Shown piece by piece: positions 1 through 39,415 of a stretch of 39,415 nucleotides of DNA. The stretch comes from Candidatus Woesearchaeota archaeon (lineage in GTDB: Archaea; Nanobdellota; Nanobdellia; SCGC-AAA011-G17; JACPIM01): NCBI GenBank assembly GCA_964584825.1, contig CAZPBI010000001.1, positions 6,700 to 46,114 of the forward strand, in the 5' to 3' direction. The translations under genes were made by a program, and so were the position numbers. The notes below the pieces were generated by a model. That model was not told the DNA's origin and did not search any database. It was given only the letters and a program-made list of their open reading frames with translations. Every line of letters begins with the position of its first letter. Positions within the stretch are counted from its first letter, which is position 1.

Positions 1-2
1 CA

Positions 3-383
3 ATAAATACAATAAAAGTAAAAACAAAAGATTTTGATTTACTGGGAAAAATTATTGATGTTGGTGTAGAAGCTGGTGTTAATAGAGTTGATAGTATACA
101 ATTTGAATTATCAGTAGAAAAAGAATCCGAAGCCAAAAAAGAAGCATTGGAAAAAGCTTCTAGAGATGCAAGAGAGAAAGCAGAAGCTACAGCCAAAGGC
201 CTAGGTGTCAAATTAGGAAAGCTTATTTCAGTAAGTACGCAAGATTATTATTACCAACCATATAGTTTCTTTGAAGGGGGAGTCGTTTTAGAAGCTGCAG
301 CTACAGTTAAATCAGCTCCTGTTATAAACCCACAAGAATTAGAAACTCGCGCTACAGTAAATGTAGTTTTTGGATTAGAATAG
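3..383 (+). CDS. SIMPL/DUF541-like secreted protein, C-terminal part (5' end outside window)
   Basis: Frame 3 is open from the window edge. The translation ...NRVDSIQFELSVEKESEAKKEALEKASRDAREKAEATAKGLGVKLGKLISV... resembles the C-terminal half of SIMPL/DUF541 proteins as I recall them. Track ORF 147..383 is only the part after an internal Met. Confidence 0.5.
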   Translation: MNTIKVKTKDFDLLGKIIDVGVEAGVNRVDSIQFELSVEKESEAKKEALEKASRDAREKAEATAKGLGVKLGKLISVSTQDYYYQPYSFFEGGVVLEAAATVKSAPVINPQELETRATVNVVFGLE

Positions 384-414
384 GTTTAAAAACTTCTTTT
401 TATTTCTTTAATTT

Positions 415-1068
415 ATGAGATTCAATAAACATTGGTCCTTAAAATTAGTAGGAATACTAATAGCAATTTTTATTTTCCAATTAATATTCCCTCTTATTAC
501 AGATGTATTCATTTTAAAATCATCTGATATCTTAACAAGACCATGGATATTATTAACTAGCATATTCTTGCATGGAAGTTTGGGTCATTTATTATTAAAT
601 ATATTTGCATTGGCTTTATTCGGAAGCATTTTAGAAGAGATTATTGGCAGTAAAAGATTCATAATTATTTACTTAACTGGAGGAATTATTGCAAGCATAG
701 TATTTATTTTAGGGTTACCGATTTTATTTACTATTGGAATGCCAACATCTGGTAATGCATTAGGTGCTTCAGGTGCAATCTTCTCTATCCTAGGAATGTT
801 AGCTGTCTTACGCCCACATATTACTGTGTGGATTTCTTATATGCCGATGCCCATGTGGATTGCAGCCATAGTTTGGGCTGGACAAGATCTAATGGGTATT
901 TTTATTCCTGATAATGTAGCAAATTTCGCACATTTAGGTGGATTATTATTTGGAATTATTATTGGATTCTTTTATAAAGACAAGAAAATAAAAAAGAAAG
1001 GTAAAAAGAGTTTAATGTTAGGTAATAAAGAAATAGAAGAATGGGAAAGCAAAAACTTTAGAATTTAG
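415..1068 (+). CDS. Rhomboid-family intramembrane serine protease
   Basis: Multi-TM protein with the catalytic GxSG motif (GASGAIFSILG) and the downstream His in AHLGGLLFG. Also has the HGSLGHLLLN motif typical of rhomboids. Confidence 0.8.
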   Translation: MRFNKHWSLKLVGILIAIFIFQLIFPLITDVFILKSSDILTRPWILLTSIFLHGSLGHLLLNIFALALFGSILEEIIGSKRFIIIYLTGGIIASIVFILGLPILFTIGMPTSGNALGASGAIFSILGMLAVLRPHITVWISYMPMPMWIAAIVWAGQDLMGIFIPDNVANFAHLGGLLFGIIIGFFYKDKKIKKKGKKSLMLGNKEIEEWESKNFRI

Positions 1069-1105
1069 CAAAATTTATAAAGAAAATTATTAAAAATTAA
1101 CATAC

Positions 1106-1735
1106 ATGATTCCTGATAATGTTTTTAATGATGTCATTGAAGAAATAGCTGGTCATGATATTATAAATCTTGTAAACGCTATAAAGGGAAAATCTAATGT
1201 TTCAGAATTTAAGATTGCTGATAAATTAAAAGTTAGTGTCAATAAAGTAAGAAATATGCTTTATAGACTAGATGCTTATAGCTTAGTTGATTCTGCAAGA
1301 AAAAAAGATAAGAAGAAAGGATGGTATGTTTATTATTGGACATTAGATCTAATAAAATTAAGAGATTTGGCTGTAAGAATAAAAAAAAATAAAATAAATC
1401 TAATGAAAGAAAGAATAGTCAAAGAAGAACAAGTTGAATTTTTTATTTGCCCAGATAAGCACATTAGAATTAGCTTAGAAAACGCAATGGAGTATAATTT
1501 CAGATGTCCCGAATGTGACTTACAACTACAAAGAGAGGATAATACTAAAGTAATAAACTCCTTAAAAAAACAAATAGAAAAATTATCACAAGAAGTTCAA
1601 TTACTCAAAAGCTTAGATATCAAGCATATTGTCGAAAAAAAATTGACAAAAGTAAAGAAAAAGTCAAAGAAGAGAACTAAGAAAATGAAGAAAAAATTAA
1701 GTAAAAAGAAGAATACTAAAAAGAAGAAAAAATAA
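1106..1735 (+). CDS. tfe: Transcription factor E (TFE / TFIIE-alpha homologue) with a poly-lysine C-terminal tail
   Basis: N-terminal winged helix (SEFKIADKLKVSVNKVRNMLYRLDAYSLVDSARKKDKKKGWYVYYWTLD) followed by a zinc-ribbon-like CPDKH...CPEC. The last ~35 aa are almost all Lys. Confidence 0.7.
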   Translation: MIPDNVFNDVIEEIAGHDIINLVNAIKGKSNVSEFKIADKLKVSVNKVRNMLYRLDAYSLVDSARKKDKKKGWYVYYWTLDLIKLRDLAVRIKKNKINLMKERIVKEEQVEFFICPDKHIRISLENAMEYNFRCPECDLQLQREDNTKVINSLKKQIEKLSQEVQLLKSLDIKHIVEKKLTKVKKKSKKRTKKMKKKLSKKKNTKKKKK

Positions 1736-2279
1736 TTCTAAAAATCCCAAATAAAACCTTTGACCCATCTAATGGTGGTATTGGTAACATATTGAATATA
1801 AACAAAAATAAATTAATCTTTTTTGTTAGATATAAAGTTACTGCCTGTCTTCTTGTTAATCTTTTTGCATTATTAAGTATCAAAGTAGCTACAAAGAAAA
1901 GTATTATGTTCACTAGTGGTCCTGCAAATGATGTTAATATTGATTGTAACTCTGTTGCCGTTCCACTAATACCAACATAACCAGGTGCAATAATTATAAA
2001 TGGGGAATGTATTAACTTAAGAAATATTGCAATGCCTAAACCCCACCAGAATACAAAAAAACTGGCAGTTAATCCAAAAGCAATTGCTACAAATTTATGT
2101 GCAAGCTCATGCAATATAACTCCTGGAGCAGAAACTAGTAAAGAAAATAAGAAATCCTTCCTACTAAGTTTATCTAAATATTTGCTATTGGGATCCCTAA
2201 CATAACCTAAAAAAATATATCCCATAGTAAACATTAAAACTATAAGATTAAATATCTCTGAAAATGTAAAAAATGCCAT
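1716..2279 (-). CDS. M50 (site-2 protease) family membrane metalloprotease
   Basis: HExxH in a TM segment (HELAHKF) plus the second M50 motif NMLPIPPLDGSKV. Polytopic membrane protein. Its 3' end overlaps tfe convergently by 20 nt. Confidence 0.75.
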   Translation of the reverse strand: MAFFTFSEIFNLIVLMFTMGYIFLGYVRDPNSKYLDKLSRKDFLFSLLVSAPGVILHELAHKFVAIAFGLTASFFVFWWGLGIAIFLKLIHSPFIIIAPGYVGISGTATELQSILTSFAGPLVNIILFFVATLILNNAKRLTRRQAVTLYLTKKINLFLFIFNMLPIPPLDGSKVLFGIFRIIFSSF

Positions 2280-2306
2280 AAATTTACTTTATTGATTCCA
2301 TTTAAA

Positions 2307-2819
2307 TTATTTTCTAATATTAAAATCCTCAAGCTCAAATAAGTAAAATAATGGATATTCAAAATCATCCTTAGTCCTTTTTAATACAACATAACAACCA
2401 CTAATTTTTGCTTTCGTTTGTGATATAATTATATTTATACTTTGTCTTAAAGTAGAACCTGTTGTAAATACATCATCCACTATTATTCCCTCTTCTAAGC
2501 AACTTGGGATATATCCTTCTACTAATCTTTTTGTTCCATGATCCTTTGGAATATTTCTCACAATTGTCAATTTTAAATTGAAATTATCTGAAATGGTAGT
2601 TGCTAGGGGCACACCCCCAATATCAGATGCAGCAACAAAATCTGGTTTTTTATTTATCATAAAATAGATTCTACTCGCCAGTTCACATCTAATCTCGGGA
2701 TTTCCGTAAGCTTTCTTGATATCATAATAGCAACGAGATTCTTGTCCAGATCTTAAGGTAAACAACATGTCATTTAATATAACTCCTTCATTAATTAATT
2801 TAGTAATTAAACTATCCAC
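2307..2819 (-). CDS. pyrE: Orotate phosphoribosyltransferase (type I PRTase)
   Basis: PRPP-binding loop IIVDDVFTTGST. Size (170 aa) and N-terminal FTLRSGQESRCYYD fit OPRT. Confidence 0.65.
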   Translation of the reverse strand: MDSLITKLINEGVILNDMLFTLRSGQESRCYYDIKKAYGNPEIRCELASRIYFMINKKPDFVAASDIGGVPLATTISDNFNLKLTIVRNIPKDHGTKRLVEGYIPSCLEEGIIVDDVFTTGSTLRQSINIIISQTKAKISGCYVVLKRTKDDFEYPLFYLFELEDFNIRK

Positions 2820-2891
2820 AAAATATGGTTTTTTTGGTATAATTTAAATATTTAGAGAGAGATTTATATATCTTAAAGTCTTATTACTACT

Positions 2892-4127
2892 ATGGTAAAA
2901 GTTCTAAATATAATCTACAATTCTAATCTAAAAAAACATTTAATGCAAAATCATGTTTTTGCTAGAAAAATTGTTAACTTTAAAATCAAAGATATTTACA
3001 AAGATGAATTTTTTTCTAATACTGCGCCTTCCACATTGGTTGGAAGCAAATTATGGCCTAAAGTTAATATTGGCATTTTAAGTCCTCCTGAAAAAAGGGA
3101 AGATGTATGGTTGTATGATGCTCAAAGATATTGGTCTGATAATAATTTTAACATCTACAAAATATTAGAATTTAGAAGTAGTCTAATTAATTCGAGATTT
3201 AGAACAGAAGTAACTGCTGCAAGACATAGTGGAAATAAGCTTATAGAATTAGCAAGAGAAATAGGAATGAGCAAAAACCCTGTTGATACAGAAGTAAAGT
3301 TAAAGAAAAAAATTAAGATTAAATTATATTTTGATGAGACAAGTTTGCCTATAGGAGCAAGAGGTAATTTAGAAAAACTAAAAATAGGCAACACAAAAGT
3401 TCCACAACATATTGAAAAAATTTATTCAGATACAGATATGAAGGCACTCGATGCTATAAAATATCTAAATAAACATGGATATGATGAACAAAAATTAAGT
3501 CAACTATTAAGCATTGGTATAATGGGACAAGAAAAGAGAAGGGTATTTGTTCCAACTAAATGGAGCATAACATCAACGCATTCAATGTTAGCTAATGATA
3601 AACTCTCTAAAATTAAAACATGCCCTATTTTAAATGAGTATAGATTTTTTTCTGGATCTTATTTAGGAAATTATTATTTTATATTATTTCTACCAGCAAT
3701 TTATAATTATGAATTATTTGAAACTTATATGCCAGGAAGCTTTTGGAATCCAACAATATTCATAAATATAAGTACTGATTTCGAACCATTTAAAGGAAGA
3801 ACAAAATATGTAGAACAGACTGCCGGCGGCTTTTATGCAACCAGATTGGGGCTAATTGAATACTTGGATAGAATTAAAAAACAAGCTTCTATTTTAGTTC
3901 TGAGAATAGAAAGTGAAGAATACTGGGCCGGCCTTGGCGTATGGGTTGTTCTCGAAAGTGTTAGAAAAACATTAATGAACCAACCAGAAATGTTCAATGA
4001 AAAATCTAAAGCTATTGAATTTTTTAAGAAAAAAATATTTGAAAGGTTTAGATTCGATGTTACAGAAACTTTATCCAAAAGTAAATTATTAGACTTAATT
4101 AAACAAAGAAAAATTAATGATTTTTAA
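2892..4127 (+). CDS. Nre-family (DUF650/DUF651) protein, putative DNA-repair/PCNA-associated
   Basis: APSTLVGSKLWPKVNIGILSPP matches the conserved Nre N-terminal block (sPPsvFVG..YP.V.vG) as I recall it. Length is about 400 aa. C-terminal QRKINDF is PIP-box-like. The N-terminal Cys4 motif is absent. Confidence 0.5.
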   Translation: MVKVLNIIYNSNLKKHLMQNHVFARKIVNFKIKDIYKDEFFSNTAPSTLVGSKLWPKVNIGILSPPEKREDVWLYDAQRYWSDNNFNIYKILEFRSSLINSRFRTEVTAARHSGNKLIELAREIGMSKNPVDTEVKLKKKIKIKLYFDETSLPIGARGNLEKLKIGNTKVPQHIEKIYSDTDMKALDAIKYLNKHGYDEQKLSQLLSIGIMGQEKRRVFVPTKWSITSTHSMLANDKLSKIKTCPILNEYRFFSGSYLGNYYFILFLPAIYNYELFETYMPGSFWNPTIFINISTDFEPFKGRTKYVEQTAGGFYATRLGLIEYLDRIKKQASILVLRIESEEYWAGLGVWVVLESVRKTLMNQPEMFNEKSKAIEFFKKKIFERFRFDVTETLSKSKLLDLIKQRKINDF

Positions 4128-4277
4128 TATAACTAATTTATTTTCCAACTACTAGCGATATGACAATTTCCATCATTTTACATTATTATATACTATATAC
4201 ATGGTTACCACTTAGCATTGTAATTTAGATGATACATTAAAAAAAGTAAAATTCTAGAAAGTTTAAATCGGAAAAAA

Positions 4278-5306
4278 TTATTTGATTTTTAGTTTTATAT
4301 CACTTATATGACAAATTCCAGTCTTCCTCATAATATCATCTAACTCATGGGCAACTTTCATCGCGAAAGTTGGTCCTCTATACACAAAACCAGTATAAGC
4401 TTGAAGTAAATTAGCACCCGCAAATAGCATTTCAAAAGCATCTGGCCCTGAAAAAATACCGCCTACGCCTATAATGGTTTTATTTGTTAGTTGTCTCAAT
4501 CTTATTATAGTATTTAAAGAGTCTTTTTGTAACGGTTTGCCACTTAAACCACCCTTTCCTAATATATTATCTGTACAAAGTTTTGTATTTGTTGCAACAT
4601 ATCCATCTACTTTATTATCTGCAACACTAACAATCCCTTTTAATACTTCATTTTCTAAATTAGGAGAAATTTTAATTAATAGGGGCCTACCTTTTCCTTC
4701 TGCCAATATCGCATTCAGCAACAATTCAAGATGTTCGGGATCTTCAAAAGTTTTTCCATCTTTTGTATTTGGGCAACTCAAGTTAATTTCTGTATAAATT
4801 CCTAAATTCTTTAATAATCTATAAGAATAAAGTATGTCATCAATAGCATCATCTACTTCCATATCCTGAAAAGGCGTTTGTTCTATGCTCAAAGCATAAT
4901 TATTCTTTCCTTCTAACCTACTTCCAATAATCTCTGCTCCATCATTATTCAAACCCATCCTATTCAAAAGACCCTTAACTTTAGACAATCTAAATAATCT
5001 AGGTTTATCATTTCCTATCCATCGCTTTGCAGTAACAGAGCCAACTACTTCCCCCCCAAACCCAAGTGATTGAACATGATCCACAAGTATTCCATTCTTA
5101 TCAAAACCAGCCGCCAATAATAAAGGAGAGTTGAACTTATATCCGAATAATTCTACTTTCAATAATTCATATTTATTAGAAGCATAATATTTAATGTTTT
5201 TAATTTGCTCTAATGCCTGTTCATGCATCCATTCTGCATCTAATCTAAAAATTATGGGCTTTAATATTGTATAAGCATATTGTAACAATTTTGGATTATT
5301 TTTCAT
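4278..5306 (-). CDS. pyrD: Dihydroorotate dehydrogenase (class-2-like architecture)
   Basis: LNRMGLNNDG, EINLSCPNT, GGLSGKPL and IIGVGGI motifs, plus the N-terminal FRLDAEWMHE extension typical of family-2 enzymes. Confidence 0.8.
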   Translation of the reverse strand: MKNNPKLLQYAYTILKPIIFRLDAEWMHEQALEQIKNIKYYASNKYELLKVELFGYKFNSPLLLAAGFDKNGILVDHVQSLGFGGEVVGSVTAKRWIGNDKPRLFRLSKVKGLLNRMGLNNDGAEIIGSRLEGKNNYALSIEQTPFQDMEVDDAIDDILYSYRLLKNLGIYTEINLSCPNTKDGKTFEDPEHLELLLNAILAEGKGRPLLIKISPNLENEVLKGIVSVADNKVDGYVATNTKLCTDNILGKGGLSGKPLQKDSLNTIIRLRQLTNKTIIGVGGIFSGPDAFEMLFAGANLLQAYTGFVYRGPTFAMKVAHELDDIMRKTGICHISDIKLKIK

Positions 5307-5499
5307 TTAATTCTGAAAATCCTATTATTATCAAAGCAACAGCTATTAACAAGATTAACCAAGATAATCCGCCAATAAACACAGTATAAATACTCTTCCA
5401 CAAAAATTGACTAAAACTTTGCCATATGCTAAAAAAAGTTAACCAAACTAAAGCTATTACTAAAATAAGCCCAATTAAAACTTGAATAATACCTTTCAT
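5296..5499 (-). CDS. Small membrane protein (2 TM), unknown function
   Basis: 67 aa with two hydrophobic helices. Its stop overlaps the pyrD start by 11 nt, suggesting co-transcription. No recognisable family. Confidence 0.4.
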   Translation of the reverse strand: MKGIIQVLIGLILVIALVWLTFFSIWQSFSQFLWKSIYTVFIGGLSWLILLIAVALIIIGFSELNEK

Positions 5500-5558
5500 T
5501 AGTTTTTATTAATTTAATGCCTTTAAAAATTTTTTTATTCAGTAGAATAATTTAAATA

Positions 5559-6725
5559 ATGAATAGTAGTAGTAATTTTATGCCTTATAACAAATTTAGA
5601 TTACTTCACTTCACTTTAAAAAGGGATTTAGAAGAAATTTACGCAAATTTATTTCTTAAAACATTCGCACTTTCATTAATAGCATTATTTATCCCTATCT
5701 ATTTAATAAAAGAAATTGGTTTTTCATTTAAAGATGTATTAATTTACCTCTTCTTTTTATTTTTATTTTTAGCAGTAGGTTATCCATTAGGTGCTTACTT
5801 AACAAATAAAATTGGCATAAGAAAAACAATAATGCTTAGTATCCCTTTCCATTTAGCATACTACCTTCTACTTTATGGATTAGAAGTTTATAAAATTCCA
5901 TTAATAGTTATAGGTGCATCATATGGCATAGCTGAAGGCATATTTTGGTTTGCATACAATATTAATTTTTCAAGATTTAGCGATAGAAAACATCGAGGTA
6001 GAGAAGTAAATTTGTGGTATGTAATTGCTAGTGGAATTGGTGTATTTGGTCCATTTGTGGGCGGCGCACTATTAAGTTATATGGATTTTTATATCGTATT
6101 TATTATAGTAATATTTTTGCTTATCCTTAGTATATTTCCATTAATTCATTTAAAAGATATACATTATAAAAATGAATTTTCATTGAAAAAATGTTTTAAT
6201 CTAAAATATTTTGATTTGGCACCACAATTCTTAATTCAAGGAGCGAGGCATTTAATCACTGGAATTTTTTGGCCATTATTTGTATTTTATATTGTTGAAG
6301 AATATTTCTCATTAGGATTTATCTTTTCATTAGCTTCTGTATTTTCATGTATTATAATATGGGTAATTGGAAATAAAATTGATCAATTTGATAAAAAAAT
6401 ATTTACAAATATTTCGAGTGCAATTCATGGCTTTGTTTCATTCATAAAAATTTTTGTAAAGACTTTTTCTCATGTCTACATAACAGCAATATTAAGTGCC
6501 ATTACCTATGGTGTAACAGAAGTCGCATTAAATGCAGTTACATTTGATAGAGCAAACAACAGTAAAAGAATTGAAGAATATTTTGTTTTCAGAGAATTTA
6601 TTTTAGCTTTAGGAAGGATATTTTTGATAATATTAATTCTCTTTTCAGGTTTAGATTTAATAGGCAGTTTAAAACTTAGTTTTATTTTACTTGCTGGTAT
6701 GAGTATATTACAGAAATTTTTATAA
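5559..6725 (+). CDS. Polytopic membrane transporter, MFS-like
   Basis: 388 aa and about 11-12 hydrophobic helices. Basic loop after TM2 (NKIGIRKT) resembles the MFS loop motif. Confidence 0.45.
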   Translation: MNSSSNFMPYNKFRLLHFTLKRDLEEIYANLFLKTFALSLIALFIPIYLIKEIGFSFKDVLIYLFFLFLFLAVGYPLGAYLTNKIGIRKTIMLSIPFHLAYYLLLYGLEVYKIPLIVIGASYGIAEGIFWFAYNINFSRFSDRKHRGREVNLWYVIASGIGVFGPFVGGALLSYMDFYIVFIIVIFLLILSIFPLIHLKDIHYKNEFSLKKCFNLKYFDLAPQFLIQGARHLITGIFWPLFVFYIVEEYFSLGFIFSLASVFSCIIIWVIGNKIDQFDKKIFTNISSAIHGFVSFIKIFVKTFSHVYITAILSAITYGVTEVALNAVTFDRANNSKRIEEYFVFREFILALGRIFLIILILFSGLDLIGSLKLSFILLAGMSILQKFL

Positions 6726-6807
6726 GAAAACTTTTTAAATGCTATTCCAAAATATTATATATAGATGTAGGTATTTGCTTGCCTGAATAAAAAATTGGAA
6801 GCTTAAT

Positions 6808-7374
6808 ATGGCATTATACAAAAGACTAAGAGAATTATGGCAAAGTCCAGAAATTGAGCCTATTCTAAGAAATTATATGATACAATGGCGTAGGGAACCA
6901 GTTATTTTAAGGATTGATAGGCCAACAAGACTAGACAGGGCAAGATCCTTGGGCTACAAAGCAAAAAAGGGGTTTATAGTTGTAAGAGTTCATATAAAAA
7001 GAGGTGGAAAGAAAAAACCTTTATTTAAGGGAGGCAGAAAAAGCAAGAAAATGCGAAGGCGCCTTGTTCTAAGCAAGAGTTACCAAGTCATTGCAGAACA
7101 AAGAACAAATAAAAACTTCGTTAACATGACTGTATTAAACTCATATTATTTAGCTAAAGATGGTCAAAGATATTATTTTGAAGTAATACTAGTTGATCCA
7201 GAAATAGTTAAAAATTATAAAGGATATGAATGGTTATCATATCCAGAACATAGAACTAGAGTTTACCATGGAAAAACAAGCGCAGGAAGAAAGAGTCGTG
7301 GACTTAGAGGAAAGGGCCACGGGAGAGAAAAAATACGTCCAAGTCTTAGGGCACACAACAGAAAAGGCAAGTAA
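6808..7374 (+). CDS. rpl15e: 50S ribosomal protein L15e
   Basis: MALYKRLRELWQ..., RPTRLDRARSLGYKAKKGFIVVRVHIKRGG and a basic C-terminus are typical of eL15. Confidence 0.9.
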   Translation: MALYKRLRELWQSPEIEPILRNYMIQWRREPVILRIDRPTRLDRARSLGYKAKKGFIVVRVHIKRGGKKKPLFKGGRKSKKMRRRLVLSKSYQVIAEQRTNKNFVNMTVLNSYYLAKDGQRYYFEVILVDPEIVKNYKGYEWLSYPEHRTRVYHGKTSAGRKSRGLRGKGHGREKIRPSLRAHNRKGK

Positions 7375-7427
7375 CTATTAAAAAAGATTTATATTTATTT
7401 AAAAGTTTAAATTAAAAAGAGGTAAAT

Positions 7428-8210
7428 ATGAAAAACAAATATTTCATAATGATCACTATAGCACTTGTTATAAGCATATTTACCTTAATCGATTCAAGAA
7501 ACGTATTTCTTGGTAACCTAGTTAATAGAGGCCATACTGGTTATTATACATTAGATAAATATGGTGAAGTTTATGTTACTGGCAGTGCAAAACATTTAGG
7601 AGATCTTGGTTTCAATGAAGATATTGGAGTAGATTTGGAAGTTGTAAAAAATGGGTATTATATTTTAGATAAATATGGCAAAGTATTTACATTTGGTGAA
7701 GCAGAATTCTTTGGAGAAGCGAATTTAGAAGAAAATGCAGTAGATTTAGAAATAGCAGCTAATGGTTACTACATTTTGGACTCAGAAGGAAGAGTTCATG
7801 ATTATGGTTTTGTTAATACATATGGTGAAACTGTAAATGGCAAATATACTGATATGAAATTAACAGATAATGGCTATTATTTATTAAAAGAAACCGGAGA
7901 AGTTGAAGCTTATGGCAATGCTATTTCCTACGGAGAAGAACTATTTAAGGCTAAATCTGTAAATATAGACTTAGTTCCTGGAGGTTATTATATTTTAGAC
8001 TATTTAGGTAATGTTCATAACTTTGGCAATGCTAAAAATTTTGGTTTTATTGAAACTGGAGAAGCTTTTGATTTAGAAGTAATTCCTAATTATAATGGTT
8101 ATTATATTCTTGATTGTCATGGAAATGTTCATTCATTCCAAGCCTTTGCCGGTTTTTACCCCCCAGAGTATAGTGATGACTGTAAATATATTGATATGGA
8201 ATTAGTCTAA
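7428..8210 (+). CDS. Secreted repeat protein (six ~38-40 aa NGYYILD..G.V..FG repeats), unknown function
   Basis: N-terminal signal/anchor helix followed by six tandem repeats. See the repeat feature and finding. Confidence 0.7.
   Translation: MKNKYFIMITIALVISIFTLIDSRNVFLGNLVNRGHTGYYTLDKYGEVYVTGSAKHLGDLGFNEDIGVDLEVVKNGYYILDKYGKVFTFGEAEFFGEANLEENAVDLEIAANGYYILDSEGRVHDYGFVNTYGETVNGKYTDMKLTDNGYYLLKETGEVEAYGNAISYGEELFKAKSVNIDLVPGGYYILDYLGNVHNFGNAKNFGFIETGEAFDLEVIPNYNGYYILDCHGNVHSFQAFAGFYPPEYSDDCKYIDMELV
7533..8207 (+). repeat. Six tandem coding repeats, consensus [DL]LE[IV]..NGYYILD..G.V..FG.A..FG
   Basis: Repeat cores: GYYTLDKYGEVYVTGSAKHLGD; NGYYILDKYGKVFTFGEAEFFGE; NGYYILDSEGRVHDYGFVNTYGE; NGYYLLKETGEVEAYGNAISYGE; GGYYILDYLGNVHNFGNAKNFG; NGYYILDCHGNVHSFQAFAGF. 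Confidence 0.8.
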
Positions 8211-8501
8211 AGGTTTTTTAGGTATTGTTCTTGTTATTTTAACACTGATTTTTTTCTTTGTAACAAGCGAATATAGTGCTAATAAGGATATTGTTACTAA
8301 AGCTAAAGCCAATATCGCAGAACCTATTAATAAGGCGCCCAAAAATACCAAAGGGAAAAATATTGCTAATATTATTCTATATTTTAATCTCAAAAATGGT
8401 ACTCCATTAATTGTTAAGCGAGAAGTTTTAACATAAATATAAAGTGATGTCAGCAATGCTATATACAATGCAATTTTTTGCCATAATTCAAGTTGTATCA
8501 T
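8202..8501 (-). CDS. Small membrane protein (3 TM), unknown function
   Basis: 99 aa, hydrophobic helices, basic C-terminus. No family recognised. Confidence 0.4.
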   Translation of the reverse strand: MIQLELWQKIALYIALLTSLYIYVKTSRLTINGVPFLRLKYRIILAIFFPLVFLGALLIGSAILALALVTISLLALYSLVTKKKISVKITRTIPKKPLD

Positions 8502-8583
8502 CCTAATTTGTATATCCTATCCTTTAATAAATATATTGGAAAATTACATAATTTATATAAATTGCTATTAAGTCGATTTTAGC

Positions 8584-10413
8584 ATGAGAGATTCATTAAT
8601 TTTTATACTCACTATAATCCTTCTAAGTTCATACACCCTTGCCTACAACGTAACCTTAGTAAACCCAGAGAATAATGCAATATTTACAAACCCAGATTTT
8701 ATTAACTTTAAATGCTCCTCTGATATCCCTAATATGATACAACTACAATTACACTCCAATATAGATGGAGAATGGAGGAAACTTACACAAAAAGATGGCT
8801 CTCTAATTAAAAATGAAATCTATCAATTTTCTTTATTTAAATCAAGCACCAAATTTAATAGTGGCAAATTCGAATGGAATTGCAGAGCAGTTAGCGAGTC
8901 TGAAGGAGTGTTATGGTCACCCAGGAATAAAACCTTGGAAATACAAATCCTAAATGACCCGCCAATTTGTAATAGTACATTTCCACAAATAACATTACAA
9001 AAAAACACCCCTCAAAGTAATGTACTAAATTTAAATAATTACATCATCGATCCGAACAAAGACCAACTAAATTTCTCCTTTTCTGGTAACAATAATGTTG
9101 ATATTACCCTAAAAGATAACGGATTTATCGATCTCTCTCCACAGCAAGAAAGAATAGCAAAGGACAATATATATATTAGAGCAAATGATGGTAAAGGTAG
9201 TGATGTACAATGTGGCCCATTAACTGTTAATATAATAAGTACAGGTCCGCCTCCTCAAAATACAACCAATACTACAACCACAACAAACATACCCCCCAAA
9301 ATCAATCCTCAAATCCCAGATCAAACAAAAGAAGATGGTGTCTCTTACTGGGAAATTGATCTAGATGATTATGCTGAAGATGACAATAGCAAAGCAGAAT
9401 TAAACTGGACTATTGAAAATATTGGTACTGATGTAGTAAAAATTACAATAAATCAAATAAACCATAAAGTAAAATTTGAACCCTTAGGTAAAGGAACAGA
9501 CACAATTGCATTTGTTGTTACAGATCCAAAAGGATTATTTGACGATCAAGACGTTAAAATAACGATAACAAGCCAAAACCAAGATACAACCCAAGAAACT
9601 GATGATCAAAATCAAGATGAAGAAAACCTAAAAGAAGAATTGGGTGTTATCAAAATAATAAGCCACGTCCCAGGAAGTTCTGATCCAAAAATTGAAACTG
9701 GTTCTAGTTTACAATTCTCTGTTATAGTTAATGAACAAGATTATGAAATATTGTGGTTTGTTGATGGCAACCAAGTTAAAGAAGGGGATACAAATTTCAC
9801 ATTTATGCCAGAAGAAGCTAAGAAGTATAAGATTTCAGTATTAGTATCAAAAAATGGAAAAGATGACAATTACGAGTGGGAAGTAGACACTATAGAAAAG
9901 ATTAACGAAACATTAGATTTAGCACAAACACCCTGTGGTAATTTAATTATAGATGAAAATGAAACTTGTTCTTCTTGCCCAGAAGATGTAATTTGTAAAG
10001 ATAATGAAGAATGCATAAATGACAAATGCATTATAAAACAACAAGAAAACAAAATAACTGGACTCGGTATTAAAAATCTAAATACAACTAGTAAAATTGG
10101 CATGGGAGCTATTGGTGTTGTTATTATTTTATTTGTATTAATCATGATAATAAGAGCAAAGAATAAAAGAAAATCTAAAGATAGAAAATTAAGCAGTTTC
10201 GAACCAAAAATAAAAGAAGTTAAACCTAAAACAGAGCATGTCTTAAAAACCATTGAACAACATCATGTTCCTCAAGGTGTTGAGCATATAATAGGATTTA
10301 TTCAATCTGGATTGGCTAGTGGAGATTCACCAAGAAAAATAAAGAAAGCCTTAGCAACAGCTGGTTGGAATCGTAGACAGATAAGACAATCATTTAAAAG
10401 CATTAAGAAATGA
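8584..10413 (+). CDS. Large cell-surface protein: signal peptide, Ig/cadherin-like repeats, Cys-rich stalk, TM anchor, cytoplasmic tail
   Basis: Signal-like N-terminus and many N-x-S/T sequons. Two similar ~90-aa modules (PPICN...LTVNII and PPKINPQIPD...VKITI). Thr/Asn linker, Cys-rich block CGNLIIDENETCSSCPEDVICKDNEECINDKC, then TM GAIGVVIILFVLIMII followed by a basic tail. Confidence 0.65.
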   Translation: MRDSLIFILTIILLSSYTLAYNVTLVNPENNAIFTNPDFINFKCSSDIPNMIQLQLHSNIDGEWRKLTQKDGSLIKNEIYQFSLFKSSTKFNSGKFEWNCRAVSESEGVLWSPRNKTLEIQILNDPPICNSTFPQITLQKNTPQSNVLNLNNYIIDPNKDQLNFSFSGNNNVDITLKDNGFIDLSPQQERIAKDNIYIRANDGKGSDVQCGPLTVNIISTGPPPQNTTNTTTTTNIPPKINPQIPDQTKEDGVSYWEIDLDDYAEDDNSKAELNWTIENIGTDVVKITINQINHKVKFEPLGKGTDTIAFVVTDPKGLFDDQDVKITITSQNQDTTQETDDQNQDEENLKEELGVIKIISHVPGSSDPKIETGSSLQFSVIVNEQDYEILWFVDGNQVKEGDTNFTFMPEEAKKYKISVLVSKNGKDDNYEWEVDTIEKINETLDLAQTPCGNLIIDENETCSSCPEDVICKDNEECINDKCIIKQQENKITGLGIKNLNTTSKIGMGAIGVVIILFVLIMIIRAKNKRKSKDRKLSSFEPKIKEVKPKTEHVLKTIEQHHVPQGVEHIIGFIQSGLASGDSPRKIKKALATAGWNRRQIRQSFKSIKK

Positions 10414-10570
10414 AGATAAATAAGTATATAATAATACTCCACCATTGTTATTTTGATCTTAACAATATTTACAATTGATTTATGTTATAGCAAATAATAT
10501 ATTTAATTATGTTTACAATACAAGAAATGCTTTGGATAAACTTAAAAATGTATAAAAATTTGTTTTATGT

Positions 10571-11602
10571 ATGATACCACAAGAAGAATTAGACACATTA
10601 AAATTATATCTAGAAAAATCAGAAAAACCCTTGTTTTTGTTCGATGATGACAATGATGGTTTATGTAGTTATATTTTATTTAAACAATTCACAGGAAAGG
10701 GCATTGGTATCCCTATAAAAATACATCCTGCATTAGATGTTAATATGTTAAACAAAGTAGAGGAACACAAACCAGATTTTATTTTTGTTCTAGATAAACC
10801 ATTAATAACACAAGAATTTGTTGATAAAGCAAATATCCCTGTAATATGGTTAGATCATCATCCTTTAATAAAATTAAATAACGTAGAATATTTTAATCCA
10901 AAAAAATATAACAAAGACGAGGTAAGTTCCACAACATATTGGGCATATAAAGCTGTTAAAGGAAAATTATGGATAGCTATAATTGGAGCAGTCAGTGACT
11001 GGACTATCCCAGATTATTTTCAAGAATTTAAATTAAAATATAACGATCTAACTAATAATCAAACTAACCCCCCAGCCCTTCTTTACGATAGTAAACTAGG
11101 TAAATTATGTAAAATTTTATCATTTTGCCTGAAAGGAAGAACAAGTGAAGTTAATAGAAGGATTAAAGCTTTTTTAAATGTAGAAGAACCCTATGATATC
11201 CTTGAACAAAAAACAAAAGAAGGAAAATACCTATATAAAGAAAGTGAAAAAATAGGCAAACAGTATAATCAAATATTATTAAAAGCATTAAAAACAAAAA
11301 TCCAAAACAACTTATTTGTATTTTTGTACAATAGCGAAGATCTAAGCTTAACCTCCGATCTTAGTAATGAATTATTATATAAAAATCCAGGTAAAATAAT
11401 TCTTGTCGGAAGAAAAAAAGGAAATGAAGTTAGAATAAGCATAAGAAGCGACACTATTGAAATTAATAAAATAGTTGAAAAAGCCCTTGAAAATGTTACT
11501 GGCTATGGCGGTGGTCATAAATATGCAGTGGGTGCAAATATAAATGTAAATGATTTTGAGAAATTTGTAGAAAACATTAAAAAAAGAATTTCTCTAGAGT
11601 AG
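10571..11602 (+). CDS. DHH/DHHA1-family phosphoesterase (RecJ/NrnA-like)
   Basis: Motif I FDDDNDGLCS, motif III WLDHHP and the DHHA1 motif GYGGGHKYAVGA. Confidence 0.7.
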   Translation: MIPQEELDTLKLYLEKSEKPLFLFDDDNDGLCSYILFKQFTGKGIGIPIKIHPALDVNMLNKVEEHKPDFIFVLDKPLITQEFVDKANIPVIWLDHHPLIKLNNVEYFNPKKYNKDEVSSTTYWAYKAVKGKLWIAIIGAVSDWTIPDYFQEFKLKYNDLTNNQTNPPALLYDSKLGKLCKILSFCLKGRTSEVNRRIKAFLNVEEPYDILEQKTKEGKYLYKESEKIGKQYNQILLKALKTKIQNNLFVFLYNSEDLSLTSDLSNELLYKNPGKIILVGRKKGNEVRISIRSDTIEINKIVEKALENVTGYGGGHKYAVGANINVNDFEKFVENIKKRISLE

Positions 11603-11632
11603 TTACTAAATTATATAAAGATTAAATTAAAA

Positions 11633-11968
11633 ATGTATTATATGGCTCTAGGAAATTATTTCTTAATATCCCTAATTGCAATAAGTGCTTTATTGGTTGT
11701 ATTTATAATAATATTGCTAATTACAGGAAGAGGCAGTGCAGGCAAACAGGTGGCAGCTATGCTAAAACAAAATAAATCTTTTGAAGAAATCCTTGAGTAT
11801 GGAAAAAAGAAGAAATTGCAGGAAAGAGAGATAAAACTATATTTCCTCATTTATACCATGCAAGACTTTCTAAAAATAGGCTATAACCTAGATGAAATAG
11901 AAAGCATGGCCTTAGATAGCGGATGGCCAAATGATATAGTCCAAATTGTAATTAATAAATTAAGATAG
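11633..11968 (+). CDS. Single-pass membrane protein with a conserved C-terminal G-Y...GW helical module
   Basis: N-terminal TM (FLISLIAISALLVVFIIILLI). C-terminal FLKIGYNLDEIESMALDSGWPNDIVQIVI resembles the C-terminus of the 8584..10413 protein. Confidence 0.5.
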   Translation: MYYMALGNYFLISLIAISALLVVFIIILLITGRGSAGKQVAAMLKQNKSFEEILEYGKKKKLQEREIKLYFLIYTMQDFLKIGYNLDEIESMALDSGWPNDIVQIVINKLR

Positions 11969-11999
11969 ATTTTTATATTATAAATTTAATTTTCTGTAG

Positions 12000-13622
12000 A
12001 TGGAAGATTTAACCTGGAGATGTGCTTTGCAAAATGCTATCAAATATAACGGAAAAGCAACAGTTAATTCTGTCTTAGGTTTAGTATTTGCAATTGAAAA
12101 AAATATTGATAAGAAAAAGGTAATAGCCTTAGTAAACAAAATTGTTCCTGAAGTTAATAGACTAAGCTTAGAAGAACAAAAGAAAATATTAGAAAAATTA
12201 GGAGAAATCAAAAAGAAAAGAACTATATCTCGTGGTCCAGAATTAGAGAATGTTACAGGAAAAGTTGTCATGAGATTTGCACCTAATCCTAATGGAGCTA
12301 TGACTTTTGGACATGCTAGGGTTGCTTTGTGGAATTGGTTTTTTGTTCAAAAATATAAAGGCAAACTATTTCAGAGATTTGATGATACAGATCCAAGAAT
12401 TAAAGCCCCATTAAAAGAAGCATACAAATGGTTTATGGAAGATCTGAAATGGTTAGGAATTAAACCACATAAAACAGTTATACAAAGTAAAAGGTTGAAA
12501 ATTTATTATAAGTATGCTGAAGCATTAATAAAAAATGGCTTTGCATATGTTGATACTTTGTCTGCTGAAAAAATGAGGCAAATGTTACAAGATGGGATTA
12601 TTCCAGATGAAAGAAATGAAAATCCTGCTGAAGTAATGAAAAAATGGAAAAGAATGTTTACTAAATACAAAGACGGCAAAGCAATTTTAAGAATAAAAAC
12701 TGATATAGAACATCCTAATCCTGCTGTTAGAGACTGGGTTGCATTTAGAATAATAAGAAAGCATAAACATCCGCTAAGTAAAGCTACTGTATGGCCATTA
12801 TTGAATTTTTCTAGCGCTATAGACGACCATGATTTTAAAGTTACTCATATATTAAGAGGTTCTGATTTAGAAGTATCTGATGTCAGACAGAAATATATCT
12901 ATGATTATTTTGGATGGAAATATCCTTTAACAAAATATAATGGAAAATTATTTGTTTCTGGAATAAAAAGTACTACTGAGGCAAAGGAATTAATAGAAGA
13001 AGGCAAATTAACAGGATGGGATGATCCTAGACTGGGAACTTTGACAGCATTAAGAAAAAGAGGATTTCAAAGTAAAGCTATTGTAGATTTCATCAAGGAT
13101 ATTGGAATTGGAAAAAATGATGTAAATGTAAATATTTCAAGTTTGGAATCTTATAATAGAAATGTTATTGACAAAATAACCAACAGATATTTTTTTGTTG
13201 AGAATCCAAAGAAAATAAAAGTAAAATATAAAGAAAAAAATGTAATGGTACCATTACACCCAGATTTTCCTAACAGAGGATATAGAAAATTTAAAATTAG
13301 CAATGAATTTTATGTACAGGACAAATTATTATTAGATAAAACTTACAGATTCATGCATTTATTTTATTTAAAGAACAATGAAGTTATTAAAGATGAATAC
13401 GACCCCGGATTAAAAGTACAAGCGGTTCATTGGTTACCTGTTTCTAAGAATTTAGTTAATGCTGAAATTATAATGCCAGATAATTCGGTAAAGAAGGGTT
13501 TGGGTGAGAATAGTTTAAGAAAATTAAAAGTAAATTCAGTAATACAGTTTGAAAGAATAGGTTTCGCTAGGTATGATAAAAAATTAAAAAATAAAATGAT
13601 ATTTTATTTTGCTCATAGATAA
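12000..13622 (+). CDS. gltX: Glutamyl-tRNA synthetase, archaeal/eukaryotic type
   Basis: Class I HIGH region RFAPNPNGAMTFGHAR, downstream GWDDPRLGTLTALRKRGF, and an N-terminal helical domain (ALQNAIKYNGKA) typical of archaeal GluRS. Confidence 0.85.
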   Translation: MEDLTWRCALQNAIKYNGKATVNSVLGLVFAIEKNIDKKKVIALVNKIVPEVNRLSLEEQKKILEKLGEIKKKRTISRGPELENVTGKVVMRFAPNPNGAMTFGHARVALWNWFFVQKYKGKLFQRFDDTDPRIKAPLKEAYKWFMEDLKWLGIKPHKTVIQSKRLKIYYKYAEALIKNGFAYVDTLSAEKMRQMLQDGIIPDERNENPAEVMKKWKRMFTKYKDGKAILRIKTDIEHPNPAVRDWVAFRIIRKHKHPLSKATVWPLLNFSSAIDDHDFKVTHILRGSDLEVSDVRQKYIYDYFGWKYPLTKYNGKLFVSGIKSTTEAKELIEEGKLTGWDDPRLGTLTALRKRGFQSKAIVDFIKDIGIGKNDVNVNISSLESYNRNVIDKITNRYFFVENPKKIKVKYKEKNVMVPLHPDFPNRGYRKFKISNEFYVQDKLLLDKTYRFMHLFYLKNNEVIKDEYDPGLKVQAVHWLPVSKNLVNAEIIMPDNSVKKGLGENSLRKLKVNSVIQFERIGFARYDKKLKNKMIFYFAHR

Positions 13623-13689
13623 TGGTAAAGTTTTTAGTTTTAGGCAATTTGCATGGAAAAATGCCTTATGCTTATAATAGTGGGCATGG

Positions 13690-13718
13690 ATTGTAGAGTC
13701 CTATTATTATTTCGCATT
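13690..13718. repeat. IS left terminal inverted repeat
   Basis: ATTGTAGAGTCCTATTATTATTTCGCATT compared with the reverse complement of 14638..14666, AATGTAGAGCCCGGAAATTATTTCGCATT. Confidence 0.7.
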
Positions 13719-13728
13719 TTCATCTGAT

Positions 13729-14607
13729 TCATTTGAACATCAATCCTAGTAAACTTTCCGGTCTCATCTTCCTTTGAAAAGTTTCATTTGGTGTTTCTGC
13801 CCACTCTAGTTTTAAGGCTCCGCGAAGTCTATTATTGTACCAATTAATCCATTCATTTAATGTAGAAAATCTCCATCTGTGTTTATCATATTCGTACCAT
13901 AATCGTTCAAGTTTTCCATTCGTTTGAGGGTTCTTTACTCGTGAGAAAATAATCTTTATTCCTTGCTTCTTGGTAAATCTTTGATATGTAATAGCCGTAA
14001 AGGTTGTATCATGATCTGCATTAATTGCATGAATAAGAACATTCATATGTGATGCTTCATTTACTGCTGCAGTAGCTATTTCAACTGCTCTTTTTGCACT
14101 CATCCTATTAGATTCCTGTCCTGCAAGAATCTTTCTAGATGCATCATCTTCATAGAGGATACAGTATGGGTGTTTGATACTCGTCCTATGCCAATCTGTG
14201 TGTAATAGACTTCCTGAATGTTTTCTTTCGTATCTACACCTCTTCCGTTTCTTCTGTTTCTTCATATTGGGAATCACTTTGCCTTTCTCTTTCAAGTATT
14301 CATAGAGCTTATTCTTTGCAACTAGAGTCCCTCTTCTCTTGAGTTCAAAGTAGAGTAATCGTGGACTCAGAAACGTTTCCTGAAATGCGTGGTCTGTATT
14401 TTCCTTCTGTTCCTCAGAGATAAAGGTTTTTGGTCTTCTCCCTCGCTTTAATTCCAACATAGTGCCTTTTTCCCTGAAATGTTTCACCATCTGTTGGACT
14501 CTCCTTGTGCTGAGATCATAGACAGAAGCCACATCTGATGGATTTTTTCCATATTTTATGACTTGCCTGGTAAGCTATTTGATTCTCCTCTTGTTGAGTT
14601 TTGTCAT
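13729..14607 (-). pseudogene. DDE (rve-domain) transposase interrupted by an in-frame TAG at codon 11
   Basis: ATG at 14605-14607 gives MTKLNKRRIK, then TAG (14575-14577), then the same frame continues LTRQVIKYGKNPSDVASVYDLSTRRVQQMV... into track ORF 13729..14532. Catalytic-core motifs are LLHTDWH, NADHDTTF and PQTNGKLER. A single change TAG->TGG would restore Trp. Confidence 0.6.
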
Positions 14608-14637
14608 ACAAAGGAAGGAGAATTCACTTATAAAACT

Positions 14638-14666
14638 AATGCGAAATAATTTCCGGGCTCTACATT
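14638..14666. repeat. IS right terminal inverted repeat
   Basis: AATGCGAAATAATTTCCGGGCTCTACATT is the reverse-complement partner of 13690..13718. Confidence 0.7.
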
Positions 14667-14744
14667 ATAAAAATTTAGCAGAAACCTTTAAAAAGTTAAT
14701 TGTGGGTTTTTAACATATCGATGAAAACCTCAGGAGGGTTTAAG

Positions 14745-15080
14745 ATGTCATTAAACAAAGAATCTTCAAAAGAATCAATAGAAAAAGCTTACGAAGCCAT
14801 TGAGATCGCTAAAAAAACTGGCAAAATAAAGAAAGGAATAAATGAAGTAACTAAAATAATAGAAAGAGGACAAGCCAAGTTAGTCATAATTGCTAAAGAT
14901 ACTAATCCTCAGGAAATAATAATGCATATTCCTCTATTATGCGAAGAAAAAGAAACAAAATATGTAATAGTCCCTAGTAAAGAAGACTTGGGTGCTGCTG
15001 CAGGCCTACAAGTTCCTACAAGCGCAGTAGCTATAATACAAGAAGGGGATGCTAAAGATATAATAAAATCCATAAAATAA
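14745..15080 (+). CDS. rpl7ae: 50S ribosomal protein L7Ae (K-turn binding)
   Basis: [31 protein letters not shown]...[22 protein letters not shown] is the classic L7Ae sequence. I place the start at ATG 14745, 7 nt after GGAGGG (14733-14738), not at the track TTG at 14700. Confidence 0.9.
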
Positions 15081-15081
15081 A

Positions 15082-15348
15082 ATGCCTCAAAAATTAAAAG
15101 TTGAAAAAAAAGAAGGAGTTTCTATTAAAACAATTTTTACTCAAGCAACACCTGCAAGAGTAGAGGATATTATGGGAAGAACAGGTAACAGAGGAGAAGT
15201 AACACAAGTTAGAGCAAGAGTACTTGAAGGCAGGGATAAAAGTAAAATATTAAGAAGAAATGTTAAAGGCCCTGTAAGAATTGGAGATTATTTAATGCTG
15301 AGAGAAACTGAAATAGAAGCAAGAAAATTAACCCAAGGAAGAAGATAA
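15082..15348 (+). CDS. rps28e: 30S ribosomal protein S28e
   Basis: [59 protein letters not shown]. It begins 2 nt after the L7Ae stop and is about 17 aa longer at the N-terminus than typical. Confidence 0.9.
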
Positions 15349-15525
15349 ATGGTTAAATGTACTTTTTGTGGTAATGATATACCAAAGGGAACTGGAATGA
15401 TTTATGTTTTTAAAAGTGGGAAGATTGCAAATTTTTGTTCTAGTAAATGTAGAAAAAATCAATTGAAATTAAAAAGAAAAGCCATTCATTTAAAGTGGAC
15501 TGCGAGGTATATAAAGAATACTTGA
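15349..15525 (+). CDS. rpl24e: 50S ribosomal protein L24e (not in the ORF track; 58 aa)
   Basis: The ATG directly follows the S28e TAA. The translation is MVKCTFCGNDIPKGTGMIYVFKSGKIANFCSSKCRKNQLKLKRKAIHLKWTARYIKNT. It has the C..C...C..C zinc ribbon and completes the conserved archaeal L7Ae-S28e-L24e gene order. Confidence 0.85.
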   Translation: MVKCTFCGNDIPKGTGMIYVFKSGKIANFCSSKCRKNQLKLKRKAIHLKWTARYIKNT

Positions 15526-15628
15526 ATATTATTATACTTTGATATGCTATTTATTGGAATATATTAAACTTTAATCTAAAGAAATATTAATAAATCATAA
15601 TTTTCCTAATTTTTATAGAGGTGATCTT

Positions 15629-15961
15629 TTGGCAAAACAATGGGACCCTATTGATGAAATATTAAAGATTCACAAAAGTATTAATGAAAACCTAAGTAGG
15701 GCATTTAAATCTTACAGAAAACCCCATTCTCATATTTCTCATTCTTCAAAATTAGTAGTTGTGGAAATAAAATTACCTGGAATAAATAAAAAAGATGTGA
15801 AGCTCCACATAGACCCTAAATCAATAATTATAAAAACAGAAAAAAAAGAAGATAATACATATTTCAGAAAGATTTTATTATCCCCTGGTTTAGATGTTAA
15901 AAAATGTAAAATTAGATTCTATAACAGCAAATTATTAATTAAAATTCCTAAGAAAAAATAA
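15629..15961 (+). CDS. Small heat-shock protein (Hsp20/alpha-crystallin domain)
   Basis: VVVEIKLPGINKKDVKLHIDPKSIIIKTEKKE...FYNSKLLIKIPKK is an ACD pattern. TTG start is preceded by GAGGTGATC (15618-15626), complementary to the 16S 3' end. Confidence 0.65.
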   Translation: MAKQWDPIDEILKIHKSINENLSRAFKSYRKPHSHISHSSKLVVVEIKLPGINKKDVKLHIDPKSIIIKTEKKEDNTYFRKILLSPGLDVKKCKIRFYNSKLLIKIPKKK

Positions 15962-16384
15962 GTGATTTATATGAGAGATGAAGATTGGTTAGCAACATTG
16001 TTTCATAAAATATGGGAAGAAAAATTCTCTGATGTTAAAAAAAGGAATAATGTCCTTATTAGATGGAAAGGAAAATGGAAAAATAAATTTGGGCATATAA
16101 AGAGATTAAAAAATAAAGATACAGAAATTGGGATTAATTCATTCTTCAAAAATGAAAAAATACCCGAGTATATAATAGAATTAACAATAGCACATGAATT
16201 AGTTCATTATGTACACGGATTTCATAGTCCTTATCCAAAGTTATTTAAGCATCCCCATAAAGGAGGTATTGTAAATAAAGAACTTAAAATTAGAGGCTAC
16301 GGTAATTTACTAAAAAAAGAAAAAATATGGTTTAAAGAAGAATGGAGTAAAATTTTACTAAATAAACTGGTAGAATTAAAGTGA
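15962..16384 (+). CDS. Putative zinc metallopeptidase (HExxH; SprT/DUF45-like)
   Basis: IAHELVHYVHGFH motif in a 140-aa soluble protein. Starts immediately after the hsp20 stop (GTG 15962 or ATG 15971). Confidence 0.4.
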   Translation: MIYMRDEDWLATLFHKIWEEKFSDVKKRNNVLIRWKGKWKNKFGHIKRLKNKDTEIGINSFFKNEKIPEYIIELTIAHELVHYVHGFHSPYPKLFKHPHKGGIVNKELKIRGYGNLLKKEKIWFKEEWSKILLNKLVELK

Positions 16385-16453
16385 GATATTTAAAAAGCGG
16401 TTTGGGGCTATTTTAATAATAATTCTAATAAAACGTTTTAGTCATTTTTGAAA

Positions 16454-16750
16454 TCATTTAAATGGGTATCTTTTAATAAACCCGCAGTTATTACAATGAA
16501 AAATTAAGACTTTGTGTTTAACCCTAGTTCTTAATGTTTTCCCAGGCTGTAAAAATTTATAACATTTTTTACAAAATAATTTTTTATATTCTTTCTTAAA
16601 GGGAACCTTATATTTCATTGATAATTTTCTTGCTAATACTACATATCTATCTGATAAACTCGGATTTTTCTTGAATTTTTTTTTAGCTTCTTGAAATAAT
16701 ATAGTTATTCTCTCGCTTGCTATTTTTCTTTGTTCTTTTTTCGATAACAT
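16454..16750 (-). CDS. rnp4: RNase P protein component 4 (Rpp21/Rnp4)
   Basis: N-terminal helices (IASERITILFQEAKK...SDRYVVLARKLSMKY) and a C-terminal zinc ribbon (CKKCYKFLQPG...FHCNNCG). Confidence 0.8.
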   Translation of the reverse strand: MLSKKEQRKIASERITILFQEAKKKFKKNPSLSDRYVVLARKLSMKYKVPFKKEYKKLFCKKCYKFLQPGKTLRTRVKHKVLIFHCNNCGFIKRYPFK

Positions 16751-16892
16751 ATTTAATTACAATATTATAAGAAAACATAATAAAAACCATTCTTATAAAG
16801 TTAATTACTAAAAGCTATCCTTAAGATCATATCAAAACCTTTTAAAATCATAAAAACAAACAAAATAAATAAAGATGAGGTTTTAAAGATTA

Positions 16893-19800
16893 ATGACGGT
16901 AATTGAAAAAATATATTTAAGAGGATTTAAGTCATTCGCAAAACCAACAGAAATCCCCATATGTAACGGTTTTAACATTGCAATAGGGCCAAATGGATCT
17001 GGAAAGACTATACATCCTAACACCAAGATAAAACTGGCAAACGGCAGCGAAATCAAAATAGGCAAGTTAGTAGAAAGCCAATTGGGAAAGAATAAGGTTG
17101 AAACAATTGATGATGGAGTCTATTGTGAATCTAAGGAACCAATAGAGATCTTGTCATTAAATCCAATATCAATGAAATTAGAGAAAAAGAAAATTTCTAA
17201 ATTTATTAAAAGAAATGGTGACAAGCATTTATACAGGATAATAACAAAAACAGGGAAAGAAATTATTGCAACCCAAAGCCATCCGCTTATTACATATAAT
17301 AATAAAAAACTTAATAGTACATTGATTAAATACATAAAATTACATCAAAAGATAGCTTTACCTAGGGTGGTTAATTATTATAATAACAAAAAACAAATAA
17401 TTGAAAAACAAGTATTTTCTGTAAGGAAAGTTAATCCGAGTATAGATATATTACCACAAGAGGCAAATTTTTTAGTAAAAGAAACTGCAAACCTACTTGG
17501 ATTAAAAATTAGAAATATAAGAAAACAATATCCAAAATTAGCAGCTTATTGTGAAAATAGATGTTGCCCAACTAGGGATAGTATTAGAGAGATTATAGAC
17601 TTATTTAAGGAAAAATTAGAGATTTTGTATGATATTGAAATAAATATCATATTACACCAATTTAATTTAATTAATGCAATGGATCAACTCGCTTTATCAG
17701 ATAGGTATACTAGTGAAAAACTTGGCCCTAATCTGCAAATAATAAGACAGGATTGGGCACCTAGCAAATTTATAGCAAGGAGAGGAAACTTAGAACACTT
17801 TTTTGAATTTATAGAAAGTACAATTAAGGATAGATTATTAAAAATAAAATACAATTTAATGATTCTTTATAATTTAGCGAATTCTGATATTTTTTGGGAT
17901 GAGGTTATATCTATTAAAAAAGTAAGGGGTACAAGATATATTTATGATTTAACAATACCAGAGAATCATAATTTTATAGGAAATGGGATTTTTGTTCATA
18001 ATTCGAACATAATGGATGCCTTAACATTCGTTCTAGGCAAATCATCTGCAAAATCCATGAGAGCAGAAAGATCCTCAAATCTTATTTACAATGGTGGCAA
18101 AAAAGGTTCACCAGCAAGGGAAGCAGAAGTATCAATTTATTTTTCTAATAAAGAAAAAGAATTTCCATTAGCTACAGAAACTGTAAAAATAACTAGATTA
18201 GTTAAACAATCTGGTAATTCTATATATAAAATAAATGATAAAGGATACACAAGACAACAAGTAGTAGATGTTTTATCAAAAGCAAAGATAGATCCTAACG
18301 GTTACAACATAGTTTTACAGGGAGATATTACCTCATTAGTTACGATGAAACCTGAAGACAGGAGATTAATAATAGAAGATATCTCAGGAATCTCTTTATA
18401 CGAAGACAAAAAACAAAAAGCATTATTAGAATTAAATAAAGTAGAAGAAAAATTAAATGAATCTAACCTCATTTTAAAAGAAAGATCAGCATATTTAAGA
18501 GAATTAAAAGAAGAAAGAGATCAAGCATTAAAATATAAAGAAGTAGAAGAAAAAATAAAAGAAAATAAAGCTACCTATATAAATTTACAAATTAAAGAAA
18601 AAGAAGGAAAGAAAGAAGAAATCGAGAAAAAGACTTCAAAACAGCATGAAACATTAAATATTGTAAATAATAAAATAAAAGAATTAAAAGATGTCATTGA
18701 AAAAAAGAAAAATGAACTAGAATATATAAATAAAGAAATAGAAAATAAAGGTGAAGTCGAACAAGTATTATTACAAAAAGATCTTGAAAATTTAAGAGAA
18801 GACTTGATTAAAAAATCTACAAGGGCAGAAAATGTAAAATCAGAAATAGAAAAAATTACACAAAGAATTCAACAACTAAATAAAGACAAAGAAGAAATAC
18901 AAAAAAAGATACAATATCTAAATGAGCAGAAAAGTAAACTTGAAGACCAAGATTCTGAATTAAAACTGCAAGAATCTAAAATAAAGAAACAAATAACTAA
19001 TTTTAAGCAAGACCATAATTTAACTGACTTCTCTTCTATAGAAAAATTAGAATCAGAAATAGAAAACACGCAAAATAAATCATTCAAATTAAAAGAAGAA
19101 CAAAATCATATTCTTAATTTAATAGAAAAAAATTCCACCGATTTAGAAAGAATACATATAACTATAGAAGAGCAATTATCTCATGAAAATAAAGAAAAAC
19201 TACAAAATTTAAAAAAGATTGAAAAAGAAATAGATTACCTAGTAAATAAATACAATGTAACAATATCACAAATAGAATTAACCCATGACAGTTTAAATAT
19301 AAAGAAATTAGAACTAGGAGAATTACAAGCAACTAAAGTTAGAATCAATGAATCTCTAGAGGGAAATTTAGCAGTAAATACAATATTAAATTCCAAATTT
19401 CCAGGAGTTTATGGTACAATAGCCACTCTAGGTAGAGTAGATCAAAAATATGCCAAAGCAATGGAAGTAGTTGCAAGTTCTAGAATAAACAGCATTATTG
19501 TTGATACAGATTTAACTGCACAAAGATGTATTAATCTATTAAAAGAAAAAAAAGCTGGAACTGCCGTCTTTCTACCATTAAATAAACTAAAAGAAACAAA
19601 TGTCCCAAAAGAATTACAACAATTGAAAAATTTTTCTGGAGTAAAAGATTTAGCTATTAATCTAATAAGTTATGATAAAAAGTACAATAAAGCATTTTCT
19701 TATATTTTTGGTTCAACTTTAGTTGTTGATGACATAATAACTGCAAGGAAAATAGGTATCGGAAGAGCCAGAATGGTAACTTTAGACGGAGATCTAATGG

Positions 19801-21299
19801 AACACTCTGGTGCAATGATAGGGGGCTATAGAAAAAAAACCTTGGGCTTATTCGAACATAAAAATGTAGATAATAAGACTAATGAAATTGAGAATGAAAT
19901 TGAGAATCTTAAATCTAAATTATTAACATTGCAAAAAGAACGAACAGCCAAAAATAATGAAATAGAGAGATTAAAAAATGATAAATCCATTTTACAGGCA
20001 GAATTAGCAAAATTACAAATTGAAAATATAGATGAATTAAAAGAAGAAAGAATAAGATTAACTAAAGAAATTAAAGAATATCAAAATCAATTAAATAAAA
20101 CAGAAAAACAAATTAATGAAACACAAAAAGAATTAGAAAAACTAAAAGTATCAAGAAAACCTACAAAAACAGAAGAAAATCTACAAAATGTTTTGGATGA
20201 ATTAGAGAAAAAACAACTTGAGATTCATGGCAAGATAATACAAAACACTACAGAAATGAAAAATATACAAGATCAAATTTCTACCATCCATAAACCAGAA
20301 TTTGAAAAAATACATGAAATTATCAAACTACATGATAAAGAAGTTGAACAATTTAAAAAAGAATTAAAAAATTTAGGAGAGGAAGTTTCGGATAAAAAAA
20401 ATTTATTAATAGATAAAGAAAAGAAAGAAAAATTATTTAGAGAAAATTATAAATCATTATTCATAAAAAGAAATGAAATCCAAGATCATATAAGTAAATT
20501 AGAATCTAGAATAGGACAAGAAGACTTCAAAGCAAAAGAAATTGAAAAAAGAGTTAATGATATCTATTTAGAAAGAGCTAAAGTAGTTGCAGAACTGGAA
20601 GCACAACAAGCTGAGTTTGAGCCTTATATTGGTACTAAACTAAGAAAAAATATTTTAAAAGAAGATCTCAAAGCAGAAATTATAGAAGCAGAAAAATTAA
20701 TAAAAAATTTTGGAAATATAAACATGAAAGCCTTAGAAGTTTATGAAACTGCAGAAAAAGAATATCAAGAGTTAATTAAAAAATTAGAGGCCTTAAACAT
20801 AGAAAAGGGATCTGTTTTAAACATGATGGCTGAAATTGAAGATAAGAAAAAAAAATCATTTATGAAGACATATAAACAAATAGCTGAAAACTTCAAAAGA
20901 ATGTTTTTACAACTCTCCGCTAAAGGAGATGCATATTTAGATCTAGAAGACAAAGAAAATCCTTTAAACGGTGGTCTAAACATTAATGTAAGGATTGGGG
21001 GCACTAAATTTCTTGATCTACATTCTTTATCTGGCGGAGAAAAAGCATTAACAGCTTTAGCATTTATTTTTGCTATACAAGAATATGAACCATCTTCTTT
21101 TTATTTACTTGATGAAGTAGATGCTGCATTAGACAAAACAAATTCGCAGTTACTATCACAATTAATATCAAACCATGCCAAGAGTTCGCAATACATAGTA
21201 ATTTCACATAACGATCATATAATTACAGAAGCTGATCAGATTTATGGTGTTTCTATGCAACAAAATGGTATTTCTAAAATTGTAAGTCTAAAATTATAA
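16893..21299 (+). CDS. smc: SMC chromosome-segregation ATPase containing an intein in the Walker A loop
   Basis: IYLRGFKSF...IAIGPNGSGK | 332-aa insert | SNIMDALTFVLG. Long coiled coils and a hinge (GVYGTIATLG...VVDT). Signature LSGGEKALTALAFIFAI and Walker B FYLLDEVDAALD. Confidence 0.9.
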   Translation: MTVIEKIYLRGFKSFAKPTEIPICNGFNIAIGPNGSGKTIHPNTKIKLANGSEIKIGKLVESQLGKNKVETIDDGVYCESKEPIEILSLNPISMKLEKKKISKFIKRNGDKHLYRIITKTGKEIIATQSHPLITYNNKKLNSTLIKYIKLHQKIALPRVVNYYNNKKQIIEKQVFSVRKVNPSIDILPQEANFLVKETANLLGLKIRNIRKQYPKLAAYCENRCCPTRDSIREIIDLFKEKLEILYDIEINIILHQFNLINAMDQLALSDRYTSEKLGPNLQIIRQDWAPSKFIARRGNLEHFFEFIESTIKDRLLKIKYNLMILYNLANSDIFWDEVISIKKVRGTRYIYDLTIPENHNFIGNGIFVHNSNIMDALTFVLGKSSAKSMRAERSSNLIYNGGKKGSPAREAEVSIYFSNKEKEFPLATETVKITRLVKQSGNSIYKINDKGYTRQQVVDVLSKAKIDPNGYNIVLQGDITSLVTMKPEDRRLIIEDISGISLYEDKKQKALLELNKVEEKLNESNLILKERSAYLRELKEERDQALKYKEVEEKIKENKATYINLQIKEKEGKKEEIEKKTSKQHETLNIVNNKIKELKDVIEKKKNELEYINKEIENKGEVEQVLLQKDLENLREDLIKKSTRAENVKSEIEKITQRIQQLNKDKEEIQKKIQYLNEQKSKLEDQDSELKLQESKIKKQITNFKQDHNLTDFSSIEKLESEIENTQNKSFKLKEEQNHILNLIEKNSTDLERIHITIEEQLSHENKEKLQNLKKIEKEIDYLVNKYNVTISQIELTHDSLNIKKLELGELQATKVRINESLEGNLAVNTILNSKFPGVYGTIATLGRVDQKYAKAMEVVASSRINSIIVDTDLTAQRCINLLKEKKAGTAVFLPLNKLKETNVPKELQQLKNFSGVKDLAINLISYDKKYNKAFSYIFGSTLVVDDIITARKIGIGRARMVTLDGDLMEHSGAMIGGYRKKTLGLFEHKNVDNKTNEIENEIENLKSKLLTLQKERTAKNNEIERLKNDKSILQAELAKLQIENIDELKEERIRLTKEIKEYQNQLNKTEKQINETQKELEKLKVSRKPTKTEENLQNVLDELEKKQLEIHGKIIQNTTEMKNIQDQISTIHKPEFEKIHEIIKLHDKEVEQFKKELKNLGEEVSDKKNLLIDKEKKEKLFRENYKSLFIKRNEIQDHISKLESRIGQEDFKAKEIEKRVNDIYLERAKVVAELEAQQAEFEPYIGTKLRKNILKEDLKAEIIEAEKLIKNFGNINMKALEVYETAEKEYQELIKKLEALNIEKGSVLNMMAEIEDKKKKSFMKTYKQIAENFKRMFLQLSAKGDAYLDLEDKENPLNGGLNINVRIGGTKFLDLHSLSGGEKALTALAFIFAIQEYEPSSFYLLDEVDAALDKTNSQLLSQLISNHAKSSQYIVISHNDHIITEADQIYGVSMQQNGISKIVSLKL
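17007..18002 (+). other. Intein-like insertion (332 aa) in the SMC P-loop
   Basis: Block A-like TIHPNTKIKLANGSEIKIGKL, block B IATQSHPLI, blocks F/G RYIYDLTIPENHNFIGNGIFVHN followed by Ser+1. Excision restores GPNGSGKSNIMDAL. Confidence 0.8.
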
Positions 21300-21317
21300 A
21301 TTATCACTTAATAGTAA

Positions 21318-21533
21318 CTATATAAACCTCCTTCTAAACCTAATTAATTCTATTAATAATACTAATAATATTAAAATAATTAATCCAAGAATACCAATAG
21401 ATAAATTATCCAATATAAAACTAAGTCTACTAACATTCCCTGTAATCCCGGCCCCCAATAAACTAAATACTACGACAAGAGAGATCACAATAGTTAAAAC
21501 AATTAAACCTATAAGAAGATTCTTTAATCCCAT
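21318..21533 (-). CDS. Small membrane protein (2 TM), unknown function
   Basis: 71 aa, two hydrophobic helices, RFRRRF at the C-terminus. Confidence 0.35.
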   Translation of the reverse strand: MGLKNLLIGLIVLTIVISLVVVFSLLGAGITGNVSRLSFILDNLSIGILGLIILILLVLLIELIRFRRRFI

Positions 21534-21572
21534 CTTATTTAATATTAAGAATACACAGTTATTTAAATATTA

Positions 21573-22058
21573 TTAATAAGTTCTCCTAGTCGGCATTGGT
21601 ATAACACAATCAGGAGCTGGTTCCCTTAACGAAAGTCCTAAAGATTTCATAACTATTCCAGTATCCTCCATTAAAACATGATATCCTGAATCATCACCAT
21701 CAGCTGCTCCTTTAAGTGAATAACGTCTGTCCCTAAGATTTATTTCTCCTATAGGAAATTGATCGTGTGCCAAGTTTAATCTTCCGCAATTTGAAAACAT
21801 TATGGCTATACCAGAAGGTGTTTTTCTATAAAACCTAGTTAACCACACATGCCCTATTGAACAATGTTTATCTCCATATTTACTTTTACCATCTGGTAAA
21901 CTAATAAATATAGCACTAATTGCTCTATTCAATATAAACTCCAAATCTTCAGCATCCTCCGCATTTTCAGCAAGTGTCTTCAATCCTTTACCAATAGATT
22001 CCATAATAGCAGATGATCTTGGTCCAACATCAACATTTAAATTAGCCATATATAACAA
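21573..22058 (-). CDS. Hypothetical soluble protein, no family recognised
   Basis: A 161-aa ORF with higher GC and Arg-rich rather than Lys-rich composition compared with neighbours. Contains HCSIGHVW and NCGRLNLAHDQFP segments. ATG candidates at codons 1 and 4. Confidence 0.45.
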   Translation of the reverse strand: MLYMANLNVDVGPRSSAIMESIGKGLKTLAENAEDAEDLEFILNRAISAIFISLPDGKSKYGDKHCSIGHVWLTRFYRKTPSGIAIMFSNCGRLNLAHDQFPIGEINLRDRRYSLKGAADGDDSGYHVLMEDTGIVMKSLGLSLREPAPDCVIPMPTRRTY

Positions 22059-22138
22059 AAAATATTTACAATATTTAAAAATATCTATAGAGAAAAAGTA
22101 ATAATAAAAAACTTATAAAAAAATAAAAAAAGATAGAC

Positions 22139-23443
22139 TTAATAATAAGTCTGTCCTTCTATAGTTTCAGGTTCTCCACCTTTTTCTGATTTCCCTACTC
22201 TTCTAAAGGCTATAACTAACCCTAATATTACTAAAATTATCACTAAAATTACAAAAGCAATTTCTAATGCTTTCTGTGTATTCTCAAATGTTGGTCTAGT
22301 TTCAATTTTCTTCTCTACAATGTTAGCATTCAAGTTAACTTCCTTAACTTTTATACCGTCTGACATAATGTTAACCTTAAAGTTTTGCTGTCCAGCAGGA
22401 GCATTTTCATTTGCCTTTACAAATACAAATATTTCTCCAGCCTCCCCTTGATCAACAGATACAAAAGCAGGACTTACTCTACTAGTTGCCCATGCTCCAA
22501 CGCCCTCGACTTCTGCAGAATACAATGTCCTTTGATTACCCAGATTAGCAATCATAAATTTATAAGGAACTTCACTACCTTGGGTAACACTCTGTGAGCT
22601 CATGTCAACACTAATAATCGCCTTAGCTATAGCAGTCTCTTCTTGGCCCTCTACTAATATAGTCCTCTTATCTGTTATAGTTTCATGTCCTCTGCTAAAT
22701 TCAACTTCAACTTCTACTGTATACTCACCTGATTTAGCATTCTTAGGAATAAATAACACTAACTCCTCAGTAGATTCAGATGTTTCTTCATCATCATCAT
22801 TACTATCTTCTTCTGCTACTAGTTCATCTATAAATCCCTTAGTACTTATCCCTAATTCAGGTACACTTAGTTTAACTAGAACATCGTCTTCTTTTTTCTC
22901 ACCCAAATTTTCTACTCTAACAACTGCCCTTAAAGCCCTTCCTGCTTCAACAGTGTTACTTGGTAAGAAGATAACATCCAAGATATTTAGTTTATGTCTT
23001 TCCTTTCTAACACCCAATTTAAATGTTTTAGAAAGTTCAGCGCTTCCTACATTATCAAAGATTTCAACATGTAGGGCAAATTCCTCATCTTCATCTAATT
23101 CTATATCATCTGGTATATCTAGATTCAAGAATTTATTATAAATTAAACCCGGTTCAACAGCGAATATTTCTGTTCTATCCTCTACATCACCAAATTCAAA
23201 TCCGCCTATCCATGCCTTAACCCTTGCTCTTTCACTGTCTATATTGGATTTAAACTGTACTCTAATTTCTACATCATCCCCTCTTTCAACTTGTATAATT
23301 TGTCCCTCTTTAACTTCTACTCTGTCAACTTCAATCAAAACATCTTGAAAGTCTTCAGGAGCAGATTCTTGCGCAATAACTAAACTTGATAAAGTACTCA
23401 AGCTAATTAATGCAACAAACAACATAGCTATCAACTTGTTCAT
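22139..23443 (-). CDS. Acidic secreted cell-surface (S-layer/COG1361-like) protein with a C-terminal TM anchor
   Basis: Start moved to the ATG giving MNKLIAMLFVALISLSTLSSLVIAQES (signal peptide). Repeated beta-rich Glu/Asp/Val-rich modules. C-terminal TM IAFVILVIILVILGLVIAF followed by RRVGK. A TATA-like TTTATATATTA lies upstream at about 23493-23504. Confidence 0.55.
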   Translation of the reverse strand: MNKLIAMLFVALISLSTLSSLVIAQESAPEDFQDVLIEVDRVEVKEGQIIQVERGDDVEIRVQFKSNIDSERARVKAWIGGFEFGDVEDRTEIFAVEPGLIYNKFLNLDIPDDIELDEDEEFALHVEIFDNVGSAELSKTFKLGVRKERHKLNILDVIFLPSNTVEAGRALRAVVRVENLGEKKEDDVLVKLSVPELGISTKGFIDELVAEEDSNDDDEETSESTEELVLFIPKNAKSGEYTVEVEVEFSRGHETITDKRTILVEGQEETAIAKAIISVDMSSQSVTQGSEVPYKFMIANLGNQRTLYSAEVEGVGAWATSRVSPAFVSVDQGEAGEIFVFVKANENAPAGQQNFKVNIMSDGIKVKEVNLNANIVEKKIETRPTFENTQKALEIAFVILVIILVILGLVIAFRRVGKSEKGGEPETIEGQTYY

Positions 23444-23719
23444 TGAATATCCCCCCAAACATCATGATTATTATTGCAAAGTGGTAATTCACTAATATAT
23501 AAAGCTTATGGTAATAAATATATTTCATAATAGTAGCAATTTAGTAGTCATTTTATCACTACCAGTAACAAAATTTATTATTTTCTAGTTGTTTGCCAAA
23601 ACAAGTTAACACTATGAGAAATAACATTTAATCAGATTTTTATTTTAATTAGTATTTAAGCCCATTTTCCATTTTTTATGAATTAATTTTTATTATTGTA
23701 GTTACTTTAAGTAATAAAT

Positions 23720-23836
23720 TGGGGATGCCAGGATTTGAACCTGAATCAATCGGTTTCTCTCTATGTATGAATCAATAAAGGCTGGAGCCGATTACACTCA
23801 CCGTGTCTAAGACTAACCGGGTTATGCTACATCCCC
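23720..23836 (-). tRNA. trnW: tRNA-Trp (anticodon CCA) with a canonical 37/38 intron and about 16 extra nt in the D-loop
   Basis: Minus strand: GGGGATG TA GCAT AACCCGGTTA[GTCTTAGACACGGTGA]GTGT A ATCGG CTCCAG[27 nt]A CCGAT TGAT TCAGG TTCAAAT CCTGG CATCCCC A. Acceptor is 7 bp, anticodon stem 5 bp, T-arm 5 bp with a TTCAAAT loop. CCA is not encoded. It is the only GC-rich non-coding island in the window. Confidence 0.8.
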
Positions 23837-23861
23837 TTTAATAAATAAAAACTAAAAGTTC

Positions 23862-23878
23862 ATATATAAACCTTTTTC
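23862..23878 (-). promoter_or_regulatory. Archaeal BRE/TATA promoter for tRNA-Trp
   Basis: Minus strand reads GAAAAAGG TTTATATAT. The TATA ends 26 nt upstream of tRNA position 1, the canonical archaeal spacing. Confidence 0.45.
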
Positions 23879-23917
23879 TGCATAAAACCTTATAATCTCA
23901 AAAACATTCTTTGTCTT

Positions 23918-25747
23918 ATGGAACAAATCTATTTTCCCTATGAAAAACCAAGACAAGTTCAAAAAGCATTAATAACACAAATTCAATCCTGCATAGAAAA
24001 TAAACAAAATCTAATAGCCCATGCTCCTACTGGTTTGGGTAAAACGATAGCATTTCTAAGTCCTGCATTGCCCTATGCTATAAAAAATGACCTTACTTTA
24101 TTTTTTCTAACACCTAAACATTCACAACATCATATCGCAGTAGAAACCCTCAAACTAATAAAAGAAAAATTCAAACTAGATTTTAATATTGTAGATTTTA
24201 TTGGCAAAAAACACATGTGTCTTCAACCAGGTGTTGAAATATTGCCTCAAGGAGAGTTTTATGATTATTGTAGAGAACTAAGAAGAAAAGATCTATGTGA
24301 ATTTTTTCTAAACCTAAAAAATAAACCATTGAGAGATCTTACATTAAATCAAGCTGAACAACCATTGCACGTTGAAGAACTTAATCATATTTGCAGAGAA
24401 CATGGTTTATGTCCCTATGAAATTGCGGGTATTTTAGGAAAAAAGGCAACCGTAATCATAGCAGATTATTATCATTTATTATCTCCATCAATAAGAGACT
24501 CCTTATTCAGCAGAATTCAAAAAGATCTTTCCAAATCGATCATTTACTTTGATGAAGCACATAATCTACCAGAAAAATGCAGAGAACTATTAACAGTAAT
24601 TTTATCTTCATTAACTGTAAATAAATCATTAAAAGAAAATAAAGAATTTAACTTTGATTTCGAAGAAGACTTGTTTAATATACTAAATAATTTATCAGTG
24701 TTATCAAAAAAAATACCTCTAGATAAAGATGAAGCCTTAGTTAAAAAAGAAGAATTCCTTACAGATCGATCATTAATAGAACCAATGAGAGAAGCTGCTG
24801 ATATTGTAAGAGAAAAACAAAAGAGATCCTCTTTAAGCACTGTAGCTAATTTTTTAGAAATATGGAACGGACCAGATCATTCTTTCATAAGAATAATACA
24901 AAGAAGGTTTTCAAAAAATGGTAGACCATATTTTAATCTAACTTATAGATGTCTAGATCCATCTTTATTAATGTCACAATTAAATGTACACACTTTAATT
25001 TTAATGTCGGGAACCTTATCGCCTGTTTCTATGTATTTAGATCTACTAGGTTTAAATAAAAGTAACACCATAACAGTAGAATACTCAAATCCATTTCCTA
25101 TAAATAACAGACTAAATCTAATAGTTCCAACCACTACAACCAAATTTACAGAAAGAAATGAATCCATGTATAAAAGAATATCAAGAATTTGTGCAGATAT
25201 TGCAAATATAACGCCTGGAAATTCAGCGGTATTTTTTCCGTCTTATGAAGTAAGAAATCAAGTTCTTTATTTCTTTAAACACGATTGTGAAAAAACTATA
25301 ATAAATGAAGAACCAAAATTAACAAAACATGAAAAACAACTGCTTATTGAAGAATTTAAATCTAATAAAAATGAAGGTAGTGTTCTATTAGGCGCTTCTT
25401 CTGGTTCATTTGGCGAAGGTATAGACCTTCCAGGAGATTTATTAAAAACAGTAATAATTGTTGGTTTACCACTTGCTAAGCCAGATATAGAAACACAAGA
25501 ATTAATTAATTATTATGACCAAAAATTTGCTAAGGGGTGGGATTATGGTTACATTTATCCTGCAATTACAAAAACAATTCAAAATGCTGGTAGATGTATA
25601 AGATCAGAAAAGGATAGGGGCTGCGTTATTTATTTAGATGTACGTTATGCTTGGGAAAATTATAAAAAATGTTTTCCAAATGATTATAACTTCATAATAA
25701 CAAAATTGCCACAAGAAAAAATTAAGGAATTTTTTAAGAATAAGTAA
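23918..25747 (+). CDS. xpd: XPD/Rad3-family 5'-3' DNA helicase (FeS-cluster helicase)
   Basis: Walker A HAPTGLGKT and DEAH box YFDEAHNL. Cys residues of the FeS domain (HMCLQPG, YDYCRELRRKDLCEF, GLCPYE). C-terminal motifs GSFGEGIDLPG and QNAGRCIRS. Confidence 0.85.
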   Translation: MEQIYFPYEKPRQVQKALITQIQSCIENKQNLIAHAPTGLGKTIAFLSPALPYAIKNDLTLFFLTPKHSQHHIAVETLKLIKEKFKLDFNIVDFIGKKHMCLQPGVEILPQGEFYDYCRELRRKDLCEFFLNLKNKPLRDLTLNQAEQPLHVEELNHICREHGLCPYEIAGILGKKATVIIADYYHLLSPSIRDSLFSRIQKDLSKSIIYFDEAHNLPEKCRELLTVILSSLTVNKSLKENKEFNFDFEEDLFNILNNLSVLSKKIPLDKDEALVKKEEFLTDRSLIEPMREAADIVREKQKRSSLSTVANFLEIWNGPDHSFIRIIQRRFSKNGRPYFNLTYRCLDPSLLMSQLNVHTLILMSGTLSPVSMYLDLLGLNKSNTITVEYSNPFPINNRLNLIVPTTTTKFTERNESMYKRISRICADIANITPGNSAVFFPSYEVRNQVLYFFKHDCEKTIINEEPKLTKHEKQLLIEEFKSNKNEGSVLLGASSGSFGEGIDLPGDLLKTVIIVGLPLAKPDIETQELINYYDQKFAKGWDYGYIYPAITKTIQNAGRCIRSEKDRGCVIYLDVRYAWENYKKCFPNDYNFIITKLPQEKIKEFFKNK

Positions 25748-26123
25748 ACTGTCCCTTTTGTAATTCATAACATCTTTCTTCTACCCTTCTAGTTTCTTTA
25801 ATATACTCCCTATTTTGAGAAAACCATTTATACCCATAATAATCATTATTAGTTATTTTATCGCAAAATTCTTTATTAATTTCTGATTTTCTTATTGCTT
25901 TTACACCTAATATTGCATTATAACATGCAGATTTATAAAATTCTATTTCATTACATTTATTTTCAGCATCTTCTATAGTTTCTATTAATAATATATCTAT
26001 AGTCCGATCATAAGCTGCAACATCATAATTCAATGAGGTTATATAAACAAAACCAACATATGCAGTTACCCCCAATAATATTATAACTAACAATTCAACA
26101 ATAACAAAAATCACTTCATTCAT
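25734..26123 (-). CDS. Membrane-anchored Cys-containing protein, unknown function
   Basis: N-terminal TM then about 95 aa with 5 Cys. Its ATG overlaps the stop of the upstream Zn-ribbon gene (ATGA), implying translational coupling. Confidence 0.4.
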   Translation of the reverse strand: MNEVIFVIVELLVIILLGVTAYVGFVYITSLNYDVAAYDRTIDILLIETIEDAENKCNEIEFYKSACYNAILGVKAIRKSEINKEFCDKITNNDYYGYKWFSQNREYIKETRRVEERCYELQKGQFTYS

Positions 26124-26548
26124 TCTTCCTTATCAATTATTGGTTTGCTCTCTTCCTCTTTCTTTTTTAAATCAATTTCCTTAGCTTGAAATACACTAGG
26201 AACATCGATCATATATTTACCATCTTCTAATTTATAAACTAGTGGTTTCCCTTTAAAAATATCAACTAAATCTATCTCAAATTTTCCAGGTCCTAAAACA
26301 TTAATAGTTTCTAAATCCAATACTACAGGGGTATCTTCATCAAATTCCTTACCTATTATGTTCATAACATCCATCTCCATTCTTTTTTTATCTTCATCTG
26401 TTAACCTATTAGTAAACTCCTCAACCTTTTTAATAGATGTTTCTTTAACATAAAAAAAGAATTTGCCACCACAGTGACTACATCCTTCTAGCAATTCTTT
26501 GCTTCCATCTGCATAGAATGTATTACACCTTACGCATTGATGAGTCAT
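26120..26548 (-). CDS. Zn-ribbon protein (DUF2072-like; third member of the archaeal GTPase trio)
   Basis: MTHQCVRCNTFYADGSKELLEGCSHCGGKFFFYVK is a CxxC...CxxC ribbon at the N-terminus, followed by an acidic C-terminal half. Confidence 0.5.
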   Translation of the reverse strand: MTHQCVRCNTFYADGSKELLEGCSHCGGKFFFYVKETSIKKVEEFTNRLTDEDKKRMEMDVMNIIGKEFDEDTPVVLDLETINVLGPGKFEIDLVDIFKGKPLVYKLEDGKYMIDVPSVFQAKEIDLKKKEEESKPIIDKEE

Positions 26549-26626
26549 TAAATATTCATTAATTTATAAATATATAAATATTGTGACTAGCAAACTTTAT
26601 TAATACAAATTAAATTCCAAGCTATA

Positions 26627-27082
26627 ATGAGTAAAACAATAGTTTTTGACCTTGAGGGAGTACTTATAGTTTCTATTTCCGAACCAATCCTGCATCCAGA
26701 AGCCAAAGAAGTATTAAAAAAATCCAAAAAAGACTTTTATCAAACCTACTTATGGACCCTCGCTAATGAAAAAGTGGCATTGCCTATTCTAAAAGATTTT
26801 AATTTATTAGAATATTTTAATAAGATAATATATAGAAATTCAGAAGAAACCCAAAAAGCTAGATTAAATAATAGATTTAAAGATCTAACTGTACTTGGAA
26901 ATCCTGAAAATTTTATTTTAATTGATGATATATTAACAGAACTAGGAAATAAAAAACTTGGTTACCCATTAGAGAGATCAATTCATATCGAATCATTTAT
27001 AGGTCAAAAAAACCATAGCTTATTAATTCCTTATCAAGTAGCATTATCGAAATTTAACTCTTTTTCTTTAAATCAAATGTAA
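26627..27082 (+). CDS. HAD-superfamily phosphatase-like protein (small, capless)
   Basis: Motif I-like IVFDLEGVLI (DxE instead of DxD) and motif IV-like ILIDDI. Its 3' end overlaps the convergent 27054..27437 gene by 29 nt. Confidence 0.4.
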   Translation: MSKTIVFDLEGVLIVSISEPILHPEAKEVLKKSKKDFYQTYLWTLANEKVALPILKDFNLLEYFNKIIYRNSEETQKARLNNRFKDLTVLGNPENFILIDDILTELGNKKLGYPLERSIHIESFIGQKNHSLLIPYQVALSKFNSFSLNQM

Positions 27083-27437
27083 ATAGCTGTATTCTATACG
27101 GATCCCTTCTTATTTCCTTAACTACAGAAGCTGGTCCTATTATAGTTAAGCCCTCTCTATCCCCTAGTATCATACTTGTAAAATTCTTCTTCAATTTTTT
27201 AAATAAATCTAGATTTTTCTCTTCAGGATAAATTGTACATAACTCTATACCCTTAAATGATTTATTTATTTCTTCCATTGTTTTTTTAATTAATTTTGTT
27301 TCTTCTTCTGGTTTTAATCTTCCCTCCATTAATACAACGCTTTTATTTTTTACAATACCCAATATCTTATTTATCCTCTCTCCAGAGTCTAATGATTCAA
27401 TATCATTATAAGGCACAAATTGTAATGTTAACGCCAT
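27054..27437 (-). CDS. Small conserved archaeal protein (DUF2073-like)
   Basis: LQFVPYNDIESLDSGERINKILGIVKNKSVVLMEGRLKPEEETKLIKKTMEEI...FKGIELCTI matches my recollection of DUF2073. Lies 11 nt downstream of the GTPase gene. Confidence 0.45.
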   Translation of the reverse strand: MALTLQFVPYNDIESLDSGERINKILGIVKNKSVVLMEGRLKPEEETKLIKKTMEEINKSFKGIELCTIYPEEKNLDLFKKLKKNFTSMILGDREGLTIIGPASVVKEIRRDPYRIQLFTFDLKKKS

Positions 27438-27448
27438 AACTCACCTCC

Positions 27449-28114
27449 TTATTTAACAAGCCTAAATAAAGACTCATATAACTCCTCCACATTTGTTCCT
27501 TTTAAGGCACTAATTCCTACGACATCATATTGTGGAAATGCACTTTCGATTTTCTTTAAATTTGCTTTCCTTAAATCCATCTTATTACCAACAACAATTA
27601 GTGGAATTTTTCTAGCTACTAAATTGCCGATTATTGTAATATTCACTTGACTATAAGGATTTTCAGTAGAATCTAAAACAACCATAACCACATCCATATC
27701 ATCCAGCCATTGAATTGCCTCTACAACGCCTCTTGTAGCTTCCCTTGCTCTTTGTTTACTTTTCTTTTTACTTAGTTTAAATTTCATAAAATCTTCATAA
27801 TCTATTTTAGTAGCTATGCCTGGCGTATCTACTAAATTAAAAGTTAATTCTTTGCTTTTATTTTTAATAACAATTTTTTCTTTAACATGTATCTCTCTAG
27901 TTTCATGGGGTATATGAGAAACTGCGCTCATATTTTCACCCAACCAGTCTTTTGTAATTCTATTTGCAAGGGTTGATTTACCACTATTTGTAGGACCATA
28001 CAAACCTAATTTAATGGTTTTTTTGTTAGAAAATAATTGAGCAAAAATTCTTTGAACAAAATCTTTAATAATTCTTATCACACTAATGGCCTCTCTTATA
28101 CATATTACTTTCAA
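27449..28114 (-). CDS. Small GTP-binding protein (Era/Obg-like TRAFAC GTPase)
   Basis: G1 GLYGPTNSGKST, G3 VDTPG, G4 VGNKMDL, G5 ISALKG. TTG start in the track; an in-frame GTG is an alternative. Confidence 0.75.
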   Translation of the reverse strand: MKVICIREAISVIRIIKDFVQRIFAQLFSNKKTIKLGLYGPTNSGKSTLANRITKDWLGENMSAVSHIPHETREIHVKEKIVIKNKSKELTFNLVDTPGIATKIDYEDFMKFKLSKKKSKQRAREATRGVVEAIQWLDDMDVVMVVLDSTENPYSQVNITIIGNLVARKIPLIVVGNKMDLRKANLKKIESAFPQYDVVGISALKGTNVEELYESLFRLVK

Positions 28115-28192
28115 CCAATAGTAATATGTTTTTAAAGATTTCTATATAAAAGTAGTTATAAAATTTATAAACAACATAAAAACATAAAAGAT

Positions 28193-29173
28193 ATGTCATG
28201 TAAGGTACAAAACGACAGATCTGTAATAGATCATTTAGAAAACGACCCAAAACCATTTATTACCTTTGAGATAATACCCCCAAAAAGAGGAGAGAATATA
28301 GAGGATTTAGAGAAAATAGTTTCTGAGTTAGCTCCATATAATCCACCTTATATAGATGTGACTTCTCATCCATCTCAGATTAATTATAAAGAATCTCAAG
28401 AGGGGATAGTTAAGATGGTATTTAGAAAACGACCAGGAACAGAAAGCATATGTAGTGAAATTCAAAGAACGTATAAGATAGATGCTGTTCCGCATGTATT
28501 GTGCTTTGGTTTCACACGTGAAGAAACAGAAGATTTCTTGATTAATATATCATATTCCAGAATCAAAAATGTTCTTGCAATTAAAGGTGACGATGATGGT
28601 TATAAAAAGGAATTGGGGAGAGATAAAACTGTGAATAATTTTGCTTCAGATTTAGTTAAGCAAATATCAGATATGAACAAAGGGAAATATTTGCGTGATC
28701 TGGAAGCAAAACCAACAAATTTCTGTATAGGAGTAGCTGGCTATCCTGAAAAACATTTTCAAGCACCAAATTTAGAGTGGGACATAAAAAATCTAAAAAG
28801 AAAATTAGATGAGGGAGCGTCTTACGTTGTGACTCAAATGTTTTTTGATAATTTATTTTATTATAAATATGTTGACAAATGTAAAAAAGAAGGCATAGAT
28901 GTTCCCATTATACCAGGACTAAAAATTATAAATTCCAAGAAAAATCTAACCTCAATACCAGAAAATTTTCACGTTGCTATACCGCCAGAATTAACAGATA
29001 AAATAGAAAATGTTAAAAATGAAGATATAGAGAATATAGGAGTGGAGTGGACATATAAACAGATTAAAGGTCTATTTGAAAATGAAGTTCCATCCATTCA
29101 TCTTTATGTAATGCAAAACACGAAAGCAGTAAAAAAATTGATGGAAAAATTAAAAGTTTATTTAAAAAATTAA
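28193..29173 (+). CDS. metF: Methylenetetrahydrofolate reductase
   Basis: FITFEIIPPK, YIDVTSHP, LAIKGDD, GVAGYPEKH and VVTQMFFD are MTHFR family blocks. Confidence 0.75.
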   Translation: MSCKVQNDRSVIDHLENDPKPFITFEIIPPKRGENIEDLEKIVSELAPYNPPYIDVTSHPSQINYKESQEGIVKMVFRKRPGTESICSEIQRTYKIDAVPHVLCFGFTREETEDFLINISYSRIKNVLAIKGDDDGYKKELGRDKTVNNFASDLVKQISDMNKGKYLRDLEAKPTNFCIGVAGYPEKHFQAPNLEWDIKNLKRKLDEGASYVVTQMFFDNLFYYKYVDKCKKEGIDVPIIPGLKIINSKKNLTSIPENFHVAIPPELTDKIENVKNEDIENIGVEWTYKQIKGLFENEVPSIHLYVMQNTKAVKKLMEKLKVYLKN

Positions 29174-29343
29174 TTGATCCATTTAATAACTATCAATTAA
29201 TAAAGACTTAGTAAATTATAAATATATCATAAAAATCTAAATAGCTTGTGTATTATATCCATATTGTTAGATGATTAGATAAACTGAATATAATAGCAAA
29301 ACTTATAAGAATAAAATAATGATTGATTATTAGGATGTAAATC

Positions 29344-30807
29344 GTGGGAAATATACCAAAAGAGATTAAACGTGTAGATGAAGTAACTTGGGAAATTCCA
29401 ACTAGCTATAAAGAAGGAATGAACGTTCCAGCTAGGATTATAGCAACTGAAAAACTCATTAAAGAAATGGATATGGGTGTCTATGATCAGATTACAAATG
29501 TAGCAACTCTTCCAGGAATCCAAAAATATGCCTTATGTATGCCAGATGGACACTGGGGTTATGGATTCCCAATTGGTGGGGTTGCTGCTTTTGATCCTGA
29601 AGAAGGCGGAGTTATTTCACCTGGCGGTGTAGGTTTTGATATAAATTGCGGAATGTCTTTAATAAAAACAAATCTCACAGAAAAAGACTTAGAGCAACAC
29701 AAAAAAGAAATCTTAAATAAATTATTCGATAGGGTTCCTGCTGGTGTCGGTTCATCTGGTTTTGTTAAACTTTCTCATAGTGAATTTAAAAAAGTTGTAG
29801 AGGAAGGGAGTAAATGGTGTGTTGATAATGGATATGGCTGGGATAAAGACTTAACATTTACTGAAGAGGATGGGTGTATCGAAGGTGCAGATTCTTCTAA
29901 GATTTCTGATAAGGTAATAAAAAGAGGACTAAACCAAATTGGAACATTAGGAAGTGGAAATCATTATTTAGAAGTTCAAGTTGTAAAAGAAGAAAACATT
30001 AAAGATAAAGAAATAGCTAAAAAATTAGGATTTTTTCCTGGACAAATTGTAATTATGTGGCATTGTGGGAGTCGTGGTGCAGGACATCAAATAGCTACTG
30101 ATTATTTAATTGAATTTCTTAATGTAATGGAATCTAAGTACAAAATAAAAATTTTAGATAGAGAATTGGCTTGTGCTCCATTCCATAGCCCAGAAGGCCA
30201 AAATTATTTTGCTGCAATGAAATGCGGAATTAATATGTCCTTTGCAAATAGACAAGTAATAGGACATAGGGTAAGAGAAGTTTTTTCTCAAGTATTCAAA
30301 CAAGACGCTGAAAGTTTAGGTATGGATTTAGTATATTCTGTAGCACATAATACGGCCAAATTAGAAAAACATAATGTTGATGGTAAAATAAAAGAGTTAA
30401 TTATACATCGGAAAGGAAGCACAAGGAGCTTTAGCCCAGGAAGAGAAGAAATTCCAAAAGCCCACAGAGATTTTGGTCAAGTCGTTATCATCGGAGGCTC
30501 TATGATGACTGGTTCTTATGTTCTAGTCGGAACTGATGAGGCAATGAAAAAAACATTCGGATCAAGCGCACATGGCTCAGGAAGAACAATGTCAAAAAAA
30601 AAAAAAAAAAGAATGTTTAGAGGTGAGAGGGTACAAAAAGAAATGGAAAAAATGGGAATTCTAGTTAAGTCTGTTTCAATGAGCGGATTAGCAGAAGAAT
30701 CAGGTCCAAGCTATAAAGACATCGATATGGTAATAAATGCAACTGATTTAGCTGGGATTAGTAAACCGATAGTAAAACTTCTTCCGCTGCTTAATATAAA
30801 GGGATAG
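29344..30807 (+). CDS. rtcB: RNA-splicing ligase RtcB
   Basis: MPDGHWGYGFPIGGV, GFDINCGM, GSGNHYLEVQ, HCGSRGAGHQ, VAHNTA, HRKGSTR and SSAHGSGR are all RtcB active-site blocks. GTG start. No intein. Confidence 0.92.
   Translation: MGNIPKEIKRVDEVTWEIPTSYKEGMNVPARIIATEKLIKEMDMGVYDQITNVATLPGIQKYALCMPDGHWGYGFPIGGVAAFDPEEGGVISPGGVGFDINCGMSLIKTNLTEKDLEQHKKEILNKLFDRVPAGVGSSGFVKLSHSEFKKVVEEGSKWCVDNGYGWDKDLTFTEEDGCIEGADSSKISDKVIKRGLNQIGTLGSGNHYLEVQVVKEENIKDKEIAKKLGFFPGQIVIMWHCGSRGAGHQIATDYLIEFLNVMESKYKIKILDRELACAPFHSPEGQNYFAAMKCGINMSFANRQVIGHRVREVFSQVFKQDAESLGMDLVYSVAHNTAKLEKHNVDGKIKELIIHRKGSTRSFSPGREEIPKAHRDFGQVVIIGGSMMTGSYVLVGTDEAMKKTFGSSAHGSGRTMSKKKKKRMFRGERVQKEMEKMGILVKSVSMSGLAEESGPSYKDIDMVINATDLAGISKPIVKLLPLLNIKG
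30594..30610 (+). repeat. A17 homopolymer inside the rtcB coding sequence
   Basis: TCA AAA AAA AAA AAA AAA AGA encodes SKKKKKR, directly after the catalytic HGSGR block. It is the longest homopolymer I saw in the window. Confidence 0.9.
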
Positions 30808-31019
30808 CCCTCCCTATTTTCAAAAATTCATTGAGATTAATAATCTTATTTTTAATTAAATATATAACAAGTTTCTTTTTCATTAGTTTATCTAGGTGTC
30901 TTAATTAAAGTAACTCCAATAAATTTTAAATCTCATATTTTCTAATCAAAGAACTCCTATGTTCTATATAATTACAATAATATAGGAACTTATTTAAATA
31001 TTTATCTAGTGATTTCATT

Positions 31020-31895
31020 ATGCAAAAAATACCAATATCAATAATTTCAGGAATGCTAGGAGCAGGTAAAACCACATTACTTAGAAGAATAATAAAAAAT
31101 TTAGATAGAAAATTTGCAATTTTAATGAATGAATTTGGAGATGTGGGAATAGATACTGAAATTATTAAGGGAAAAAATATTAATGTTGCCGAGTTATTGG
31201 GTGGTTGTGTATGCTGTTCTTTAGCAGGAGAATTTGAGGAAGCTATTAGAGAGATTATACAAAATTATAATCCAGAGATTATTATAGTAGAAACTACGGG
31301 CGTAGCTGAATCAGATGCAATAGTCCTGGATATAACAGAAAATTTGCCACAAGTTAAAATAGATTCAGTAATAGCTATAGCTGACGCAGATGCTATTATA
31401 AAATTCCCATCTATAGGTAGAACAGCAATCGCCCAATTAGGGGTGGCAGATATAATTATTATAAATAAAATAGATCTTATTAATAAAAAACAATTAAAAA
31501 AAGTTAAAGAAAGAATAAAAGAATATAACAAAAAGGCTCTTTTATTAGAAGCAGAACACTGCAATATAGACATAAATTTATTATTTGACATACAAACAGA
31601 AAGAGAAATAGAAAAATTAGAACATAGACATGATAACAAATTCCAATTTTTTACATATAAAATAAAAAATAAATTATCAAAAGAAAAACTAGAATCTTTC
31701 TTAAAAAAATTACCTTCTGAATTTTATAGATTAAAAGGATTTGTTCCTTTAGAGGATAATACTTATTTGTTAAGCTATGTGGCTGGGCAATATACTTTAG
31801 AAAAATTTGATTCTAAATCACATGAATTAGTTTTTATAGGAGAAAATATTAATAAAGTAAAAGAAAAGATTATTAAAGATCTGGATAATTTGTAA
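31020..31895 (+). CDS. COG0523-family G3E GTPase (CobW/ZigA-like metallochaperone)
   Basis: P-loop GMLGAGKTTLL, metal-binding GCVCCS (CxCC), ETTGVAE, NKIDL and a CobW_C-like C-terminus (FYRLKGFVPL...LVFIGENI). Confidence 0.8.
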   Translation: MQKIPISIISGMLGAGKTTLLRRIIKNLDRKFAILMNEFGDVGIDTEIIKGKNINVAELLGGCVCCSLAGEFEEAIREIIQNYNPEIIIVETTGVAESDAIVLDITENLPQVKIDSVIAIADADAIIKFPSIGRTAIAQLGVADIIIINKIDLINKKQLKKVKERIKEYNKKALLLEAEHCNIDINLLFDIQTEREIEKLEHRHDNKFQFFTYKIKNKLSKEKLESFLKKLPSEFYRLKGFVPLEDNTYLLSYVAGQYTLEKFDSKSHELVFIGENINKVKEKIIKDLDNL

Positions 31896-32010
31896 AATAG
31901 ATGAGATCGCCTAAATTTAAAAATCAACCTTTACTAAAACTTCCCTATCAAGGAAAACTACTTTGTACACAATCTAACAAATCAGAAAATAACAGAAGCC
32001 ACAATAAAAA

Positions 32011-32436
32011 ATGAAAAACTACCAATTTTTTGATCACACATCAGATGTATTATTTGAGGCTTATGGTAAAACACTAAATGAACTATTCACAAACTGTGCC
32101 TTAGCTTTAGAAGAAACTCAAGTAGATTTAAAAGACATTAAAGAAAAACAGAAACAGACAATAAAACTAAAAAATAGATCTATTGAGATGCTCTTATTTG
32201 ATTTCTTACAAGAACTGATTTATGTAAAAGATGCAAAGAAATTAGTATTCTCGAGATTTAATGTAAAAGTAAAGCAAGTCGGTAATGAAGCAACTATTAT
32301 TGCAGAATGTTCTGGCGAAAAATTAGATATGAAAAAACATGAATTAAAAGTAGATGTAAAAGCCATGACTTTACATCAATTCTATGTGAAAAAATTAAAA
32401 GATAATTGGATAGCTAGAATTATTTTAGACATTTAA
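32011..32436 (+). CDS. Archease (RtcB activator)
   Basis: YQFFDHTSDVLFEAYGKTLNELF... and VKAMTLHQF. 141 aa, typical archease. Confidence 0.8.
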   Translation: MKNYQFFDHTSDVLFEAYGKTLNELFTNCALALEETQVDLKDIKEKQKQTIKLKNRSIEMLLFDFLQELIYVKDAKKLVFSRFNVKVKQVGNEATIIAECSGEKLDMKKHELKVDVKAMTLHQFYVKKLKDNWIARIILDI

Positions 32437-32478
32437 AAATATAAAAAGATTTAAAATTCCAAAGCATATATTAATATT

Positions 32479-33306
32479 ATGACAGGCAAATTTACTTTAT
32501 TGGAAAATGGAAAATTAAAATGGGGAGGAGTCTCAGAAGATTCATCTAACTACAAAGAAAATGATGAAACCTTCTTAGCTGTTGCCGATGGTATAACTAG
32601 AGACTCTTTTAATATCTACCCAAATTTAAATACAGAAGAAGGTAAAAAGAAATTTTGTGATAATTATCCTAAACCTAGTATTGCAAAAGAAGCATCAAAC
32701 ATAGCAGTCAATAGTAATAATTTATATGAGGCAAATAAAAAGATCATGATCTTAAACAAAGAAAAGGTTCCAGATCCAAATTGGTTAATGAAAGATTTAG
32801 CTGGTTGCACTGCAGCAATGGCTATAATCAAAGAAAATATTTTACACTATAGTTATATTGGATGTTGTGGTATTGTTGTAATTAGAAATGGTAAAGTTAT
32901 ATTCAAAACTAAAGATGAATATTGGCCATTAGATAAAAAAAGATGGAATTTAGTAAATAAAGCAGAATTTATTAAAGATTTCCTTAAAAGTTTTAGCAAA
33001 AAACATGAATGGTGGAGTTACCCTGAAGGAAGAATGATTATGAGAAGAATGTTTAGAAATAAACCAAAACAAAAATATTCTTTTGGTGTTTTAACAGGCG
33101 AAAAAGAAGCAGAGTATTACATAAGAAAAGGAAAAATCATATTAAAAGAAGGTGATGTTGTATTACTTTATACAGATGGTTTAAAAGATGGTTTATTTAC
33201 TAAAAAAGCGTTAAAAATAATTAAAGATAAAGATTTCTCAAAATTAAAAGAATACTGCAAAGATAGAGTAAACACAGAGGGTACTGTAGTATACTGGTGT
33301 AAATAA
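32479..33306 (+). CDS. PP2C/SpoIIE-like (PPM) protein phosphatase domain protein
   Basis: SEDS...FLAVADGITRDS (metal-binding Asp block) and VVLLYTDGL near the C-terminus. Confidence 0.45.
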   Translation: MTGKFTLLENGKLKWGGVSEDSSNYKENDETFLAVADGITRDSFNIYPNLNTEEGKKKFCDNYPKPSIAKEASNIAVNSNNLYEANKKIMILNKEKVPDPNWLMKDLAGCTAAMAIIKENILHYSYIGCCGIVVIRNGKVIFKTKDEYWPLDKKRWNLVNKAEFIKDFLKSFSKKHEWWSYPEGRMIMRRMFRNKPKQKYSFGVLTGEKEAEYYIRKGKIILKEGDVVLLYTDGLKDGLFTKKALKIIKDKDFSKLKEYCKDRVNTEGTVVYWCK

Positions 33307-33357
33307 TTATATAAGAGTATAATAAAAAATTTAAATTTATAATAATTAAAAATATTA

Positions 33358-34140
33358 ATGATACGAGTTGGAATTATTGGCGGATCTGGTTTAGATAACC
33401 CAAATTTGCTTTCCGATTATGAGGAAGTTTCTATTGAGACCCCATATGGTTACCCTTCTTCTAATATTACAGCAGGCAAAATAAATAATGTCGAAGTAGC
33501 CATTTTATCAAGACATGGTAAAAACCATAGTATAAATCCAACAAATGTCCCTTATAGAGCAAATATTTATGCATTAAAAAAAGTAGGATGTACACATATC
33601 CTAGCAACTACAGCATGTGGTTCATTAAAAGAAGAAATAAAACCTGGGGATTTAATATTCATTAATCAATATATAGATCATACAAAAAAAAGACATACAA
33701 CGTTTTTTGATAAAGATAAAGTAATACATCTACCAAGTGCAGAACCATTTTGTCCTTATTTAAGGGATTTACTAGCAATAGCAGCATCGCAATTAGATTT
33801 ATCCCATCATAGAAATGGTACTATTATAACTATAGAGGGCCCAAGATTTTCTACAAAGGCAGAATCACATATGTTTAGGAGATGGGGAGCTGAAGTTATT
33901 AATATGTCCGCCGTACCAGAAGTAAATTTAGCTAATGAGGCAGGCATATGTTACGCATCTATTGCTACTGCAACAGATTACGATTGTTTCTTAGATAATA
34001 GACCCAATGTAACATACGATGAAGTAATAAAAGTAATGAATGAAAATGCTGAAAAAGTAAAAAAATTAATATTAAATGTATTACCAGAAATAAAAAATTC
34101 AGAGTGTATATGCAAAAATAAAATACATGAGGAAATATAA
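33358..34140 (+). CDS. mtnP: S-methyl-5'-thioadenosine phosphorylase
   Basis: IGIIGGSGL, LSRHGKNH, PYRANIYALKKVGCTHILATTACGSL, EGPRFSTKAES and INMSAVPE. Confidence 0.85.
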   Translation: MIRVGIIGGSGLDNPNLLSDYEEVSIETPYGYPSSNITAGKINNVEVAILSRHGKNHSINPTNVPYRANIYALKKVGCTHILATTACGSLKEEIKPGDLIFINQYIDHTKKRHTTFFDKDKVIHLPSAEPFCPYLRDLLAIAASQLDLSHHRNGTIITIEGPRFSTKAESHMFRRWGAEVINMSAVPEVNLANEAGICYASIATATDYDCFLDNRPNVTYDEVIKVMNENAEKVKKLILNVLPEIKNSECICKNKIHEEI

Positions 34141-34670
34141 TGCAAGAAATTAAAAATAAAATAAGAACAATCCCACATTGGCCTAAGCAAGGTGTAATGT
34201 TTAGGGATATCACTACAGTATTAAAAGATCCTTATTGTTTTTCTAAAATAATAGATTCATTCTACGAAAGATATAAAGATCTAGATATAGATTTGATCGT
34301 TGGCATCGAAATTAGAGGTTTTATTTTAGCATCTGCATTAGCATTAAAGATGAGTAAGGGTTTTGTCCCAATAAGAAAAACTGGAAAATTACCTGCAGCT
34401 ACTACTAGGATAGAATATGAATTAGAATACGGAAAAGATTCTTTAGAAATTCATAATGATGCAATTATCCCAGGACAAAATGTACTGCTAATAGACGATT
34501 TAATTGCAACTTCAGGAACGAGTTTAGCCGCGGCAAGATTGATAAAACAATTGGGCGGAAAAATTATAGAAATTGCTTTTTTAATAGAATTAATAGACTT
34601 AAAGGGAAAAGATAAATTAATGAATAAAGGATACAAGACTTTTTCATTATTACAATTTGAAGGAAAGTAA
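34140..34670 (+). CDS. apt: Adenine phosphoribosyltransferase
   Basis: IRTIPHWPKQGVMFRDITTVL and the PRPP loop VLLIDDLIATSGT. Its ATG overlaps the mtnP stop (TAATG). Confidence 0.85.
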   Translation: MQEIKNKIRTIPHWPKQGVMFRDITTVLKDPYCFSKIIDSFYERYKDLDIDLIVGIEIRGFILASALALKMSKGFVPIRKTGKLPAATTRIEYELEYGKDSLEIHNDAIIPGQNVLLIDDLIATSGTSLAAARLIKQLGGKIIEIAFLIELIDLKGKDKLMNKGYKTFSLLQFEGK

Positions 34671-34709
34671 TTTAATTTATATAAAATAAATTTGAATCTT
34701 ACCTCCAAT

Positions 34710-35621
34710 TTAATTATAAATTAAGCTAGAATAAGATTCTGGAACATCATCTACAAATTTCCTAGCGCCTTCATATGTTTTGGGGTGTGAAATAAGATTA
34801 GGTAAATATTCGTCCAATGCTTCTTTAAATACATTATACGGTAGTGATGCGATATCTGAACCTACACTCCATAATTCCTCTACTTGTTTAACATTTCTTA
34901 CACTTGCAGCTAGAATTTTAGTATTATTTCTTAAATTTCTTTTATCAAATTCCTCAATAATTTTCTCAACCAAGTTTACTCCACTAACAACACCATTATC
35001 ATTAATTATATACTCATCAATATGCTTTCCCTTTGCAGGATAATAGTCTAATTTATTAAAAGAAATATTCAGCATACTTTCCCTAAGGTAATCATCGATT
35101 CTCCCAACAAATGGACTTACATAATTAGCTCCTGCGTATGCTGCTAAAACTGCTTGTGAAGGTTTCATAATCAAAGTTGTATTTACAGGTATATTTTTAT
35201 TCGATAGATCTCTAATTGCTTTTAAGCCATAGAAGGCATATTCTTTAATATTTTTATAAGCCGGGTTTATAGGTATTTTAATAACTACATTATTGTTTAT
35301 AGTGTTAAATTTCTCGTATAATAATATCCCTTCATCATACAATTCAGTAAAATAAGGATTTTTTCCTGTTACTTGTAAACTTACAGGAATTCTTCCAGCT
35401 GCATCTAATATTCCTATTATATAATCTTCAATGCCATCGCCTTTACTTAGATTTATTTTATGCATATTAACATTATCCGCAATACCTATTAGCGAATTAA
35501 TTAACCCCTGTGCTAAAGCATCTTTTAATAACGAAGGGTTTGTTGTAATACCTCCAAGTATCCCTGTTTTATTAATTTCATCAATTTCTGATAATTTGCT
35601 AGAATCGATAAAAAATTGCAT
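34710..35621 (-). CDS. Transaldolase / fructose-6-phosphate aldolase family protein (extended, 303 aa)
   Basis: MQFFIDSS...GGITTNPSLL, Schiff-base Lys block VVIKIP, and YVSPFVGRIDD. Confidence 0.7.
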   Translation of the reverse strand: MQFFIDSSKLSEIDEINKTGILGGITTNPSLLKDALAQGLINSLIGIADNVNMHKINLSKGDGIEDYIIGILDAAGRIPVSLQVTGKNPYFTELYDEGILLYEKFNTINNNVVIKIPINPAYKNIKEYAFYGLKAIRDLSNKNIPVNTTLIMKPSQAVLAAYAGANYVSPFVGRIDDYLRESMLNISFNKLDYYPAKGKHIDEYIINDNGVVSGVNLVEKIIEEFDKRNLRNNTKILAASVRNVKQVEELWSVGSDIASLPYNVFKEALDEYLPNLISHPKTYEGARKFVDDVPESYSSLIYN

Positions 35622-35684
35622 AATTTAAAAGATTAATTTTGTTATTTAAAAATATCGCAAGCATGAAATAATAACAACTGTATA

Positions 35685-36122
35685 CTATTTCCAATAATAT
35701 AATCTAATTACTTTTTCATTCGTTCCATTTCCACTTAGAAATATGGTAGAAGTAAAAACAGATTTATCCTTGGATATTACATTGGCTTCATCATCTTTCA
35801 AGCAGCTCAAAGATTTGTTACAAATTTCACATGTAAATCCATAACCAATAGGCAATTCTCCTAATATTGTTTTGTTTAAATCAACACCACACATCGGATG
35901 TTTCATGCACTCCCCAGTATAATCAGAATAAACAGCACAGTTCCTAATATTTTCATTTAAAGCAAATTGATTTAATATATTATTTTGCGATTCAAAAATC
36001 AATGTAGTAAAACCAGTATTTACATTAATAACTTTGGAATTTACAAAAAGCACAATACCAAATAATAAAACTATAGCCATTAATGCCTCCAATATTCTTA
36101 AATAACCCTTATTATTCACCAT
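35685..36122 (-). CDS. Archaeal type IV pilin-like protein (class III signal peptide)
   Basis: MVNNKG|YLRILEALMAIVLLFGIVLFV has a K-G cleavage-type motif followed by a hydrophobic helix. Cys-containing extracellular domain. Last gene of the pilus operon. Confidence 0.55.
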   Translation of the reverse strand: MVNNKGYLRILEALMAIVLLFGIVLFVNSKVINVNTGFTTLIFESQNNILNQFALNENIRNCAVYSDYTGECMKHPMCGVDLNKTILGELPIGYGFTCEICNKSLSCLKDDEANVISKDKSVFTSTIFLSGNGTNEKVIRLYYWK

Positions 36123-36901
36123 ACCCTAAATACAATATCAACTGGCAATACAGTACCATTATCCATTACAACAAATGTTTTAACCACTTTTACAAAAACA
36201 TCAGCTTGTTCAAATGGTTCAGCTGTTTTATAATTTATGTCTAAATCACTACTGTTTATCCAAAATTCATTATTGCTAGGAAATTTCCAATTTGATTTAA
36301 TCTTATCTACCACAAAATAAGGGTCATTAAAATTTAATTTTTCTTCATTTATCCCATCTATCCTTCCAGAACCACCTAAACCAAATTCGCAGTTTCCATC
36401 AAAGTTTTGATTAAGTAAATCATTAGAACTACATGAAACATTTATATTTACTTTATCATATTCTTTAGATGTTTTATTAGTATAAATAATATAAAATACA
36501 GCCGCTTCATCACTAGTTATATAAAAATGTTCATTTGGTTTGCTCTCAGAATAACCAATATCGCATTTAACCTGATAATTATGTAAATCATTTACATCTA
36601 TAGGCTCCTTTGTAGTTTTATTCCTAAATTCAATAAAAGACATACTCCAATTTTGAAAATAGATATCTATGAAATAGTTTATACCTAAACTATCTCTATG
36701 GCAATTTTTAACAAATAACGGAGTAGTTTTAACTTCCCATGTAAAATTCTCATTAAACTTTTCTACTAAATTATTAATTAATATAGATTTATCAGTTTCC
36801 TCTTTCTCTAGTGGCCTAAAAAAAGTAAATATTGCTATTATACCGACAATAAAAAACCCCATACTTATTATCCAATCTACATGAACATCCCCTTTATCCA
36901 T
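36116..36901 (-). CDS. Pilus-associated membrane-anchored protein (possible minor pilin)
   Basis: MDKG|DVHVDWIISMGFFIVGIIAIFTFF N-terminus. Start and stop overlap both neighbours (coupled operon). No family recognised. Confidence 0.4.
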   Translation of the reverse strand: MDKGDVHVDWIISMGFFIVGIIAIFTFFRPLEKEETDKSILINNLVEKFNENFTWEVKTTPLFVKNCHRDSLGINYFIDIYFQNWSMSFIEFRNKTTKEPIDVNDLHNYQVKCDIGYSESKPNEHFYITSDEAAVFYIIYTNKTSKEYDKVNINVSCSSNDLLNQNFDGNCEFGLGGSGRIDGINEEKLNFNDPYFVVDKIKSNWKFPSNNEFWINSSDLDINYKTAEPFEQADVFVKVVKTFVVMDNGTVLPVDIVFRVW

Positions 36902-37773
36902 TAAATGCCACCCTTTATAGTGGTTATTATTAAAGCGGATAAAGTCATCAATATTAATGAATGTAATAATCCTTGCCTTAAACTGCCTTCGCTAAATTTT
37001 CCAACCATTATTCCTGCAAAAAATCCCTGAATTAATACTAAAGCAAAAAATATAAAACTCAAATTAGCAGGATCTCCTTTTTGGAAAAATTTGGTTGCAC
37101 CAAATAAGCCTGTTAGTCCAAATTGGTCCTGTTCAGATGGCAAATCTAAAGACCCTTGCAATAAAGGAAATAACCAAAGTTGCAAAACAAGCATTATACC
37201 TATAAAAACAAAAAAGACAATATATCCTTGTACAATTTGTGAATAAACACTTATTTTTCTTTCTTCTTTCATCTTCTTAACATTTACAGCAGATGTAGCA
37301 ACAGCATCTAAAATACTCTCAATATCACCACCAGATTCATCCGCTTCTATAATTATAGATATAGATCTTCTAACTACTTCATTTCCAGTATCATTAGCAA
37401 AAGTAACTAATGCTTTATGCAAAGGTATCCCCCACTCTAACTGCCTAGCTAATTTCTTAACATAAGGACTTAATGTCCCATAATTTTCTTCAGAAACATT
37501 AACAATACCCCTTGTTATAGTAACCCCGGACCTTACATTACCGACCAAATTTCTAACAAATTCAACAAATTTTAATTCTAATTCCCTTTGTCTTTTAACC
37601 TCAGCAAAAAAATCTAGCCAAAATTGAGACCAGCCAATTGTAATAGCTAAAACTATTATGGCAAAAAACCATCTTTTAAGATCAAAATATACATACAAAT
37701 ATGTGTCTATGATTATCAAAACTAATCCGATTAATATCCCGATCCAATATTTTTGTTTAAATTCTAAATTCAT
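36901..37773 (-). CDS. T2SSF-domain pilus platform protein (TadC/EpdK-like)
   Basis: 290 aa. N-terminal TM pair, cytoplasmic helical domain (LARQLEWGIPLHKALVTFANDTGNEVVRRSISIIIEADESGGDI) and C-terminal TMs, which is a single T2SSF unit. Confidence 0.65.
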   Translation of the reverse strand: MNLEFKQKYWIGILIGLVLIIIDTYLYVYFDLKRWFFAIIVLAITIGWSQFWLDFFAEVKRQRELELKFVEFVRNLVGNVRSGVTITRGIVNVSEENYGTLSPYVKKLARQLEWGIPLHKALVTFANDTGNEVVRRSISIIIEADESGGDIESILDAVATSAVNVKKMKEERKISVYSQIVQGYIVFFVFIGIMLVLQLWLFPLLQGSLDLPSEQDQFGLTGLFGATKFFQKGDPANLSFIFFALVLIQGFFAGIMVGKFSEGSLRQGLLHSLILMTLSALIITTIKGGI

Positions 37774-38819
37774 TATGACTCCGGTTGTATGAAATTTAAA
37801 AATATTATAAACACAACATTCAAAAATGGAATAACAAAAAAAGTCCCGATAAAGGCAATAACATTAGCACTAACACCCAAAACAGAACCCCCGATAATAT
37901 TAATTATAGCTAAAGTAGTCATAAATAACAATGGGGCTGCAATTAAAATCCCAGTATAAATATCAGAATAAGTAGATAAGATTTCAACATACTTCTTCCT
38001 CTCTAACCTATAAGTTGTTAATGCATCATCTGCTTTTCCAGCAAGATACTTTCTTAAATCTCCCCCTGTTTCTAAAGTAGCTACAATACCGACTAATAAT
38101 TCCCTAAATCTCATACTTGGAGTTGTAATTGCAACATTTCTTAAAGCAGTAGTCAAATCATAGCCGAAAAGATTTACATAGTTAACAATCTTTCTTATTT
38201 CTCGCTCTAGCCCTTTATAGTCTCCTGTATTCAAAATTAAATTAAATATAGATATAGGTTGTGCTCCACTACCTGAAACTGCAGCCATATGTATTATTAC
38301 AAATGGTAAATCATCATTTATCTCCCTATTTCTACTTCTAGCAACCATTTCAGGATAAAAAAATGTAAATACTATAGTTCCAGATCCTAAAAGGAAAGAT
38401 ATGCCAATTCCTCTTATTAAGCCTATGATCAACCCTATTCCTAAAATATAATTAACAATCATTGTTATAATCAAAGTAGATAAAAATACTAAAAACGTAG
38501 TTAAGAATAGTATACTAACATAAGTCCTACTTAATAGCTTTATATCAGATCTTATTAAAGAGGTCTTTAAAACTTTATATTGGCTTGGAAAATTTATAAT
38601 AAAATAATCTACCAATCCTTGAAAAAATTTATTTGCAAATTTTCCATATTTGCTTGCTTCATAAATTGTATACTCTATCTCTCTCTTGTCTTCTATAATC
38701 TTTTTTCTTCTAATAAATCTTTTAATATCTTGTTTTGAAACATCTAATGATCCAAAATCTATGTACTTTTTTTCATCCCCTATAATTAGTTGAGGAACAG
38801 AAATTTTCTCTTTTCTCAT
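37773..38819 (-). CDS. T2SSF-domain pilus platform protein (TadB/EpdJ-like)
   Basis: 348 aa. TMs flank a cytoplasmic domain (DLTTALRNVAITTPSMRFRELLVGIVATLETGGDL), a second single T2SSF unit. Overlaps neighbours by 1 and 4 nt. Confidence 0.65.
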   Translation of the reverse strand: MRKEKISVPQLIIGDEKKYIDFGSLDVSKQDIKRFIRRKKIIEDKREIEYTIYEASKYGKFANKFFQGLVDYFIINFPSQYKVLKTSLIRSDIKLLSRTYVSILFLTTFLVFLSTLIITMIVNYILGIGLIIGLIRGIGISFLLGSGTIVFTFFYPEMVARSRNREINDDLPFVIIHMAAVSGSGAQPISIFNLILNTGDYKGLEREIRKIVNYVNLFGYDLTTALRNVAITTPSMRFRELLVGIVATLETGGDLRKYLAGKADDALTTYRLERKKYVEILSTYSDIYTGILIAAPLLFMTTLAIINIIGGSVLGVSANVIAFIGTFFVIPFLNVVFIIFLNFIQPES

Positions 38820-39415
38820 TTTATACCAAATTTCTTTAATACCAATTCTGGAGTTTTGTAATATCCATTAATTGCGTCCTGTACTTGTTTAAATCCGCCC
38901 ATATTTGATTGATACATTTTCATCAATAACAAAGTTCTTCTCTTAAATTCTAAGTCTAATCTTTCTTTTTTCACCCCGTATCTTGTAACTAACTTCTCAA
39001 ATATCTTACTGTTTGATCTGGAAAAAAATCTATCACTTCCAGGATCCCAGCTAAATGGCATGTTTGTTACAGCATGCCCGACCTCTTCTTGAATTTTTAA
39101 TATTTCAACAATCTCCCTTAATCTTCTTGAGGGTTTATCCTTAATTTTAGCTTGTGTCATAATGCAAACTGAATCTAAACTTTCTACTAAACTAGAACTT
39201 AAATTTATAGGCGGAGTTTCTAATCTTCTAATTAAAGTTCCAACATCTTCGGCATGCATCGTACTTAAACTTGGATGGCCTGAAGACATTCCCTGAAACA
39301 TTACGTACGTCTCGTTGCCCCTGACCTCGCGGACGATAACGTAATCCGGATTCTGTCTGAAACTCTCCTTCAGCAAATCGAACAGCGTGACCTCTCCGTA
39401 TTTCTCCCCAGTCGG
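38816..39415 (-). CDS. Type IV pilus/archaellum-type secretion ATPase (FlaI/TadA/EpdL-like), C-terminal part; 5' end outside window
   Basis: The frame stays open to the window edge (PTGEKYGEVTLFDLLKESFRQNPDYVIVREVRGNETYVMFQGMSSGHPSLSTMHA). This is the Walker B / His-box region of VirB11-PilB-family ATPases. Confidence 0.75.
   Translation of the reverse strand, partial: PTGEKYGEVTLFDLLKESFRQNPDYVIVREVRGNETYVMFQGMSSGHPSLSTMHAEDVGTLIRRLETPPINLSSSLVESLDSVCIMTQAKIKDKPSRRLREIVEILKIQEEVGHAVTNMPFSWDPGSDRFFSRSNSKIFEKLVTRYGVKKERLDLEFKRRTLLLMKMYQSNMGGFKQVQDAINGYYKTPELVLKKFGIK

Follow-up and report, generated by a model that had tools for sequence, protein, structure and literature searches.

Natural inteins are known with Cys, Ser, Ala, Pro or Gln as residue 1 and, to our knowledge, Thr has not been reported at this position. 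The definition of class 1 inteins permits Thr as residue 1 (PMC5222942), and in 2009 it was stated to be unobserved in natural inteins (PMC2807308); beyond that statement, nothing on natural Thr1 inteins was found in the literature. Splicing does occur in an S1T mutant made from a different archaeal Ser1 intein (PMC2807308). Like the intein described here, that mutant places Thr1 in an archaeal intein of the Ser1 type, and its splicing was retained experimentally, but it was engineered and belongs to another host protein and another intein lineage, whereas the present example would be natural.

Two other described groups are close to this locus. The 'cysteine-less' oxyester inteins with Ser1 and Ser+1, such as Psp Pol-1 and PolB16 OarG (PMC10189870), have the block B His and are likewise predicted to form an oxyester at both junctions. 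The P-loop inteins of MCM/CDC21-1, for example that of Pyrococcus horikoshii (6rpq), are also inserted directly after the Walker A Lys (GxxGxGK/C). They carry a tandem helix-turn-helix (HTH) module homologous to one found here, but differ in their host protein, in having Cys1, and in HTH repeats that are still detected by Pfam HTH_3. For the SMC ATPase of archaea, a passage in the 2015 survey of Novikova et al. (PMC4760082) records the presence of inteins; the phrase 'SMC intein' itself was not found in the literature.

An intein within the Walker A motif of SMC

The smc gene lies in a window of 39,415 nt (the whole stretch of DNA that was analysed), and its features are listed in Table 1. The reading frame is uninterrupted across 1468 codons, and the genome has 27% G+C. 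The 332-aa insert that splits the Walker A motif is an intein, as had been proposed from the letters alone (hereafter, the sequence-only reading). A profile search of the insert gave matches to Pfam Intein_splicing (PF14890, 94.6 bits; cut-off 35.8), TIGR01445 intein_Nterm (56.2 bits; cut-off 24.5) and TIGR01443 intein_Cterm (34.5 bits; cut-off 15.6). These cut-offs are the curated thresholds of each model, and all three scores lie so far above them that a chance match was dismissed. Among solved structures, the top sequence match is the P. horikoshii CDC21-1 (MCM) intein 6rpq (E = 1.5e-21), which is also among the best by fold. The AF2 model has the Hint fold with a pLDDT of 85.7; Foldseek comparisons of this model with solved inteins gave E values of 1e-12 to 1e-8, and target-normalised TM-scores were 0.86–0.90 for the mini-intein structures 6rpp, 4o1s, 4o1r and 1mi8. 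Blocks A, B, F and G and the Ser+1 residue are present where the sequence-only reading had placed them, as judged by the HMM matches and alignment columns, and the class 1 residues Thr89, His92, Asp314, His331, Asn332 and Ser+1 all occupy columns that are 100% conserved. Other differences at conserved Hint columns are mostly conservative (I/V/L, D/E).

Table 1. Coordinates of the smc gene, its exteins and the parts of the intein, numbered from the first letter of the window.
Feature	Coordinates	Strand	Evidence
SMC ORF, 1468 aa	16893..21299	+	Stop codon within range
N-extein, SMC residues 1-38, ending in Walker A GPNGSGK	16893..17006	+	ORF call; SMC_N and TIGR02169 matches; collinear with SMC homologues that lack the intein
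Whole intein, 332 aa; SMC P-loop intein, Ser1-clade derivative, endonuclease-less	17007..18002	+	PF14890, TIGR01445, TIGR01443; AF2 model; Foldseek
Thr1 codon ACT, predicted N-terminal nucleophile (protein residue Thr39)	17007..17009	+	Same alignment column as Ser1/Cys1 in all other inteins of the SMC P-loop
N-terminal Hint half, intein residues 1-121: block A, 'NX' position Lys68-Arg69, block B Thr89-x-x-His92 (17271-17282)	17007..17369	+	TIGR01445 match at residues 2-96; alignment columns; beta-strand model with pLDDT 85-95
Putative deletion scar/linker, intein residues 122-145, at the LAGLIDADG core of the relatives (roughly 200 aa by length difference)	17370..17441	+	Alignment with relatives; sole model segment with pLDDT < 50
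Helical module, intein residues 146-291: probably the accessory domain of the endonuclease that was lost, a divergent tandem HTH_3 (XRE-type)-like unit	17442..17879	+	Conserved in SMC intein relatives; hhalign to the MCM-intein module; AF2
C-terminal Hint half, intein residues 292-332: block F Asp314 (17946-17948), block G His331-Asn332 (17997-18002)	17880..18002	+	TIGR01443 match; invariant alignment columns
C-extein, SMC residues 371-1468, first residue Ser+1 (Walker A Ser)	18003..21299 (including stop codon)	+	ORF; domain matches; homologue alignment

Outside the insert, the host gene is intact. Ser+1 is encoded by TCG (18003-18005), and the C-extein has an intact hinge, LSGGE signature and Walker B motif (FYLLDEVD). 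TIGR02169 matches the extein flanks with 780 bits (cut-off 729), protein residues 371-1468 corresponding to model positions 37-1165. Removal of the intein in silico yields a 1136-aa SMC with the sequence GPNGSGKS, whose first 140 residues are 66–71% identical to intein-free SMC homologues with no gap openings; the earlier expectation that precise excision would restore the Walker A motif thus holds. The predicted ligated junction is GPNGSGK-SNIMDAL (junction peptide GSGKSNIMDALTFVLGK), and the junctions of an unspliced precursor would read …GSGK-TIHPNTK… and …FVHN-SNIMDAL….

Two other placements of the boundaries were considered, an N-extein that ends in GKT and a start at the second residue, where some relatives have Cys ('SC…'). 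Both were rejected: the intein would terminate in a residue other than Asn or Walker A would gain an extra residue, and the second position is variable among relatives (C, L, A, T, S, I, V). No second intein was detected elsewhere in the window.

Relationship to other SMC P-loop inteins

Homologues were obtained by an exhaustive search of representatives and by a search in which the extein flanks were included; word-index searches with the intein only and with the helical-module alignment gave no matches, probably owing to a prefilter limit on Lys-rich sequence. Inteins occur at the identical GK/S site in about 105 SMC sequences (77 with Cys1, 28 with Ser1). Among them are 91 distinct complete inteins, from DPANN archaea and some bacteria, each with HN as its last two residues and Ser or Thr at +1. 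The SMC P-loop is therefore neither a new host nor a new insertion site, and the sequence-only reading, which had placed SMC outside the classical intein hosts, was mistaken on this point: SMC is a known and common host, both by these counts and by the passage in the 2015 survey (PMC4760082). The insert is most likely a class 1 intein of this widespread family, lying after Lys38 and before the Walker A Ser in a DPANN-type archaeal smc.

In a neighbour-joining tree built from the Hint halves it falls within the Ser1 clade, as sister to inteins from MAGs of Woesearchaeota and Nanoarchaeia (P0121, L001 and L002). These closest relatives (P0121/L003 from a Candidatus Nanoarchaeia MAG; L001 and L002 from Candidatus Woesearchaeota MAGs) share with it the insertion point (GxNGxGK/S-N), the Hint blocks, the HN/Ser+1 ending and the helical module that follows the endonuclease, and are 48–56% identical across intein residues ~124-332. 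They differ in having Ser1 (Cys1 in the other clade), a LAGLIDADG domain and a length of 520–553 aa, compared with Thr1, 332 aa and no endonuclease core in the present intein.

Threonine at residue 1 and the surrounding active site

The sequence-only reading had singled out Thr1 as unusual, and the comparison agrees. Thr1 occurs in none of the approximately 105 other inteins at the SMC P-loop site, all of which have Cys or Ser. In a wider set of related intein N-termini, residue 1 is Cys or Ser in 246 of 247, and Thr was seen in none apart from the studied intein. The absence of Thr1 from other related inteins may reflect a usual selection against it. The Ser1 codons of the relatives are TCA, AGT, TCT and TCG, and ACT is one base away from both TCT and AGT.

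The active site is also atypical at the 'NX' position. An NX histidine has been reported to be important for Ser1 activation in oxyester inteins (Pasch et al. 2023, PMC10189870), and in our alignment this column holds His in 57% of Ser1 inteins versus 2% of Cys1 inteins. Within the Ser1 inteins there is a further division, [KR]R being found in 28 of 30 P-loop members versus [RK]H in all 35 of the others. The studied intein has Lys68-Arg69, so that, whereas the NX-motif oxyester inteins combine NX His with Ser1, it combines Arg69, as in the SMC Ser1 clade, with Thr1. The residue immediately preceding the block B His is Ser91, where Cys is typical of the clade, and two further pairs of residues, His3-Pro4 and Lys73-His74, are atypical of the clade. 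Activation of the nucleophile could be poor, given that the NX His is absent and Ser91 replaces the usual Cys.

Thr1 is known from one base in one contig. No record of the exact protein was found, and the top intein matches from GTDB genomes and from JGI metagenomes are 51–56% identical over the C-terminal part only; nor was an independent assembly, a sister genome or an empty or occupied sister smc allele present in the protein collection, GTDB species representatives and metagenome contigs searched. Thr1 might come from an error of sequencing or consensus calling in a normal Ser1 intein, or from a recent mutation by which the first step of splicing is blocked or crippled; the latter would make this allele of smc null or hypomorphic. 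The isolation of this residue among all inteins sampled, its single-base distance from TCT and AGT, the single contig with nothing similar elsewhere, and the lack of both the NX His (in the lineage) and the clade-typical Cys91 (in this sequence) all speak for such a defect or artefact. Against this, the 1468-codon ORF is open with the SMC and intein catalytic motifs all intact, the mostly conservative Hint substitutions fit continued selection for splicing, and the engineered S1T intein splices (PMC2807308). We consider an error or disabling mutation unlikely on balance, and if it were an error, what remained would be an ordinary Ser1 intein, only the claim regarding Thr being overturned.

Probable loss of the endonuclease and retention of a helical module

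The sequence-only reading saw no endonuclease motif in the insert, and the profile search likewise found no LAGLIDADG or HNH family match (LAGLIDADG motif count, 0). All of the close relatives (520–553 aa) have a LAGLIDADG domain, matched by PF14528; neither this nor any other nuclease model matches here, and alignment with them shows a clean gap that extends from RxLGYxxGDG to the end of this domain. In the AF2 model the putative scar is the one disordered segment. From this comparison, the ancestor would have been a bifunctional Ser1 LAGLIDADG intein, from which an internal deletion took the endonuclease core and spared a tandem HTH-like, DNA-binding accessory module; a one-base change would have converted Ser1 to Thr1. 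With the endonuclease core deleted, the element would no longer be able to home, and it would be retained solely because SMC requires its excision.

In the helical region between blocks B and F, the sequence-only reading had recognised no LAGLIDADG or HNH motif. This holds; the region appears to be the remnant of a bifunctional intein from which the LAGLIDADG core was deleted, with homology to a tandem HTH_3-type module, and not a novel domain. Its identity was drawn from profile-profile comparison. The family profile of the SMC-intein module aligns by hhalign with the MCM-intein module at 97.9% probability (E = 4.1e-13), and the latter has two matches to Pfam HTH_3 (E = 3.8e-19); the studied module has no direct match to HTH_3. 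On this evidence the studied module and the tandem XRE-type HTH module in MCM P-loop inteins are predicted homologues. The AF2 model of the module has a pLDDT of 89.6, all residues that are invariant across the family alignment are kept, and a Foldseek search of the PDB with the module alone returned nothing significant (best E = 0.93).

The module might have a function of its own, in that the excised intein binds DNA or DNA binding modulates SMC splicing, an idea that is compatible with the preferred account of the intein. Its survival after nuclease loss would then be explained, and the confident fold, together with the preserved family-invariant residues, is in keeping with this. Nuclease-less forms consisting of Hint plus tandem HTH recur among MCM P-loop inteins (P0199 and P0136), and two other shortened SMC inteins (P0146 and P0149) keep the NPNxDLL motif. 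On the other hand, most endonuclease-less SMC inteins (162–225 aa forms) have lost the module as well, the studied module has no HTH_3 score in Pfam, and its retention may reflect only where the deletion fell or how recent it was. A separate function is judged improbable.

Predicted splicing route

Class 1 splicing with a Thr oxyester is the most likely route, because all of the other catalytic residues are intact. In the first step, an N-O acyl shift, the Thr1 hydroxyl would attack the carbonyl of Lys(-1) with the assistance of Thr89 and His92 (block B) and Asp314 (block F); the oxyester would then be transferred from Thr1 to Ser+1. Cyclisation of Asn332, assisted by His331, would release the intein, and an O-N shift would then yield GPNGSGK-SNIMDAL and an active SMC of 1136 aa.

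Neither of the other intein classes fits. Class 3 was rejected since residue 1 is Thr and the Trp-Cys-Thr triplet is absent: B:12 is Leu94, F:4 is Asp314 and G:5 is Val330. The residue at F:4 also bears out the earlier observation that block F lacks a Cys. Class 2 (KlbA type, with Ala1 and direct attack by the +1 residue) was rejected because residue 1 is Thr here and Ser or Cys in all relatives.

A looser form of these routes, in which splicing proceeds without a residue-1 nucleophile by direct attack of Ser+1 (class 2-like) or through an internal nucleophile (class 3-like), has precedent in inteins that lack such a nucleophile (PMC2807308, PMC5222942), and the unusual active site of the lineage, with no NX His, would suit it. 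However, the class 3 triplet is missing, Thr is itself a competent nucleophile, and the presence of Ser or Cys in every relative marks position 1 as a conserved nucleophile, leaving this route very improbable. An assembly chimera or an unrelated insertion can be set aside with near certainty. Nothing was found in favour of this reading, although a chimeric-looking intein ORF (P0058) does exist in public data; the insert is in frame with exact canonical boundaries, has a G+C content (0.27) like that of its flanks (0.25–0.26), gives full Hint HMM and fold matches, and has dozens of homologues at the identical site.

The preferred account as a whole, that of a Ser1-derived, endonuclease-deleted class 1 intein in which Thr1 is real and supports splicing, is given a probability of about 60%. 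The stronger statement, that this is a natural, splicing-competent intein which uses Thr as its N-terminal nucleophile and descends from an oxyester lineage without the NX histidine, is put forward tentatively, at somewhat under even odds.

Implications

The element is otherwise ordinary: DPANN archaea have SMC P-loop inteins in abundance, and this one belongs to a common type whose nuclease it has lost. What is odd is Thr1, found here in no other natural intein. If real and active, Thr1 would supply a nucleophile that has long been missing among natural inteins and give intein chemists a natural template for oxyester splicing in which the nucleophile is beta-branched and an NX histidine is lacking. 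Activity would also imply a different means of activating the hydroxyl nucleophile when this His is absent, perhaps via His3-Pro4 or Lys73-His74, and would offer a cysteine-independent intein scaffold, relevant to the use of cysteine-less inteins in protein engineering under oxidising conditions. For the family, the intein is a clear example of a late stage of the homing cycle, in which the endonuclease is gone and the splicing domain persists, since an important chromosome-organising ATPase relies on it.

Host gene and intein boundaries

The 332-aa insert lies within the Walker A motif of an SMC gene whose flanks are of archaeal type (NCBIfam TIGR02169, 780 bits against a cut-off of 729) and match Pfam SMC_N and SMC_hinge. 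The P-loop GPNGSGK ends at residue 38 and is followed by the insert and then by the expected SNIMDALTFVLG. The first codon of the insert is ACT (Thr1), its final two are CAT AAT (His331-Asn332) and the next is TCG (Ser+1), exactly the boundaries and motifs of the sequence-only reading. As that reading also claimed, excision in silico restores Walker A, giving an 1136-aa protein with GPNGSGKS, LSGGE and FYLLDEVD, the first 140 residues of which align without a gap to intein-free SMC fragments of Nanoarchaeota and Woesearchaeota (66–71% identity). The G+C content is equal within and outside the insert, there is no ORF of at least 80 aa on its opposite strand, and no second intein was found in the window.

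The insert, first noticed as intein-like, is an intein. By itself it scores 94.6 bits against Pfam Intein_splicing (cut-off 35.8) and passes both the N- and C-terminal splicing-region models of NCBIfam. Among solved structures, the one that it matches best in sequence is the Pyrococcus horikoshii CDC21-1 (MCM) intein (6rpq, E = 1.5e-21). An AlphaFold2 model based on an alignment of 11 sequences (mean pLDDT 85.7, pTM 0.78) was placed onto solved inteins by Foldseek with E ~1e-12, and target-normalised TM-scores for this predicted model were 0.86–0.90 against the mini-inteins 6rpp, 4o1s, 4o1r and 1mi8.

Genomic surroundings

The neighbours of smc are ordinary archaeal chromosomal genes, for TFE-alpha, Nre, ribosomal proteins L15e and L7Ae, RNase P Rpr2, a GluRS-type tRNA synthetase, XPD, OapC, RtcB and archease, together with type IV pilus-like T2SSF/T2SSE genes. 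The closest SMC homologues are labelled Nanoarchaeota or Woesearchaeota, which together with a G+C content of about 28% makes a DPANN archaeon the most likely source; searches of protein, GTDB and metagenome data found no independent copy of the source organism. RtcB is a frequent intein host. Both RtcB and the XPD-type helicase are intein-free in the window, and archease, the RtcB activator, is encoded about 1.2 kb downstream of RtcB. An ORF with an integrase core domain, probably an insertion-sequence or integrase remnant, sits at the one local rise in G+C along the window (0.356 at 14001-15000). Downstream of smc are a 161-aa ORF with no Pfam match and a 439-aa ORF with weak Ig-like/NEW3 matches and nothing else, which may specify a surface protein. 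A tRNA that Rfam detects and ARAGORN does not call fits an archaeal tRNA with an intron.

Coordinates and strands of features in the window
Feature	Position	Strand	Details
ORF with rve integrase core domain	13729-14532	-	E = 4.7e-9
SMC ORF, intein included	16893..21299	+	1468 aa
SMC intein	17007-18002	+	332 aa
Intein N-terminus	17007-17027	+	TIHPNTK
NX position of the intein	17208-17213	+	Lys68-Arg69
Two ORFs downstream of smc	21573-23458	-	region of strongly negative GC skew
tRNA	23720-23836	-	117 nt; Rfam 42 bits; not called by ARAGORN
XPD-type helicase ORF	23918-25747	+	
RtcB ORF	29344-30807	+	
Archease ORF	32011-32436	+	

Inteins at the SMC P-loop

Neither the SMC host nor the insertion site is new, and the earlier suggestion that SMC is not a classical intein host does not hold: inteins have been described in the archaeal SMC ATPase by Novikova et al. 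(PMC4760082). With the N-terminal 470 residues as query, SMC fragments were found that carry Intein_splicing at the same position, some of them together with LAGLIDADG_3. When the intein was compared exhaustively with 1.84 billion representatives, 1838 matches came back, and the top 150 include many SMC proteins of 1100–1800 aa in which the intein starts near residue 40. Among proteins from these searches and 160 fetched loci, the GxNGxGK site is occupied in about 105 SMC sequences (77 Cys1, 28 Ser1, no Thr1). In all 91 distinct complete SMC P-loop inteins the last two residues are His-Asn, and the residue at +1 is Ser or Thr. Bacteria (Acidobacteriota, Patescibacteria, Blastocatellia) carry some of these inteins, and the archaeal carriers are Woesearchaeota, Nanoarchaeota, Aenigmatarchaeota, Micrarchaeota, Iainarchaeota and Methanosarcinales.

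Outside SMC, the closest relatives are the P-loop inteins of MCM (GDPGTGK|C), in agreement with the match to 6rpq, which suggests that inteins may have moved between the similar Walker A target sites of SMC and MCM. A 496-aa ENA protein (P0058) passes from an SMC N-terminus and Ser1 mini-intein straight into a secretion ATPase, VirB11/FlaI-like as read from its sequence and bearing a second intein. This ORF looks chimeric, and could be a misassembly or a product of recombination across similar intein sequences.

Thr1 and the splicing mechanism

In every alignment, Thr1 occupies the Ser1/Cys1 nucleophile column. An HMM made from SMC intein N-termini and run on all collected proteins and six-frame translations recovered 247 distinct intein N-termini from many hosts, 183 with Cys, 63 with Ser, none with Thr and one probable misregistration, and the residue is thus as unusual as was first supposed. 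In a neighbour-joining tree built on both Hint halves, SMC inteins fall into a Cys1 and a Ser1 clade, and the window's intein lies within the latter, with sisters in a Candidatus Nanoarchaeia MAG (P0121) and two Candidatus Woesearchaeota MAGs (L001, L002). Ser1 codons of the sister relatives are TCA, AGT, TCT and TCG, and a single base change separates ACT from TCT or AGT.

Thr89 and His92 of block B, Asp314 of block F, His331-Asn332 and Ser+1 are all present, in columns with 100% conservation among 90 SMC inteins, and departures at other conserved columns are mostly conservative (V8I, L34I, E72D, V94L, M95I, L110I, I300V, V312I). The best-supported reading is class 1 splicing, which would proceed, possibly slowly, via a Thr1 oxyester. 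The intein splits Walker A, so selection on SMC function would be selection on splicing too, and the 1468-codon frame is open throughout in a genome of ~27–28% G+C, a point in favour of splicing competence. We give a probability of about 0.6 that the Thr1 intein is real and splicing-competent.

The main competing explanation, that Thr1 is an error or a recent mutation that abolished or reduced function, seems to us rather unlikely. Thr1 rests on a single base of a single contig, and the surroundings of the active site are atypical among oxyester inteins, the NX [R/K]-His pair being replaced by Lys68-Arg69 and the residue before the block B His being Ser; against this stand the complete set of catalytic-column residues, the mostly conservative departures elsewhere and the open frame. 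Pasch et al. (PMC10189870) described the NX [R/K]-His motif as specific to Ser1/Ser+1 inteins and required for splicing in three tested cases. In our alignment, His fills this column in 57% of Ser1 inteins versus 2% of Cys1 inteins, and P-loop Ser1 inteins have [KR]R (28/30) where all 35 other Ser1 inteins have [RK]H. Unlike Ser1/Ser+1 inteins with NX, the whole SMC Ser1 clade lacks this His (e.g., P0001, P0002, P0005, P0121, L001, L002, L081-L090). Directly before the block B His, 17 of 19 clade members have Cys (TGCHP), the window's intein has Ser (TQSHP), as does L082, and the Cys1 clade has Tyr in 96%. The clade with Cys and no NX may have another way to activate Ser1, or may reflect a recent switch from Cys1 to Ser1. 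The N-terminus TIHPNTK is closer to the SYHP[D/S/N]TE starts of Ser1 oxyester inteins at the MCM MEQQ|S site (e.g., SYHPNTKLML in P0152) than to those of its own clade (SCSYDT, SLSGES), and the His3-Pro4 pair occurs in no other SMC intein sampled. His3 or Lys73-His74 might compensate for the atypical active site.

A class 2 mechanism is unlikely, given that a nucleophile is conserved at position 1 across the SMC intein family. Class 3 is ruled out, since the intein has Leu94, Asp314 and Val330 in place of the Trp-Cys-Thr triplet; the sequence-only reading had rightly seen no block F Cys.

Loss of the endonuclease

Close relatives (P0001, P0002, P0005, P0007 and others) carry a two-motif LAGLIDADG domain after block B (RxLGYxxGDG … LLRFGI … YYxxxIxG). 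In the multiple alignment the window's intein has a clean gap here, in keeping with the earlier failure to recognise an endonuclease motif, and the alignment picks up at '…KxxxL…NPNxDLLPxEVN…YPxLAAYxENRCxPSRxGL…', continuing through to block F. It is the sole shortened member of the Ser1 clade, its relatives all being 520–553 aa, and the deletion junction (residues 122–145) is the only segment of the model with pLDDT <50.

The helical module that was kept (146 residues, pLDDT 89.6 when modelled alone) retains all invariant residues of the family alignment; taken by itself it matches no Pfam family and no fold in the PDB. Its equivalents in MCM P-loop inteins are two XRE-type HTH_3 repeats (Pfam, E = 3.8e-19, two matched stretches), and the SMC and MCM modules match in profile-profile comparison with 97.9% probability (E = 4.1e-13, 149 columns). 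Together with the alignment gap, this match indicates that the central region is probably a diverged tandem-HTH accessory module that survived deletion of the catalytic core and presumably binds DNA, and the element is expected to have lost the ability to home. Hint and HTH without a nuclease are also found in the MCM P-loop inteins P0199 (residues ~323–656) and P0136 (~80–391), which keep the XRE-type HTH_3 tandem; the architecture would thus have arisen more than once. Other SMC inteins, of 162–225 aa, are stripped of everything. An independent function of the retained HTH module, a separate possibility that does not compete with the others, we consider improbable.

A putative natural Thr1 intein

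There are precedents for the intein, its host, its site and its loss of the endonuclease alike. Class 1 inteins have been defined in later papers by Ser1, Thr1 or Cys1 (PMC5222942), and a full-text literature search of incomplete coverage, giving absence of evidence only, turned up no account of Thr1 in a natural intein. What is unusual is a natural Thr at intein position 1, in a lineage without the NX His. The residue is chemically conservative, and had been predicted and mimicked by mutagenesis before; Thr1 would be a small, putative mechanistic variant.
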